Shown piece after piece: positions 1-54,615 of a stretch of 54,615 bases of DNA; positions within the stretch are counted from its first letter, which is position 1, and each line of letters starts with the position of its first letter. The notes under the pieces were generated by a model. That model saw only the letters and a program-made list of their open reading frames with translations, had not been told where the DNA came from and searched no databases. Source of the stretch: Patescibacteria group bacterium. GTDB lineage: Bacteria > Patescibacteriota > Patescibacteriia > Patescibacteriales > VMTK01. The DNA lies in NCBI GenBank assembly GCA_018896595.1, contig JAHIME010000003.1:1-54615 (forward strand). Direction: 5' to 3'. The position numbers were made by a program, and so were the translations under genes.

Positions 1-348
1 CCCCAGGCAAGGGGAAAAAGAAAATCCCAAGTATCCTATGGGGCGGCTGATTTCCCCAAAAAACCGATACCCCTTACGAGGTATCTCCACGTCCTCGTCA
101 ACGGCCTCGCCCATGCGCCACTCTTCAAGGCCGAGGCTGAGCTTTAAGCCAGGCAAATTGGAAAAATCACTGAGATTGGCTTGAATCCCAATCCCGATGC
201 ATGACTTATGCCCTTCGCTTTCACCATTTTCTTTCCATTCCATCCCTGCCGCCCTTAAAGACGGCTCCACTTCAACATCAACCGCGTAAGCGAAAGATGC
301 CAATCCGAGAAACAACACCGCCAATACTGCCGCACATGCCTTTTTCAT
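1..348 (-). CDS. hypothetical secreted protein, N-terminal part (runs off the left edge)
   Basis: Absent from the ORF track because no stop lies in the window. Minus-strand ATG at 346-348 sits 8 nt after GGAGGA (357-362). Translates MKKACAAVLAVLFLGLASFAYA/VDVEV..., a Sec-type signal peptide, and stays open to position 1. Visibly GC-richer than the rest of the window. Confidence 0.5.
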   Translation of the reverse strand, partial: MKKACAAVLAVLFLGLASFAYAVDVEVEPSLRAAGMEWKENGESEGHKSCIGIGIQANLSDFSNLPGLKLSLGLEEWRMGEAVDEDVEIPRKGYRFFGEISRPIGYLGFSFSPCLG

Positions 349-422
349 ACCCATATCCTCCTTTTGTTTTTTAAACAAAAAATCAAGAATTTTTAAAATC
401 CTTAATTCTTGTTTAGTTTTAT

Positions 423-450
423 ATTATAGCTGATTATCAACTTTTGTCAA
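423..450 (-). promoter_or_regulatory. consensus sigma70-like promoter
   Basis: The minus strand reads TTGACA (445-450), a 16-nt spacer, then TATAAT (423-428), about 75 nt upstream of the ATG at 348. Confidence 0.5.
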
Positions 451-496
451 GGATGATAAAAAATAGCTAATTCTGCATAAAAATCAAACTTTCTAA

Positions 497-1432
497 TTAA
501 AGCGGCATCGGCGCTATTTCCCGCGAATCTTTATCGCGAACTTTTTGGCCCAGGCACTGGTAGCCGGCTTCATGGGGCCAGCGGTCTTTGTAATCATAAT
601 TACCATAAATAACATCTTCATCCTTATTTGAAGTTATAAATGCGACGCACAATTCATAAGTGTTTTCGTTGATTATTTTATATTCAAACTTTTCTTTTGT
701 CGCGGGATTTTCCAAGTCTTTATCGGTAATATAGGTAAACTCGGTTTTTAATTCTTCCAAATCGGCCGGCAATTTTTCGTAATCTTGATAATAAGTATTA
801 AGAGCGCCGTCAACTTTTTGAAAATTGTCTAAAATAGCATTGTCGTATTTTCTGTTCCTTGTTTCCGTTGGCGATTCAACAAAGAAAAGAGAAGCGACAA
901 AGACGGCCGCAACCGCGGCCAAAGAGCAATAAAAATAAATCCGTATGACTTTGTCTTTCTTGCCGGCCGGCTCTTCTCTTTTTATGTCGTAAAAATAAAA
1001 AGTAAATATCGCCGCGGCAATAACTATGGCAGTCATGGCTTTTAAAATAAACTTTATCGTAAGCTCGCCGTCCAAAAAATTATTTATCACGGCTATCAGC
1101 CAGCCCAGCATCACGACCGACGCGACAAAAAGAATAAAATAAGTAAGCCATTTGCGGATTCCCGAATCTTTGCTTAAAGCGCCGGAATAGAGATTTTTAA
1201 AAATCTGGCGCATTGTAAGATAATAAATCGGCGCGGCAATGATTATCGCCGAAATGGCGAATTTAAGCTGGTCCGGCGAAAAGCTAACGCTGTACTGGCT
1301 TAAGACATCAACTATTTTTTTATTAATAATTTGAAAAATAATCATGCCGCCCGCGAGCGCCATAAATACGAGCGCCACCAGGGACAGCATGTAGAAAAAA
1401 GCGAATTTAGCCGAGTTGTTTTGCGTGTCCAT
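497..1432 (-). CDS. multi-pass membrane protein (DUF5671-like N-terminus) with a pilin-like C-terminal globular domain
   Basis: 311-aa ORF with several hydrophobic helices. The C-terminal segment ...LPADLEEL...YEYKIINENTYELCVAF... resembles the type IV pilin-like domains common in CPR. Family assignment is from memory only. Confidence 0.6.
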   Translation of the reverse strand: MDTQNNSAKFAFFYMLSLVALVFMALAGGMIIFQIINKKIVDVLSQYSVSFSPDQLKFAISAIIIAAPIYYLTMRQIFKNLYSGALSKDSGIRKWLTYFILFVASVVMLGWLIAVINNFLDGELTIKFILKAMTAIVIAAAIFTFYFYDIKREEPAGKKDKVIRIYFYCSLAAVAAVFVASLFFVESPTETRNRKYDNAILDNFQKVDGALNTYYQDYEKLPADLEELKTEFTYITDKDLENPATKEKFEYKIINENTYELCVAFITSNKDEDVIYGNYDYKDRWPHEAGYQCLGQKVRDKDSREIAPMPL

Positions 1433-1437
1433 AATTT

Positions 1438-3240
1438 TTAATTATTTAAATTTTTTAAATTTAACTCTTTAAGATGCTTCTCGCTTACTTCGCTCGGGCT
1501 GTCCATCATCACATCGCGCGCCTGGCCGTCCTTTGGAAATGCGTAAATGTCGCGGATTGATTCGCAATCAAATAAAATCATCATAATGCGGTCAATGCCG
1601 GGCGCGGCTCCCCCATGCGGCGGAGCGCCGTATTCAAAAGCGCGGACCATATGGCCGAATTTCTTGTCCACCTCTTCTTTAGCATAGCCGGCTATTTCAA
1701 ACGCCTTGTACATAATATCGGGTTCATGATTGCGGATGGCGCCGGAAGAAACTTCGTAGCCGTTGCAGACAATATCATATTGATAGGCCAGAATGTCCAA
1801 AGGATTTTTTTCCTCAAGCGCTTTAAGCCCGCCCTGGGGCATGGAAAACGGATTATGGGAAAAATCAATTTTTCCTTCTTCCAGCTCGGAATAATCATAC
1901 ATCGGATAATCATAAATCCAGCACCAAGCCGCGATTTTTTCGTCTTTTAAGCCCAAACGGGCCCCGCATTCGTTTCGCGCCGCGCCCAAGCAAGCGCAAA
2001 CTATTCTCCAGCTGTCGGCGCCGAAAAAAATTATATCGCCCGGCTTGCCGCCAACCTCTTTGACAATTTTGTCAGCCAGCTTATCACCTAAAAATTTTAT
2101 TATAGGCGATTTTAATTCAAATAACTTTGAACTTTGAACTTTGAACTTTGAACTTATTATAATATATGCCAAACCTTTCGCGCCCTTGCTTTTGGCTATT
2201 TCGGTTAACTCGTCAATTTCCTTGCGGCTGAATTTCGCGCCGTTATCAACTTTCAAGGCGTGGACCACTCCCCCGCTTTTTATCGCCTCGGCGAACACCG
2301 CGAAGCCGCAATCTTTAACCAAATTCGTAATAGGTATAATTTCCAAACCAAAGCGCAAATCCGGCTTATCCGTGCCGTATTTGTTCATTGAATCCATATA
2401 AGTTACGCGGGGGAAGGGCTTGCTTAAAACTTTTTTCTTGCTGAACTTTTCAGTTAGCTCAATCATCAGCGGCTCAACCGCCTGCCAGACATCTTCCTGC
2501 TCCACAAAGCTCATTTCCATGTCAATCTGGTAAAAATCCCCCGGATGCCTGTCGGCGCGCGGGTCCTCGTCGCGGAAGCAAGGAGCAATCTGGAAATACT
2601 TGTCAAAGCCGGCTACCATTAATAACTGCTTAAACTGCTGGGGCGCCTGGGGCAGGGCGTAGAACTTTCCCGGATAAATTCGCGAAGGCACCAAATAATC
2701 GCGCGCCCCTTCCGGCGAGGAATTTGCCAAAATCGGCGTCTGTATTTCTATAAAATCCCGCTCATGGAAATAGTCGCGGACATATTGCATTAATTGGTCG
2801 CGCTTAATTAAAATTTCCCGCAGTCTTTCCCTGCGCAGGTCCAAAAAGCGATATTTCAGCCGAATATGCTCGTTGGCCTCGCCGGCTTTTTCCTCGTCAA
2901 TTTCAAAAGGCGGAGTTTTTGACTCCGATAAAATTTTCAGTTCAAAGCATTCCACTTCAATTTCCCCTGTTTTTAATTTTTTATTAACCATACCGGCCGG
3001 CCGCGCCGCCACTTTTCCTTTAATTTTTATCACCCATTCGGCGCGCAATTTGTCGGCTTCTTGCCAGGCCTCTTTTCGCGCTTCCGGGTCAAAGGTGAGC
3101 TGGGTCAGGCCGTAGCGGTCGCGCAAATCAATAAAAATAATGCCGCCATGGTCGCGCCGGCGATGCACCCAGCCGGCCAATTCAACGGTTTCGCCGGCTT
3201 CTTTTTTGGTTAATTCTCCGCAAGTATGCGTTCTCAACAT
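1438..3240 (-). CDS. aspS: aspartyl-tRNA synthetase
   Basis: 600 aa. N-terminal OB fold (GWVHRRRDHGGIIFIDLRDRYG) and class II motifs (FYQIDMEMSF, GGAAPGIDR). Confidence 0.95.
   Translation of the reverse strand: MLRTHTCGELTKKEAGETVELAGWVHRRRDHGGIIFIDLRDRYGLTQLTFDPEARKEAWQEADKLRAEWVIKIKGKVAARPAGMVNKKLKTGEIEVECFELKILSESKTPPFEIDEEKAGEANEHIRLKYRFLDLRRERLREILIKRDQLMQYVRDYFHERDFIEIQTPILANSSPEGARDYLVPSRIYPGKFYALPQAPQQFKQLLMVAGFDKYFQIAPCFRDEDPRADRHPGDFYQIDMEMSFVEQEDVWQAVEPLMIELTEKFSKKKVLSKPFPRVTYMDSMNKYGTDKPDLRFGLEIIPITNLVKDCGFAVFAEAIKSGGVVHALKVDNGAKFSRKEIDELTEIAKSKGAKGLAYIIISSKFKVQSSKLFELKSPIIKFLGDKLADKIVKEVGGKPGDIIFFGADSWRIVCACLGAARNECGARLGLKDEKIAAWCWIYDYPMYDYSELEEGKIDFSHNPFSMPQGGLKALEEKNPLDILAYQYDIVCNGYEVSSGAIRNHEPDIMYKAFEIAGYAKEEVDKKFGHMVRAFEYGAPPHGGAAPGIDRIMMILFDCESIRDIYAFPKDGQARDVMMDSPSEVSEKHLKELNLKNLNN
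2123..2155. repeat. heptamer tandem repeat AACTTTG x4 plus a partial copy, inside the aspS coding sequence
   Basis: Perfect copies at 2123, 2130, 2137 and 2144. Encodes SSKFKVQSSKLFE on the minus strand. Confidence 0.9.
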
Positions 3241-3331
3241 ATAAAAAGTTATATAATTTATACTTATATCCTACCTCATTTTCCCAATTTTAGCAAGAAA
3301 AAAGCCGGCTTTAGCGTTTCCGCCAAATCGG

Positions 3332-3613
3332 CTATTTGATATAAGTGATTCCTCCTTTTAAATTATTGTTTACTATGATTTTTTCTCCTGTTTTTCTGTT
3401 TGTCAGTAAAATTTTTCTTGCCGACAATTTTTTTCGCGACAAATCTCCTTCCCTTATTCTCCTTTTTAAACTTTTTTTGCTTATGGGTTTAAAAAAACCG
3501 GATCGCTCAACGCATCTGCCGATATAATGCCAGCTCTCTTGTCCGCTTGAGCTTAATATTGGCAGCTTTTCCTTTTTTCTCGCATGCTTTTTTCTTTCGT
3601 TCCTGATACCCAA
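3332..3613 (-). CDS. basic 93-codon ORF, in frame with the upstream ORF across one TGA; doubtful as an independent gene
   Basis: The track start is TTG (3611-3613) and the ORF contains no ATG at all. It shares the reading frame of 3620-3904 (3904 minus 3613 is 291, divisible by 3). Confidence 0.3.
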   Translation of the reverse strand: MGIRNERKKHARKKEKLPILSSSGQESWHYIGRCVERSGFFKPISKKSLKRRIREGDLSRKKLSARKILLTNRKTGEKIIVNNNLKGGITYIK

Positions 3614-3619
3614 TTTACA

Positions 3620-3904
3620 TCACCGCCTTTTGTTATTTTTTTTCTCCTGTGGACAATCTATACAAGAAAAACTCCACCACTTTTCTTTTAAAAAATCATC
3701 GGAACATTCTCTGTAATACTTGCATAATGACCACCTTAGTTCAGCAACCAACTTTTGGTATTTTAACTGACAAAGTCTTCCAGGGGATTTTATTTCCGTT
3801 ATTACAGCTGTTATGTTATTATAAAGATTTAATTCTTTTTTAACACCCGTTTTAAATTCGTATTTCAGGTTTAATGTAACTACAATTATTTTTTCGCTAT
3901 TCAT
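3620..3904 (-). CDS. hypothetical Cys-containing small protein
   Basis: 94-aa ORF whose ATG is preceded by a strong SD (AAGGAGGAGGGAGAAG, 3905-3922). Ends in TGA at 3620-3622. Confidence 0.5.
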   Translation of the reverse strand: MNSEKIIVVTLNLKYEFKTGVKKELNLYNNITAVITEIKSPGRLCQLKYQKLVAELRWSLCKYYRECSDDFLKEKWWSFSCIDCPQEKKNNKRR

Positions 3905-3926
3905 CTTCTCCCTCCTCCTTTTCGCG

Positions 3927-4652
3927 TTAGCAATAAATAAAATTATAAAAAGAGCATATTATATCGTTTATTTCTTTAATTAGCTTATCATTGATTTTTA
4001 ATTTTATCAGTTTATTCAAATCGCTTTCAACCGCCAATCTTAACACTTTAATGCAATCGGCGGAAATTGGCAAGACATGCTTGTTTTTATTATTTTTTTG
4101 GCAACTTGCGCAAACCAAACCGCCTTTGGATAAATTAAATTGGTTGCCCGCGGGCAAAATTTTATTTCCGCAAATCACGCAATTGTGCAGCTCGGGCCGA
4201 TAACCCAACTCTGCCAACATATTTAATGTAAAAAAATGATAAAATAACTGATACCTGATAACTGATAACTTATTTTCATTTAATGTTTCTAAAAAATCTT
4301 GCAACAATTCAAATAACTTCTCTCCTTTTTCGCCCGGTTTGACTGATTTATTAAAAATGGCAACGGCTTGAGCGGCAAAAAACAGCTTTTCCAAATCGGT
4401 TTTTATGTTATAGTGGCAATTTTGGCTGATCGCGGCGCCGATATAATCATACTGCCTGCCCCGCGCCACCATTAAATCGGAAAGATTGAACGGCTCAAGG
4501 TGTCCGGCTAATTTTGAAGAAATCTTTTTTGTTCCCCGCGCCACCAAATCAATCTTGCCCCTGTCGCGGCTGTAAACAATAACTCGGCAATCATTTTCCC
4601 TGAACGGCTGGCGGCTTAAAATTATCGCCTTTGTTTGATAAGTAGCTTCCAT
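3927..4652 (-). CDS. recO: DNA repair protein RecO
   Basis: N-terminal OB-fold pattern (AIILSRQPFRENDCRVIVYSRDRGKI) and a C-terminal CxxC...CxxC zinc motif (CVICG...CASC). Confidence 0.88.
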   Translation of the reverse strand: MEATYQTKAIILSRQPFRENDCRVIVYSRDRGKIDLVARGTKKISSKLAGHLEPFNLSDLMVARGRQYDYIGAAISQNCHYNIKTDLEKLFFAAQAVAIFNKSVKPGEKGEKLFELLQDFLETLNENKLSVIRYQLFYHFFTLNMLAELGYRPELHNCVICGNKILPAGNQFNLSKGGLVCASCQKNNKNKHVLPISADCIKVLRLAVESDLNKLIKLKINDKLIKEINDIICSFYNFIYC

Positions 4653-4665
4653 AAATTAATTTCTA

Positions 4666-5040
4666 TTAATTTCTATCCAAGTAATTCTGCAGTATCAGCA
4701 TCGCCGCGATCGCGTCGCGCGACGCCTTAACTTTCTTGCCGCCGATTAGGGCATCGGCCGCCTTGCTAGTCAGCCGCTCGTCAATTGTTTTAATCGGAAT
4801 ATTTATTTTCTTTTTCAGCGAATTTAAAAATTCTAAAAACTCATCTTGCATTTTTAATTTTGCGTTTCGCATCTTTAACGGAGCGCCGACAACAACCATG
4901 CCTATCTCATCGTCTTTTATAGTCTTTATTATCTCGTTAATGCCGCCAACAACCTTAAAAGGCGTAGCTATTTTTGTCTCGCTATCGCCAAGCGCCAAAC
5001 CGATTCTTTTTTCTCCCCAGTCTATTCCTAAATACCTCAT
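4666..5040 (-). CDS. ruvX: Holliday junction resolvase-like protein YqgF/RuvX
   Basis: MRYLGIDWGEKRIGLALGD N-terminus and a size of 124 aa. Confidence 0.9.
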   Translation of the reverse strand: MRYLGIDWGEKRIGLALGDSETKIATPFKVVGGINEIIKTIKDDEIGMVVVGAPLKMRNAKLKMQDEFLEFLNSLKKKINIPIKTIDERLTSKAADALIGGKKVKASRDAIAAMLILQNYLDRN

Positions 5041-5051
5041 AAAATATGCTT

Positions 5052-5855
5052 TTACAAAAAAGTAAGTACTTCACACCCTTTCTCTGTAACCACGACGGTG
5101 TGTTCAAAATGGGCGCTTAAACCGCCGTCGGCAGTTAATATGGTAAGTCCGTCTCTGCCGGTTTTAATTTTCCAGCCCCCCGCGTTAACCATGGGCTCTA
5201 TGGCTATAGTCATGCCCGGTTTTAAAATAATATTTTCTCCCGAGCGCTCGGAACCATCCGAAATTTCATAGTTGGGCACTTGCGGCTCTTCATGCACGGC
5301 CGTGCCGACGCCATGGCCGACCAGCTCGCGCACCACGGAAAAACCCTGCTTTTCAACATATTGCCGGATCGCCCTGCCGATATCATTTAAAGTATTGCCC
5401 GGCTTAACTTGTTTAATGGCCAGCTCCAAGGATTTTTTTGTTACATTGATTAATTTTTTCGCCGGCTTGCTAATTTTGCCTATCGCCGCGGTAACCGCCA
5501 TATCGGTGTAATAACCGCGCGTATTTTTCCCATAGGGGTATTCCATGCCTAAATCCAGGCCGATTATATCGCCTTGATTTAATTCGCGCGGCGGCAAAGC
5601 CGGAGCATGAACTACTTCGTTATTTATTGAAACGCATAAAGCGGTGGGAAAAGCGCGCGCGTCGCGCATTGACTTATAGCCCTTGAAAGAAGGCCTGCCT
5701 CCCGCGGCTTTAATCAAATCGCAAGCCGTTTTTTCCAAATGGCCCGTGGTCGCGCCCGGCTTCGCCGCGATAGCTACTTGTTTTAAAATTTCCGCTAAAA
5801 TCCTGCCGCCGCGGCGCATTATTTCAATTTCTTTTTCCGTTTTAATTATTATCAT
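5052..5855 (-). CDS. map: methionine aminopeptidase type I
   Basis: 267 aa with the typical EIEIMRRGGRI..., DIIGLDLG and HGVG...HEEP motifs. Confidence 0.93.
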   Translation of the reverse strand: MIIIKTEKEIEIMRRGGRILAEILKQVAIAAKPGATTGHLEKTACDLIKAAGGRPSFKGYKSMRDARAFPTALCVSINNEVVHAPALPPRELNQGDIIGLDLGMEYPYGKNTRGYYTDMAVTAAIGKISKPAKKLINVTKKSLELAIKQVKPGNTLNDIGRAIRQYVEKQGFSVVRELVGHGVGTAVHEEPQVPNYEISDGSERSGENIILKPGMTIAIEPMVNAGGWKIKTGRDGLTILTADGGLSAHFEHTVVVTEKGCEVLTFL

Positions 5856-6543
5856 ACATCGCTCTTTCCGCTAACTCTTTTATAATATTATTTTGAACTT
5901 GATTAATATTTTGTTCCCCGTCTATTTCAATCAACTTATCACTTTTCTCAAAATAATCAAGCAGGGGCTTTATTTTTTGATGATATAATTTTAATCTATC
6001 GGCAATCAATTTCGGCTTGTCATCATGCCTGATATATAATTTCTTGCCGCACAAATCGCAAAGACCGCTCTTTTTCGGCGGATTGTATATTAAATGGTAA
6101 GCGGCGCCGCAGTCGCAAACTCTTCTGCCGCCCAGCCGGCGCTTTACTTCCTTGTCGCTCACATTAATTAAAATCGCGCGAACATAATCTTGCCTGCCTT
6201 GCCTGCAGGCAGGCTTGCCGGCAATTTTTTCCAATTTTTTAATTAAAAAATCAAGCTGCGCCCTTTTTCTGGGGTAGCCGTCAAAAACGATTCCCGCCCG
6301 AGCGTCAAATCTTTTAAAGCATTTGAGAATAATTTTTTCAATAATTTCGTCGGGAACTAATTTGCCGGAATCTATAATCGGCTTTATTTTCCTGCCTATC
6401 GCCGTATTTGAATCTTCCTCGTGCCTTAATAATTCTCCCGGCGAAACAACGGGAAGATTTAATTTCTTGGCCAGCATATCGGCCTGCGTACCTTTGCCTG
6501 AACCGGGAGGGCCAAAAAAGATGAGAAATGTTTTTTGAGACAT
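5842..6543 (-). CDS. adk: adenylate kinase (zinc-lid type)
   Basis: P-loop GPPGSGKGTQ and lid CDCG...CDLCG. Overlaps the map start by 14 nt. Confidence 0.95.
   Translation of the reverse strand: MSQKTFLIFFGPPGSGKGTQADMLAKKLNLPVVSPGELLRHEEDSNTAIGRKIKPIIDSGKLVPDEIIEKIILKCFKRFDARAGIVFDGYPRKRAQLDFLIKKLEKIAGKPACRQGRQDYVRAILINVSDKEVKRRLGGRRVCDCGAAYHLIYNPPKKSGLCDLCGKKLYIRHDDKPKLIADRLKLYHQKIKPLLDYFEKSDKLIEIDGEQNINQVQNNIIKELAERAMYDNN
6192..6214. repeat. 23-nt GC-rich hairpin element inside adk
   Basis: GCCTGCC TTGCCTGCA GGCAGGC. It matches 14817-14839 in rplX at 22 of 23 positions. Confidence 0.85.
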
Positions 6544-6571
6544 AAAAATATAAAACTCTAAATTCTAAATC

Positions 6572-7201
6572 CTATATCGGCAAAATCGTAATCGGCGGCG
6601 CGGCAGGAGGTTCCGGCGGGTTATTTTTATCATCGCCGGTTGGAGGATTGCCCGTACCGCCTATTGTTTGAAACTTAGACCGCCCCGGCGCGCCGGCCGG
6701 CTGATTGTCTTGCCCTGTTTGCGGCGCCTGTCCCGGGCCGGCAAATCCGGTGTTAGAGCCATGGCCGGCGGCCTGTCCAGCAAATCCTTGATTATATCCA
6801 TCGCCTTTATACCAGCCGCCTTTTTGCCTTTTATATTCATCTGTTTCCTCGGCAGACCTTTTGCCTAAATAAATATTTACTTTTTCTTTTTTTTCAGCCG
6901 CTTTTTTCGCCATTTTCTGTTCATGAAGGCTTTTTTCGCCTTTGCCAAAAATTTCACTTTCAATTTTTTTCCTTTTTTTATCCTGCAAACCAAGTCCTTT
7001 AAAATACTTCTCCCTTTGCTCTTTACTTTTGTCTTTCAAGGCGCGAGCCAACACCTCCTTAGCCTTGATATTTGTCGGCACTTTTTCTCCCGCTCCTTTA
7101 AGCTTTTCTCTTAAATTTCCTATACCCCGTAAATTTCCTATATCCTTGCCGCTGAATCTGCGGTTGATTTCGGCAAGGGAAAATGATGATTTTACAGACA
7201 T
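6572..7201 (-). CDS. hypothetical protein with a K/E-rich middle and a G/P/Q-rich low-complexity C-terminus
   Basis: 209-aa ORF co-directional with the ABC pair. No recognisable domain. Confidence 0.5.
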   Translation of the reverse strand: MSVKSSFSLAEINRRFSGKDIGNLRGIGNLREKLKGAGEKVPTNIKAKEVLARALKDKSKEQREKYFKGLGLQDKKRKKIESEIFGKGEKSLHEQKMAKKAAEKKEKVNIYLGKRSAEETDEYKRQKGGWYKGDGYNQGFAGQAAGHGSNTGFAGPGQAPQTGQDNQPAGAPGRSKFQTIGGTGNPPTGDDKNNPPEPPAAPPITILPI

Positions 7202-7211
7202 AGAATTTATT

Positions 7212-7246
7212 GGTCTTATAAGACTTATTAGACTTATCAGACTTAT
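7212..7246. repeat. 9-bp tandem repeat (N)AGACTTAT x4
   Basis: Copies start at 7212 (degenerate), 7221, 7230 and 7239. The last copy overlaps the permease stop codon (7243-7245). Confidence 0.85.
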
Positions 7247-8454
7247 TTATATCTTAAAGCTTCTAAGCAATTTATTTTCGCGGCCCGGCTTGCCGGATAA
7301 ATGCCGGTTATCAGCCCGACAACGGTGGAAAAAATTATGACAAAAAAGATAAACCAAATCGGCGTGTAAAACAAATCAATCTTCTCGCCGCCGAAAGCTT
7401 TGGCCAAGAAATTAATGCCGTAATTGAAAACCTCGCCGCCCGTCATTCCGATGATTATACCTCCGACTCCGCCGAAAAAACCGATTATAAAAGACTCGCC
7501 CAAAAACATATTCCAGATATCCATGCCGGTCGCTCCCAGCGTTTTCATAATGCCGATCTCCTGCGTTCGTTCAAGCAAGGCGATGGTCATGGTATTAAAC
7601 ATGCCGATGGCGCTTACCAACAAAGCGATTATGCCGAATAAAGCCAAGACTATTTGCGCGGTCCTGAAAATCTGGTTCGCCTGTTCAATAATATCCGACA
7701 GCGCGCTTACCATATATCCCCGCTCTATGATGGATTCCCTTACCGGATTTAAATTATCTTTATAATCAACTTTAACCTTCAACCTGCCATAGTCTTCAAC
7801 GTTTAACTTCTGGATAATGCCAAAAGGCAAATAAACATAATTGGAGTTTTCCTCTTCTATAATGCCTATTATTTGAAATTCCTGGTCTAATTTTACCGTG
7901 TTTCTGGACAATTTCTCGCCGTTTTCGTCTTTATCGGGCAAAAATAAGGTAAAGCCGATTTTTTTATTGTCAAAACAATTGTTTTCATCCAAATTAAAAA
8001 GCTTTAAAGCGGACGAGGAAATAATAATTTTATTCATATCCTGCTCGCTGTCGGAATAAAAATTTCCCTTTTTCAGCATCGTCCCCTCCAAATTGAAATA
8101 ATCGCTATTGGCAAAATCGGTAACTAATTCGGAAGAGATGTCCGATACATTCATTTGCGAAGTTATGGAAACTAACGGGCTTATTTTTTCAACCCCGGCG
8201 ATTTTTTTAATATCCTCCACCGATTCATTGTTTAATTTTAAGCCGGCCGCATCGCCCGTGCTTACATCCAAGCTAAGCAAAGATTCAGAGGTGGTGATCT
8301 GGCCTAAAATCAGCCTCTGCAAGCCGTAACCCATGGAAACCAAAAACAATATGGTGCCGATGCCGACGCTGATGCCTAATATGGTCAAAATAGTTCTGGA
8401 ACGGTTGGTTCTGAACATTCTGGTTGATAATCTTAAGATGTCCGCGACTAACAT
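7243..8454 (-). CDS. ABC transporter permease, FtsX/MacB-like
   Basis: 403 aa: N-terminal TM, a large extracytoplasmic domain and a C-terminal 3-TM FtsX-type domain (...LERTQEIGIMKTLGAT...). Confidence 0.85.
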   Translation of the reverse strand: MLVADILRLSTRMFRTNRSRTILTILGISVGIGTILFLVSMGYGLQRLILGQITTSESLLSLDVSTGDAAGLKLNNESVEDIKKIAGVEKISPLVSITSQMNVSDISSELVTDFANSDYFNLEGTMLKKGNFYSDSEQDMNKIIISSSALKLFNLDENNCFDNKKIGFTLFLPDKDENGEKLSRNTVKLDQEFQIIGIIEEENSNYVYLPFGIIQKLNVEDYGRLKVKVDYKDNLNPVRESIIERGYMVSALSDIIEQANQIFRTAQIVLALFGIIALLVSAIGMFNTMTIALLERTQEIGIMKTLGATGMDIWNMFLGESFIIGFFGGVGGIIIGMTGGEVFNYGINFLAKAFGGEKIDLFYTPIWFIFFVIIFSTVVGLITGIYPASRAAKINCLEALRYK

Positions 8455-8544
8455 AAGTTATTCGCTTCGCGAACCCGCAACTACAAATGCGGGACATGCG
8501 AATGGTAATATTAAAATCCTTTTATATTGAAATAATTATTAAAT

Positions 8545-9996
8545 TTACCGGAATCTGATTTTTTGGGCTATGGCTAATTTACCCGCGCTTAACTTGCCGG
8601 CCGGAGACAAAAATTCGCTCTTATTCTGTATTCTTTGAGCCATGCCGTAGCCCAATACCAATATTAATTCAAGCTCTTCCGTTATGTTCCTGACCGTCTT
8701 GCTGTTTAGGCCGACCCCGCCCTCTTTAAAGGGTTTGTCCAAAAAATTATAAAAATCAACCTTGCTTAAGCCGCGAAATAAGCGCTCTTCCACGGCTTGC
8801 TTAATCCGCTCCATCGCGGTTTTGTCCAAATCATTGTAATAATCTCTATAGCAGGTATTTAACAAATAATAAGTTAATTTTTCCGACTTTTCCTCATCGG
8901 TTATTTTTTTATGGCCCGCTTGCTCATCCTTGCGCTGATGGCCTTTTCTGTAAAGATAAAAAGCCATTCTGATTTTTCTGTTAATCCTTCTTGTTATGTT
9001 TTCAGCGGTTCGCCTGTCAAAACCGACTCCCCCTTCCTGGTACGGCCGATTTAAAGTTTCTAAAAATTGCTCATGCGAAATAGTATTTAATAATTTCCTG
9101 TAAATAATTTCTTCAAATACTTTTTCTTCCTCCATGTTGCGATTGGTAATAAAATGATGGGCGAATAATTTGGCTTTATAAGGCATGATAATCACATTGA
9201 TTTGTTCCTGGGTCAACCCTTGATAAGCCCGCATTAAATCTTCTATTTCCGCCGTCGGCGCTTTTTTAATAATCTCGCTCTGCCCGGCTCTTAATTTATG
9301 CCTGTCGCGATTAACCGTTTCCCTGACAATCATTCCGTCTTTCATATAAAAAATTCTGTCGCCAAACGCCAAATTTTCCGGATTGTGGGTAACTAAAATA
9401 ATCGTCTTTTTTTCTTTCTCGTTAAGATCTTTTAAAATTTCCAAAACATTTTTCGCCGATACCGAATCTAAATTGCCAATCGGCTCATCGGCTAAAATAA
9501 TATCCGGATTATTGACAATTGACCTGGCGATGCCGATTCTTTGCTGCTGGCCGCCGGACAATTCCATGGGAATTTTTTTTGCCTGCTTTATAATGCCGAA
9601 ACGCTCCAGCAATTCAAATGATTTCTTTTCCCTTTCTTTCTTGCCGATGTTTAAAAAGACCTGGGGCAAAGCGACATTATCCAAAACCGACAAGCTGTTG
9701 ATTAAATTATACGCCTGAAAAATCATGCCGATTTTTTCGCGGTGATACTGGGCGAATTCTTTCGCGTTCATCTTGGTTAAATCCTTTTCCGCGACTATAA
9801 TAATGCCTTCATCAGGCGTTTCCAGCCCTGAAATTACATTAAGCAAAGTTGATTTGCCGCATCCGGAAGGCCCGAAAAAAATAATGTATTCTTCAGGGTA
9901 TATTTCCAAATTGATATTTATCAGCGCCTGAAATTCATTATCTTTGCCTTTGTTATATACAAAATTCAAATTTTTAGCTTTAATTAGCGGCTGCAT
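8545..9996 (-). CDS. ABC transporter ATP-binding protein (MacB/LolD/FtsE-like) with a ~255-aa C-terminal extension
   Basis: Walker A GPSGCGKST, signature LSGGQQQR and Walker B ILADEP. The extension carries two copies of a ~45-aa motif (P[YF][QK]EGGVG...T..NIT). Confidence 0.9.
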   Translation of the reverse strand: MQPLIKAKNLNFVYNKGKDNEFQALININLEIYPEEYIIFFGPSGCGKSTLLNVISGLETPDEGIIIVAEKDLTKMNAKEFAQYHREKIGMIFQAYNLINSLSVLDNVALPQVFLNIGKKEREKKSFELLERFGIIKQAKKIPMELSGGQQQRIGIARSIVNNPDIILADEPIGNLDSVSAKNVLEILKDLNEKEKKTIILVTHNPENLAFGDRIFYMKDGMIVRETVNRDRHKLRAGQSEIIKKAPTAEIEDLMRAYQGLTQEQINVIIMPYKAKLFAHHFITNRNMEEEKVFEEIIYRKLLNTISHEQFLETLNRPYQEGGVGFDRRTAENITRRINRKIRMAFYLYRKGHQRKDEQAGHKKITDEEKSEKLTYYLLNTCYRDYYNDLDKTAMERIKQAVEERLFRGLSKVDFYNFLDKPFKEGGVGLNSKTVRNITEELELILVLGYGMAQRIQNKSEFLSPAGKLSAGKLAIAQKIRFR

Positions 9997-10051
9997 AAAA
10001 AAATCAAAATTTAAAAATCAAAATGTAAAATTAATTTTAATTTTTGCACTT

Positions 10052-10066
10052 ATATTATACCACAAA
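10052..10066 (-). promoter_or_regulatory. extended -10 promoter motif ATTTGTGGTATAATA
   Basis: The minus strand reads TGGTATAAT (10053-10061). The same 15-mer occurs at 50344-50358, and both copies sit just after a terminator hairpin and before a gene start. Confidence 0.45.
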
Positions 10067-10074
10067 TCCTCTCA

Positions 10075-10099
10075 AATAAAAAACCCCGAAAACAGGGGT
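10075..10099 (-). terminator. weak intrinsic terminator after secY
   Basis: The minus strand forms ACCCC-loop-GGGGT (10083-10099) followed by TTTTTTATTT. The stem is only 5 bp. Confidence 0.35.
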
Positions 10100-10136
10100 A
10101 CTAAATCAAAAATCCAAAATCGCAAATCAAAAATCT

Positions 10137-11408
10137 CTACATTCCCTCATATTCTCTCATAGTAAGCTGCGATTCAACTTGTTTAACCGTTTCTATGACA
10201 ACCGCCACAACGATAAGCAAGCTTGTGCCGCCTACGGCCAAAGACTCCATGCCGGTAAAATAGCGCATAATCAAAGGCAAAATGGCGATTGTGCCCAAAA
10301 ACAAGGCGCCGGCAAAAATAATCTTGTGGGTGGTGTTGGCCAAATACTCGCTGGTGTGCCTGCCCGGCCTGATGCCGGGAATAAAACCGCCTTGTTTTTG
10401 CAGATTTTCCGCGATCTGAGCCGGATGAAAAATAACTTCGGTGTAAAAATAAGTGAAAGCGAAAACTAATAAAAAATAAATTATGCCGTAAAATAATTGA
10501 TTTTGAAAAATTGAGATTGTCCATTCAGAGGCCTTGGCTATCCATGCGCTCTTGGCATGAATAAAAAACTGGGCGATCATCGGAGGAAATAAAACAACGG
10601 AAATCGCGAAAATAATGGGAATTACGCCAGCCATATTAACTCTCAAAGGCAGGTGGGTGCTGGTGCCGCCGTACATCCTGTGGCCCCTGATTTGCCTGGC
10701 GTATTGCACCGGTATATTCCGCTGGCCTTCGGTAATAATCACTACTCCGACAACAGTAATTAAAGCTATAACGATAAAGCCGATTAAAGTAAACAGCTGG
10801 GATAAATCAAAGGTGGCAAGAATCTGCTGAACAGCCTGCGGCAAGCTCGCGACAATGCCGGCGAAAATCAACAATGAAATGCCGTTGCCGATTTTCTTTT
10901 CGCTGATTAACTCGCCGATCCACATTAAAAAGATAGTGCCGGCGGTTATGGTAACTATCATGGCGAATAAATCAAAAAAGCTGATATCGCCTAAAATGCC
11001 GGCGGAAGACCGCCTGAGCAGTGTTATCATGCTGTATGACTGCAAGGCGGCCAAAGGAACTGTCGCCAAGCGAGTCCACATGTTGATTTTTTGCCTGCCC
11101 GCCTCTTCTTTTTGCATTTCTTCCAATTTGGGAACGATCATGGCTAAAAGCTGAAAAATAATTGAAGCTGTAATGTAGGGGGCTATCCCCATCATGACAA
11201 TGGAAAAATTTTCCATGCTGCCGCCGGAAAAAATATTAAGCAAGCCCAAAATCTGATTTGAAGAAAAAAACTCTTTTAAAGCGGCGATATCAACGCCGGG
11301 TATGGGTATGTGCGCGGCCAAACGAAAAATAACCAGCATAGTTAAAACATACAACACGCTGTTGCGCAAATCCTTGGCTTTCCAAATTTGGACGAGTTTA
11401 TTTAACAT
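10137..11408 (-). CDS. secY: preprotein translocase subunit SecY
   Basis: 423 aa, 10 TM, and its position at the end of the spc cluster. Confidence 0.95.
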   Translation of the reverse strand: MLNKLVQIWKAKDLRNSVLYVLTMLVIFRLAAHIPIPGVDIAALKEFFSSNQILGLLNIFSGGSMENFSIVMMGIAPYITASIIFQLLAMIVPKLEEMQKEEAGRQKINMWTRLATVPLAALQSYSMITLLRRSSAGILGDISFFDLFAMIVTITAGTIFLMWIGELISEKKIGNGISLLIFAGIVASLPQAVQQILATFDLSQLFTLIGFIVIALITVVGVVIITEGQRNIPVQYARQIRGHRMYGGTSTHLPLRVNMAGVIPIIFAISVVLFPPMIAQFFIHAKSAWIAKASEWTISIFQNQLFYGIIYFLLVFAFTYFYTEVIFHPAQIAENLQKQGGFIPGIRPGRHTSEYLANTTHKIIFAGALFLGTIAILPLIMRYFTGMESLAVGGTSLLIVVAVVIETVKQVESQLTMREYEGM

Positions 11409-11414
11409 TGTATC

Positions 11415-11837
11415 TTAGTTAATCTGATTTTTAACGCTTCCGCTCATCTTCACTCCTTCAAACTTCACATTTTTCAGTTTAAGATCCCCTTTCCTTAAAA
11501 TCTTTACCGGTAATTTTATTGTATTAATTAGCCCGGCTTTAAGCAATGTTTGAAGATTAATCGTCGCGCCATCCTCAAAATATTTATTAATATCAGCTAA
11601 ATTTACAGCTTGATTCTTCGGCTTTTGAGATTTAAAACCCCTCTTTTTGGGAATATTGAGCAAAGTCGTCTTCATACCCAAACGTTTCAAGCCGTTTTTT
11701 CCGCCTGATCTTGACTTTTGCCCTTTCAGGCCTCTTCCGCTATAAGTGCCGTGGCCTGAAGCATTGCCTCTGCCCACCCGTTTCCTTTTTTTAGTTGAGC
11801 CCTTGGCCGGTTTAATTGTATGTAACCTTAATGTCAT
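11415..11837 (-). CDS. rplO: 50S ribosomal protein L15
   Basis: GRGNASGHGTYSGRGLKGQKSRSGG motif. Confidence 0.93.
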   Translation of the reverse strand: MTLRLHTIKPAKGSTKKRKRVGRGNASGHGTYSGRGLKGQKSRSGGKNGLKRLGMKTTLLNIPKKRGFKSQKPKNQAVNLADINKYFEDGATINLQTLLKAGLINTIKLPVKILRKGDLKLKNVKFEGVKMSGSVKNQIN

Positions 11838-11906
11838 ATGAAAATCAAAAATTAAATACCAAATACCAAAAATAAATATTTAAAAATATAAAAATTATTA
11901 ATTTAA

Positions 11907-12527
11907 CTATTTTTGTTCCCCGATTTTTTGATCCGCCTTTTCATTCTTTTCCACTTTCTTCAATCTCTTCAGCGCTTCAATCGCGCACTTTACATTGTTA
12001 ACCTTATTGTTTGTGCCCAATATCTTGCTGGTAATATTTTTAATTCCGGATAATTCAATAATAATTCTCACGGCTCCGCCCGCGATAATGCCTCTGCCCT
12101 TGCGGGCCGGTTTGAACAAAATTTCCGCCGCGCCGTATTTTTGCCTGATTTCATGCGGGATGGTGTCATTTACGATTGGAACTTCAATAATATTTTTTTT
12201 GGCCCTATTAACGGCTTTGGTGACAGCATTGGTAACATCAGCGCCTTTAGCCAGCCCAATGGCCGCTTTGCCTTTTTTATTGCCGATTGCCACGCAAGCT
12301 CTGAATCTCATTCTTTTTCCGCCTGCCATAACGCGAGTTACTCTCGCGATATCTATGATTCTTTGTTCAAATTCTTCCGGTATTTGTTCGCTTCTATTTC
12401 TAAAGCCGCCTCTTTTACCGCCCCTTGAAGCCCCTTTATTCGCTTCAGCCGGTTTTGATTGCATTTTATTTTGTTCTGTCATATATTTAAACTGTTGAAT
12501 AATTAAATTTACCTCCTCCATTGTCAT
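11907..12527 (-). CDS. rpsE: 30S ribosomal protein S5
   Basis: RVTRVMAGGKRMRFRACVAIGNKKG core. The start is ambiguous: ATGs at 12527, 12521 and 12482, and the longest ORF begins inside the palindromic element. Confidence 0.9.
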   Translation of the reverse strand: MTMEEVNLIIQQFKYMTEQNKMQSKPAEANKGASRGGKRGGFRNRSEQIPEEFEQRIIDIARVTRVMAGGKRMRFRACVAIGNKKGKAAIGLAKGADVTNAVTKAVNRAKKNIIEVPIVNDTIPHEIRQKYGAAEILFKPARKGRGIIAGGAVRIIIELSGIKNITSKILGTNNKVNNVKCAIEALKRLKKVEKNEKADQKIGEQK

Positions 12528-12616
12528 TCCCGCGAAAGCGGGAATCCAGATTTTACTCGCTTAACCCCTGGATTCCCCACCCGCTTTCGCGAGTGCTAAA
12601 GGCCGCGGGAATGACA
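12523..12616. repeat. nested palindromic intergenic element
   Basis: GTCATTCCCGCG (12523-12534) pairs with CGCGGGAATGAC (12605-12616). CGCGAAAGCGGG (12531-12542) pairs with CCCGCTTTCGCG (12580-12591). GGAATCCAG (12541-12549) pairs with CTGGATTCC (12568-12576). Confidence 0.8.
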
Positions 12617-12627
12617 AACTGGCGTAT

Positions 12628-12981
12628 CTAAAATTCTAATCCTCCTTCTCTCGCTCCGTCCGCCGCGGCTTTAACGCGGCCGTGATATTTATACCCTCCG
12701 CGGTCAAACACGGCTTGTTTTATTTTTTTATCCAGAGCTTTTTTAGCGATTAATTTTCCCATTTCAAAACTAATGGAAATTTTTTTATCTTTTTTCTTTA
12801 TCTCTTTGCTATGAACGCTGGCTAAAGTGTTTCCTTTCGCGTCGTCAATCAACTGCAAATACATGCCTTTATTGGACCTGAACACGGATAACCTTGGCAG
12901 CTTATTTGTGCCTGTAATTTTGGCGCGAACCCTGCCTTTCCGCCTAACCCTTTTCAATTGTTTTATTTTTTGTTTATCCAT
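12628..12981 (-). CDS. rplR: 50S ribosomal protein L18
   Basis: PRLSVFRSNKGMYLQLIDD and FDRGGYKYHGRVKA motifs. Confidence 0.94.
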   Translation of the reverse strand: MDKQKIKQLKRVRRKGRVRAKITGTNKLPRLSVFRSNKGMYLQLIDDAKGNTLASVHSKEIKKKDKKISISFEMGKLIAKKALDKKIKQAVFDRGGYKYHGRVKAAADGAREGGLEF

Positions 12982-12983
12982 AT

Positions 12984-13529
12984 TTATTTGCCTTTCGCCG
13001 CGGTCTTGCCCGCCTTTCTCTTTATTACCTCGCCGACATATTTAATTCCCTTGCCTTTATACGGCTCGGGTTTTCTTACTTTTTTGATTTGAGCCGCTAC
13101 ATCGCCTACTAAATATTTATCAATGCCGTTTATCGTGATTATGTTGCCTTCAACTTTAGCGGCAATGCCGGAAGGCAAATCATATATAACCGGGTGCGAA
13201 TACCCCATGTTCAACAACACTTTATCTCCGCTAATTGACGCCTTGTAGCCGACACCGATAATTTCCAGCTTTTTTTCAAAACCCTCGTTAACGCCGATTG
13301 CCATATTGTTAATCAAACTGCGGTAAAGGCCCCACAATGCTCTCTCTCTCTTATCCTCGGGGTTGGCAACTTTTACCCTCGCCTCTTTATCATCTATATC
13401 AACTTTTATTAATTTATGCAATTTCTGCTTTAATTCGCCCTTCGGCCCTTTAACGATAATAAAATCATTCTCAACTTTAGCTTGAGTTCCTTCGGGCAAT
13501 ATAATTGGCAATTTTCCCAAACGTGACAT
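12984..13529 (-). CDS. rplF: 50S ribosomal protein L6
   Basis: MSRLGKLPI... start at ATG 13527-13529; the track ORF extends to 13553. Confidence 0.93.
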   Translation of the reverse strand: MSRLGKLPIILPEGTQAKVENDFIIVKGPKGELKQKLHKLIKVDIDDKEARVKVANPEDKRERALWGLYRSLINNMAIGVNEGFEKKLEIIGVGYKASISGDKVLLNMGYSHPVIYDLPSGIAAKVEGNIITINGIDKYLVGDVAAQIKKVRKPEPYKGKGIKYVGEVIKRKAGKTAAKGK

Positions 13530-13537
13530 AGTATTTG

Positions 13538-13951
13538 TTAATAGATTTCGCAAATAATTTCCCCGCCAACGGCTTTTTCGCGCGCTTCTTTATTGGTCAT
13601 TAGCCCAAAGGGCGTGGAAATTATCGCTATGCCTAAATTATTTAATACCTTGGGCAGTTCGCCTTTGCCGGCGTAAATCCTGCGGCCCGGCTTGCTGATT
13701 CTTTCAAGCGATGTTATGGCCGAACTGCCATTTTTATTATATTTTAAAATTATTTTTAAATCATTGAAAACGGCGCCGCTGTTTTTTTTGCTTTTTACTT
13801 TTATAATTTCAACTTTTCCCACCCAGTTTCCTCGCTCTAAAATTTTGGCTATCTCATATTTAATCTTGCTCATAGGCAAAACAACCTGCGGTTTGCGAAC
13901 AGACTGGGCGTTTCTTATTCTTGTTAACATGTCTGCGATTGGATCTGTCAT
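13538..13951 (-). CDS. rpsH: 30S ribosomal protein S8
   Basis: MTDPIADMLTRIRNA start at ATG 13949-13951; the track ORF extends to 13984. Confidence 0.93.
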   Translation of the reverse strand: MTDPIADMLTRIRNAQSVRKPQVVLPMSKIKYEIAKILERGNWVGKVEIIKVKSKKNSGAVFNDLKIILKYNKNGSSAITSLERISKPGRRIYAGKGELPKVLNNLGIAIISTPFGLMTNKEAREKAVGGEIICEIY

Positions 13952-13985
13952 AAAAATATAAAAAATTAAAAATAAAATACGCAAT

Positions 13986-14171
13986 TTACCAACTTGATTT
14001 GGTTATTCCCGGTATATTGCCGTTGCTGGCCAATTCGCGGAAACAAATTCGGCATAAGCCAAAATCGCGCATATAACCGCGGTTTTTCCCGCAACGCCAA
14101 CAGCGCCGCACTATTCGCGTGGAGTATTTTGGTTTCTTCTTTGCTTTTGCTATTAATGCTTTTCTCGCCAT
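13986..14171 (-). CDS. rpsN: 30S ribosomal protein S14, zinc-binding type Z
   Basis: 61 aa with CWRCG...CRIC. Confidence 0.93.
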   Translation of the reverse strand: MARKALIAKAKKKPKYSTRIVRRCWRCGKNRGYMRDFGLCRICFRELASNGNIPGITKSSW

Positions 14172-14180
14172 AAATGTTAT

Positions 14181-14720
14181 TTATATTTTCTTAAACGGAA
14201 AACCTAATAATCTGAATAATCCCAGCCCTTCCTCCCTTGTCTTGGCCGTATTGGAAATGCAAACTTCCAATCCATGGATTTTCTCAACTTCATCCGCCCT
14301 GATTTCCGGGAAAGCCAAATGCTCTCGCAGTCCAATGGTTAAATTGCCTTGATTATCAACCACCTTTTCATCTATGCCGCGGAAATCTCTGATGCGCGGC
14401 AGGGTTATATTAACTAATTTTTCCACGAAATCATACATGCGCTTGCCGCGCAAAGTAACCATAACGCCGATTATATTGCCCTCCCTCACCTTGAAAGCTG
14501 AAATTGATTTTTTCGCCTTGCTTAAAACCGGCTTTTGCCCGGTAATGCGGCTTAAACTGCTTACAACATTGTCAATATGCGCCTTATCTTTTGAAAATCT
14601 GCCAACGCCGACATTAACCACAAGCTTGTTCAGCTTGGGTATGGCCGGATTATTTTTATAGCCAAACTTTTCTTTCATTTTTGACGCTATTTCTTTTTTA
14701 TATAATTCCTGTAAACGCAT
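14181..14720 (-). CDS. rplE: 50S ribosomal protein L5
   Basis: PKLNKLVVNVGVG and FRGKRMYDF-type motifs, plus operon position. Confidence 0.94.
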   Translation of the reverse strand: MRLQELYKKEIASKMKEKFGYKNNPAIPKLNKLVVNVGVGRFSKDKAHIDNVVSSLSRITGQKPVLSKAKKSISAFKVREGNIIGVMVTLRGKRMYDFVEKLVNITLPRIRDFRGIDEKVVDNQGNLTIGLREHLAFPEIRADEVEKIHGLEVCISNTAKTREEGLGLFRLLGFPFKKI

Positions 14721-14762
14721 AATTATGATTAAAATTTTAAAAATTAAAAATTAAAAATTTAT

Positions 14763-15134
14763 TTATATTACCCCCTTACACTTCACGCATACCCTGACTT
14801 TTTTCTTTTCCTTTTTGCCTGCCTTGCCGGCAGGCAGGCCTTGTTCGGAAATTGCGGAAGCTGCTTTTGTTACTTCCATATATTTAAATCCTATTCTCGC
14901 CGACTTATTGCATTTAGGGCAGACCAACATCATATTCGATAAATCCATTGGCGCGGGAAACTCAATTCTCTGGCCTTTTTCTCCCTGCTTTCTCGGCCGC
15001 ATATGTTTAATCAGCAAATTCAGACCCTCAATACTGGCTTTATTTCGCGACGGAAAAATCTGCAAAACTTTTCCGGTCTTGCCCTTGTCTTTACCCGCTA
15101 TAATTTTTACTTTGTCGCCTTTTTTTATTTTCAT
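14763..15134 (-). CDS. rplX: 50S ribosomal protein L24 with a C-terminal CxxC...CxxC extension
   Basis: KOW motif KKGDKVKIIAGKDKGKTGKV; tail CPKC...CVKC. Confidence 0.92.
   Translation of the reverse strand: MKIKKGDKVKIIAGKDKGKTGKVLQIFPSRNKASIEGLNLLIKHMRPRKQGEKGQRIEFPAPMDLSNMMLVCPKCNKSARIGFKYMEVTKAASAISEQGLPAGKAGKKEKKKVRVCVKCKGVI
14817..14839. repeat. 23-nt GC-rich hairpin element inside rplX
   Basis: GCCTGCC TTGCCGGCA GGCAGGC, differing by one nucleotide from the adk copy at 6192-6214. Confidence 0.85.
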
Positions 15135-15141
15135 ATAATTT

Positions 15142-15513
15142 TTAAAGCACTTCCGGCGCTAAACTCGCAATTTTAAAAAATCCGGCCCGCCTTACTTCGC
15201 GCGGAATCGGGCCGAAAATTCTTGTTCCCCTCGGCTCTTTTGTTTTTTTATCAATAATCACACAGGCGTTTTCATCAAATCTAATATAGCTTCCATCCTT
15301 GCGGCGGATCTCTTTTTTTGTCCTTACAATCACAGCCGGCAAAACATCGCTCTTTTTAACTACGGAATGCGGAACCGCTTCTTTAACGGTGATTGTGATA
15401 ATGTCGCCCACTCTGGCAAAACGCTTCCTGTAACCGCCTAAAACGCCAATGCACTGGACCTTCTTTGCTCCTGAATTATCAGCGACTTTTAACATTGTTT
15501 GTATTTGTATCAT
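15142..15513 (-). CDS. rplN: 50S ribosomal protein L14
   Basis: [19 protein letters not shown]-terminus. Confidence 0.96.
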
Positions 15514-15520
15514 ATTTATG

Positions 15521-15790
15521 TTATTTATACACCACTCGCCACTTCTTATCCTTGCTCAGCGGCCTGCATTCCGTGAATTCCACTTTATCATCTTCTTTAA
15601 ACTGGTTTTTCTCGTCATGAACTTTATATTTCTTGCTAACCGCGTATCTTTTTTTGTATTTTGGATGAATTTTAACCTGATCAACCCTAACCACAATGGT
15701 TTTATTCATTTTATCGCTGATGACAACGCCCTTGAATTTTCTCGTTATTGCTTTCTTCGTTTCTTTTGTATTTTTTAATTGATTTTCCAT
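15521..15790 (-). CDS. rpsQ: 30S ribosomal protein S17
   Basis: [16 protein letters not shown]...HPKYKKR pattern. Confidence 0.93.
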
Positions 15791-15791
15791 A

Positions 15792-15980
15792 TTATTCTTT
15801 CTTGCTATTTAATAAAGTCAATATCCTCGCAATCATTTCCCTTACTTTCCTAATTTCTCTTACATTCTTCAACTGCTTATTGGCATCCTTAAAACGGAGA
15901 TCTCTTAATTTATCCCGAGATTCGGCTAAAATTCTATGCAATTCGCTTTCGCTTTTCTTTTTTAATTCTTTAAACTCCAT
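15792..15980 (-). CDS. rpmC: 50S ribosomal protein L29
   Basis: 62 aa, ELKKKSESEL...LRDLRFK, and operon position. Confidence 0.9.
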   Translation of the reverse strand: MEFKELKKKSESELHRILAESRDKLRDLRFKDANKQLKNVREIRKVREMIARILTLLNSKKE

Positions 15981-15994
15981 AAATATAATTTGAA

Positions 15995-16399
15995 TTATTT
16001 ACTTACAAATTTGCACTTAACCGGCAATTTATATGCCGCCGATGTCAATGCCTCCTGCGCCGCCTCATGGCTTATGCCATCCATTTCAAACATTACCATG
16101 CCCGGCTTAACCACGGCTACGTAATGGTCAACAGAACCTTTGCCTTTGCCCATGGGAATTTCGCCGCCTTTCTGCGTAACCGGCTTATCGGGAAAAATTC
16201 TAATCCAAATCTTACCGCCCTTTTTCGTGTATTTTGTTAAAACGCGGCGAGTGGCTTCAATCTGCCTTGAAGTAATCCAGTGGGCTTCCAAACTTTTTAA
16301 GCCGTAACTGCCGAACCCAAGTTTAATCTTGCGAGTTGCTTTTCCGCCCCGTCTTCCTTTGTGCGATTTTCTGTATTTTGTTTTCTTTGGCGCTAACAT
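15995..16399 (-). CDS. rplP: 50S ribosomal protein L16
   Basis: [17 protein letters not shown]-terminus. Confidence 0.95.
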
Positions 16400-16473
16400 A
16401 TATATATAAACACTAATTTAACGAATAATAACGAAACAAACGAATTAAATTTTGTGTTCTATCTTTTTTACAC

Positions 16474-17163
16474 TTACTTTATTCTCTCCCCCACGACCTC
16501 TCCCCTCTTCTCTTTTTTCTCAAACACCTCTCCCTTATAAATCCAAACTTTGACTCCGATAGCGCCGTAAATAGTCTTGGCGGCGCCTCTGGCATAATCA
16601 ATATCGGCGCGCAGAGTATGCAAAGGCACTTTACCGGTAGTCAGCATCTCGCTACGGGCGATTTCCGCCCCGTTTAATCTGCCTTTCACAATAACTTTAA
16701 CGCCCAAAGCCCCCGCTCTTTCCGCCCGGCTCATCGCCTGCTTCATCACTCTTCTGAAAGGAATTCTTTTTTCTAAATCTAAAATCATTGACTGAGCTAA
16801 TATTTGCGCGCTTAAATTCGGCCTGTCCGCTTCCGTTATATTTAAATTTATCTCGCTTAACCTGTGCTTCTTTAAAAATTTATTATGAACTTTCTTTTTT
16901 AAATCATCAACGCCCAAGCCGCCGCGCCCGATAATTAACCCCGGCTTGGCGGCAAAAATATTAATGCTGATTTTATTGGAGCTTCTTTCAATTTCCACCC
17001 TGTCAACGCCTGATTCGCGCAATTCATTCATTAAAAACTTCCTAATCTTAACATCCTGCATAAAATTAGTTATGTAATCTTTTTTGCTGTCGCTAAACCA
17101 TTTTGAATCCCATGTTCTGATTATTCCCAAGCGGAATATTTTTGGATTGACTTTTTGTCCCAT
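16474..17163 (-). CDS. rpsC: 30S ribosomal protein S3
   Basis: [15 protein letters not shown]-terminus and KH domain. Confidence 0.95.
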
Positions 17164-17191
17164 ATAAAATTAAATTCTAATTATTTATTAT

Positions 17192-17785
17192 TTACCCGCT
17201 CTTTCTGCGGAAAATTTTCCCTACAAACCCCTTATGGCTCTTGCCTTCTATTTTAGTATGCTTCCCCCTGCCTTCGCCTCTAAGATCAACTATGCTTTTA
17301 TCCTTTTCTGAAGCGGCTTCTTTCTCCTCCATTTTCTCTTTAATCTCCTTTGTTTTATCAATAATCTTAACCTCCCCTTCTTCTTTCGGCTTGCTCTCTA
17401 ATTTAATCGGAGCTTCAATTTTCTGTTTTTTGGCTTGTTTAACTCCGCTTTCTTTAATCTCGGATAAAATTAAATTAATATGGCTGGTTCTTTTGCGCAA
17501 AGGGGTGGCGCGCCCGAAAGCTCTCGGCATCCAGCGGCGCAAGGTTGGTCCCTCATCTACCTTAATTTCTTTAACATATAAATTATCCGGCTCAATTTCA
17601 AAATTATGCTTTGCGTTGGCTACGGCTGAATTAATCAGCTTAACAACCGGCTTAACCGCGAGCTTATTGACAAATTTTAACTGTTCCAAGGCCGCTTGCA
17701 CTTCTTTGCCGCGCGCAACGTCAACCACCAGGCGGACTTTCCTGGGCGACATCTTGATATGTTTTGCCTTGGCTTTAATTTCCAT
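17192..17785 (-). CDS. rplV: 50S ribosomal protein L22 with a K/E-rich C-terminal extension of ~85 aa
   Basis: SPRKVRLVVDVARGK core; total length 197 aa. Confidence 0.92.
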   Translation of the reverse strand: MEIKAKAKHIKMSPRKVRLVVDVARGKEVQAALEQLKFVNKLAVKPVVKLINSAVANAKHNFEIEPDNLYVKEIKVDEGPTLRRWMPRAFGRATPLRKRTSHINLILSEIKESGVKQAKKQKIEAPIKLESKPKEEGEVKIIDKTKEIKEKMEEKEAASEKDKSIVDLRGEGRGKHTKIEGKSHKGFVGKIFRRKSG

Positions 17786-17805
17786 TATATTTTTGAAATT
17801 ATTTT

Positions 17806-18087
17806 TTATGATTTCGCTTGTTCTTTCGCCATCTTTCCGCCGTGGCTGATGAACTTCCTCGTCGGAGCGAATTCTCCCAGCTTATGTCCAACCATATTTT
17901 CAACTATATAAACCGGAACATGCGTTTTGCCGTTATGCACGCCAATAGTAAATCCTACCATCTCCGGAGTAATCGCGCAAGCCCTGTCCCAAACCTTAAT
18001 CACGGTCTTGTCGCCGGGTTTTAAGTCATGGATCTTCTTTAATATTCTTGGATTTACGTATGGCCCTTTTTTTAGACTTCTTGGCAT
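17806..18087 (-). CDS. rpsS: 30S ribosomal protein S19
   Basis: [11 protein letters not shown]...[11 protein letters not shown]. Confidence 0.96.
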
Positions 18088-18114
18088 AATATTTTAAATT
18101 TATGATTTAAAAAC

Positions 18115-18957
18115 TTATCTTCTCTTTTTTCCTCGTCTCTGTATTATTAATTTATTTGAAAATTTGCTTTTTTTTCTAGTCTTAACGCCTAACGCCGGCT
18201 TGCCCCACTTGGTTTTCGGGCCCTTCAGGCCGATCGGCTGATTGCCTTCACCTCCGCCGTGCGGATGGTCAATCGGATTCATGGCTGTTCCTCTGACAGT
18301 CGGTCTTACTCCCAGATATCTCATTCTGCCCGCCTTGCCTAATATAATATGGCGCTTGTCAGGATTGCTAACTTGGCCCACCGCGCATAAGCATTCTTTC
18401 TTAACCAATCTTATTTCGCCTGAAGGCAGTTTTATCTGCGCGTACTTTCCCTCAACTCCCATAACTTGCGCCAAATTGCCTGCTCCGCGGACGATTTTGC
18501 CGCCCCTGCCCGGCTCAAGCTCAATATTATACACCGCTACGCCAGCGGGAATATATTCAATAGGCATAGCGTTGCCTCTTTTGATTTCAACTTGCTTTTT
18601 TGAACTGATAACGGTTTCACCTACTTTTAAATCAACGGGGGCGATAATGTACCTTTTCTCTCCGTCCTCGTAATTCAGTAAAGCGATTCTTGCTCCGCGG
18701 TTTGGGTCATATTCAATCGCGGCAACACGGGCGGGAATATCAAATTTATCCCTCGTAAAATCAATTTTGCGGATATATCTCTTGGCTCCGCCTCCTCTGT
18801 GCCTAATGGTGATTTTGCCTTGCGCGTTTCTGCCGCCTTGTCTTTTCTTGATAACAATTAAACTTTTTTCCGGCTCTTTTTTGGTGATATCCAAAAAATC
18901 ATCAAAGGTGGCTTGACGTCTTCCCGGTGTTGTCGGTTTTACTTTTTTAATACCCAT
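18115..18957 (-). CDS. rplB: 50S ribosomal protein L2
   Basis: [12 protein letters not shown] motif; 280 aa. Confidence 0.96.
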
Positions 18958-18973
18958 ATATTAATAATTTTAT

Positions 18974-19414
18974 CTACACGCCTTCGTAAACCTTAATACT
19001 CTCTCCTTCCGGCAGGGTTACAACCGCCTTCTTCCAATCCTTCCTTTTGCCGGCTATTTTGCCGTAACGCGTTTTCTTGCCCTGCATTTTAATTATATTA
19101 ACGCTAACCGGCTTAATGCCGTAAACTTCAATAACCGCTTTGGCTATCTCAATTTTATTGGCTTTCTTGGCAACTTCAAAAATATACTTGTTTTCCGCGT
19201 TCATCACGCTTCCCTTTTCGGTTACCAGCGGCTTAACTAAAACTTTATAAGCATTGCCGTATTTTTTTTCTTTTTTTTCTTGCTTTTTTACCTTATCGCC
19301 CTCGTACAACTCTTTCGTCCCTGTTTTTTTGGCATCGCTAACCTGAACGGATTGCTTAATCTGCCTCTTTTCTTCTTTCTTGCTTTTGGTTATTATTTTA
19401 CTTAATAAACCCAT
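18974..19414 (-). CDS. rplW: 50S ribosomal protein L23 with a ~50-aa N-terminal extension
   Basis: Core VLVKPLVTEKGS...KYIFEV...; operon position. Confidence 0.9.
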   Translation of the reverse strand: MGLLSKIITKSKKEEKRQIKQSVQVSDAKKTGTKELYEGDKVKKQEKKEKKYGNAYKVLVKPLVTEKGSVMNAENKYIFEVAKKANKIEIAKAVIEVYGIKPVSVNIIKMQGKKTRYGKIAGKRKDWKKAVVTLPEGESIKVYEGV

Positions 19415-19421
19415 AAAATAA

Positions 19422-19456
19422 AATTTCTAATTTCTAATTTCTAATTTCTAATTTTT
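19422..19456. repeat. heptamer tandem repeat AATTTCT x4 plus one imperfect copy
   Basis: Fills the rplD-rplW spacer. The reverse-complement unit AGAAATT x4 occurs at 40381-40408. Confidence 0.9.
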
Positions 19457-19475
19457 AAACAATTTTTATTGAAAA

Positions 19476-20177
19476 TTATTTTTTGTATCTTTCTTCCAGT
19501 ATTTTAACCCCCTCAACCGTTAATATCACATTCTTATATTTCAACAAATCCAATATGTTAATATTTTCCAAATTAATTATTTCCACGCCGGCTAAATTTC
19601 TCGCTGAGTATTTAACCTTTTCATCTTTTTTGTCGTTTATAACCAATATGCTTCTCTTAATTTTTTCTTTCTTCGTCTTCTCGCCCTTCTTATCCTCTCC
19701 TCCCTTTAATCCTTTTCCCGCCTCATAAACTTTTTCTTCTAACTTCCTCAACATCTCATTAAATGCCTTGGTTTTAAATTCCTCCATTTCCAATTTATCT
19801 AAAATCACCAAGCTTTTATTAGCAAGCCGATCGGACAATGCCGCGAGCATCGCTTTTTGCTTCATTTTCTTATTAATCTTTTTCTCAAAATTTCTTTCTT
19901 TTGTCGGGCCGAAAGTCACGCCCCCGCCGATCCAGATCGGCGACCTTGACGAGCCGGCTCTGGCTCTGCCCGTGCCCTTCTGCTTCCATGGCTTTTTGCC
20001 GCCGCCTCTAACTTCGCTTCTGTCTTTGGTGTGCGCCAGCACTTGCCTTTCGTTAGCCATTTGCGCGACCATTGCCTGATGTATCAACGCTTCTTTCGCT
20101 TTCACGCCAAAAACCTTATCGGATAGTTCAATTTCTCCCGCATGTTCGGCTTTTTGGTTGTAAATATTTAATTTCAT
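19476..20177 (-). CDS. rplD: 50S ribosomal protein L4
   Basis: RGGGKKPWKQKGTGRARAGS motif. Confidence 0.94.
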   Translation of the reverse strand: MKLNIYNQKAEHAGEIELSDKVFGVKAKEALIHQAMVAQMANERQVLAHTKDRSEVRGGGKKPWKQKGTGRARAGSSRSPIWIGGGVTFGPTKERNFEKKINKKMKQKAMLAALSDRLANKSLVILDKLEMEEFKTKAFNEMLRKLEEKVYEAGKGLKGGEDKKGEKTKKEKIKRSILVINDKKDEKVKYSARNLAGVEIINLENINILDLLKYKNVILTVEGVKILEERYKK

Positions 20178-20179
20178 AT

Positions 20180-20944
20180 TTATTTTTTCTCTTCTTTATT
20201 TTCCGGCTCCGCCACTTTTTCATCTGTGGCTATTCGTCCTTCGTCCGCGGCTATTTGTGTTTCGTCTTTAGCGGCAACTTCCGCATTGTCTTGCGCCGCT
20301 ACCTTTAATTCCCCTTCGCCTGAAATCAACACTAACCCGTTTCTCGCCCCGGGCACAGCCCCCTTGATTAACAATATGTTATTTTCCTTATCAACTTCAA
20401 CAACTTCCAAGTTTTTAGTTGTTACCTGTTCGCCGCCCATTCTTCCGGGCATTCTTACGCCCTTAAAAACATGGGCCGGGCCGGTACAGCCGATTGAACC
20501 GGGCATTCTAAGTTGATCTTTATTGCCGTGAGTCTTGTCCTGTCCGTGAAAGCCGTGCCGTTTCACCACGCCTTGAAATCCTTTGCCCTTGGAAATGCCG
20601 GTAACTTGAATATTATCACCCGCTTCAAACATATTAACATCAATAATATCGCCGCATTCCAACTGGCGTTCTTTGGCGTCATTTGGCGTATTCAGCGAAA
20701 TCCTAAATTCTCTTACATATCTAAAATTATTTTTGCATTTTTTAAAATGCCCCAATTGAGGTTTAGCGATATTCTTTTCTTTTCTCTCGCCAAAACCGAT
20801 TTGGACAGCTTCGTATCTGTCCTTGTCTTTCGTTTTTACCTGCACGACAACACACGGACCAGCCTGAACTTTGGTCACGCCGACAACTTTATCGCCCCTC
20901 CAAACCTGCGTCATATCCAATTTTTTCCCTATGATAAATTTCAT
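20180..20944 (-). CDS. rplC: 50S ribosomal protein L3 with an acidic repeat tail
   Basis: GKKLDMTQVW...GISKGKGFQGVVKRHGF motifs. Confidence 0.94.
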   Translation of the reverse strand: MKFIIGKKLDMTQVWRGDKVVGVTKVQAGPCVVVQVKTKDKDRYEAVQIGFGERKEKNIAKPQLGHFKKCKNNFRYVREFRISLNTPNDAKERQLECGDIIDVNMFEAGDNIQVTGISKGKGFQGVVKRHGFHGQDKTHGNKDQLRMPGSIGCTGPAHVFKGVRMPGRMGGEQVTTKNLEVVEVDKENNILLIKGAVPGARNGLVLISGEGELKVAAQDNAEVAAKDETQIAADEGRIATDEKVAEPENKEEKK

Positions 20945-21215
20945 ACGATTTAAAAATAATAAACTGGTTTTTCAACAAAAACCAGCATTTATTTTTTCTA
21001 CCGAGCTTCAGCTCGGGTTTTGAATGCTTTAGCATTCTGTATCGCCAATAAGCTAAAGCTTATTAAACCCGCTCTAAAGAGCGGTAGAAATTATCGTTTT
21101 TGCTGTTTTAATGTTGAATTTTTAACCTCGCTAATTGTATTAATTCTTATTTCAGCACTTTCCTGCAAGGAGTTGCTGAAACAATTATTAATATATTTTA
21201 ATAAAATTAAGCGAA
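20945..21215 (-). other. highly structured 270-nt spacer between rpsJ and rplC
   Basis: Three structures are visible. (1) Hairpin TTTCAGCA...TGCTGAAA (21150-21181). (2) A 96-nt multi-stem palindrome closed by TTTCTACCG/CGGTAGAAA (20995-21090), with inner stems CGGGTTT/AAACCCG, GAATGCT/AGCATTC and AATAAGCT/AGCTTATT. (3) A terminator-like hairpin CTGGTTTTT-CAAC-AAAAACCAG (20964-20985) with T-runs on both strands. Confidence 0.7.
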
Positions 21216-21581
21216 CTACATCTTTATCTCCACATCCACGCCCGCCGGCAGGCTTAAATTAGTTAACGCTTCAACGGTCTTCGCGGTGGGCTCAACAATA
21301 TCAACCAATCTTTTATGAATCCGCATTTCATATTGATCCCTTGAGTCTTTATGCACAAAGGTTGATTTATTTACGGTATACTTGCTTTTTTCTATCGGCA
21401 AAGGAATCGGGCCGAAAACTTGGGCCCCGCTCCTTTGCGCCGTTTCAATAATCGTCTTGGTTGACTGGTCAATTATCTTATGGTCAAAGGCCTTGATTTT
21501 AATGCGAATTCTCTGCTTGGATTCTTCGCCTGCGCCTTTATCTTTTATATTTTTTTCAACTTTATCTTTTTTTTCCGCCAT
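21216..21581 (-). CDS. rpsJ: 30S ribosomal protein S10
   Basis: [16 protein letters not shown]...[12 protein letters not shown] at 21579-21581; the track ORF starts at a TTG at 21596. Confidence 0.94.
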
Positions 21582-21657
21582 GTAATTTAATTTCAATAAA
21601 TTTAAATAAACATTACAACCCAGCCCCGGCTTGAAAAACCGGAGCTGGACAAAATAT

Positions 21658-22845
21658 CTACTTTATAATCTTAGTAACAACGCCCGCGCCGACAGTCCTG
21701 CCGCCTTCGCGGATAGCGAATCTTTGCTTTTCTTCCAGCGCGATCGGAGCGATCAGCTTGATTTTCAAATTAACGGTGTCGCCGGGCATAACCATTTCGG
21801 TTCCTTCCGGCAATTCCACTTCTCCGGTTACATCGGTTGTGCGGATATAAAATTGCGGCTTATATCCCTTGAAAAACGGCTTATGCCTTCCGCCTTCTTC
21901 TTTGGTTAAGATATAAACTTCGCCTTCAAATTCAGTATGGGGAGTAAGCGTTCCCGGCTTGGCCAAAACCTGGCCCCTTTCCACTTCGTCCTTTTTCGTG
22001 CCGCGAAGCAAAAGACCCGCGTTATCGCCCGCCCTGCCTTCGTCTAACGATTTGTTAAACATTTCAATGCCGGTAACCACTGTCTTTTTTGTGTCGCTGA
22101 TGCCGATAATTTCAATTTCCTCGTTAATCTTAACGATGCCTCTTTCAATTCTTCCGGTGACAACGGTGCCGCGGCCTTCAATTGAAAAAATGTCTTCAAT
22201 CGGCATAAGAAACGGCTTGTCCGTGTCTCGCTTCGGCTCGGGAATATACTCATCCAACGCCTTGACCAATTCCTCAATTGTTTTGCCGTATTCGCCGCTT
22301 GGATTTTCCAAAGCTTTCAGGGCGCTGCCTCGGATGATCGGCGTTTCATCTCCTGGAAATTCGTATTTTTTCAATAAATCCCTGATTTCTTCTTCCACCA
22401 AATCAATCAAATCCTTGTCTTCAACCATGTCGCACTTGTTCAAATACACCACTATATAAGGCACGCCGACCTGGCGGGCAAGCAAAATGTGCTCCCTTGT
22501 TTGCGGCATAGGGCCGTCGGTAGCCGCCACCACCAATATTGCTCCGTCCATCTGCGCGGCGCCGGTAATCATGTTCTTCACATAATCGGCGTGGCCGGGA
22601 CAGTCAACATGGGCGTAATGCCTTTTTTCGGATTCGTACTCAACGTGGCAAGTGGCGATTGTGATACCGCGCTCTTTTTCTTCGGGCGCGGCGTCAATCT
22701 GATCAACTGATTTTTGAGACGCTCTAAATCCTTTTTCGTGCAATACTTTAAGTATTGCGGCGGTTAAAGTTGTTTTGCCATGATCAACGTGGCCAATAGT
22801 GCCGACATTGATATGGGGTTTTATTCTTTCAAATTTTTCTACCAT
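21658..22845 (-). CDS. tuf: elongation factor Tu
   Basis: [21 protein letters not shown] and NKCD motifs; 395 aa. Confidence 0.98.
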
Positions 22846-22973
22846 AATATTGTCCTCTTACGGCCTCCGGCATAACCGGAGTTATTTGCCCTTTAAAAAT
22901 TATTATTTAATAAAAGGCGGGGCATCCAGCCGTCTTTAATTATTATTAATTATTATAAATATTTAATTTTATT

Positions 22974-23372
22974 TTAAAATTCCACATCTTCCAGATACTG
23001 GCGATCTTCTTCAATAACTTCTAGAGCGGCTTCTTTTATGTCCTTGGGGATGGACCATAAATTGCCTTTGCTGTCCGGTTTCTCTTCGCCAAGCTTATCC
23101 TCAAAAAAATCAAATTTATTCGCTTGCTTGTATTGGACTAAATTTTCCTTGAATTCCCGCTCGCTTTTCCAGACAGCGATATCGCGATTTATTTTATCAA
23201 GCAATTCGTTTTCTGTCAAGCCGCGCACCTCGCTTTTGCCCAAAACCAAATTTTCATAATCTTTTAAGCCCATTATCACATAAGCGCTGTCCTGTTTGGC
23301 GCTGTCAAAAATTATCAGCTTATCGCCGGTTTTTTTTATTAAATCAATCGCTTTTTGGAATTGGCTCTGCAT
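22974..23372 (-). CDS. hypothetical acidic protein
   Basis: 132-aa ORF between fusA and tuf with no recognisable catalytic motif. The N-terminal segment (LIIFDSAKQDSAYVIMGLKDYENL) looks loosely Phd/YefM-like. Confidence 0.55.
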   Translation of the reverse strand: MQSQFQKAIDLIKKTGDKLIIFDSAKQDSAYVIMGLKDYENLVLGKSEVRGLTENELLDKINRDIAVWKSEREFKENLVQYKQANKFDFFEDKLGEEKPDSKGNLWSIPKDIKEAALEVIEEDRQYLEDVEF

Positions 23373-23416
23373 ATTATTAACGGATTAATCCTGATAACAA
23401 ATGAAATTATATTATC

Positions 23417-23445
23417 ATTCTATATTAATTTTTAATGTCCGTCAA
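23417..23445 (-). promoter_or_regulatory. sigma70-like promoter upstream of the 132-aa ORF
   Basis: The minus strand reads TTGACG (23440-23445), a 17-nt spacer, then TAGAAT (23417-23422). Confidence 0.4.
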
Positions 23446-23451
23446 ATATTC

Positions 23452-25539
23452 TTATTTCTTGCCTTCTTCTTTTTTTCCTATAATCCCCTCAGCCACGCTC
23501 CTTGGCACCTCGCTGTAATGCAAAAATTCCATGCTATAACTGGCTCTGCCCTGAGTCATTGACCTTAACTGCGTCGCGTAGCCGAACATTTCAGCCAGCG
23601 GCACTCTCGCTTTAATAACTTTAATATTGGCCCGGTCGGCCATTTCTTCAATCTGCGCCCGCTTTGAATTAAGATCGCCGATTACATCGCCCATAAATTC
23701 TTCGGGGGTAACCACTTCAACCTTCATAACCGGCTCAAGTATGGCCGGGTCCGCCTTTTTAACCGCGCTTTGGAAAGCCATTGATCCGGCGATTTTAAAA
23801 GCCCCTTCGCTTGAATCAACCTCGTGGTATGTGCCGTCAAAAACGGCAACCTTAACGTCAACCATCGGATAACCGGCTAAAACTCCCTTATCCATCGCTT
23901 CCCGCGCTCCCTTATTAACCGCGGAAACATATTCCTTTGGAATAACGCCGCCTTTTATTTCATCGGCGAATTCATAGCCCTTTCCTTCCTCTTGGGGCTC
24001 AACTCTCAGCCAGCAATGGCCGTATTGGCCGCGGCCGCCTGACTGGCGGATATATTTTCCTTCCGCTTCAGCTTGTTTTTTAATGGTTTCGCGATAAGCT
24101 ACCTGCGGCTGGCCCACATTGGCTTCAACTTTAAATTCCCTTTTCATCCTGTCAACGATAATTTCCAAATGTAATTCTCCCATGCCGGAAATAATCGTCT
24201 GCAACGTTTCCTCGTCGCTTCTTACCCTGAAAGTCGGATCTTCTTCAGCCAGTTTGGACAGAGCAACGCCCATCTTTTCCTGGTCGGCTTTGGTTTTCGG
24301 CTCAATCGCCACTGAAATCACCGGCTCGGGAAAAGTTATTGACTCCAATACCACCGGCCTTGACTCGCCGCATAAGGTATTGCCGGTGGTCGTGCTTTTA
24401 AGCCCGATGACCGCGGCAATTTCGCCGGCGTAAACCTCGCCGACTTCTTCGCGATAATTCGCGTGCATCCTTACAATGCGGCCGATTCTTTCTTTGTCGT
24501 TGGTTGAAGTATTTAAAACATAAGAGCCCGATTTTAATACTCCGCTGTAAACCCTGATAAAGCAAAGTTTCCCCACGTAAGGGTCGGTCGCGATCTTGAA
24601 AGCCAAGGCGGCAAACGGCTCGCCGTCATCAGCTTTAACTTCAATCTTCTTTTCTTTGTCTTCGGGATTAAAGCCGACTAAAGGCGGAACATCCAGCGGC
24701 GAAGGCAGATATTCAACCACCGCGTCTAATAAAAACTGCGCGCCTTTATTCTTTAAAGCGCTGCCGCACAGCACCGGCACGATTTTATTGCCGCATACCG
24801 CTTTGCGCAGCTCTTTTTTTAATTCTTCAACGGAGATCTCTTCTCCGGATAAATATTTATTTGTTAATTCTTCATTATTTTCCACAATGGCTTCAACTAA
24901 TTTGCCGCGATATTCCTCGACTTTTTCTTTTATATCCTCGGGTATTTCCGTATCTTCCCATTTAACGCCCAAATCATCAAGATAAATCCTTACTTTTCTT
25001 TCAAGCAAATCTATAATGCCCTTAAATTCGCTCTCAGCCCCAACCGGCAGCTGGACAGGATGCGCGTTCTTGGTCAAGCGCTTGTAAATAGAATCCAAAT
25101 CCGCGTAAAAATCAGCTCCGGTTCTGTCCATTTTATTGATAAAAGCGATGCGCGGCACTTTGTATTTGTCGGCCTGATGCCAGACTGTTTCCGATTGCGG
25201 CTCAACGCCGGCAACGCCGTCAAAAATAACCACGCCGCCGTCAAGCACGCGCAAAGAACGTTCAACCTCGGCGGTGAAATCAACATGGCCGGGGGTATCA
25301 ATTATATTAATCCGGCAATCTTTCCAAAAACAGGTCGTTGCGGCGGATGTTATGGTAATGCCTCGCTCGCGTTCCTGCTCCATCCAATCCATTTCCGCTT
25401 CGCCTTCGTGAACTTCGCCGATTTTATGTTTTTTGCCGGTATAAAAAAGCACCCGTTCAGTAACGGTTGTCTTTCCCGCGTCAATATGGGCGATAATCCC
25501 GATATTTCGTGTTTTTTCAAGTGAATATTCTCTGGGCAT
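23452..25539 (-). CDS. fusA: elongation factor G
   Basis: [17 protein letters not shown] and NKMD motifs; 695 aa. Confidence 0.98.
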
Positions 25540-25567
25540 AATTATGAAATAAATTAAAAATTACGGT

Positions 25568-26035
25568 TTATCTGGCGAAGTGCGCGAACGCTCTGTTGGC
25601 TTCGGCCATTCTATGGACATCCATTCTTTTTTTCACGGCCGCTCCCTCGCCTCTTGACGCGTCTAAAATTTCGCTTGCCATTTTTTCCGCGAACGGCTTG
25701 CCTTTTCTCGCTCTCGCGGCCTCGATCAGCCAGCGGCAGCCCAGAACAAAACGGCGGTCGCCGCGGACTTGATAAGGTATCTGATAATTGGCGCCGCCAA
25801 CGCGCCTGCCTCTTACTTCAAGCAAAGGGCTTACCTGCTTTAAGGCCTTGTTAAAAATATGCCGCGGGTCCTGCTTGGTTTCTTCTTTAAGAACGTCAAA
25901 ACAGCGATAAACAACTTTTTCCGCGGTGGATTTCTTGCCATCTCGCATAATATAATTGATAAACTTGGCGATATCGGTATCGTTGTACATAGGATCGCCT
26001 TGTATTTTTCGTTTTATCGCTGGTTTTCCTCTCAT
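25568..26035 (-). CDS. rpsG: 30S ribosomal protein S7
   Basis: 155 aa, ...EVRGRRVGGANYQIP... Confidence 0.95.
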   Translation of the reverse strand: MRGKPAIKRKIQGDPMYNDTDIAKFINYIMRDGKKSTAEKVVYRCFDVLKEETKQDPRHIFNKALKQVSPLLEVRGRRVGGANYQIPYQVRGDRRFVLGCRWLIEAARARKGKPFAEKMASEILDASRGEGAAVKKRMDVHRMAEANRAFAHFAR

Positions 26036-26053
26036 AAATAATAAGTTAAAAAA

Positions 26054-26479
26054 TTATTTTTTTGCTTTCTCTCTTTTTGCTCCATAGCAGCTCCTTGACT
26101 GCTTTCTGCCTTCCACTCCCTGCGCATCATAAACGCCGCGTATTACTTTATAGCGGACTCCGGGCAAATCAGGCGTTTTTCCGCCCTTAACTAAAACTAT
26201 GGAATGTTCCTGCAAATTATGGCCGACTCCCGGAATATAGGCGGTAACCTCCATGCCGTTGGACAATCTGACGCGGGCGATTTTGCGCAATGCCGAATTC
26301 GGCTTTTTAGGCGTGGTGGTTGTCACTTTCAAGCATACCCCGCGTTTAAACGAAGCTCCTTTTGGCAGCTTTTTTCTTTTTCTATGCAAAGTATCCAGAG
26401 TTGTCTGCAGAGCCGGCGATTTGCTTTTCTTTTTGGTTGTCGTCCGCCCTTTGCGAACCAATTGATTAATAGTCGGCAT
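26054..26479 (-). CDS. rpsL: 30S ribosomal protein S12
   Basis: [12 protein letters not shown]...[11 protein letters not shown]...DLPGVRY. Confidence 0.96.
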
Positions 26480-26490
26480 ACATAAATATA

Positions 26491-26600
26491 ATTCAAATAC
26501 TACAAATTATATTCAAATACTACAAAAATTTATTATACAGAATAATGAATTCTTATCTATTTCATTTGTAGTATTCGCATACATTTGTAGATTCGCATTA
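26491..26600. repeat. inverted-repeat element built from the ~16-nt motif AT(G/T)C(G/A)AATACTACAAA, locus A
   Basis: Two direct copies (26491-26508, 26511-26530) face two inverted copies (26565-26580, 26584-26600). A minus-strand TATAAT (26532-26537) lies between them. Confidence 0.8.
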
Positions 26601-26681
26601 TTTTAATAAAACAAACCCCGAATAGCCGGGATGTATATAACTTAAATTACTATTTTAATTTAGCAAATTGTTAAAAATAAG

Positions 26682-27389
26682 TCAAGAAGCGCCAACCAGC
26701 AAACTGAACAAAAACAATATAACCGGCCAAATTAAATTAAATAAGCCGAACATCAGCAAAAATAAAATAATGAAAATTCCAAACGGCTCTATCCTGCGGA
26801 ATTTAATTTGCCAGCCCGCCGGCAAAAAGGTCATTAACACTTTTGAGCCGTCAAGCGGCGGAATTGGAATTAAATTAAAAATCATTAACAGCAAATTAAT
26901 GAAAACAACAATAAAAGACATCGCGAAAATGCTGGCGGCGATTGAGCCCTGCATCTGGCTTAATAAAAAATCATTATTGCCCTGGAAAAAATTAATTATT
27001 AAATCTTGTTTTAGCGAAGCGGGCAAAGCCGCGAGCCGCGCAACGATGCCGAATAAAACGGCTAAAATAAAATTCGCGCCCGGGCCGCCAATGGCCACTT
27101 TCAAATCGCCGTATTTTTGGTCGCGCAGATTGTAAGGATTATAAGGAACCGGCTTTGCCCAGCCGATAATAAAGCCGGATTTTGACAAAACTAACAACAA
27201 GGGCAGTAAAATGGAACCGAAAAAATCAAGATGGGCAATCGGATTTAAAGTTAATCTGCCCGCGTCTTTGGCGGTATAATCCCCTAATTTATAAGCGGCC
27301 CAGCCATGGGCGTATTCGTGAATGATGGCTGAAAATATTAAAGCCGCTATTGTAAATAATGTGATTAACATACATAAAATATACCACAC
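26682..27389 (-). CDS. site-2 protease family (M50) zinc metalloprotease
   Basis: HEYAHG (HExxH) in a TM helix; multi-pass membrane protein. The start is either GTG 27389 or ATG 27371. Confidence 0.8.
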   Translation of the reverse strand: MWYILCMLITLFTIAALIFSAIIHEYAHGWAAYKLGDYTAKDAGRLTLNPIAHLDFFGSILLPLLLVLSKSGFIIGWAKPVPYNPYNLRDQKYGDLKVAIGGPGANFILAVLFGIVARLAALPASLKQDLIINFFQGNNDFLLSQMQGSIAASIFAMSFIVVFINLLLMIFNLIPIPPLDGSKVLMTFLPAGWQIKFRRIEPFGIFIILFLLMFGLFNLIWPVILFLFSLLVGAS

Positions 27390-27480
27390 CTTGCGCGTTT
27401 AATCAAAGCGTGATAATATAAAAAATGGAAAAATGAAAAAATTCTTTCGTTTCTTAATTCACAATAATCAACTAAACAAT

Positions 27481-27654
27481 ATGGCTAAAAAATGCGATTT
27501 ATGCGGACGCGGCTCCACCAAAGACGCGAGCCGTTCGCACTCCAATATAAAAACAATCAAGCGCCAGCATATCAATCTGCAAACTAAAACCGTTGGCGGC
27601 AAAAAAATGAAGGTCTGCTCAAAGTGCTTAAAGACGATGTTAAAGACGAAATAA
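27481..27654 (+). CDS. rpmB: 50S ribosomal protein L28
   Basis: MAKKCDLCGRGSTKDASRSHSNIKTIKRQHINLQ. The track ORF starts upstream at 27433. This is the only convincing plus-strand gene. Confidence 0.88.
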   Translation: MAKKCDLCGRGSTKDASRSHSNIKTIKRQHINLQTKTVGGKKMKVCSKCLKTMLKTK

Positions 27655-27670
27655 GTGATTATCGGTTTTA

Positions 27671-27706
27671 AAAATACAGCGGTATTATACGCTGTATTTT
27701 AATTTT
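27671..27706. terminator. bidirectional intrinsic terminator between convergent rpmB and res
   Basis: 11-bp stem AAAATACAGCG/CGCTGTATTTT (27671-27681 / 27690-27700) with A/T runs on both sides. Confidence 0.75.
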
Positions 27707-27766
27707 CCGGTGGGCATTTTATAAATTATTTTTTCTAACATTCATTTTGCTGGTCTTTTAAAATTC

Positions 27767-30139
27767 TTAAAACTCCAAATATCTCCATCCTTTTTCGCCT
27801 TTTTTCCCGTCTCTTACCAATTGGTTAAAGCGTCCAAACGGCACATAAACATCATCGCTATTTATTAAAAAATACTTACCTTCTTTAATTACAATTCCGC
27901 CAGTTAAAAAATCTTTTTTCTTCTTTATGTTTTCTTTTTTAATATACCCTTGCAAGGATTCAGCTTTAATCTTGTTATCATCTTCGTTATAACCGGCCGC
28001 TTTCGTGTCGTATATCCCTAATTGGCCGTTCTTAAACATCACCAAGAAATCAGGTTGAAAAGTTGATCCTTCCCCATATTTAATGCCAAAATTCAAGGCC
28101 ATGTGCTCGTTGCCGTTCTGCCACCACCAAAAAACCTGATCTTTATTTTTTTCCAAAAATTCAACAAAATCTTTTTCAATTTCACTGTCAAAATTCAAAT
28201 ATGTTTTATTTTCAATAGGCCTTTTATACAACGATAAGCCATAGTTGAAAGGTTTATGCGTTTCAGGGTTATAATTTCTGCTTTCGGCTATTTCCCACTC
28301 TTCATTCCACTGTTCAATTTCTTTAATTTTCTTTTTTATTTCCTCGTTTTTTACCGGTTTATATTTTATAACCGCCTCATTAAATAATTTATCAAATATA
28401 TTAATGTTATTTAATATGATATTTTGGATAAAAATCGTTCCATTGTTAAATCGAGTTATTCCTAAATATTTTTTAAACCAGCTTAACACTGCCCCCATAA
28501 AAATGGGAATTGATCTCTTGGGCGCAAACCCGTTAAGATTTCTTTTAAACAAGTTCTCAAAAAGCGCGTCTTTATCATCCTGCGATAAATATGCCTGAAA
28601 ATTATCGCCTTGAATAATTTCTTCTTTGTCCAGCTCGTCAAACAATTTAGCGTCAATTTCTCTGTTTAAAATAATCTCCTCCTTTCCCTCCAAACCGTTA
28701 AGATTTATTTTTTTGCCTAATTTTTTCTTATTTTTCTCGGTAAAATTAAAATCAAACTTATTTTTTTCTAATCCAAATTCAGCGCAAAAAATGTCTTCCA
28801 GCACTTCATGGAAGCTAAGCGTTAAATCTCCGAAATCAACTCGATTGCGGTAATAAGATTTTAATTTTAAATTTTGGTATGCGCTTGAACGCCTCATAGG
28901 GATTGATTTTATGGCGTTTTTAATTGTCATATCCTTTCCTTTAAATTCAAGCCTGTCAGGTTCTATATTTGTATAGATAAACGCCTTGTTTAAACTGTCA
29001 TTATCATAATGTTTCGCCTCGGGCATTCTTAGAATTCTTCCAACGGTTTGCAATTCAAAAATTTCGCTGTGAGTTTCCCTAAACTTTACCAAAATTTGCG
29101 CTCGCGGACAATCCCAACCGGTGTCAATCGCCTGTTTGAAAATAAGAAATTCCACTTCGCAGGCGTTATTCTCCAAAATTTCCAAATTCACTTTTTCTTC
29201 ACTCAGCCACACCGCTAATTTTCCATTATCAATCGCTATGTCTTTTTCAGCAAAAAATTTCTCAATGCGCTTTCTTTTTTCATTCCCTTCTTCACCTGTC
29301 GGGATTTGGATCAAAACCAGCGGATTGACATCAGTATTTTCTTTTTTATACATTTTCGCAAGCTCTAATCTTTTTTGATAACTGGCTTCCAAAACCAAAT
29401 CCTGCGAAGTTATTTCATCATCGGAAATTTTATCTATGTTTTCGTTTACTATAATTTCTTTTTTAATCATTCCTTCGTCAATCACGCTATTCGCCGGCAC
29501 TTCAACGAGCCGATTATCATGTTTCCCCTCTGCCAAAACAGGCGTTGCGCTCATCTCTATGGTTAAATCCGCGCCAATGATTTCACGGAGTTCAATTGCT
29601 CTCTCGCTTGTTGAATTAGAATGGCTTTCGTCAATAATCATTATTATTTTAAAATTATTTTCTTTTGTATTTGCAATCAACTCTCGAAAATTAGTGGTTT
29701 CCTTATCTTTCATTAAAATATTTTTCCATTCTCCTGTCTGATTATCCTTAGCTCTTAATTTTTCCCAATTAACAACAACGACATCGTTATTTTCAATCGT
29801 TCTTTTGGATCCAAAATATTTTTCCTCCAACAAGCAAACATTAGGAAAGGGGCCAAAATATTTTTTTAGCGCCCGGCAACTTTGTTTGTGCAATTCACCC
29901 TTGCCAATACTAACCCATAAAAAACACATATCCGAGTTCCTTTTATTTTCCAACTCTTTGATGAGCTGATAAATATACTCGGCCATTATAAGAGTCTTCC
30001 CACTTCCGGTCGGAGCCTTAAAAATTATAGTTCTTTCGTCCGGGCTTAATTTTTCGCCATTCTGAAGAATATTTTTAGTTTTAGCAATAATTTTTTCAAT
30101 CGCGATATCTTGATATTTTTTTAATTGCATTAAAACCAT
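27767..30139 (-). CDS. res: Type III restriction enzyme Res-like subunit (SF2 helicase plus C-terminal PD-(D/E)xK nuclease)
   Basis: KAPTGSGKT (motif I), IIDESHS (DExH), QTVGRILR (motif VI), and C-terminal FQPDFLV...YDTKA. The ATG lies 1 nt after the mod stop. Confidence 0.75.
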   Translation of the reverse strand: MVLMQLKKYQDIAIEKIIAKTKNILQNGEKLSPDERTIIFKAPTGSGKTLIMAEYIYQLIKELENKRNSDMCFLWVSIGKGELHKQSCRALKKYFGPFPNVCLLEEKYFGSKRTIENNDVVVVNWEKLRAKDNQTGEWKNILMKDKETTNFRELIANTKENNFKIIMIIDESHSNSTSERAIELREIIGADLTIEMSATPVLAEGKHDNRLVEVPANSVIDEGMIKKEIIVNENIDKISDDEITSQDLVLEASYQKRLELAKMYKKENTDVNPLVLIQIPTGEEGNEKRKRIEKFFAEKDIAIDNGKLAVWLSEEKVNLEILENNACEVEFLIFKQAIDTGWDCPRAQILVKFRETHSEIFELQTVGRILRMPEAKHYDNDSLNKAFIYTNIEPDRLEFKGKDMTIKNAIKSIPMRRSSAYQNLKLKSYYRNRVDFGDLTLSFHEVLEDIFCAEFGLEKNKFDFNFTEKNKKKLGKKINLNGLEGKEEIILNREIDAKLFDELDKEEIIQGDNFQAYLSQDDKDALFENLFKRNLNGFAPKRSIPIFMGAVLSWFKKYLGITRFNNGTIFIQNIILNNINIFDKLFNEAVIKYKPVKNEEIKKKIKEIEQWNEEWEIAESRNYNPETHKPFNYGLSLYKRPIENKTYLNFDSEIEKDFVEFLEKNKDQVFWWWQNGNEHMALNFGIKYGEGSTFQPDFLVMFKNGQLGIYDTKAAGYNEDDNKIKAESLQGYIKKENIKKKKDFLTGGIVIKEGKYFLINSDDVYVPFGRFNQLVRDGKKGEKGWRYLEF

Positions 30140-30140
30140 A

Positions 30141-32288
30141 TTATTTTATATTAAATTTATTTAACAATAATTTCACATGTTTATAAAAATTTTTTACATG
30201 TTCAATTTCATATTCATTATACTCTCCATGAGCGGCATGATTTCCAATCGCCAAATATGTTTTATTTTCTTCCCATTCAATTTTGGAAAAAATATTTTTG
30301 CTTTTAAGTTTGTCATTCAATACGGATATTTTTTCTCCTTTAGCATTTCCCCTTAAAAATTCAATGCCGTTATTTTGCGAAATTTTAATGATTATTTTCT
30401 CTAAAACTATCCTAAGCAGTCTTGCGCTCTCGTTTTTATCATTCTGCTCAAAAATTTTATCTTTAGCCCTTTCAAATTCTAAAAGAATCAAGTCGCTTCG
30501 CATAGGTATATTTTTTCTCACCCACTCTTCATAAACTTTCAAAATCTTCTGCGGAATAGCTTCAAATCTGGCATTTTTAACAGTGGAAAAAATTTTCCCG
30601 TCTATTTCATCTTTCAGGGAAAACACATAAACCGCTTTTTCTTCTTCAATATTTTTTATTTCAGATAAAAAATCATCAAAACTTTTCTCAATGAAATTAT
30701 AATAAATACAAAGAAATTTATCATTCTTGTTTGAAAAAAAAATTTTATAATCATTAGCTTCTTTTTTAAGATTGAATATATTTTCTTTAATGCAAAGCAT
30801 TTCCGTGCATCTGGAAGTAATGTCTAATTTTGTTTGTACCGTTGTCGTTTTTTTCACTAAATCAGTTCTAAAATACTGCAAATTCCCGCCTAATCCCTCG
30901 ACTTTCTCGCCATTGCCGTTTTTCTTATAGCCTTTTATAACTTTTTTCAAACGCGGATAAGTAACATGCCGGCAGATTCCATGTTCCAAAATTTCGTTTT
31001 CATCCATCTTTTTTTCTTTTAATTCTTTTTCCAATCCATTTAGCTCGTTGTTAGTGCATAAAATAAATTTCCTATTTCCGCCATCTTCTTTGTTAAGCTC
31101 TAAAACCGCATGGCCAGTAGTGCCGGAGCCGGCCATAAAATCTAAGGCAACTGAATTATTGTCGGAAGAAATTTTTATTATTTTCTTAATTAAATATAAA
31201 GTTTTTGGATATTCAAAGAGTGCCTCGCCGTTAAAAATTTCTCTCAACTCTTTTTTTGCATTTTCATAATTAATTTCTTTTTCATCCCAAACTGATTTTG
31301 CCTTAATGCCTTTTTGTTTATCATCTCTTATTAAATAATCCTTTTCAAAAATATCCCATCGATTTTTATTAACAAGCCTGCCATATAATTTATCTTTGTC
31401 TTCTTCAAATTTTTTCTTTCCCCACCGCCATCGACCGTCTTCTCCGCTACCCAAGATTGGCAACGCTTCTTCAGTAAAAACATTATCCTTTTTTAAAGAT
31501 ACATTCCTATTTTTAGGATTTACATAAATAGGATAATATAAATTAGGAACATCAACCCTTAAAGACGCCGCTCCTCTTTTTCTCAATCCCATTTCTCTGT
31601 AGTTTAAACCGTTTTTATCTACCTTGGAATACTCCTTAACCCTATCATCACTTAAATCTTCCTCATTAAAATTCAACTTTTGTATATTTTTAGAATAAAT
31701 TAATAAATATTCGTGGGTCGTAGCAATATTCATTTGTTGTTTACCTCTGGGATTACTTTGAATAATAATATTAGCTACAAAGTTATTTTCTCCGAATACC
31801 TTATCACACAACAATTTTAACTGTGCTACTTCATTATCATCAATAGAAATAAAAATCACTCCGGTTTCTTTAAGCAGTGCCTGCGCTAAATTCAAACGCT
31901 TTTCCATAAAATTCAGCCATTTGCTGTGGCGGTAGCCGTCTTCTTTTTCTACATATCTATCATTATAAATAAAATCTTTATTCCCAGTATTATACGGCGG
32001 ATCAATATAAATTACATCAATTTTTTCCTTATGCGTATAATTTAAAACCGTGAGCGCGTGATAATTATCACCCTCAATTAAAATATTATCCTGCTCATCG
32101 CAAGTTCTTATTTCTTTCCCCTTAACTCTTTTTAAAACCGGCAAATTATTCTCGCAATCTAAAACGACCTGTTCTGGCTCCCTCTCCGCGTCCCAGACCA
32201 GGCCGTATTTTTTCTGCGCTAATTCCTGCTCTTGTTTCTCAATTATCCGCAACAATTCTTCTTTTGAAAAATTTTCGTATTTAGGCAT
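30141..32288 (-). CDS. mod: Type III-like DNA methyltransferase Mod (beta-class N6A/N4C) with a DUF4145-like C-terminal extension
   Basis: IYIDPPYNTG (motif IV) precedes DFMAGSGTTGHAV (motif I). The C-terminus ends in ...LAIGNHAAHGEY... Confidence 0.8.
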   Translation of the reverse strand: MPKYENFSKEELLRIIEKQEQELAQKKYGLVWDAEREPEQVVLDCENNLPVLKRVKGKEIRTCDEQDNILIEGDNYHALTVLNYTHKEKIDVIYIDPPYNTGNKDFIYNDRYVEKEDGYRHSKWLNFMEKRLNLAQALLKETGVIFISIDDNEVAQLKLLCDKVFGENNFVANIIIQSNPRGKQQMNIATTHEYLLIYSKNIQKLNFNEEDLSDDRVKEYSKVDKNGLNYREMGLRKRGAASLRVDVPNLYYPIYVNPKNRNVSLKKDNVFTEEALPILGSGEDGRWRWGKKKFEEDKDKLYGRLVNKNRWDIFEKDYLIRDDKQKGIKAKSVWDEKEINYENAKKELREIFNGEALFEYPKTLYLIKKIIKISSDNNSVALDFMAGSGTTGHAVLELNKEDGGNRKFILCTNNELNGLEKELKEKKMDENEILEHGICRHVTYPRLKKVIKGYKKNGNGEKVEGLGGNLQYFRTDLVKKTTTVQTKLDITSRCTEMLCIKENIFNLKKEANDYKIFFSNKNDKFLCIYYNFIEKSFDDFLSEIKNIEEEKAVYVFSLKDEIDGKIFSTVKNARFEAIPQKILKVYEEWVRKNIPMRSDLILLEFERAKDKIFEQNDKNESARLLRIVLEKIIIKISQNNGIEFLRGNAKGEKISVLNDKLKSKNIFSKIEWEENKTYLAIGNHAAHGEYNEYEIEHVKNFYKHVKLLLNKFNIK

Positions 32289-32297
32289 AGTTAAATT

Positions 32298-32777
32298 TTA
32301 CATAATTAACTGAACCGAGATTCCCATTGATACTTGATTCCCAATAAAATCTTCATCACCAGTAACTATAATTTTAATTCCATTATCCTTCATAGTCGCC
32401 AGATGAAAAGCGTCTCTTGGTTTTAAATTGAAATTCTTTATATTATCCAAAGCGTCTTCAACTCCATTTTTAATATCAGCAAATTGCGCTAAATTTAATT
32501 TTGCCAGAATTAACTTGGTAAATTGGCTTAATTTTTCAAATACATCATTATCGCCGCACGAAAAATTAACGCCATTCTGTTGATTATACTCATCCTTGAT
32601 GCCCCACCATGCTTCGTCAAGAGCCAAAGCAGAGGAATATAAATCATTATTATTGATCAAAAACTCTGCCAATAAAGAACGAGCCCGCTTTTTTAATTCG
32701 GGCTCTTTACTGATAAACCAATATATCAAAAAGTTGGCGTCAAAATAAATTTTTTCACCTTTAGTATTGGTATCCAT
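32298..32777 (-). CDS. PIN-domain nuclease (VapC-like)
   Basis: Acidic quartet in the expected order: IYFDANFL, LALDEAWW, KPRDAFHLA, IVTGDEDF. 159 aa. Confidence 0.75.
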   Translation of the reverse strand: MDTNTKGEKIYFDANFLIYWFISKEPELKKRARSLLAEFLINNNDLYSSALALDEAWWGIKDEYNQQNGVNFSCGDNDVFEKLSQFTKLILAKLNLAQFADIKNGVEDALDNIKNFNLKPRDAFHLATMKDNGIKIIVTGDEDFIGNQVSMGISVQLIM

Positions 32778-33039
32778 TGTGTATAGAAGTAAATATTCTT
32801 TTTAAATCATCTTTACTTGCTTTGTAGCCAAAATCAATAGATCCTTCCGTTTCTACAATAAACTGCTTATCATCTTCAGATAAAGCGAGAAAGAGATCGT
32901 TTCCTATGTCTTGTTTTAAATCTTCTAAAGCAACACCTCTTTCGTATATTTCCCTAATGCTGTCTTGGTAATTTAATACGGAAATATTTAAATATAAATC
33001 TTGGATAATATTTGTATTGTAATTTTGTGTTAAATTCAT
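32761..33039 (-). CDS. hypothetical acidic protein (candidate partner or antitoxin of the PIN protein)
   Basis: 92 aa. Overlaps the PIN ORF by 17 nt and the upstream ORF by ATGA. No recognisable DNA-binding motif. Confidence 0.55.
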   Translation of the reverse strand: MNLTQNYNTNIIQDLYLNISVLNYQDSIREIYERGVALEDLKQDIGNDLFLALSEDDKQFIVETEGSIDFGYKASKDDLKRIFTSIHNGYQY

Positions 33040-33647
33040 ATATTTTGCAAAATCTTATTAAATTCATTAAATTGTAAATTAATTTCACTTTTTAAATCCG
33101 CCGCCGAAGGAAGTTTATTTAAATTAAAGTGGGCGTTAAAGTGGGCAATAAATCTTTTGTTATCCCTTAATGGTTTAATTTCTAAAACATAAGTTATGTT
33201 ACCTTTTTCAAAAAGCACATTTACGCCAGCGCTTTTAATGTTTTCTATACTAGCAATTTTACTGCCTACAAGATTATTAATATCAAAACTATCACTTTCG
33301 GGGATAATCACCGCGTCATAATTAAACCCATAAGCGCTTAATTTATTTAGATCAATAGCATCTAAGGTTAAAAGATTTTGCAAATCATCAATAACTTCAG
33401 ATTCATTTATTTTACCGCCCCTTTTATCGTTTATCAAAATTCTATTGGCCTCAAACACTATCTCTTTCTGCCTTTTTGGAAAAACCAAAACTTTAAGGCC
33501 AGGCGCCTCTATAAAAGAATGCTTATCATTATCATCGACGCCTGACTTAAATTTATCCAGCAAATCCTTTTGGGAAATCAATAAATGATTTAACGGCGAC
33601 GATAAAAGCAGAGTAATATTAATATTTTTTACGCTTTCTACCTTCAT
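33036..33647 (-). CDS. hypothetical protein, first gene of the low-GC operon
   Basis: 203-aa ORF with no motif I can recognise. Its stop overlaps the next start (ATGA at 33036-33039). Confidence 0.55.
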   Translation of the reverse strand: MKVESVKNINITLLLSSPLNHLLISQKDLLDKFKSGVDDNDKHSFIEAPGLKVLVFPKRQKEIVFEANRILINDKRGGKINESEVIDDLQNLLTLDAIDLNKLSAYGFNYDAVIIPESDSFDINNLVGSKIASIENIKSAGVNVLFEKGNITYVLEIKPLRDNKRFIAHFNAHFNLNKLPSAADLKSEINLQFNEFNKILQNI

Positions 33648-33681
33648 AGCATAGAATCTTAATTATATCTTATATGTCTAC

Positions 33682-33710
33682 ATAATAACTGAAAAAAAGC
33701 AAAAAATCAA
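33682..33710 (-). promoter_or_regulatory. sigma70-like promoter for the five-gene operon
   Basis: The minus strand reads TTGATT (33705-33710), a 17-nt spacer, then TATTAT (33682-33687), about 35 nt upstream of ATG 33647. Confidence 0.4.
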
Positions 33711-33722
33711 TAGAGTTTAAAA

Positions 33723-34211
33723 TTATTTCTTTTTCCGTTTATAATCGCGAATTATTTTTTCCCTCTCCTTTTCGGTTATTTCGCATTGATCGCATCTATA
33801 CACATCGCATAAAACCGAATAACCTCCATCGGGAAGAACAATTCTTTTGCCGCATTTTGAGCAATAAGTCGGTTCAAAAGCCGGCGAGCTTTCCAGTTTG
33901 GTAAAATTATATTCATTAGTCCCGTACCAAACATACATTTCCAATTCATGCTCAAAATCTTTTAAGCACTCTTGGCAATTTTTCCAGTCTCCCTTATGTT
34001 CTTCCGCATTATGATGGCCGCACAACGTAAACCGCCGATGATTTCTTGAGCAACTGTTTCTCGCGTAAGAAAAAAGCGCATACTTGTCTTCATCATCGCA
34101 GATCCAGTTGCCGCAACAATCGGTTTTTACTAATTTCTTTCGCTTTCCACATAATCCGCATTTTGGCTTTGAATCTATTTTATTTTTTGAATTTTTTTTA
34201 TTAACTGACAT
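33723..34211 (-). CDS. Cys-rich putative zinc-binding protein
   Basis: 14 Cys arranged as CGLCG, CCGNWIC, CQEC, CSKCG and CDQC. ATG 34209-34211 is preceded by GGTGGAAG; the track start at 34238 overlaps the protease. Confidence 0.6.
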   Translation of the reverse strand: MSVNKKNSKNKIDSKPKCGLCGKRKKLVKTDCCGNWICDDEDKYALFSYARNSCSRNHRRFTLCGHHNAEEHKGDWKNCQECLKDFEHELEMYVWYGTNEYNFTKLESSPAFEPTYCSKCGKRIVLPDGGYSVLCDVYRCDQCEITEKEREKIIRDYKRKKK

Positions 34212-34215
34212 AAAT

Positions 34216-35241
34216 TTACTTCCACCCCTGCCCGACAATCCTAAACCCGACCTGCTCCTGCGGGACTTGAATCGGGCCCTGCGGGGTTTGCTGAACCATA
34301 TTTACCTGCTGTTTGCGATAATCAATTGAAAGCTCAAAATGGCTTGATAACTGCCGGCTTTCAATAAAGGCGATTTTATAATCCTTTTTATTTTGCATCG
34401 CGTTCGGGCCAAGCTCGTTTTCCGGATTCCATAATTTGCCAAGATCCATTTCTGTTTTATATTCCTCGTATAAATCAGTCATCGCCTTTGATAAAATTTG
34501 ATCCGCGAAAATAACCGTTTTTAATCCCAAATCCTCTTTGGCTTCTTTGCGCCCGATAAAATACTGGTGCGAATATAATTTTTCCGTGAAATAATCAACG
34601 ATTTTTTCAATTTCATCGTCTTTCATCGGCGTTTTGTGGCTTTTTAAAAGCCGCTTGGCGAGAATACGGATTAAATTATGGATGCGGTTGACATTGCCGA
34701 GCGCCAAAGGATGAATTTGCGGATTTGATTCCACGAATTTATTAAAAATCTTGGCAAGCTCCTCGTCGTTTTTAATTCCAAATTTATTTTTCGCCAAATC
34801 AAAATACGCCATCACATCTTCCACTGAAATGGGAATTTTGTTCTGCGGATTTTGCGGGTCTTGCGGATTGAAAACATTAGCGGTTGACGGGTCAATCGGC
34901 GAAAGCTCGGAAAGATCGCTCATCACGATTTCATCAGCTCCAAGCGCGATCATCGTTGCCGCGCTGTGCGCTTTATAAGGCGCGATGACTGAAAATTTAT
35001 CGCAGTACTCGCGAACCATAGAAACCAGCCGCCAGGGAACCATAGTATCCCCGCCGGCGCTGTACAAAAACAAATCAATATTTTCCGTTTTGCCGATGGT
35101 TTGAAGCTGTTTACTGATGACCGGAATAATGTCCATTGCCACGCGGGCGTTAATCGGACCCTGCCGGTCGCTGGTAATATAAGTTATTACCCGCGAATTT
35201 CGCGCCTCCTCAATTTGTTGAATAAGCGTTTTTTTGTCCAT
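34216..35241 (-). CDS. SDH-family / ClpP-fold serine protease
   Basis: ...DLFLYSAGGD...YKAHSAATMIALGADEIVM...LSPIDPS..., the pattern of S49/SDH_sah-type proteases. Confidence 0.7.
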   Translation of the reverse strand: MDKKTLIQQIEEARNSRVITYITSDRQGPINARVAMDIIPVISKQLQTIGKTENIDLFLYSAGGDTMVPWRLVSMVREYCDKFSVIAPYKAHSAATMIALGADEIVMSDLSELSPIDPSTANVFNPQDPQNPQNKIPISVEDVMAYFDLAKNKFGIKNDEELAKIFNKFVESNPQIHPLALGNVNRIHNLIRILAKRLLKSHKTPMKDDEIEKIVDYFTEKLYSHQYFIGRKEAKEDLGLKTVIFADQILSKAMTDLYEEYKTEMDLGKLWNPENELGPNAMQNKKDYKIAFIESRQLSSHFELSIDYRKQQVNMVQQTPQGPIQVPQEQVGFRIVGQGWK

Positions 35242-35275
35242 AGTGTTGTTATTTTATCATTATTTTAATAATTTT

Positions 35276-35959
35276 TCAAATTAACCCTTTTTCTTTGAAA
35301 CTCAAAAATTTATCTTTAACAATAATTATGTGGTCCACAACCTCTATGCCCATAATTTTACCTGCCTCTACCAATCTTTTTGTAATTGCCAGATCGTCTT
35401 CTGATGGTTCGGGGTCGCCGGAAGGGTGGTTGTGAACGAATATAACCGATGCGGCTTTGTTTTTAATGGCTTCCGAGAATACTTCGCGCGGATGGACAAT
35501 GCTGGCGTTAAGCGAGCCGACTGAAACTTCCGCGATTGAATGGTTCCTGCTGTTAAGAGCAATAATGTAAAAATGTTCTTTATGATAATCTTTAAGTTTG
35601 CTTTTTATCAACTGATACACTTTTTTGGGATCGGTAAGCTCTTTGCTCTTATAAGGCGGAGTTTGAGTGGAAATTCGGCGGCCGATTTCAAAGACGGCTT
35701 TTATCTGCGCCGCTTTTGCCAATCCGATTCCTTTAATTAAAGACAGCTCCTCAATACTTGCCTCGGCTAATTTTTGAAGACTGCCGAATTGCGACAGCAG
35801 TTTTTGCGCCGTAACCGCGACCGATTCGCCGGCAATGCCGCGCCCCAAAATAACCTGTAATAATTCTTGGGCCGAAAGCACCTGCTCGCCAAATTTAACC
35901 AACCGTTCGCGCGGCCGCTCTTCTTTAGGCAAGTCGTGAATAGTAAATGATTTGCTCAT
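35276..35959 (-). CDS. radC: RadC-like JAB/JAMM domain protein
   Basis: N-terminal HhH region and the C-terminal motif VHNHPSGDPEPSEDD. Confidence 0.88.
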   Translation of the reverse strand: MSKSFTIHDLPKEERPRERLVKFGEQVLSAQELLQVILGRGIAGESVAVTAQKLLSQFGSLQKLAEASIEELSLIKGIGLAKAAQIKAVFEIGRRISTQTPPYKSKELTDPKKVYQLIKSKLKDYHKEHFYIIALNSRNHSIAEVSVGSLNASIVHPREVFSEAIKNKAASVIFVHNHPSGDPEPSEDDLAITKRLVEAGKIMGIEVVDHIIIVKDKFLSFKEKGLI

Positions 35960-36001
35960 AATTTTATTTCATTAAACTATCATTTAAAAACAACGATTCT
36001 G

Positions 36002-36074
36002 TGGGCGATGGTGGATTCGAACCACCGACTTCTATCGTGTGAGGATAGCACTCTAACCGCTGAGTTAATCGCCC
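36002..36074 (-). tRNA. tRNA-Val (anticodon CAC)
   Basis: Manual fold: acceptor GGGCGAT/ATCGCCC, D stem ACTC/GAGT, anticodon stem CTATC/GATAG with loop CTCACAC, T arm GGTGG-TTCGAAT-CCACC, discriminator A. CCA is not encoded. Confidence 0.95.
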
Positions 36075-36078
36075 GGAA

Positions 36079-36492
36079 TTATTTTAACCCCTTGTCAATC
36101 GCCAAATTCACCAACCTGTCCGCCTCCTTATTCATCTCGCGGGGAATATGCTTGAATGTTACTTTTTTAAAACCCATGGTCGCGTTATAAATTTTAACAA
36201 ACAGCGGAGCTAAATTTTTATCTTTTACCCTGTATTCCCTGTTTAACTGCTTGACCACCAATTCGCTGTCCAAATAAAATTCCAGTTCTTCGGCGCCCAA
36301 TTTTTTGGCTTTTTCTATCGCCGCCAACAGCGCTTTGTATTCCGCTTGATTATTTGTCGCCAGTCCGATGTATTCCGAAATTTCCGCTATCACTTCTTTG
36401 TTTTCATTATAAAAAACAGCACCGATTCCCGCAGGCCCCGGATTGTTGCGCGCGCCGCCGTCCGTGTAGATTGTAAGTTTGCTATATTTCAT
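36079..36492 (-). CDS. rnhA: ribonuclease HI family protein
   Basis: DEDD residues in YTDGG, NNQAEY, LDSELV and NKEADRL; 137 aa. Confidence 0.85.
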   Translation of the reverse strand: MKYSKLTIYTDGGARNNPGPAGIGAVFYNENKEVIAEISEYIGLATNNQAEYKALLAAIEKAKKLGAEELEFYLDSELVVKQLNREYRVKDKNLAPLFVKIYNATMGFKKVTFKHIPREMNKEADRLVNLAIDKGLK

Positions 36493-36502
36493 AATGCGTT
36501 TA

Positions 36503-36624
36503 TAATGCGAATACTACAAATAAAACTCAAATACTACAAAAACTACAAATCGAATTAAAGTAAATGTTAATTCGCATTATTCGTTTTGTAGTATTCGCAT
36601 ACTAATTTGTAGTATTCGCATTAT
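36503..36624. repeat. inverted-repeat element of the ...GCGAATACTACAAA family, locus B
   Basis: Direct copies at 36503-36520 and 36526-36540, with a partial copy at 36541-36549. Inverted copies at 36584-36600 and 36605-36624. The last inverted copy supplies the final recJ codons and stop. Confidence 0.8.
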
Positions 36625-38335
36625 GTTTTATGTCAACAACCTTTAACTGCGCCTCTCTTCTTCCATTAAACTCGTTCATTTCCACATAATAAACAATATC
36701 AATTTTATCGCCGATGCGCAAATCCTGCCACGTTTCGGCTTGATTAAAAGCCACCGCCCAAAAGTTTCCCATTCTGAATTTAACATGCCTGCCGTCAATG
36801 CCCATGGTCATTATATCACGGATCGCGACATTGCGGCTCGCGAACCGCGGCCGCTCGTTGTCCTCGCCGAATGGCGCGAATTTCTCCATATCTTTAATCA
36901 GCTCCTCGCTTACTTCTTCTAAATCCAGCTCGGCTTCAACAACCACTCGCGGCCTTAAATCAATGTCTTTTAATATTGTATCCGCGATTCGCTTCATCTT
37001 TCCGACAAAATCCGGCAAATTATCTTTGCTTTTCAGAGTAAAGCCGCAGGCCTGGGCATGGCCGCCGAACCTTAAGAAAAACTCCTTTACCTCTTCCAGC
37101 GCTTTGATAATATTAAACTCTTCTATGCTGCGGCCCGAGCCCTTTATTTCGCCATGGCCTTGTGTTATTACTAAAACCGGCCGATTGTACTGTTCGCATA
37201 ATCTGCCCGCCACCAAGCCGATAACTCCCTCGGGCCATGAATTTGCCCCGCTAATTATAGCCGGATCGGTTAAAATTAAAATTTTATCATCCCCCAACTC
37301 TTTTTCAACAACCTGCCTGCAATACTCCGCTATTTCATTGGTTATTTTTTGCCGTTCAATATTTTTGTCATTCAAACGGGCGGCAATGGCTTGCGCTTCT
37401 TGTTTATTTTTAGTTGTAAGCAGTTCAAAGGCGGTATTGGCGTGTTCAAGCCGGCCGGCCGCGTTAAGCCGCGGCGCAATCTGCCAGCCGATATTCCAGG
37501 CGTCAATCCGGCCGTTAATCTGCGCTTGCTTTATGAGCTCGTCCAGCCCAACACGGTTTTGCTTATTGATTATTTTAAGCCCTTCTTTGATTATTATTCT
37601 GTTCTCTCCCAAAACGGTTACGCAATCCGCCACCGTGCCGATAGCGGCCAAATCCAAAATATTTTCTTCCAATTTTCGCTTCACGCTTTCTTCTAATTTT
37701 GCCTCGCCGATAAGCGCCTTTGCCAATTTAAAAGCCACTCCCACTCCGGCCAAATATTTAAAAGGATATTTTTCGCCCTTTGCCATCGGATTGATAATCA
37801 AGCAGTCGGGCAATTCGCTTTCATCTTCCGACGGCTGGTGGTGGTCGGTTATAATAACATCAATTCCTAAACTCTTGGCGTATTCAACTTCGTCTTTACC
37901 GCGGATGCCGTTGTCAACGGTTATGATAAGTTTCGCGCCGGCTTGCGCCAACAAATCAATCGCTTGATTGTTCAGCCCGTAACCCTCGCTCGCCCTGTCC
38001 GGAATATAAACATCAACATCGGCTTTTAATGTTGATAATGTTTCAGCCAATATCGCCGAAGCCGTAACCCCGTCGGCGTCAAAGTCGCCGTAGACCACGA
38101 TGAAATGAGCTTTTTTAATATGCTCTATAATCAGCTCAACAGCCGCCCGCATATTTTGAAAAAGAAAAGGATCGTAACCGTTCTCGGCGCAGTCCGGATT
38201 TAAAAACGCTTCAATTTCTTCTTTCTCTTTTAAGCCGCGATTATACAGCAATTGCAAAACCACCCGGCTGTACTCGGGGAATTTTTTAATAAATTCTCTG
38301 TCAATTTGAGGCAATATCAGCCAGTTTTTGTTCAT
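36602..38335 (-). CDS. recJ: single-stranded-DNA-specific exonuclease RecJ
   Basis: DHH motifs: GDFDADGVT, ITVDNG, IITDHH. DHHA1 motif GGHAQACG. Confidence 0.92.
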   Translation of the reverse strand: MNKNWLILPQIDREFIKKFPEYSRVVLQLLYNRGLKEKEEIEAFLNPDCAENGYDPFLFQNMRAAVELIIEHIKKAHFIVVYGDFDADGVTASAILAETLSTLKADVDVYIPDRASEGYGLNNQAIDLLAQAGAKLIITVDNGIRGKDEVEYAKSLGIDVIITDHHQPSEDESELPDCLIINPMAKGEKYPFKYLAGVGVAFKLAKALIGEAKLEESVKRKLEENILDLAAIGTVADCVTVLGENRIIIKEGLKIINKQNRVGLDELIKQAQINGRIDAWNIGWQIAPRLNAAGRLEHANTAFELLTTKNKQEAQAIAARLNDKNIERQKITNEIAEYCRQVVEKELGDDKILILTDPAIISGANSWPEGVIGLVAGRLCEQYNRPVLVITQGHGEIKGSGRSIEEFNIIKALEEVKEFFLRFGGHAQACGFTLKSKDNLPDFVGKMKRIADTILKDIDLRPRVVVEAELDLEEVSEELIKDMEKFAPFGEDNERPRFASRNVAIRDIMTMGIDGRHVKFRMGNFWAVAFNQAETWQDLRIGDKIDIVYYVEMNEFNGRREAQLKVVDIKHNANTTN

Positions 38336-38445
38336 ATTTTATCACATGAACGCCGCGCCAACAGTCCAAAGCACCATGGTAAAAATCACTATAACGGAAA
38401 TAATTATCCAAATAATTTTTGTTATAACTTTTCTTTTCATATAAT

Positions 38446-40350
38446 TTATCTCTTTAATATCTTAACGAACACATCGCTCGGAATTTCCACGCTTCCTTTC
38501 CCGGCCGCCATCATTTTCTTCTTGCCCTTTTTCTGCTTGTCCAAGAGCTTGCGCTTGCGCGAAACATCGCCGCCGTAAAGCTTGGCCGTCACATCCTTGC
38601 TCATAGCCGAAAGCCGTTCCGCGGCAATAATCTTGCCGCCGATAGCCGCCTGCAATTTAACAACGAACATCTGCTTGGACAAAGATTCTTTTAAAACGTT
38701 AACCACTTCTTTGCCGCGATTAAAGGCCTCGTCTTCATAAACAATCATTGTTAGCGCCTCAACCGGCTCCTCGGCGACTAAAATATCCATTTTTACCACC
38801 TTTGCTTCGCGGTAATCCGTAAATTCGTAATTAATGGAAGCGTAGCCGGAACTCGCGCTTTTTATTTTATCGTAAAAATCAGTCAATATCGCCGACATGG
38901 GCATTTCGTAATGCAGAACCGCGCGCGTTTCATTTAAATATTCGGTATTCTTATATACCCCTCTTTTTTCCTGAACTAAATTCATTATGGCGCCGATATA
39001 TTCTTTCGGCGTAATTATATCCAAAGTTACCCATGGCTCTTCTATTTTTTCTATTATTTCTCTTGAAGGAAATTTCTGCGGACTGCGCGCGATTAATTCC
39101 TCTTCATTTTTCTTGTAAATTTTATAAGCAACACTGGGAACGGTGACGATTAAGTTTAAATTATATTCCCTTTTCAATCTTTCTTGAAATATATCCAAGT
39201 GAAGCAGGCCCAAAAAGCCGCACCTGAAACCAAAACCCAGGGCTTCCGAATGCTCCGGCTCATAAATTAAAGCGGCGTCGTTTAATTTTAATTTTTCCAT
39301 TGATTCGCGCAATTCCTGGAATTCATTGCCTTCGCGCGGAAAGATGCCGGCGAAAACCATAGGCTTTACTTCTTTGTACCCTTGCAGCGGCTCTACAAGC
39401 GTACGCGCCGCTATCGCGCCACGTCCGCTAATCACCGTATCCCCGACCCGGCATTCGCTCACATCCTTAAAGCCGGTAACAATATAGCCGATTTCTCCGG
39501 TTTGCAATTTTCCGGTTGAAAAATAATCCGGCTTAAAAATGCCGATATCCAAAGCCTCGCTTTTCGCGCGCGTGGACATTAAAATTATTTTATCGCCTTT
39601 TTTTACTTCTCCGTCAACAACGCGGACATAAGCGACAACGCCTCGGTATTCGTCGTAATTGGAATCAAATATCAAAGCGCGCAACAAAGTGCCGGCTCCA
39701 TAGTCTACGGCCGCAGCCGGAGCTGTGGAGCCTTGTTGCGAGCCATTATCGCCAGTTTGCATTTGGGCTCCACAGCCCTTCGGGACTATGGAGCCGGCAA
39801 ATTGGGGTGAGGTCGCCGGCACCGGCACACGCTCAATAACCGCCTTTAATATTTCTTCAACGCCCTGCCCTGTTTTTCCTGAAGCATGGATTATTTCCTC
39901 CCGGCCGCAGCCCAATAATTTAATAATTTCATTTTCGGTTTTTTCAATTTGCGCCGCCGGCAAGTCAATCTTATTCACCACCGGAATAACGGTTAAATCC
40001 TGCTCAACAGCCAAATATAAATTTGCCAAAGTCTGCGCCTGTATCCCCTGGGTCGCGTCCACTAATAAAACAGCGCCCTCTACGGCAGCCAAAGAGCGCG
40101 ACACCTCGTAAGTAAAATCAACATGGCCGGGAGTATCTATTAAATTCAAAATATAGCCGTTGTAATCCATTGTTACGGGCTGCAATTTAATCGTTATCCC
40201 GCGCTCTCTTTCCAAATCCATTCTGTCCAAAACCTGCTCTTTCATTTTTCTTTTTTCAATCGTGCCGGTAATCTCAAGCATCCTGTCCGCCAAAGTTGAT
40301 TTGCCGTGGTCAATATGCGCGATTATGCAAAAATTTCTGATGTTATTCAT
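38446..40350 (-). CDS. lepA: translation elongation factor 4 (LepA) with a 36-aa insertion
   Basis: [17 protein letters not shown] and NKID motifs, plus the LepA C-terminal domain. Confidence 0.95.
   Translation of the reverse strand: MNNIRNFCIIAHIDHGKSTLADRMLEITGTIEKRKMKEQVLDRMDLERERGITIKLQPVTMDYNGYILNLIDTPGHVDFTYEVSRSLAAVEGAVLLVDATQGIQAQTLANLYLAVEQDLTVIPVVNKIDLPAAQIEKTENEIIKLLGCGREEIIHASGKTGQGVEEILKAVIERVPVPATSPQFAGSIVPKGCGAQMQTGDNGSQQGSTAPAAAVDYGAGTLLRALIFDSNYDEYRGVVAYVRVVDGEVKKGDKIILMSTRAKSEALDIGIFKPDYFSTGKLQTGEIGYIVTGFKDVSECRVGDTVISGRGAIAARTLVEPLQGYKEVKPMVFAGIFPREGNEFQELRESMEKLKLNDAALIYEPEHSEALGFGFRCGFLGLLHLDIFQERLKREYNLNLIVTVPSVAYKIYKKNEEELIARSPQKFPSREIIEKIEEPWVTLDIITPKEYIGAIMNLVQEKRGVYKNTEYLNETRAVLHYEMPMSAILTDFYDKIKSASSGYASINYEFTDYREAKVVKMDILVAEEPVEALTMIVYEDEAFNRGKEVVNVLKESLSKQMFVVKLQAAIGGKIIAAERLSAMSKDVTAKLYGGDVSRKRKLLDKQKKGKKKMMAAGKGSVEIPSDVFVKILKR
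39691..39798. repeat. 108-nt nested palindromic element inserted in frame in lepA
   Basis: Perfect 15-bp arms GCCGGCTCCATAGTC (39691-39705) / GACTATGGAGCCGGC (39784-39798). Inner perfect 11-bp arms 39722-39732 / 39766-39776. Confidence 0.9.
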
Positions 40351-40380
40351 AGAAAACTAAATAATAATTCGTAATAAATT

Positions 40381-40408
40381 AGAAATTAGAAATTAGAAAT
40401 TAGAAATT
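40381..40408. repeat. heptamer tandem repeat AGAAATT x4
   Basis: Lies in the murJ-lepA spacer. It is the reverse complement of the 19422-19456 unit. Confidence 0.9.
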
Positions 40409-40410
40409 TT

Positions 40411-42054
40411 TTATATTCCTCTCGCCTCTCCCTGATCGCCTGTTTCAACTTTCTTAAACGGCAGGCGGCGCTTAATTGACGACCAGAAATTGAACAATTC
40501 TTCACTGCGCAAAACCATGCAGATTATTATATACACTATAATTCCCGCCAAGCCGGCGGCCGCGCCCTGAACTAAAACTCCCCAAAATTTAGTCATATCA
40601 ACAAACGGCCAGACGGCCAATTTCATTCCTTGGACGGCAACGCCGCAGAGAATGGCGGCGGCGGAAAACTTAACAGTGGAAATTAGAATGCGCGATTCAT
40701 CCATATCGCCCAATTCAAGCCGCAGAACAATCCACAATATAATGAAATTCAGTATGCTGGCGATTGAAAAAGCCAAAGCCAGGCCTGCTACGCCGTAACG
40801 GCCTGCCAGCCATAGCGACAAAAAAACATTGGCCATAGCCGTTGCCAAGCCGACAAAAAACGGGGTCTTGGAATTATGGCGGGCGTAAAATACGCGGATA
40901 AGCAAAGGAATCAGGGCCTGGGCGAACAAAGAAAGCGTGAAAAACCCTAAAGTATCAATGGTTAATATCGTATCCTGCCAGTCAAACCGGCCTGTGCCGA
41001 AAATAACCCGGATTATTTGCGCGCGCAAAGTTAAAAGCAAAACCGTCGCCGGCGCGATAAAAAACAAAATTTGCCTTAGCGTAACGGAGAAATTGTCTAT
41101 TAACCTTTTCTTGCTGAAAGCAACTGCTGATAATGCGGGGAAAGCGGCAATGGCGTAAGAAATGCCGAAAATGCCCACAGGAAAAGACTGCAAGTTATTG
41201 GCAAAATTAAATATTACCAGAGAGCCGCTGGCTAAAGTTGAGGCGATAATCGTGATTACCACTAAATTTATCTGAGAAATAGCCAGAGTCAATGTCCGCG
41301 GAATCATCATCGCGCCAATTTTTTTAATTTCGCTGTTTTTAAATTTTATTTTAGGAACATATCTGAAGCCAAGGCTTATAACGGCGGGCAATTGAATAAT
41401 CATATGCATAAAAGAACCCAGCGCCACGCCCCAGGCCAATCCGTAAACGCCCCACAAAGGCGTTAAATAAAGAGCGCCGGCAATAATGCCTATATTATAC
41501 ATTATTGGCGACAGCGAATAGACAAAAAACCTTTTAAAAGACTGCAATATGCCGCCCAGCACGCCGGAAATCCCTAAAAAAACCGGCGATAAAAACATAA
41601 TGCGGGTAAGCTCGGCGGTTAGCGCCTGCTTTTCCGGCGCGAAGCCCGGTGAAATTAATCCGGTTAATTGCGCGGCAAAAACAATTCCCAATCCGGATAA
41701 AATTATTAATCCGAACCCCATTATATTAATGACATTGCTTGCCAGCTCCCATGCGGCTTTATGATCGGCCGGCGAAAAAATATCGCGCGCTTTTTTCAAG
41801 GGGCTTTTAAGCAATCCGGTAAAAATAGGGATAAAGCCGGCTGACAAGGCGCCTAAAACCAGCAGATTAAAAACTAAATCAGGGATGCGAAAAGCGGCGT
41901 AATAAATATCCAAAGTATCGCCGGCGCCGAATTCACCGGCTAAAATGCGGTCGCGGAAAATTCCCAAAAAACGGCTAACCAAAGAAGACAGCGCCACTAA
42001 AAGCGCTGCCAAGGTAATGCTGTTAATTTGACCGTTAATTATCCGCCTAAACAT
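40411..42054 (-). CDS. murJ: lipid II flippase MurJ
   Basis: 547 aa, multi-pass; N-terminus SRFLGIFRDRILAGEFGAG...DIYYAAFRIPD. Confidence 0.9.
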   Translation of the reverse strand: MFRRIINGQINSITLAALLVALSSLVSRFLGIFRDRILAGEFGAGDTLDIYYAAFRIPDLVFNLLVLGALSAGFIPIFTGLLKSPLKKARDIFSPADHKAAWELASNVINIMGFGLIILSGLGIVFAAQLTGLISPGFAPEKQALTAELTRIMFLSPVFLGISGVLGGILQSFKRFFVYSLSPIMYNIGIIAGALYLTPLWGVYGLAWGVALGSFMHMIIQLPAVISLGFRYVPKIKFKNSEIKKIGAMMIPRTLTLAISQINLVVITIIASTLASGSLVIFNFANNLQSFPVGIFGISYAIAAFPALSAVAFSKKRLIDNFSVTLRQILFFIAPATVLLLTLRAQIIRVIFGTGRFDWQDTILTIDTLGFFTLSLFAQALIPLLIRVFYARHNSKTPFFVGLATAMANVFLSLWLAGRYGVAGLALAFSIASILNFIILWIVLRLELGDMDESRILISTVKFSAAAILCGVAVQGMKLAVWPFVDMTKFWGVLVQGAAAGLAGIIVYIIICMVLRSEELFNFWSSIKRRLPFKKVETGDQGEARGI

Positions 42055-42058
42055 AATA

Positions 42059-43657
42059 TTATATCAAACTCCTTCCCGTCATCTCTTTCGGCTTTGGCAA
42101 TCCCATTATTTTCAGCACAGTCGGCGCTATGTCAGACAAAATTCCCTGCGGCTGGACCAAGCTCAAATCGCCGCTGGGCGCGCCGCGGCCGTCTAAATTA
42201 TATCCTTCAAATTGCCTGCCCACAATAATAAAAGGAACCGGATTGGCGGTATGCTCCTTGTCAATCATGCCTGTCTGCATATTAAACATAGACTCGGCGT
42301 TGCCGTGATCCGCTGTCGCTAACACCACCCCGTCTTTCGCTAAAACCGCTTTGACTACTTTGCTTAAACATTTATCAACTGTTTCAACCGCCTTAACCGT
42401 TGCCGGCATATTGCCGGTATGGCCGACCATATCCGAATTGGCGTAATTTACTAAAATAAAGTCATATTTATCGTCTTCAATTTCTTTAAGCAATTTTTGG
42501 GTTACCTCAAGCGCGGACATTTCCGGCCTTTGGTCATAGCTCGCGACTCTCGGCGATGGAACCAGCATATGCTCTTCGCCTTCGCTTTTTTCTTCCCTGC
42601 CGCCGTTGAAGAAATAAGTTACATGGGCGTATTTTTCTGTTTCGGCGATGCGCAATTGCTTTAAACCATGAACGGAGATTATTTCGCCCAAGGCGTTGCT
42701 TAAAATTTCCGGCAGGAAAGCCGCTTCCGCCGGCAATCCTTTTTCATAATCAGTGAAACAAACAAAAAACAAATCGCTTAAATATCGCTTCCGGTTAAAT
42801 TTATCAAATTCCGGCATAATAAAAGTTTTGGTAATCTGCCGCGCCCGATCCGCCCGGAAATTAAAAAATATTACCGCGTCGCCATTTTCAATTTTAGCTA
42901 TCGGCTGGCCGCCTTTAGTTATTACAGTCGGCGTAAACTCTTCATCATATATTTTCTTGCTATAGCTCTCTTCTATCGCCCCCTCGGCGGTTTCGCTTTT
43001 GTTGCCTATGGCTTCAGTCATGGCTAAATAAGCCTTTTCTATCCTATCCCATCTGTTATCCCTGTCCATAGTGTAAAATCTGCCTGAAATGGTGGCGATA
43101 GCGCCAATATTATATTCCGCTAAAAACCGTTCCAAATCCCTGATAAAATTAAGACCGCTGTTATATGGAGCGTCGCGACCGTCCAATATGGCATGAATAA
43201 ACAGCTGCTCAACTTTTTGCTCTTTGGCTAAAACGATTAGCGCTTGCAGATGTTCAATTGACGAATGCACTCCGCCGTTGGAAACTAAGCCCATTAAATG
43301 CAGTTTCGTTCCGCCTGCCCTCGCGTGCTTGCAAGCGTTAATCAGCGCTTTATTTTGATAAAAACTGTTATCAACTATGGCTTTATTAATTCGCGGCAAG
43401 TCTTGATACAATATTCTTCCAAGCCCCATGTTAAGATGGCCGACTTCGCTGTTGCCGGATTCTCCCCACGGCAAACCGACGGCCTCGCCAGAAGCCCGAA
43501 GAACCATGGAAGGGTATCTTACAATCAGCTGATCCATAACCGGAGTATCGGCCTGGCTGATCGCGTTGCCGGTAAACGGCTGGCTTATCCCCCAGCCGTC
43601 CAAAATCATGAGTACTACCGGCTTAGGCCGTTTTGTTGGTTGTTGAATGTCTAACAT
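42059..43657 (-). CDS. gpmI: 2,3-bisphosphoglycerate-independent phosphoglycerate mutase (copy 1)
   Basis: ILDGWG, GNSEVGH, DMVGHTG and ADHGN motifs. Confidence 0.93.
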   Translation of the reverse strand: MLDIQQPTKRPKPVVLMILDGWGISQPFTGNAISQADTPVMDQLIVRYPSMVLRASGEAVGLPWGESGNSEVGHLNMGLGRILYQDLPRINKAIVDNSFYQNKALINACKHARAGGTKLHLMGLVSNGGVHSSIEHLQALIVLAKEQKVEQLFIHAILDGRDAPYNSGLNFIRDLERFLAEYNIGAIATISGRFYTMDRDNRWDRIEKAYLAMTEAIGNKSETAEGAIEESYSKKIYDEEFTPTVITKGGQPIAKIENGDAVIFFNFRADRARQITKTFIMPEFDKFNRKRYLSDLFFVCFTDYEKGLPAEAAFLPEILSNALGEIISVHGLKQLRIAETEKYAHVTYFFNGGREEKSEGEEHMLVPSPRVASYDQRPEMSALEVTQKLLKEIEDDKYDFILVNYANSDMVGHTGNMPATVKAVETVDKCLSKVVKAVLAKDGVVLATADHGNAESMFNMQTGMIDKEHTANPVPFIIVGRQFEGYNLDGRGAPSGDLSLVQPQGILSDIAPTVLKIMGLPKPKEMTGRSLI

Positions 43658-43700
43658 AAAAAATCAAAAATATAGGTAATAATTATTTTGTGAAAAATTT

Positions 43701-45317
43701 CTAAAATTTTTCACTCTTTAACTTTGCATTTTGAATTTTTAACTTTGAATTAATAATGCTCTCTCCCGTCATCTCCTTCGGCTTCTCGCGCCCGATTAAT
43801 TCAAGCATGGTCGGGGCTATATCGGCTAAAACGGCTGAATCGCGCAATTTTATGCTATGTTTTAATTTTTGATTAATAAAAATAAACGGCACCGGGTTGC
43901 TTGAATGTTCCGAATCAATTTCACCTGTTTCCAAATTAATCATTTCTTCTATATTGCCGTGGTCAGCGGTTATTAAAGCCGTCCCGCCGGCTTTTAAGCA
44001 GGCCTTAACGATCTGATTCGTATAACCATCAACCTCTTCGCAGCATTTAATTCCCGCCGCGAGATTGCCTGTGTGGCCTATCATATCCGGCGCGGCAATA
44101 TTCAAAACAATAAAATCATATCTTTTATTGTTTAAGCTGTCAATAACGAACTTGGTTAATCCCGCTGTGCTCATAGCCGGTGTTTCATCGTATGATTTTA
44201 CATCAGGGGAAGGAATCATACGCTGGTTTTCGCCGTTGACTGTGCCGGCATAGCCGCCGTTAAAAAAATAAGTTACATGCGCGTACTTTTCCGTTTCAGC
44301 GATGTATAGTTGCCGCAAATCCGCTAATTGCATCGGCAAAGTTCCTTTTAAATCAACGCTTGGGAAGGCCGTGAGAATATCGCCCAAATCGGGGCCGAAA
44401 TCAGTCATAACGATAAATTTTATATTTTTCAATACTTTTTTCCTTTTAAACGAACCTGGATTAAGCTTATTAAAATCTTCCTGCACGAAAACTTTTGTAA
44501 GCTGCCTGGCCCTGTCTGAACGCAAATTAAAAAAAATAACGCTGTCGTTGTTGCTTATTCCGGGTGTCGGTTTGCCTTTCCGGGTAATTACATAGGGCTC
44601 AATAAATTCGTCGTTTTCTCCCCTATTGTAAGCTTCCGTTACGGCGGCATAAGGGTTTTCCGCCTTGCGGCCCTCTCCTAAAACCAACGTATTATAAGCT
44701 TTTTCGCTGCGCTCCCACTTTTTCTTCCTGTCCATGGCGTAAAACCTCCCAATGATTGAAGCGATGGAGCCGACGCCTTTCATGCTGAATTCAATCTTTT
44801 TAATCATTTTTAAAGCCGCGTATTTAGGCGAATCGCGGCCATCGGTAAATAGATGGAGATAAACATTTTTAATGTTAAAACCTTTAACTAATGTTAACAA
44901 GGCCAAAATGTGGTCGGGATCGCTATGGGCGCTCATGCCGTCGGACAGCATGCCTATTAAATGCAAGTTTGATTTATTCTTTCCAACATGCCTTATGGCT
45001 TCTACAAAAGCGGGATTTTTAAAAAAAGTGCCTTCGTTAATGCTTCTGCTTATTTTTACCGCGTCTTGCTCCACTACTCGGCCGGCGCCGATATTCATAT
45101 GTCCCGCTTCGCTATTGCCGTCTTGCTTGGGGGGCAAACCAACGGATCTGCCGAACGCGCATAATTCGGTATTAGGGTATTCTTTAATTAATTTATCAAT
45201 ATTCGGCGTTTTTGCCAAAGTAATCGCGTTGCCTTTACTGGATTTGGCAATACCCCAGCCGTCCAAAATAATCAATATTATTGGCAGAATATTTTTTTTA
45301 TCAAAATTTTTTTTCAT
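43701..45317 (-). CDS. gpmI: 2,3-bisphosphoglycerate-independent phosphoglycerate mutase (copy 2, divergent paralog)
   Basis: ILDGWG, GNSEAGH, DMIGHTG and ADHGN motifs. Its start overlaps the eno stop (ATGA at 45314-45317). Confidence 0.9.
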   Translation of the reverse strand: MKKNFDKKNILPIILIILDGWGIAKSSKGNAITLAKTPNIDKLIKEYPNTELCAFGRSVGLPPKQDGNSEAGHMNIGAGRVVEQDAVKISRSINEGTFFKNPAFVEAIRHVGKNKSNLHLIGMLSDGMSAHSDPDHILALLTLVKGFNIKNVYLHLFTDGRDSPKYAALKMIKKIEFSMKGVGSIASIIGRFYAMDRKKKWERSEKAYNTLVLGEGRKAENPYAAVTEAYNRGENDEFIEPYVITRKGKPTPGISNNDSVIFFNLRSDRARQLTKVFVQEDFNKLNPGSFKRKKVLKNIKFIVMTDFGPDLGDILTAFPSVDLKGTLPMQLADLRQLYIAETEKYAHVTYFFNGGYAGTVNGENQRMIPSPDVKSYDETPAMSTAGLTKFVIDSLNNKRYDFIVLNIAAPDMIGHTGNLAAGIKCCEEVDGYTNQIVKACLKAGGTALITADHGNIEEMINLETGEIDSEHSSNPVPFIFINQKLKHSIKLRDSAVLADIAPTMLELIGREKPKEMTGESIINSKLKIQNAKLKSEKF

Positions 45318-46579
45318 TTTAAATTTTCTTCTATTTCCATTAAACGATTGTACTTAGCTAAACGCTCTCCCCTTGACAACGATCCCGCCTTGATATAATC
45401 CGCGCCGACGGCAACGGCCAAATCGGCGATAAAATCATCGCAGGTTTCGCCGCTCCTGTGCGATACCATTATTTTATAATTATGTTTTTGCGCCAGTTTT
45501 ACGCATTCCACAGTTTCGGTTAAGGTGCCGACCTGGTTGGGCTTGATTAAAATCGCGTTAGCCGCGCGCTCTTTTAATCCTTGGCGCAGACGGGCGATAT
45601 TGGTAGCGAACAAATCGTCGCCGATAAGCATAATTTCACCGCCCAATCGACCGGTCAATTCGCGCCAGCCCTGCCAATCATCCTCGGCCAGGCCGTCTTC
45701 AATGGAAATAATCGGATATTTTCTAAACCACTCGTAATACAGATTAGCTAAATTGGTATTGGTAAAATTCGCCTGATCCAGCTTAAAAATATATTTTTTG
45801 GTTGCCGGATTATACAATTCCGATGAGCCGACATCAACGCCTAAGCCGACATCCTCGCCGGGATTATAACCGGCATTGATTATTGCCGCCATAATCAATT
45901 CAATCGCTTGTATGCTTGAAGCAATATCAGGGGCATAACCGCCTTCATTGCCGACATCGGTGTCAAAACCCGCCTTTTTCAGCACATATCCAAGCTCGTG
46001 GAATATTTCCGCCCCCATCCTGACCTTTTCAACAAAACTGATTTTTTTAAGCGGCAAAACCATAAATTCCTGAAAATCCAAGTTGGTGTCAGCGTGCTTG
46101 CCGCCGTTGAAAATATTAAAAGACGGAGTTGGAAATTGCGATTGGGAATTGGAAATCGGGAATTGGCAGGTTTTCGCGATATACTCATATAATTCTTTTT
46201 TTTCAGCTATTGCGGCGGCTCGAGCGCAGGCGAGAGACACCGACAAAATCGCGTTAGCGCCCAGTTTCTTTTTATTTTTTGTGCCGTCCAGTTTTATCAT
46301 TATTTCATCAATTTTTTCCTGCTTGGCAACGTCAACGCCTATCAATTTCGGCGCGATTTTCGCTTCAACATTTTTGCAAGCTTTAAGCACGCCCAACCCG
46401 CCGTATCTTTTTTGGTCGCCGTCGCGCAATTCACAGGCTTCATGCGCGCCGGTGGAAGCTCCTGACGGCACGCTGTCCTTGGCCATTATTCCGTTATCCA
46501 AAATTATTTTGGTTTCAATTGTCGGATTGCCGCGAGAATCCAAAATTTCGCGAGCCGTGATTTGTTTTATTTTTGGCAT
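45314..46579 (-). CDS. eno: enolase
   Basis: ITAREILDSRGNPTIE N-terminus and SHRSGET motif. Confidence 0.97.
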   Translation of the reverse strand: MPKIKQITAREILDSRGNPTIETKIILDNGIMAKDSVPSGASTGAHEACELRDGDQKRYGGLGVLKACKNVEAKIAPKLIGVDVAKQEKIDEIMIKLDGTKNKKKLGANAILSVSLACARAAAIAEKKELYEYIAKTCQFPISNSQSQFPTPSFNIFNGGKHADTNLDFQEFMVLPLKKISFVEKVRMGAEIFHELGYVLKKAGFDTDVGNEGGYAPDIASSIQAIELIMAAIINAGYNPGEDVGLGVDVGSSELYNPATKKYIFKLDQANFTNTNLANLYYEWFRKYPIISIEDGLAEDDWQGWRELTGRLGGEIMLIGDDLFATNIARLRQGLKERAANAILIKPNQVGTLTETVECVKLAQKHNYKIMVSHRSGETCDDFIADLAVAVGADYIKAGSLSRGERLAKYNRLMEIEENLK

Positions 46580-46587
46580 AAATTATT

Positions 46588-47868
46588 TTAAAAATTTAAA
46601 ATTTCAAAAGGATAAACAAAATAAACGGTCGTTTTTTTGAATTTTATTTTGTCTTCTATCAATAAATTTACCACAAACGCTTTTTCCGGCGAATACTTTT
46701 CAATAAAACTTCTTAGGCCGGATGGAATAACCGTTTTCTTCGCGTTCAATTTTACTTCAATGGGTATTATTTTTTCTTTTTCCAAAATCAAAAAATCAAC
46801 CTCGGTTTTTTGTTTCGTTCTCCAAAAACGAACTTTTTGAAAAAGAGTTAAAGAAAGTAAAATTTCCTTGAAAATAATATTTTCCATTACCAAGCCGTTA
46901 TCTAATCTTTTTGAAAGAGGAGAAAAATTTTCCAAAGCGTAATTTCTAATTCCCGCGTCGTTAAAATAAATCTTATTCTGCCTGATTACTTCTTGCCGGG
47001 AATTTTTAAAATAAGGCGGCAGAAAACTTGTGATAAAAGTTTCTTCCAACGTTTTTAGATATCTTTCTATTGTTTCTCTGTCTAAATTTAATGAATTGGA
47101 AAGTTCGCTGATATTGACTAATTGCCCTGTCTGTCCGGCCAGAAGTTTAACTAACTTTGAAAATCCGAGACGATTTTTTATTTCCAATAAGCCAACGACA
47201 TCCTTTTCAATATAACTGGAATAAATATCGGTTAAAACATCTATTTTTTCCTGGGCAGTTTTAGAAAAAACCACTCGCGGATATCCGCCCCAAACGGCAT
47301 ATTCTTTAAAGAGACTTAGAATTTTCTTTTTAGATATTTCTGAAACTATGGAATTTTCTCTTATTTTTTCCGCCAGCATTTTATTTTTTGCTTGCAAAAA
47401 TTCGTTAAAAGAAAATGAAAAAAGCTGAAATGTTTTCTTCCTCCCGGCCAATGATTCTTTAAATCCGGTTTTTAATTCCAAAGAACTTGAGCCGGTCAAA
47501 ATTAATTTTATGTTTAAATCAGAATCATAAACCCCTTTAAAAAAACGGGAGCACCCGGGCGCTCTTTGCGCTTCGTCCACGAATACATATATTTTTTTCT
47601 TTTGAGACTGCTCTTTTAAGAATTCTATAAATTCCGTTTGATCTTGGAAAAATTCCCAATCTTTGGCAATATCCAAATTGAAATACAAAATATTTTCAGA
47701 AGCAATCTTCTTTTTGTTGATCAGCCATTCCTTAAGCGTTCCCAAAAGCACGGTTTTGCCGACTTGCCTTGCCCCCACAATCAAAGTAATCTCCCGCTTT
47801 GGCAAATGAGCGGCGATTTTTGGGAAGAGGCCTCTTTTAATAATTTTTGATTTTTCTATTTTCTGCAT
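46588..47868 (-). CDS. AAA+ ATPase with a DUF4143 / PD-(D/E)xK-like C-terminus (COG1373-type)
   Basis: Walker A GARQVGKT, Walker B YVFVDEAQ, and C-terminal EVDFLI...IPIEVK. Confidence 0.8.
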   Translation of the reverse strand: MQKIEKSKIIKRGLFPKIAAHLPKREITLIVGARQVGKTVLLGTLKEWLINKKKIASENILYFNLDIAKDWEFFQDQTEFIEFLKEQSQKKKIYVFVDEAQRAPGCSRFFKGVYDSDLNIKLILTGSSSLELKTGFKESLAGRKKTFQLFSFSFNEFLQAKNKMLAEKIRENSIVSEISKKKILSLFKEYAVWGGYPRVVFSKTAQEKIDVLTDIYSSYIEKDVVGLLEIKNRLGFSKLVKLLAGQTGQLVNISELSNSLNLDRETIERYLKTLEETFITSFLPPYFKNSRQEVIRQNKIYFNDAGIRNYALENFSPLSKRLDNGLVMENIIFKEILLSLTLFQKVRFWRTKQKTEVDFLILEKEKIIPIEVKLNAKKTVIPSGLRSFIEKYSPEKAFVVNLLIEDKIKFKKTTVYFVYPFEILNF

Positions 47869-47936
47869 ATACCCCTATTTTAGCATAACTATTTTTGGTG
47901 TCAAGCCAAAATTTAGCATTATCATTTATTTTAATC

Positions 47937-48016
47937 ATTTTGGTTTCAATTGCCGGATTGCCGCGAGAATCCAAAATTTCGCGGGCGGTGATTTGTTTTA
48001 TTCTTATAAATTATAT
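47937..48016 (-). pseudogene. relic copy of the eno 5' end (no start codon)
   Basis: 47937-48002 matches 46506-46571 at 63 of 66 nt. The minus strand reads ..IKQITAREILDSRGNPAIETK.., but the ATG region is replaced (CTTATAA versus TTTGGCAT). Confidence 0.85.
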
Positions 48017-48032
48017 TGTTAAATTGTTTTAA

Positions 48033-49079
48033 TTATAAGCCAGTAATTTTCCAAGAATCACCTTCAAGAATCATTTCAAATGTTACCTGTTGTTTAATGC
48101 CGCCTGGCAAATCCATCGCAGTTTCCAACTCAACATTCTTTTCAGTTTGATTAATTATAATAGCGTTTCTAAGCGTATTGGCTAACCCATAAAGAGCTGT
48201 TTGGCTAAATTCCTTAAATTGATATCGCATAAAATCTTTTTCATACGCAGGAACATATAATACAAAACTATCAATATCTTCTTTTTCTAAAGCAGCAGCC
48301 GCGCTTTGAATAACTGATTTTTGAGCAGACAATAAATTTAAAGTATTTGCATTTAACTCTAATTTTCCTTCTCCAATTGGATTATAGCCATTTTTCACCT
48401 CATCGCCGTCCAAATACCCATCGCCGTCGCTGTCATGATTTTGCGGGTCCGTGCCGTATTTTGTTTCATCAGCATCCGTCAACCCGTCATCATCAGAATC
48501 CAAATTCATATCTTCTTCTGTTGAACTTGCCGCAATATTTTCGTTAGCTTCTTTATCAACAGGTTCGCACCAAGCATAAGCCCCCATGCACCATAATGAA
48601 TTTACTTGAGATCCTTCCGGACACCCATTTTGCGGTTCTAACTTATAATTATTCTTTTGCATCATTTCAACGGTTTGTATGCAACAATCATAGTCAGTAG
48701 TCATAACACTTCCCTTAAATTTTTCACATCCTTTAATTAATTCTTGATAATAATCATCTTGATTTCCCGCCGCCTCATTTTCCGAATTATTGTCCACGCC
48801 CGTATCATCCGCCAATTCGGATTTTCCGATCAAATCATTAAAGCCGGCGGTGATATCCGGCCAAAAATAATAGCCGGCGGTTATTATTCCTCCCGCGAAC
48901 AACAAAATAACAGCAATTCCGATAGCCGAATAAATTGTTTTTTTCTTGCCTTGTTTTCCGCCCTGCTCTGTTAATCTTTTTATTCTTTGGCTGATGTCTT
49001 CTTTGGGCGCTGTTGGAGCCTGCGGTTCTAATGGCGGCTTGTTTTTTTGATCTGATTGATTTTGCAAATCGTTAAACAT
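48033..49079 (-). CDS. membrane-anchored surface protein with thrombospondin type-3-like Ca-binding repeats
   Basis: A single TM (IYSAIGIAVILLFAGGIITAGYYF), a Cys-rich module, and DSDDDGLTDADE...DSDGDGYLDGDE repeats. Confidence 0.65.
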   Translation of the reverse strand: MFNDLQNQSDQKNKPPLEPQAPTAPKEDISQRIKRLTEQGGKQGKKKTIYSAIGIAVILLFAGGIITAGYYFWPDITAGFNDLIGKSELADDTGVDNNSENEAAGNQDDYYQELIKGCEKFKGSVMTTDYDCCIQTVEMMQKNNYKLEPQNGCPEGSQVNSLWCMGAYAWCEPVDKEANENIAASSTEEDMNLDSDDDGLTDADETKYGTDPQNHDSDGDGYLDGDEVKNGYNPIGEGKLELNANTLNLLSAQKSVIQSAAAALEKEDIDSFVLYVPAYEKDFMRYQFKEFSQTALYGLANTLRNAIIINQTEKNVELETAMDLPGGIKQQVTFEMILEGDSWKITGL

Positions 49080-49119
49080 ATTTTTAAATTAGGAGTTAAA
49101 ATATTTTATAACCAATAAT

Positions 49120-50307
49120 CTATTTCACAATTCCCTTTAGTCCCGGCATTTTCTCTCCGCTTAGATAAGCGAGCATGGCGCCGCCGCCGGTTGAGACCCA
49201 ATCAACATAATTCAGCATCTTAGTCATTTTTAAAGCTTCAATTGTTTCTCCGCCGCCCACTACTCCGAAAGCGGCCCCGCTTGAACGGCTCGCCACGGCG
49301 CGGGCGATTGACAAAGTGCCGTATTTGAAATGCTCGCTTTCATACATTCCCATAGGCCCGTTCCAAATTATTGTCTTGGCCTTCTTTATAAAACGGGAAT
49401 ACAGTTTTATTGTTTTCGGCCCTATGTCCAAAATAGTTTCATTCTTCTTTACTTGATAAACGCCCTTGGATCTGCCTTCGCATTGCCCGTCTTTCCTTGT
49501 CCCCGTTATCACATCTACGGGCAAAATTATTTTTTTATTTAAAAATCGCTTGGCAAGCGCTATGCTTTTTTTATCGCACAATGATTTGCCGACTTCTATT
49601 TTATGGGTCGCTAAAAAATTATTAGCCAAGGCCCCGCCGATTAAAATACGGGAAGATTTTTTGAGCAATTTTTTAATCAAAGGGGTCTTGGTTTCCATTT
49701 TAGCTCCGCCGATAATAGCGATTAACGGGCTTTGGGGACGCAAAATTTTATTCAAATTAACAATTTCATTTTCCAACAAAAGACCGGCATACGAAGGCAG
49801 ATAATTTTTAATCGCGCTTACCGAAGCATGCGCTCTGTGGCTTGCGGCGAACGCGTCATTGACATATATATCAGCCAGCTTGGCCAATTTTTTGGCAAAT
49901 CCCAAATCATTGTTTTCTTCATCATAGCTAAAGCGCAGATTCTCCAACATCAAAATCTCGCCCCGGCGCATTTTACTTACTTCCGTGCCCGCTTTCAGCC
50001 CGGCGCAATCATCAACAAATTTCACTTTTTTGCCCAATAACTCGCTTAATCTGTCCGCGATCGGTTTAACGGAAAAATATTTTTGATTTTTTATCGGTCT
50101 TCCCAAATGCGTGATTATAATAACTTTGCATTTATGCCGCAATAAAAAACGAATGGTCGGCAAACCTGCGACTACTTTATAATCGTCTTTAATTCTTGCC
50201 GTTCCGGCCGCACCTGAATCCTTTTCTATCGGCACATTATAATCTACCCGCAAAAGCGCTCTTTTGCCGGTTAAATTTTTAACTTGCCTTAACGATTTTA
50301 TTTTCAT
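49120..50307 (-). CDS. pgk: phosphoglycerate kinase
   Basis: GKRALLRVDYNVP and GGGA...motifs. ATG at 50305-50307; the track ORF starts at GTG 50325. Confidence 0.94.
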   Translation of the reverse strand: MKIKSLRQVKNLTGKRALLRVDYNVPIEKDSGAAGTARIKDDYKVVAGLPTIRFLLRHKCKVIIITHLGRPIKNQKYFSVKPIADRLSELLGKKVKFVDDCAGLKAGTEVSKMRRGEILMLENLRFSYDEENNDLGFAKKLAKLADIYVNDAFAASHRAHASVSAIKNYLPSYAGLLLENEIVNLNKILRPQSPLIAIIGGAKMETKTPLIKKLLKKSSRILIGGALANNFLATHKIEVGKSLCDKKSIALAKRFLNKKIILPVDVITGTRKDGQCEGRSKGVYQVKKNETILDIGPKTIKLYSRFIKKAKTIIWNGPMGMYESEHFKYGTLSIARAVASRSSGAAFGVVGGGETIEALKMTKMLNYVDWVSTGGGAMLAYLSGEKMPGLKGIVK

Positions 50308-50343
50308 GCAAAAATTAAATTTCACGCGTTATTAACTATGGTT

Positions 50344-50358
50344 TATTATACCACAAAT
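50344..50358 (-). promoter_or_regulatory. extended -10 promoter motif ATTTGTGGTATAATA upstream of pgk
   Basis: TGGTATAAT on the minus strand (50345-50353). The 15-mer is identical to 10052-10066. Confidence 0.45.
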
Positions 50359-50362
50359 TAAC

Positions 50363-50407
50363 AAAAAATAAAAAAGCCCCTCCTCTCGCGAGAGGAGGGG
50401 CTTTTTT
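50363..50407. terminator. strong intrinsic terminator (bidirectional)
   Basis: GCCCCTCCTCTCGCGAGAGGAGGGGC (50376-50401) flanked by an A-run and a T-run, immediately after the HtrA-like gene. Confidence 0.85.
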
Positions 50408-50427
50408 ATTTTTTAATTTAATATTTT

Positions 50428-51654
50428 TTACTTTAATTCCCCTAACACAACCTCAACCTCTTTTTTATCGCCATCGCGCGAATACGCAATCATTACTTTA
50501 TCGCCGGCAATATACTGCCCTATCACGTCGTTTAGCTTATTGTCCTTGTTAATTTCAATATTATCAATCGCGATTATAATATCGCCCTCTTTTAAGCCGG
50601 CTTTGTCGGCCGCGCCGCCCTTAACTATCGCCGCGCCCTGCTTATTTTTGTATATAACCGCGCCCTTGTTAGATTCGCTTTCCTGGACTGAATTTAAAAC
50701 AGGCGCCTTGACCAAGCCGGACAAATCAACATAGTTAACTCCCAAACTTGCCCGTTTGATTTCTTTATTTTTTAACAAGCTCTTAATCGGCGCCGCGAAT
50801 TGGCTTGCCGGCATGATTTTCCCTTGATTATCAATCAATCCGGCGACTTCGCCCGCCAAATTAAGCAAAAACGAACCATTGAATTTTTCGCTCGGCTCAT
50901 CAACTAAAAATATTTCGCCCGAAATTCCGTCGCTGGAATTGACTATGGCTTGATCCTTGTCGCTTTCCATCGCGGAAACTACGCTCAGCCAGCTTGCTCC
51001 GTCCCAATTAACCGCCACGACCGATTGTCCTCTCGCGATCCCGCCTCGGCCGATAAAACTTCTAACGGAAAAATCCTTCGTCTCTACATGCAAAAAATTA
51101 AATTTAGCCAACTTATCCCGGATAATTTTATCCACCGCGTAAACCTTGCCGTCTTTGGTTATTACCGCGTAATTCTCTAAAAAATTCTCTTCGCCAACGG
51201 CTCCGGCCCGTCCCGCTTCTTGCGGGGCCTGCTCCATTTCAGCCGGCAAGAAATTAGTCGCGATCCAGCCGTCGCTGGTGATAATAATGCCCTGCCCAAC
51301 CTCCTGATTGACTTGGTAATAATCGCTTAAATTAAAATTATCGGCCTTCTCGCTTTTCGGCAATGATTTTTTAAATATCCCGACCAAACTCATACTGGCG
51401 GAATTTATGGTTTCTTGCGCTTTCGTGTCCTGTTCAACAATGACTTTTTTCGCGTCTCTTATGATTAAATTTGAACCATTATAATTCCCGTTGGAAAAAT
51501 TGATTTCGCCGAAAAAAGGAATGTCGTAAAAACTGTCAATCAAATAAGTTCTCGCGGCTAATCCACCCGCTATTCCGCTAGCCATGCCGAAGACGGTGGC
51601 AATAATTACTATTAACAATATACCGTTTTTTTTATTTTTTTTATTCTCTTCCAT
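50428..51654 (-). CDS. HtrA/DegP-like PDZ protein, apparently lacking the catalytic His and Ser
   Basis: N-terminal TM, a trypsin-like fold segment (GQGIIITSDGWIATN..., ...FLLNLAGEVAGLI...) and a C-terminal PDZ domain (GGAADKAGLKEGDIIIAIDN). Confidence 0.7.
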   Translation of the reverse strand: MEENKKNKKNGILLIVIIATVFGMASGIAGGLAARTYLIDSFYDIPFFGEINFSNGNYNGSNLIIRDAKKVIVEQDTKAQETINSASMSLVGIFKKSLPKSEKADNFNLSDYYQVNQEVGQGIIITSDGWIATNFLPAEMEQAPQEAGRAGAVGEENFLENYAVITKDGKVYAVDKIIRDKLAKFNFLHVETKDFSVRSFIGRGGIARGQSVVAVNWDGASWLSVVSAMESDKDQAIVNSSDGISGEIFLVDEPSEKFNGSFLLNLAGEVAGLIDNQGKIMPASQFAAPIKSLLKNKEIKRASLGVNYVDLSGLVKAPVLNSVQESESNKGAVIYKNKQGAAIVKGGAADKAGLKEGDIIIAIDNIEINKDNKLNDVIGQYIAGDKVMIAYSRDGDKKEVEVVLGELK

Positions 51655-51673
51655 AATTAATACTAAAAATTTA

Positions 51674-52435
51674 TCATAACCATCGCGCCGTAAGCAAAAT
51701 AATCAAAATGCTGATAAGGCCGAAACTTAAATATAATTTAATCTTGCTCTTGTCCAGCCCGCCGAGCAGATGATGCCTTGACAGCCCCATAAGCATATAA
51801 TAACAAATGGCCAAAGTCAAACCTGATACATTATGGTTGAGCGGCAAAAAGGAAAGCGACCATGATAACTCGGCTAAAATCAGGCAATTTATCAAAATAT
51901 AAGGCAAGCTCTTTTTAAAATCTATTTTATTGGCCCAAATTATCTGATAAATTATCAAGGCGGCGGCAAGTAAAACCACCGCCATTAACAGCCATACTCG
52001 CAAATTTAAAAAAGACTGCAAGCCGTAGCAAGCGGCGGAAATCAAAAAAAAGGTTAAAAAATTTCCATACGATGAGATGTTTTCAATACTAAACGGTTTA
52101 TAAGCGGCCGGGCGGAGCAAATAATAATAAACATAGCGCAAATAAAAATAAAGCAGAATAACATTTAAAATAAAAAGCGATTGGATGATTGTTTTATTGG
52201 CCAGCAAAACGGTATAAGCGATGATTGACGCGGACATCAAGCATGGTAAAATAAAAAAATTCCACCAGCTTTTATCAACATCGCTTGCCCGGCTGAACCG
52301 CCAAACTGTAAAAAAAATAAACAAATTCACCAAAATCAAAACCGCGTAAATCATTTTCGGGTAAAAGAAAAAAACCTCAAAAAACATCAAGACAATCAGC
52401 GGTATTAACAATGGCAGCAAACGGTTATACTTCAT
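51674..52435 (-). CDS. hypothetical polytopic membrane protein
   Basis: 253 aa with about 8 hydrophobic helices. Confidence 0.6.
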   Translation of the reverse strand: MKYNRLLPLLIPLIVLMFFEVFFFYPKMIYAVLILVNLFIFFTVWRFSRASDVDKSWWNFFILPCLMSASIIAYTVLLANKTIIQSLFILNVILLYFYLRYVYYYLLRPAAYKPFSIENISSYGNFLTFFLISAACYGLQSFLNLRVWLLMAVVLLAAALIIYQIIWANKIDFKKSLPYILINCLILAELSWSLSFLPLNHNVSGLTLAICYYMLMGLSRHHLLGGLDKSKIKLYLSFGLISILIILLTARWL

Positions 52436-52439
52436 AAAT

Positions 52440-52874
52440 TTAATTTAACCATTCATGTTTTGTCTTTTCCTGCTCAATCATCTCTTGGCTTTTTCGCTTG
52501 TCCGCTTCATCGCCGTTCTCTAAATAATCTTCCATCTCATCCAGGGCTAAAACTAAATTCAGGTGCAACTCTTTAAACTCAATCGGAACTTTTAAAGACA
52601 GCAGCTGCTCTTTGGTCTGCTTTACTGATTCAATATTGATAGTCTCGTCTTGGGCAATCCTTAAATAATTGGCTAAAATAACCTTGGTTTTCGCCTTATA
52701 GCTTTTTTTCAGCAAATCTAAATTTAACATCGCGTCCACGACATTGTTTGTTTTGGCGTCATTTTGCTTTTCGGCCTGATCTTGCTTGGCAGGTTTGGAA
52801 ATTACAGCAAGATACACGGCGATTATCAGCAAAATAATAATGAAAAAAATAAAAATTTTTGATTTGTTTGCCAT
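52440..52874 (-). CDS. hypothetical membrane-anchored protein
   Basis: 144 aa with a single N-terminal TM. Confidence 0.55.
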   Translation of the reverse strand: MANKSKIFIFFIIILLIIAVYLAVISKPAKQDQAEKQNDAKTNNVVDAMLNLDLLKKSYKAKTKVILANYLRIAQDETINIESVKQTKEQLLSLKVPIEFKELHLNLVLALDEMEDYLENGDEADKRKSQEMIEQEKTKHEWLN

Positions 52875-52886
52875 AAAATTAATAAA

Positions 52887-53216
52887 TTACTTATCAAACA
52901 TCCTCGCTTCCATTTCCGCCCAATCTTCCCGCGCTTCGTCCCATTTATAAGCTCTCAGCTTATAGCTTCTTTCATCTTTGCTGTAAATATAATCAACCTG
53001 GGTTCCGGCGCCGATGCGCCGCGAATAAGTTGTTTTCTTGTCCAGCACCACGGGCTTTGAAACAAACTCAAGCTTCATCCTTCCGAGCGGACCTTCAAAT
53101 ATTATAAATTCAATATCCGTCCCGCCCATTTCCTCTTCATGTTTTTTGCCATGTTCTTCCACCTCAAAATTATCCTTAATATCTCCTATTATATTTTCCC
53201 ATCTTTCCGGTTGCAT
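52887..53216 (-). CDS. hypothetical protein
   Basis: 109-aa charged soluble ORF. Confidence 0.5.
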   Translation of the reverse strand: MQPERWENIIGDIKDNFEVEEHGKKHEEEMGGTDIEFIIFEGPLGRMKLEFVSKPVVLDKKTTYSRRIGAGTQVDYIYSKDERSYKLRAYKWDEAREDWAEMEARMFDK

Positions 53217-53361
53217 ATTTATATTTAATTATTTTGTAAAAACATTATTTTCTGCGTAAATCAGCGTTCTAATCCGCGTTAAATCAGCGGGGCTTTGGCT
53301 AAAATAACAAAATTTTTTAATTAAACGAATCGCGACAAAATTATTTTTACACGGTAACTAT

Positions 53362-54405
53362 TTAATAATATGACGCCAGTGTTTCCAAATCCCTCTTGCG
53401 ATGCTTGGCAACCTCTTCGCCGACCAAACCTCGCTTCACTAACATGTCAATTGATTTATTCATGGCAATCATGCCCTCTTTTTGATTAGTTTGGATAACA
53501 GAGTCAATCTGCCCGACTTGATGAGTCCTGATTAAATTGGCGATGGCGCGCGTATTAATCATAATTTCGCGGGCCGCCACCAATCCTCCCTTGGTCGCGG
53601 GCAGCAATTGCTGGCCTATAACCGCGCGCAGAACCAATGCTAATTGATTATAAATCTGATCTTGCTGATGCGACGGAAAAACATCAACAATTCTCGCGAT
53701 AGTGTCGGAAGCCGTAATGGTATGCAGGGTTGATATGACTAAATGCCCTGTTTCAGCCGCGGTCAGGGCCGCGGCGATTGTTTCCTTATCGCGCATTTCG
53801 CCGACCATGATAACATTCGGGTCCTGCCTTAACGCGTATTTTAATCCCGAAGCGAAATCTTTGGTGTCAAGACCCAATTCTCTCTGCTCAATAATGCTTT
53901 GTTTTTCATCAAATAAAAATTCAATCGGATCTTCAATGGTGATGATATGCGCTTTCCTTTCTTTATTGATAATATTAATCATCGCGGCCAATGTTGTTGA
54001 TTTGCCGCATCCTGACGGCCCTGTCACAAGAATTAACCCGTCTTGCATGTGAGTAAGCTTGTAAATAATTTCATCAAAGCCAATCTCTTCCGGGGTGGGT
54101 ATAACATTTGGTATTAAACGGGCCGATAAGCCGATTTTGCCTTCCTGATAATGCAAATTAATCCTAAAGCGGGAACCTAAAAATTCCCGCGAAATATCCA
54201 GCTCGCGCTTGCGCTCAAACCTTTCAACGGTTCTTTTATCAATTAAATTAAAAACCGCTTTTTTCAGGTCATCGGCGTCAATCGCGGCATGATTTAATTT
54301 AATCAGCTCGCCAGCGATTCGCAGAGCGGGTATGCTGCCGGCGACTAAATGTAAATCAGACGCTTTTCTCTCAACGGCTTGTTGAAAATAAGAAGAAATA
54401 TCCAT
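53362..54405 (-). CDS. pilT: type IV pilus retraction ATPase PilT
   Basis: GPSGCGKSTT Walker A, VGEMRD and TGHLVISTLHT motifs; 347 aa. Confidence 0.92.
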   Translation of the reverse strand: MDISSYFQQAVERKASDLHLVAGSIPALRIAGELIKLNHAAIDADDLKKAVFNLIDKRTVERFERKRELDISREFLGSRFRINLHYQEGKIGLSARLIPNVIPTPEEIGFDEIIYKLTHMQDGLILVTGPSGCGKSTTLAAMINIINKERKAHIITIEDPIEFLFDEKQSIIEQRELGLDTKDFASGLKYALRQDPNVIMVGEMRDKETIAAALTAAETGHLVISTLHTITASDTIARIVDVFPSHQQDQIYNQLALVLRAVIGQQLLPATKGGLVAAREIMINTRAIANLIRTHQVGQIDSVIQTNQKEGMIAMNKSIDMLVKRGLVGEEVAKHRKRDLETLASYY

Positions 54406-54466
54406 AAACGCTTCGCTAAAATTAAAAATTTTCTTAAATTTATTATAGCATTAAAACCTTAAAAAA

Positions 54467-54615
54467 TCAAAATTTGTACGATTGCATAGTCAAGGTTACC
54501 TTTTCAAGAGGTATTATGTATAAAGAATTAAATAAAGAACCGGCGATTTTTTGCGCCGGCGTCAGCCGGTTCATGCCATAGCCGCCATGGCGGCGCTGCT
54601 CATTGTAATAAACCA
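54467..54615 (-). mobile_element. C-terminal fragment of an rve (integrase-core) transposase, cut by the right edge
   Basis: Absent from the ORF track. The minus-strand frame reads VYYNEQRRHGGYGMNRLTPAQKIAG...*, with TGA at 54467-54469. The YN..R.H..L....P tail is typical of IS3/IS481-type DDE transposases. The region is GC-richer than the core. Confidence 0.6.

What the first reader, a model, noticed from the sequence alone, without database searches (positions are those of the whole stretch)
6192..6214. The same 23-nt GC-rich hairpin sits inside two unrelated essential genes (adk and rplX), in different reading frames
adk carries GCCTGCC-TTGCCTGCA-GGCAGGC (6192-6214). rplX carries GCCTGCC-TTGCCGGCA-GGCAGGC (14817-14839). 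The two agree at 22 of 23 nt, lie in the same orientation, and each has a 7-bp stem. In adk the element is read as ..K PACRQGRQ D.. and in rplX as ..GLPAGKAG.., a one-nucleotide frame offset, so the conserved unit is the DNA or RNA rather than a peptide. Deleting PACRQGRQ from Adk restores the canonical GK..DYV spacing seen in B. subtilis Adk (GKPIDYV).

Weaker GC-rich imperfect palindromes also fall in coding loops at 51205-51232 (HtrA-like, QEAGRAGAVG), 42170-42189 (gpmI copy 1, GRGAPSG) and 8590-8605 (ABC ATPase tail, SPAGK).
Basis: seen in the sequence. Interest (0 to 1): 0.6.

Follow-up and report, generated by a model that had tools for sequence, protein, structure and literature searches.

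The report
Tiny 21-base hairpin inserted in genes
The matching GC-rich hairpin in the adenylate kinase and ribosomal protein L24 genes is a copy of a 21-base palindromic DNA module that lands in frame inside genes. Close relatives carry or lack exactly these 21 bases, and the same sequence recurs letter for letter in bacteria of many phyla, with no known enzyme to move it.

Summary
Window 6192-6214 (adk) and 14817-14839 (rplX) agree at 22 of 23 bases, against about 1e-5 copies expected by chance.

The real unit is 21 nt: CCTGCCT-TGCCGGC-AGGCAGG, a 7-bp stem with a 7-nt loop. It is 3x7 nt long and has no stop codon in any of the six frames, so it reads as seven extra residues (PACRQGR in Adk, LPAGKAG in L24), each in a variable loop.

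Near-identical relatives have the same genes with and without exactly these 21 nt. The presence/absence pattern does not follow sequence similarity, which implies either repeated insertion at the same site or precise loss.

The family has 8 copies in this genome, mostly inside genes and in several frames and orientations. It occurs in 19 of 41 genomes of the order and letter-perfect in at least 120 stretches from many phyla. A Bacteroidota MAG has 121 copies and a cultured Arenibacter has 34.

Copy number does not track Y1 (RAYT/IS200) transposases, there is no regular target duplication, and no strand bias was detected. About a tenth of copies sit inside 7-nt tandem arrays.

Best reading: a very small selfish insertion module, RPE/REP-like in behaviour, with an unknown mobilising mechanism.

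The parts
6193..6213 (+). 21-nt unit copy in adk, CCTGCCTTGCCTGCAGGCAGG (loop G->T variant). It is read on the - strand as PACRQGR, Adk residues 111-117.
   Evidence: Empty alleles GGCAA|GCAAGAT in L234 and L236, and a filled allele in L235. It lies in a coil between helix 94-108 and strand 121-127, where pLDDT is 59 against an overall mean of 88, and it falls in a gap in alignments to solved Adk structures.
14818..14838 (+). 21-nt unit copy in rplX, canonical CCTGCCTTGCCGGCAGGCAGG. It is read on the - strand as (G)LPAGKA(G), between the two CxxC pairs of the L24 C-terminal extension.
   Evidence: It is the only indel in 3.3 kb against the 99.07%-identical G001 locus. It is absent from all other same-order relatives aligned and present, diverged, in L233.
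5842..6543 (-). adk, the host gene of the first copy.
   Evidence: ORF. PDB adenylate kinases match at E 3e-47. Orthologues in 36 of 41 relatives.
14763..15134 (-). rplX (ribosomal protein L24), the host gene of the second copy.
   Evidence: ORF. Homologues carry PF17136 and PF00467. It sits in the ribosomal protein operon.

Best explanation
The 23-nt match marks two copies of a 21-nt GC-rich hairpin module, CCTGCCT-TGCCGGC-AGGCAGG, with a 7-bp stem and a 7-nt loop. The stem is conserved across copies and the loop varies.

It behaves as selfish, insertional DNA. It appears as a discrete 21-nt block at otherwise unrelated sites: inside genes, between genes, inside other repeats, in a group II intron and in phage contigs. 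Because it is 3x7 nt long and stop-free in all six frames, a copy landing in a tolerant protein loop neither breaks nor shifts the frame. It should then simply be translated as seven small or charged residues (PACRQGR in Adk, LPAGKAG in L24).

Shown here:
- the block nature of the insert;
- exact 21-nt presence/absence among close relatives;
- the multi-copy, multi-frame, cross-phylum distribution;
- the loop location in Adk and the variable-linker location in L24.

Inferred:
- It is moved, or copied, by a trans-acting activity that recognises the hairpin or its inverted heptamers.
- It inserts without a regular target duplication, preferentially between T(C/G) and a pyrimidine (for example ATC^C, TTG^CTTG).
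- Either it can be lost precisely again or the same site is hit repeatedly.

The enzyme is unknown. It is not a genome-resident RAYT/IS200-type Y1 transposase.
For: - **Chance excluded:**
- **rplX:** G001 is 99.07% identical over 3348 nt, and its only indel is this 21 nt. A roughly 90%-identical relative (L233) is filled at the same site with a diverged unit. All other relatives are empty.
- **adk:** filled in G000, G001 and L235 (86.5% identity). It is empty in the closer L234 (91%) and L236 (89%), and the gap is exactly 21 nt.
- **Third and fourth filled/empty pairs:** the C71 paralogues, and a Bacteroidota repeat family with 19 filled and 2 empty copies, again differing by exactly 21 nt.
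- **Copies in this genome:** 8 copies, in prmC, a PSP1-domain gene, a GT4 glycosyltransferase and others.
- **Spread:** 19 of 41 genomes of the order with 0 reversed-pattern controls; at least 120 exact stretches in many phyla, including cultured isolates; 121, 53, 34 and 14 copies in four Bacteroidota genomes; 12 viral contigs.
- **Unrelated flanks:** flanks of 123 copies show no similarity apart from +1 = pyrimidine in 114 of 123 and -2 = T in 65 of 123.
- **Frames:** all six frame/orientation combinations are used in long ORFs, skewed towards LPAGKA at 23 of 57. All six frames are stop-free.
- **Location in Adk:** the insert lies in a low-confidence coil and in a gap relative to solved structures.
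Against: - No mobilising enzyme was found. Y1_Tnp counts do not correlate with copy number (rho 0.008), and G036 has 13 copies with no Y1 gene.
- No consistent target duplication and no significant orientation bias against GC skew were seen, so the usual signatures of a defined transposition pathway are missing.
- Presence/absence could partly reflect hairpin-promoted deletion or allelic recombination rather than new insertion.
- The adk target already contained CTTGCCGGCA, which equals unit positions 6-15. That hints at homology-guided copying.
Confidence: 0.62

Rival explanations
1. It is an ordinary REP/REPIN family, mobilised as single-stranded hairpin DNA by a REP-associated tyrosine (Y1, HUH) transposase. 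Insertion would occur 3' of a short target word without target duplication, and excision would be precise.
For: The size, hairpin shape and multi-copy dispersal fit. Exact insertion without a target duplication, and possible precise loss, also fit. There is a short left-flank preference (ATC in 18 of 123 copies; CAAG^ in the reverse orientation at three filled/empty sites). The genome has a RAYT-like gene (C40) flanked by arrays of a different REP, so the system type exists here. The T-loop variant contains GTAG.
Against: Y1_Tnp presence and count do not track unit copies across 41 genomes (rho 0.008; Fisher p 0.74). G036 (99% complete, 13 copies) and G043 (14 copies) have no Y1 gene, while G009 has 12 Y1 matches and no copies. 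Only 2 of 14 Y1 loci in the six genomes queried (12 of them in Bacteroidota) have a unit-like hairpin within 1.5 kb. The G000 RAYT is flanked by another repeat. No replication-strand bias was detected. Copies are mostly singlets.
Confidence: 0.12
2. No dedicated enzyme is involved. The unit spreads by microhomology-guided templated repair or gene conversion from existing copies, within a genome or from taken-up DNA, and is lost by hairpin-promoted replication slippage.
For: Three filled/empty sites share the context CAAG^ (mRNA sense), which resembles the unit's own GGCAAGG. The adk target carried a 10-nt match to the unit core. The adk and rplX copies share flank bases beyond the 21 nt. A substitution sits right next to the junction in rplX and in C71. 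Short direct repeats spaced 21 nt apart exist in adk and could mediate loss (sequence).
Against: Most of the 123 copies have flanks with no resemblance to the unit. Boundaries are sharp at the same 21 nt in very different contexts. Letter-perfect identity across phyla needs an efficient copying route.
Confidence: 0.12
3. The unit is a minimal core site for a site-specific (tyrosine-type) recombinase or another dimeric DNA-binding protein: two inverted 7-bp binding sites around a 7-bp spacer. It disperses as a by-product of that protein's activity.
For: The 7-7-7 architecture has conserved arms and a variable centre. Tandem arrays with a period of exactly 21 occur (L156; L301). Units are associated with 7-nt flanking direct repeats and with no other length (10 of 123).
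Against: Conservative recombination does not explain insertion of a bare 21-nt block. No recombinase was found next to copies. The C71 copies turned out to lie in gene fragments, not in recognisable recombination sites.
Confidence: 0.07
4. The hairpins are functional in place, for example as an mRNA structure that pauses translation or stabilises the transcript, and were selected in adk and rplX.
For: The RNA hairpins are predicted to be stable (-16.7 and -16.8 kcal/mol). The stem is conserved across copies.
Against: Near-identical relatives do without them. Positions, frames and orientations are scattered, including intergenic DNA, other repeats, an intron and phages. No Rfam family matches. 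Diverged copies lose pairing rather than covary (L233; variants).
Confidence: 0.04
5. Chance or compositional convergence of G/A/P-rich linkers, or an assembly artefact.
For: The genome is very rich in GC words such as GCCGGC, and GKAGKK-like coding words occur elsewhere.
Against: The expected count is 1.6e-5. The reversed-pattern control gave 0 matches in all 46 genomes pattern-searched. The same inserts appear at the same sites in independent assemblies (G001, GCA_017973895.1). Six reading frames are used.
Confidence: 0.01

Closest known systems
Rickettsia palindromic elements (RPEs; Ogata et al. 2000, 2002, as summarised in PMC10969869)
   Same: Palindromic repeats inserted in frame into unrelated housekeeping genes of a small, AT-rich genome. 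They are read through as extra peptide in positions compatible with the fold, and there is no associated transposase.
   Different: RPEs are about 100-150 bp, confined to Rickettsia, and each family encodes one conserved peptide. This unit is 21 nt, is read in all six frames, and occurs letter-perfect across phyla.
REP/REPIN elements with RAYT transposases (Nunvar 2010; Bertels & Rainey 2011, PMC3116915)
   Same: Short GC-rich hairpin repeats of 20-40 nt in many copies. They are sometimes found in tandem or inverted pairs and nested in other repeats. Insertion occurs without target duplication.
   Different: REPs are defined as extragenic, flank a cognate RAYT and usually act as doublets (PMC3116915). 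Here most Patescibacteria copies are intragenic singlets, and no RAYT linkage was found.
Small dispersed repeats (SDR) of heterocystous cyanobacteria (Elhai et al. 2008; recalled from memory, cited in PMC3116915; paper not held)
   Same: Very small (about 20-30 nt) dispersed repeats that nest in other repeats and have no known mobilising enzyme.
   Different: SDRs are lineage-restricted as far as I recall. Their sequence, in-frame coding behaviour and cross-phylum identity could not be compared here.
[quoted passage not shown]
   Same: Non-autonomous, with terminal inverted repeats, and dispersed in many copies. They sometimes create in-frame fusions.
   Different: MITEs are typically over 50 bp, have target-site duplications and derive from a recognisable IS. 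This unit has no regular duplication and no parent IS or paired solo ends.
Mobile GC clusters and double-hairpin elements of fungal mitochondrial DNA (recalled from memory)
   Same: GC-rich palindromic modules scattered in an AT-rich genome. Some are optional insertions inside coding sequence, and their mechanism is unknown.
   Different: They are organellar, longer and lineage-specific. They were not compared by sequence here.

Membership tests
REP/REPIN-RAYT | Short repeated imperfect palindrome in many copies | tested here: met
   8 copies in G000; up to 121 in a Bacteroidota genome.
REP/REPIN-RAYT | Extragenic location | tested here: not met
   In G000 most copies lie inside Pfam-supported genes (adk, rplX, prmC, PSP1, GT4). 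57 of 108 copies lie in ORFs of at least 150 aa.
REP/REPIN-RAYT | Copies flank, and co-occur with, a cognate RAYT (Y1 transposase) | tested here: not met
   Spearman rho 0.008 over 41 genomes. G036 has 13 copies and no Y1 gene, and G043 has 14 copies and none. Y1 loci are not flanked by the unit. The G000 RAYT is flanked by a different repeat.
REP/REPIN-RAYT | Organised mainly as inverted doublets (REPINs) | tested here: not met
   G000 copies are singlets. Pairs are seen only occasionally (L156, L301).
REP/REPIN-RAYT | Conserved 5' tag such as GTAG or CGTC | tested here: inconclusive
   The canonical loop lacks it. The T-loop variant reads GGTAGGCAGG, but the tag is internal rather than 5' of the stem.
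Rickettsia palindromic elements | Palindromic repeat inserted in frame in protein-coding genes without disrupting them | tested here: met
   Translation itself was not tested.
Rickettsia palindromic elements | Length about 100-150 bp, with one conserved peptide per family | tested here: not met
   The unit is 21 nt and six reading frames are used.
Rickettsia palindromic elements | Restricted to Rickettsia | tested here: not met
   Found in Patescibacteria, Bacteroidota, Omnitrophota, Planctomycetota and others.
MITE | Terminal inverted repeats | tested here: met
   The 7-bp arms CCTGCCT/AGGCAGG.
MITE | Target-site duplication of fixed length | tested here: not met
   All four filled/empty comparisons differ by exactly 21 nt. 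In three of them (adk, rplX, the G044 repeat) the boundary is ambiguous by +/-1 nt, so a 2-bp GC duplication flanking a 19-nt core cannot be excluded; the C71 boundaries are unambiguous. Across all 123 copies, only 10 have a 7-nt flank repeat.
MITE | Derivation from a full-length IS with the same ends | tested here: not met
   No paired solo half-sites in G000. This was not searched exhaustively elsewhere.
IS200/IS605-type single-strand transposition (mechanism) | Orientation bias relative to replication (lagging-strand template) | tested here: inconclusive
   61 versus 82 copies by the sign of local GC skew, p=0.09. Local skew is a noisy proxy.
Small dispersed repeats (cyanobacteria) | Sequence and behaviour as described by Elhai et al. 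2008 | not testable with these tools
   The paper is not held, so the comparison rests on memory.

The most novel reading that the evidence does not exclude
The 21-nt unit is one of the smallest mobile DNA modules known. It would be moved across phyla by a still unidentified activity that works in steps of seven nucleotides and is neither a RAYT nor a classical transposase. The same activity would generate the unusually abundant 7-nt tandem arrays, which often add +21 nt, in frame, inside genes and in which a tenth of the units are embedded. At the prmC loop one genome has the unit, while its relative has an array that appears to be about 21 nt (three heptamers) longer than the ancestral sequence. 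This would be a new insertion mechanism that continually remodels protein loops in small-genome bacteria.
Probability: 0.15. Interest if true: 0.85.

Novelty: new variant of a known kind. Interest (0 to 1): 0.6.

Why it matters
If these 21-nt modules really move, they mark a lower size limit for mobile DNA. They would also be a steady source of seven-residue loop insertions in essential proteins (Adk, L24, PrmC and others) of ultra-small bacteria. This would help explain why such genomes carry many lineage-specific insertions in conserved genes.

The same sequence is present in dozens of copies in cultured Bacteroidota (Arenibacter sp. P308M17, Aequorivita, Marinoscillum, Hyunsoonleella). The mechanism, which cannot be studied in uncultured Patescibacteria, is therefore experimentally approachable.

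For annotation, such inserts should be recognised as elements rather than scored as genuine protein features. They are also useful presence/absence markers among close strains.

Tried and rejected
- **Chance or composition:** rejected.
- **RAYT linkage:** searched for PF01797 in G000, 40 relatives and four Bacteroidota genomes, and inspected the flanks. No link was found.
- **Known RNA family:** the Rfam e-value scan of both window sites and eight other loci found nothing on the unit. The only real hit was a group II intron domain next to one copy.
- **Integron-like attC origin for the C71 copies:** these proved to be gene N-terminal fragments, with a paralogous empty site.
- **A 2-kb element bounded by unit pairs in viral contigs:** this is one phage's terL and HNH genes seen twice, not a transposon.
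- **Parent IS with matching ends:** none in G000.
- **Replication-strand bias:** not significant.
- **Clean empty site for the prmC copy in G001:** the loop is too diverged (76% identity), and it holds a heptamer array instead.
- **Literature:** no paper holds the sequence, no description for Patescibacteria was found, and the SDR paper is not held.
at background distance from the unit.

Full report
**Observation**

Both lie on the + strand, inside genes encoded on the - strand: adk at 5842-6543 and rplX at 14763-15134. Dinucleotide shuffles give no match.

The genome (970 kb, 105 contigs, 40.7% GC; the window is contig C28) is compositionally patchy, and GC-rich words are 7-16 times over-represented. 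I therefore also computed an order-5 Markov expectation for the 21-mer, which is 1.6e-5 copies per genome. Chance is excluded.

**What the unit is**

Orthologue comparison defines the unit.

- *Adk in relatives.* In Adk, G000 and the same-genus G001 carry seven extra residues (PACRQGR) between EKIAGK and QDYV. About 25 same-order relatives lack them.
- *Adk in close relatives.* Among close relatives found in the protein collection, P0122 (86% identity) has the insert, while P0123, P0124 and P0125 (86-88%) read IAGK|QDYV.
- *Adk at DNA level.* The empty alleles L234 and L236 read GGCAA|GCAAGAT. The filled alleles have exactly 21 more nucleotides.
- *rplX.* The G001 locus is 99.07% identical to the window over 3348 nt. 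Its only indel is a 21-nt gap at the hairpin, plus one adjacent substitution. All other relatives aligned lack the insert.
- *C71 paralogues.* A paralogous pair on contig C71 shows the same thing: KTDITV[PASLAGR]KDICEG against KTNITV-KDICEG.
- *Bacteroidota repeat.* A larger repeat family in a Bacteroidota MAG (G044) has 19 copies with the block and 2 without. The difference is again exactly 21 nt, at CCG^CTTG.

The unit consistent with all four comparisons is CCTGCCT-TGCCGGC-AGGCAGG. It has a 7-bp stem and a 7-nt loop. It folds at about -17 kcal/mol as RNA and is free of stop codons in all six frames.

**Dynamics**

Presence and absence do not follow sequence similarity.

- For adk, the filled L235 is the most distant sequence (86.5% to G000). 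The empty L234 and L236 are closer (91% and 89%).
- For rplX, the 99%-identical G001 is empty. A roughly 90%-identical contig (L233) is filled at the same nucleotide position with a unit that has one substitution. L233 comes from the same assembly as L235.

Either the same sites were hit independently, or the unit was lost precisely, or alleles recombined. I cannot separate these. The first two imply site preference or precise removal; the third does not.

**Distribution**

- G000 has eight CCTGCC-N5-12-GGCAGG hairpins.
- Host ORFs include prmC, a PSP1-domain gene, a GT4 glycosyltransferase (two copies) and a membrane protein. The unit occurs in both orientations relative to transcription.
- With up to 3 mismatches, the 23-mer occurs in 19 of 41 genomes of the order. 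Some have up to 13 copies. The reversed-sequence control gives zero everywhere.
They come from many Patescibacteria classes and from Bacteroidota, Omnitrophota, Planctomycetota, Elusimicrobia, Ignavibacteria and others, including cultured isolates.
- Copy numbers reach 121 in a 2.9-Mb Bacteroidota MAG, 53 in a Flavobacteriaceae MAG and 34 in Arenibacter sp. P308M17.
- Across copies the stem is conserved, while the loop varies: TTGCCGGC, TCGCCGGC, TGGCCGGC, TGTCCGG(C/T).
- In G044 the unit is nested in several different larger repeats. It also sits between domains V and VI of a group II intron.
- It occurs in 12 viral contigs.

**Coding behaviour**

Of 108 copies with at most 2 mismatches, 57 lie inside ORFs of 150 aa or more. 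All six frame/orientation combinations are used, with an excess of the LPAGKA reading (23 of 57). This is what DNA-level insertion followed by selection on the peptide would give.

The Adk insert (residues 111-117) falls in a coil between helix 94-108 and strand 121-127. That segment has pLDDT 59, against a mean of 88 for the model. It also falls in a gap relative to solved adenylate kinases.

The same Adk loop carries other, unrelated inserts in other lineages.

The L24 insert lies in the length-variable linker between the two CxxC pairs of the C-terminal extension.

**Mechanism: what was tested**

- *Flanks.* Flanks of 123 cross-phylum copies are unrelated, apart from a pyrimidine at +1 (114 of 123) and T at -2 (65 of 123). 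ATC is the commonest left 3-mer and CTTG the commonest right 4-mer. Three filled/empty sites share G^CTTG, which is CAAG^ in the other orientation.
- *Target duplication.* There is no regular target duplication. However, 10 of 123 copies have exact 7-nt direct repeats on both sides, against 0-1 for lengths 4, 5, 6 and 8. These copies sit in tandem heptamer arrays (CAATTTC, CGAAATC, TTGTTTG and others), often inside coding sequence.
- *Heptamer arrays.* Period-7 arrays are the commonest tandem repeat in G000: 55 arrays with at least 3 copies, against 19 for period 3 and 26 for period 6. At the prmC loop, G000 has the unit, and G001 has a heptamer array that appears to be about 21 nt (three heptamers) longer than the ancestral sequence.
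- *Y1 transposases.* Y1 (RAYT/IS200) genes do not track the unit. The correlation is rho 0.008 over 41 genomes. Genomes with 13 and 14 copies have none, and Y1 loci are not flanked by the unit. The one RAYT-like gene of G000 (C40) is flanked by a different REP.
- *Strand bias.* Orientation relative to local GC skew is not significantly biased (61 versus 82, p=0.09).
- *Other checks.* No Rfam family matches the unit. No paired half-sites suggest a parent IS.

**Conclusion**

The element is best described as a very small selfish insertion module. It behaves like the Rickettsia palindromic elements in being translated in frame, and like REPs in being a dispersed GC hairpin. It fails the defining tests of both families:

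- its size;
- the absence of one conserved peptide per family;
- its occurrence outside Rickettsia;
- its intragenic rather than extragenic location;
- the lack of RAYT linkage.

How it moves is unknown. I favour a trans-acting activity that recognises the hairpin or its inverted heptamers and inserts without duplication. Homology-guided copying and a recombinase core-site origin are live alternatives.

Earlier notes of this scan describe similar tiny hairpin inserts in many Patescibacteria genomes. I used them as leads only.

Noticed in passing
whole genome; window examples 2123-2155, 10103-10135, 14728-14759, 40376-40408: Tandem arrays of 7-nt units (AACTTTG, AAATCAA, ATTAAAA, AAATTAG and others) are the commonest tandem repeat in this roughly 90%-coding genome. 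There are 55 arrays with at least 3 copies and at least 90% identity, against 19 for period 3, 26 for period 6 and 2 for period 9. Lengths peak at 30-34 nt. Many lie inside genes, where only +21 nt keeps the frame.
   Followed up: partly
whole genome; window 12527-12544: Three more abundant hairpin repeat families occur. CCCTCCTCTT..AAGAGGAGGG has 91 copies, often tandem at about 40 nt. TTCCCGC-GAAA/TTTC-GCGGGAA has 35 copies, one of them between rpsE and rplR in the window. CCCCCTTGCGAAGGGGG has 34 copies, one of them inside prmC on C23.
   Followed up: partly
G000 contig C40:1-1000 (locus L094): A RAYT-like Y1 transposase gene of 183 aa (PF01797, 26 bits) is flanked on both sides by tandem copies of a roughly 37-nt hairpin repeat, GGCACAGTCCCTTGCGAGGAGACTGCGCC, which is unrelated to the unit studied.
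   Followed up: partly
L033 (G003 adk); proteins P0129-P0138, P0153, P0170, P0223: The same Adk loop is an insertion hot spot. Other lineages carry different GC-rich inserts of 14 to about 43 residues at this position.
   Followed up: partly
window versus G001 (L007, L037, L095, L096): G001 is 99% identical to the window in the ribosomal protein/adk region, but only 76-78% identical in prmC and a membrane-protein gene. Either this region was recently exchanged or one of the two bins mixes strains.
   Followed up: no
G000 contig C23:5675-6697 (prmC): prmC carries several inserts at once: the 21-nt unit, a CCCCCTTGCGAAGGGGG hairpin (PLAKGG), a CAAGTTT x3.9 heptamer array, and a further GC-rich stretch near the C-terminus.
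   Followed up: no
L277, L278 (Bacteroidota MAG G044): The unit sits directly after domain V of a group II intron (Rfam RF00029, 46.3 bits) in two intron copies.
   Followed up: no
L301, L306 (IMG/VR contigs): In one phage, seen in two contigs, adjacent pairs of the unit lie between terS and terL and after an HNH endonuclease gene. One pair is inverted and one is tandem.
   Followed up: partly
whole genome: Composition is strongly bimodal at the word level. CGGC and GCCG are 4.7x over composition and GCCGGC is 16x (1091 copies), in a 40.7% GC genome.
   Followed up: no
window 14763-15134: L24 of this lineage has a C-terminal extension with two CxxC pairs (CPKC...CVKC), which looks like a zinc ribbon. 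The linker between the pairs is highly length-variable among relatives.
   Followed up: no

Follow-up and report, generated by a model that had tools for sequence, protein, structure and literature searches.

The 108-nt palindrome carried in frame by the lepA gene of a Patescibacteria genome is, with a probability of roughly 0.8, one copy of a REPIN, belonging to a family that has spread through the Patescibacteria and has a cognate REP-associated tyrosine transposase (RAYT; HUH/Y1), whose activity would account for its insertion into the gene. REPINs are non-autonomous mobile DNA made up of two inverted REP units. The repeat family is previously undescribed, and the element is another instance of a known phenomenon in a new phylum, not a new kind of element. 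The original prediction was of an in-frame insertion of a repeated palindrome that behaves like the Rickettsia palindromic elements (RPEs). This is supported and can be sharpened to a RAYT-associated REPIN; as the family is tied to a RAYT, its nearest counterpart among known systems is REPIN/RAYT, not RPEs as such. On this interpretation an odd 36-residue extension of a highly conserved translation factor is selfish DNA and not protein innovation, with a bearing on the annotation, and on the structural and phylogenetic use, of Patescibacteria proteins. The reach of REPINs and RAYTs would also be extended to a phylum whose genomes are ultra-small and dense in genes, and in which roughly one in three observed copies is intragenic.

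The insert and its site in lepA

The window, that is the whole stretch of DNA analysed, is 54.6 kb long, and its lepA product is identical to the NCBI entry 'translation elongation factor 4 [Patescibacteria group bacterium]' (P0001) and matches the solved LepA 2ywe with an E value of 1e-200. The protein reads ...SPQF-AGSIVPKGCGAQMQTGDNGSQQGSTAPAAAVDYGAG-TLLRALIFDS, and the ORF bears out both the peptide that had been quoted and its length of exactly 36 codons (108 nt, 39691-39798). When aligned to 2ywe with phmmer, query residues 2-183 correspond to chain residues 4-190 and query residues 223-633 to chain residues 193-598, with residues 184-222 standing in place of two 2ywe residues at the junction of the G domain and domain II, where the insert had been placed by the original prediction. 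Without the 36 codons the linker is 8 residues long (ATSPQFTL), which equals the shortest linkers among close relatives and is one residue longer than that of 2ywe. AlphaFold2 predicts no secondary structure for residues 182-219, which have a pLDDT under 50 between confidently modelled flanks, and the insert occupies what is predicted to be a disordered inter-domain loop. The insert is free of stop codons, and from frame and stop-codon logic it would be translated as a 36-residue loop. The higher GC content that had been ascribed to the insert is evident (0.63, compared with 0.44 for the remainder of lepA and 0.41 for the window).

Two nested perfect inverted pairs had been described and are present at exactly the coordinates given for them. 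The outer pair is of 15 bp (39691-39705/39784-39798) and can be extended to 21 nt at 90%, and the inner one is of 11 bp (39722-39732/39766-39776). As RNA the insert has a predicted folding energy of -70.4 kcal/mol (z = -9.0, with none of 200 shuffled sequences as stable), and as single-stranded DNA -38 to -39 kcal/mol on either strand (z = -7.4 and -7.5), while control windows of equal size in lepA have a mean z of 0.0 and a minimum of -1.4. The parts of the copy are set out in Table 1. Its ends fit a boundary conserved throughout the family, with G at -3 and C at +3 of the core. REP unit 1 corresponds to the half of the family alignment with the best conservation and has compensatory changes in its tip helix; in the spacer the inner stem is lengthened by a semi-conserved UGC/GCA, and helix 5, in REP unit 2, covaries family-wide (CG15/GC10/UA5). 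Covariance model R1 scores the copy at 90.9 bits in the sense and 80.5 bits in the antisense direction and has no other match in the window. A motif search agrees that the window holds one copy and found no solo REP units there, and a search of the same 54.6 kb for a RAYT gene found none; the lepA copy could have been brought in with recombined DNA.

Table 1. Positions in the window of lepA, the probable REPIN within it and the adjoining sequence
Feature	Position	Strand	Details and basis
lepA (elongation factor 4), host gene of the insertion	38446..40350	-	634 aa; ORF
Whole element copy (probable REPIN)	39691..39798	-	108 nt = 36 codons; 'forward' on the lepA sense strand; inverted repeats
REP unit 1	39766..39795	-	arm 1 GGCTCCATAG (39795-39786), tip hairpin A CCCGAAGGG (39784-39776), arm 2 CTGTGGAGCC (39775-39766); motif matches
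Spacer between the REP units (CAAATGCAAAC...GCAACAA)	39733..39765	-	alignment A1 and helix 4
REP unit 2, inverted with respect to unit 1	39694..39732	-	arm 3 GGCTCCACAG (39732-39723), arm 4 CTATGGAGCC (39703-39694); motif matches, helix 5, arm tally
Variable tip region B of REP unit 2, small hairpin GGCUGCGGCC	39722-39705	-	helix 5
ACCTCACCCCAA (codons TSPQ)	39802..39813	-	just upstream of TTT and the element

A dispersed family of paired REP units

Counting copies had been proposed as a check on the original prediction, and the count is that of a dispersed repeat. A scan of GTDB genomes with the arm pattern GGCTCCATAGT-N60-90-ACTATGGAGCC returned 40 loci, nearly all in Patescibacteria MAGs, where about 1-2 would be expected by chance (our own calculation). 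The same internal architecture is present in 38 of the 40, and the other two, L008 and L029, look like chance matches of the pattern. The same scan of a viral contig collection yielded no matches. Copies without exact arms are added by the covariance model, which finds about 46 copies with scores of 49 bits or more, spread over 20 assemblies, and the family alignment together with this model provides a handle for an element census. There are at least 9 loci in MAG138, where the density reaches 3-5 copies per 6-8 kb, 5 in DP16D_bin.9 and 4 in C19_concoct.bin.47. Core size ranges across the family from 82 to 112 nt. Direct repeats of at least 5 nt that could be target-site duplications flank 5.6% of copies, which is about the null frequency of 4.1%; across the two lepA junctions a 6/7 direct match, CA(A/C)TTTG, was noticed by eye and is treated as chance.

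The layout common to the copies is of two inverted, imperfectly palindromic REP units around a spacer. A unit consists of GGCTCCAYAG, a variable tip hairpin and CTRTGGAGCC, with arms 1 and 2, and arms 3 and 4, each folding as an imperfect hairpin, and the doublet is closed by a terminal stem of 3-4 bp. A variable tip hairpin in each unit makes a four-way junction possible for the folded doublet. Unit 2 repeats unit 1 in inverse orientation, the ATAG..CTGT / ACAG..CTAT arrangement being found in 35 of 46 copies, and the tag at the base of each REP hairpin is A(T/C)AG in place of the classical 5′ GTAG. A GGTTCC/GGAACC variant occupies all four arms or both arms of one unit, and never arms across units. 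Paired cells make up 95.6% in the family alignment, as against 32-41% when the partners are slid, and the covariation score is 0.181 compared with 0.082 in shuffles (0 of 500 attaining it). Compensatory changes are seen in the terminal extension (CG11/UA11/AU2) and also in both tip hairpins. The seed alignment, A1, was picked by its exact outer arms, and the invariance of those 11 bp is to that extent circular, a problem partly cured by 18 copies picked without the arm pattern, in which the arms are still conserved. The element is quasi-symmetric, with its two strands only about 10 bits apart, and so orientation calls are weak. Inside genes about 7 copies are sense and 5 antisense.

About 30% of copies are inside genes, in frame, and most copies are intergenic. 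Besides lepA the hosts are genes for PheT, KsgA, a MiaB-like enzyme, UppP and Wzy ligases, and every intragenic copy is open in the reading frame of its host. When mapped on solved homologues, the PheT and KsgA copies take the place of a few residues in a variable region or at a domain junction, the latter being the case for KsgA, and the MiaB-like copy sits between two Pfam domains. Since a peptide search with the 40-aa translated element gave no candidate sharing three words, the breadth of the in-frame occurrence rests on the DNA loci. The family constitutes a natural experiment on which protein positions tolerate insertions of about 30 residues.

The RAYT partner and comparison with known systems

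Inverted copies of the element bracket an intact RAYT gene at two loci, L021 and L026, and truncated RAYT homologues adjoin copies at two others (L009 and L031), so that RAYT genes or their remnants adjoin copies at four of the loci selected for the element. The ORF at L021 (3412-3957) scores 99.9 bits with the NCBIfam model for REP-associated tyrosine transposases, NF047646 REP_Tyr_transpos (cutoff 80), matches Pfam Y1_Tnp and has the HUH and Tyr motifs, NHLHLI and YIYDNPVKK; with the IS200 model it is below threshold (28 versus 55). Its sole relative in the PDB is E. coli TnpA-REP (4er8). An independent test started from 80 metagenome loci chosen by RAYT homology, with an element counted if it lay no more than 120 nt from the ORF and scored 35 bits or higher. 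Where the RAYT is at least 65% identical, the element adjoins 11 of 25 (10 distinct sequences, L059 and L060 scoring identically), whereas there is a strong element match beside none of the 55 with lower identity. About half of the closely related RAYT loci lack a model match, owing to short flanks or diverged repeats. One RAYT clade pairs specifically with this repeat family, and the RAYT and REP pair is small enough for direct biochemistry.

Likenesses to the REPIN/RAYT systems of Pseudomonas fluorescens SBW25 and E. coli (Bertels & Rainey 2011, PMC3337134, PMC3116915) are extensive: an inverted pair of imperfectly palindromic REPs around a spacer with the possibility of a long hairpin, dispersal with many copies in some genomes (here in relatives of the window genome), a short (~180 aa) HUH/Y1 transposase gene with repeats on its flanks, clade-specific pairing of RAYT and repeat, and no target duplications. 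The differences lie in the phylum, a literature search having found no paper that pairs RAYT or REPIN with Patescibacteria; in the tag, AYAG instead of GTAG; in the variable tip hairpin that each REP unit has of its own, with the four-way junction that this makes possible; and in the location of about 30% of copies within genes, classical REPs being mostly extragenic. The GTAG tag is not universal, as CGTC types exist (PMC3733652), and intragenic REP dimers have been reported, with RPE-4 and RPE-6 being equated with REPs of the CGTC type (Di Nocera et al. 2013, PMC3733652). Those GTAG/CGTC dimers likewise lie within ORFs of unrelated known proteins, to which they add 20-30 tolerated residues. 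They are of another sequence family with other tags, and their hosts are Opitutus terrae, Rickettsia conorii and others, while here 36 residues are added in lepA by a family with a demonstrable RAYT partner.

With RPEs the element shares its form, palindromic repeats of about 100 nt in frame in genes that are still functional, with the peptides at tolerant sites, and a small host genome. The host being one of the Patescibacteria, it is at most an analogue of RPEs, compared with them by behaviour and not by sequence, and it differs from them in having a RAYT partner; to our knowledge RPEs have no known transposase partner. IS200/IS605 elements and their hairpin-ended miniature derivatives also have a Y1 HUH transposase related to RAYT (Pfam Y1_Tnp), imperfect hairpins with a conserved mismatch, here T·G/C·A, as recognition elements, and no target-site duplication, but the protein here passes the RAYT model and fails that for IS200, and its repeats far outnumber the transposase gene.

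Some other identities were considered and set aside. Many copies have GTT...AAC ends reminiscent of integron attC sites, but the flanks are a misfit to GTTRRRY/RYYYAAC, many others have GCT/AGC, and the copies are dispersed and form no cassette arrays. A CRISPR-like repeat-spacer-repeat arrangement has in its disfavour that there are two units only, dispersed, with flanks that pair. The topology is similar to that of a tRNA cloverleaf, but the stems are of 10-15 bp and no tRNA model matches.

Origin of the insertion and history of the LepA linker

Acting in trans on single-stranded DNA hairpins, a RAYT would have placed the element in the linker between the G domain and domain II, the target possibly having been an older hairpin insert already there. 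Survival of the copy could be ascribed to its length being a multiple of three, to its having one of the two arm frames without a TAG stop, and to the tolerance of the linker. It would then have been translated as part of LepA, and no benefit to the protein need be assumed. We know of no system in which RAYT-driven transposition of REPINs has been demonstrated in vivo.

Retention of the element because its RNA or DNA structure serves the host, through slowing of ribosomes for co-translational folding or regulation of expression, might be argued from the extreme stability of the sense-strand RNA, from the siting of the LepA and KsgA copies at domain junctions and of the MiaB-like copy between domains, and from the unrelated hairpin inserts that other lineages have in the same LepA linker. 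Most LepAs of the group are without any insert, however, copies are mostly intergenic and of both orientations inside genes, and linkers are also where a neutral insertion would outlive selection; such exaptation is improbable. Less probable still is an ordinary MITE, derived by deletion from a DDE-type insertion sequence and with RAYT neighbours by coincidence. Although inverted termini of 14-15 bp and the core size are typical of MITEs, target-site duplications are absent, the only transposase beside copies in the ORFs examined is RAYT, with none of DDE type among them, and the association with RAYT holds for element-selected and RAYT-selected loci alike, with none where the RAYT is distant. 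Besides, the interior is composed of two inverted REP hairpins and is not random sequence enclosed by a pair of terminal inverted repeats.

The RAYT-associated REPIN has also to be set against removal of the segment after transcription, in the manner of a small intron or a self-cleaving RNA, and against a structured RNA gene of known type lodged in lepA. The compact multi-helix fold with covariation would suit such an RNA, and the rRNA genes of Patescibacteria are known for insertions. Yet in Rfam 15 the only match in the window at the gathering threshold is a tRNA elsewhere, and 39600-39900 has nothing relevant even at E ≤10, which eliminates ribozymes, introns and tRNA-like RNAs of known kinds. 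The two strands are alike in fold and score, most copies are intergenic, and the intragenic ones are always open in frame; for the PheT and KsgA copies the element's canonical length is not divisible by three, and clean excision would therefore disrupt the frame. This explanation is very improbable. A local origin by template switching or fold-back replication error, an ancient LepA feature or an assembly artefact is less probable still and counts as refuted, despite the window having a single copy. Local origin is at odds with dozens of homologous copies in other genomes. The other two had been named at the outset as ways in which the original prediction could fail, and neither is sustained. 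Two separately deposited MAGs, GCA_018895445.1 and GCA_018897445.1, are 99.3-99.5% identical to the window and their lepA genes have 9 and 14 SNPs, yet the insert is identical in all three strain-level assemblies; and a homologous segment sought in 119 related LepAs, one of them 90% identical, is absent from all. Absence from these relatives and identity in the three strain variants make the lepA insertion recent and lineage-specific. An indel between the strains at 43665-43749 is of AT-rich intergenic sequence and is unrelated to the element.

A wider picture, which we regard as tentative and rather doubtful in its entirety, would be that Patescibacteria own an undescribed REPIN/RAYT system with individually variable tips capable of a four-way junction, that in genomes as compact as these hairpins are a major recurrent source of new linker and loop sequence in essential proteins, and that the LepA linker is a 'nest' in which unrelated hairpin elements successively enter or displace each other, since single-stranded hairpins would attract insertion of the HUH type. 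The 90% identical LepA (P0002, L001) was considered as an empty site and rejected, its linker bearing a different GC-rich nested hairpin. The 12-nt sequence ACCTCACCCCAA, which precedes the insert, is followed in lepA of P0009/L128 and of P0030/L129 by another hairpin, CCCTCTCC-TTTAAAA-GGAGAGGG or a variant of it, and is probably left over from an earlier hairpin insert, unrelated to the present one, in this linker.

Family, fold and layout of the lepA insert

The segment within lepA is shown to be a well-preserved, recent, in-frame and stop-free member of a REPIN family. The nested palindrome of the original prediction, likened there to Rickettsia palindromic elements, is confirmed in detail: both inverted pairs are perfect and lie where they had been placed (see table), the 108 nt amount to 36 codons reading AGSIVPKGCGAQMQTGDNGSQQGSTAPAAAVDYGAG, and GC content is higher (0.63) than in the rest of lepA (0.44) or the window (0.41). 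Its folding is far beyond chance, at −70.4 kcal/mol as RNA (z = −9.0) and −38 to −39 kcal/mol as single-stranded DNA on both strands (z ~ −7.5), relative to control windows of the same gene with a mean z of 0. Neither arm occurs a second time within the 54.6-kb window.

Positions of features in the window
Feature	Position	Strand	Remark
lepA	38446-40350	minus	634 aa
lepA insert (REPIN)	39691-39798	minus	
Outer inverted pair of insert	39691-39705 / 39784-39798		15 bp
Inner inverted pair of insert	39722-39732 / 39766-39776		11 bp
ACCTCACCCCAA	39802-39813		12 nt, TSPQ
Inverted arms with small hairpin	12521-12617		rpsE-rplR intergenic
AT-rich repeats	26491-26586		
AT-rich repeats	36500-36628		recJ 3′ end; ORF end 36602
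tRNA gene	36002-36074		
Strain indel	43665-43749		versus L002:6669-6685
Palindrome	50363-50414		26+26 nt

That the palindrome might have dispersed relatives is borne out by a scan for GGCTCCATAGT-N60-90-ACTATGGAGCC in one genome per GTDB species, which gave 40 loci against an estimated 1-2 or so expected by chance. Two matches (Anaerobutyricum and Roseovarius) are without the internal motifs and look like chance matches; the other 38 are almost all in Patescibacteria MAGs (Falkow-, Kuenen-, Doudna- and Parcubacteria, and unclassified), several genomes having many, and the viral collection gave 0 matches to the same pattern. With a covariance model, about 46 copies score at least 49 bits in the 40 genome loci, some MAG138 loci having 3-5 copies per 6-8 kb, and the lepA copy is the sole match in the window. 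Two typical copies of the Patescibacteria REPIN come from MAGs labeled ‘uncultured Gammaproteobacteria’ (L038 and L040; CAYHWE01/CAYHSR01), at loci of 38-44% GC, reflecting either mis-binning or mislabeling, or presence of the family beyond Patescibacteria.

The common plan is framed by a terminal stem of 3-4 bp in which G at −3 and C at +3 are conserved. The first half consists of GGCTCCATAG(T), a small hairpin at the tip, usually CCCGNNAGGG in sequence, and CTGTGGAGCC; after a spacer that usually opens nnnATGCAAAC come GGCTCCACAG, another tip hairpin of greater variability and (A)CTATGGAGCC, before the stem closes the element. On an alignment of 32 copies the five-helix structure is 95.6% paired, versus 32-41% when the partners are slid, and 0 of 500 shuffles reach the observed covariation score. 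Compensatory changes are present in the terminal extension (CG 11, UA 11, AU 2) and in both tip hairpins (e.g. CG 15, GC 10, UA 5). The eleven outer pairs are invariant in this alignment only because the search pattern demanded them; the arms are also nearly invariant in 18 copies obtained without that requirement.

Arms 1 and 2 with their tip form one REP unit, an imperfect hairpin, and arms 3 and 4 form another. In 35 of 46 copies the second unit is the inverse of the first (ATAG...CTGT versus ACAG...CTAT). Each unit therefore keeps an internal mismatch, T·G or C·A, that is conserved; the two units pair with each other perfectly. A GGTTCC/GGAACC variant occupies all four arms (3 copies) or both arms of one unit (4 copies), never crossing units. 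The arm patterns are thus evolutionary traces of the REP hairpin on its own as well as of the doublet. Judged by this layout the family is a REPIN family, matching the concept of two inverted REPs flanking a spacer (Bertels & Rainey, PMC3337134), with the difference that the tag of GTAG-type REPs is here AYAG. The literature searched has no paper joining RAYTs or REPINs with Patescibacteria, and so this family appears to be undescribed, though the REPIN/RAYT kind of element and its intragenic, in-frame behavior are already known.

The RAYT partner

Two inverted copies bracket a 181-aa ORF at one element-selected locus (L021), leaving 21 nt on one side and 0 nt on the other. With 99.9 bits the ORF exceeds the cutoff of 80 for NCBIfam NF047646 (‘REP-associated tyrosine transposase’); it also matches Pfam Y1_Tnp and has HUH (NHLHLI) and Tyr (YIYDNPVKK) motifs. 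The sole PDB relative of the profile is E. coli TnpA-REP, 4er8. RAYT homologs adjoin copies in three further loci picked by element: L026 has a full-length gene similarly bracketed by inverted copies, L031 a fragment beside a copy, and in L009 (1366-1820) a REPIN of the same family takes the place of the N-terminal ~55 codons, and the open reading frame crosses the element to reach the HUH motif region. An independent test used 80 metagenome loci chosen by RAYT homology alone and then searched with the element model. Among the 25 loci with a RAYT identity of 65% or more, an element scoring 35 bits or higher lies no further than 120 nt from the ORF in 11 (10 distinct sequences, as L059 and L060 score identically), several having one on both sides; with more distant RAYTs the count is 0 of 55. 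This association shows the REPIN family to be tied to a RAYT clade. The window itself has no RAYT gene and no second element copy.

Copies within genes and the LepA linker

About 12 of 40 copies are within long ORFs, the remainder being intergenic. Hosts include PheT, where query residues 588-644 replace residues 575-609 of the solved homolog chain; KsgA/RsmA, where 213-256 replace 212-216 between two domains; a MiaB-like radical-SAM enzyme, with the copy between the UPF0004 and Radical_SAM Pfam domains, judged by coordinates only; UppP/BacA and two Wzy-type ligases. Two reading frames only are used, GSIV... and W/R/GLHS...; the third never is because the ATAG tag puts TAG there. The canonical length of the element in PheT and KsgA is not divisible by three, yet the ORF runs on, so clean splicing out is impossible and the intragenic elements are most simply read as translated. 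Intragenic REP dimers were described earlier by Di Nocera et al. (2013, PMC3733652); they encode 20-30 residues, and RPE-4 and RPE-6 of Rickettsia conorii are among them.

In alignment with solved LepA 2ywe, residues 2-183 correspond to chain residues 4-190 and 223-633 to 193-598, and so residues 184-222 take the place of two residues at the junction of the G domain and domain II, where the insert had been placed originally. In an AlphaFold2 model (58 homologs) residues 182-219 have pLDDT values under 50 and lack secondary structure, between confident flanks (helix 164-174, strand 224-233); the insert is predicted to sit in a disordered inter-domain loop. Subtracting the insert gives a linker of 8 residues, the group minimum.

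This linker is hypervariable in Patescibacteria, from 8 to ~50 residues. In the cases examined, L001 (P0002), L124 (P0017), L126 (P0116), L127 (P0106), L128 (P0009) and L129 (P0030), the extra DNA is GC-rich (0.52-0.69 versus 0.39-0.45 for the genes) and hairpin-forming, and its sequences fall into several types unrelated to one another, among them ACCTCACCCCAA+CCCTCTCC..GGAGAGGG and GCCCGCC..GCCCCG..CGGGGC..GGCGGGC, and P0017 has further hairpins nested within one. The ACCTCACCCCAA just upstream of the window's REPIN recurs unchanged in P0009 and P0030; it precedes hairpin CCCTCTCC-loop-GGAGAGGG in the latter two and TTT plus the REPIN in the window. With this common sequence before different hairpins, it may be conjectured that the REPIN entered an older hairpin insert or took its place.

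Origin, alternatives and neighboring repeats

The identical LepA protein is present in two other deposited MAGs (GCA_018895445.1 and GCA_018897445.1), which match the window at 99.3-99.5% DNA identity; they share the insert despite 9 and 14 SNPs in lepA, 0 of them inside it, and therefore it is not a one-off assembly artifact. The SNPs (window versus L002/L003) are all synonymous, since the proteins are identical, pointing to strong purifying selection on this LepA together with its insert. An ancient protein feature is also ruled out, for alignment finds the segment in 0 of 119 further LepA relatives, none above 90% identity and most of them annotated as Falkowbacteria or Patescibacteria; by this distribution it is a recent gain specific to the lineage. 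Homologous copies at the scan loci exclude a local de novo palindrome, and an intron or ribozyme is contradicted by the lack of a relevant Rfam match. Target-site duplication at element ends does not exceed the null (5.6% versus 4.1%), which contradicts a DDE-type MITE. An HUH single-strand mechanism is established for IS200/IS605 and TnpA-REP, and by analogy the missing duplication matches that mechanism of the RAYT's enzyme family.

Insertion into lepA would be the work of a RAYT that acts on hairpins of single-stranded DNA; selection would have kept the element because the G/II linker tolerates extra residues, and it would be translated as a passive 36-residue loop. Against this stand the window's lack of a RAYT and of a second copy, and the AYAG tag in place of GTAG. 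A benefit at the RNA or DNA level, e.g. ribosome pausing at the domain boundary, is conceivable but not required, and is not favored given that element orientations are mixed (~7 sense and ~5 antisense to the host gene, a weak call as the element is quasi-symmetric) and that many LepAs are without any insert.

Other repeats and length differences are present in the window. Between two iPGM paralogs, and unrelated to the REPIN, ~85 nt of AT-rich intergenic sequence corresponds to ~17 nt in a 99.5%-identical strain. Within the ribosomal protein operon, perfect 14-nt inverted arms TTGTCATTCCCGCG/CGCGGGAATGACAA, 69 nt apart, enclose the small hairpin CCCGCGAAAGCGGG in what appears to be a palindromic element of another family. 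AT-rich repeats on AATACTACAAA / TTTGTAGTATTCGCAT, inverted and direct, are at two sites; the right-hand arms of one overlap the last codons of recJ, ~430 nt from a tRNA gene. The perfect spacerless palindrome AAAAAATAAAAAAGCCCCTCCTCTCG|CGAGAGGAGGGGCTTTTTTATTTTTT resembles a bidirectional intrinsic terminator.
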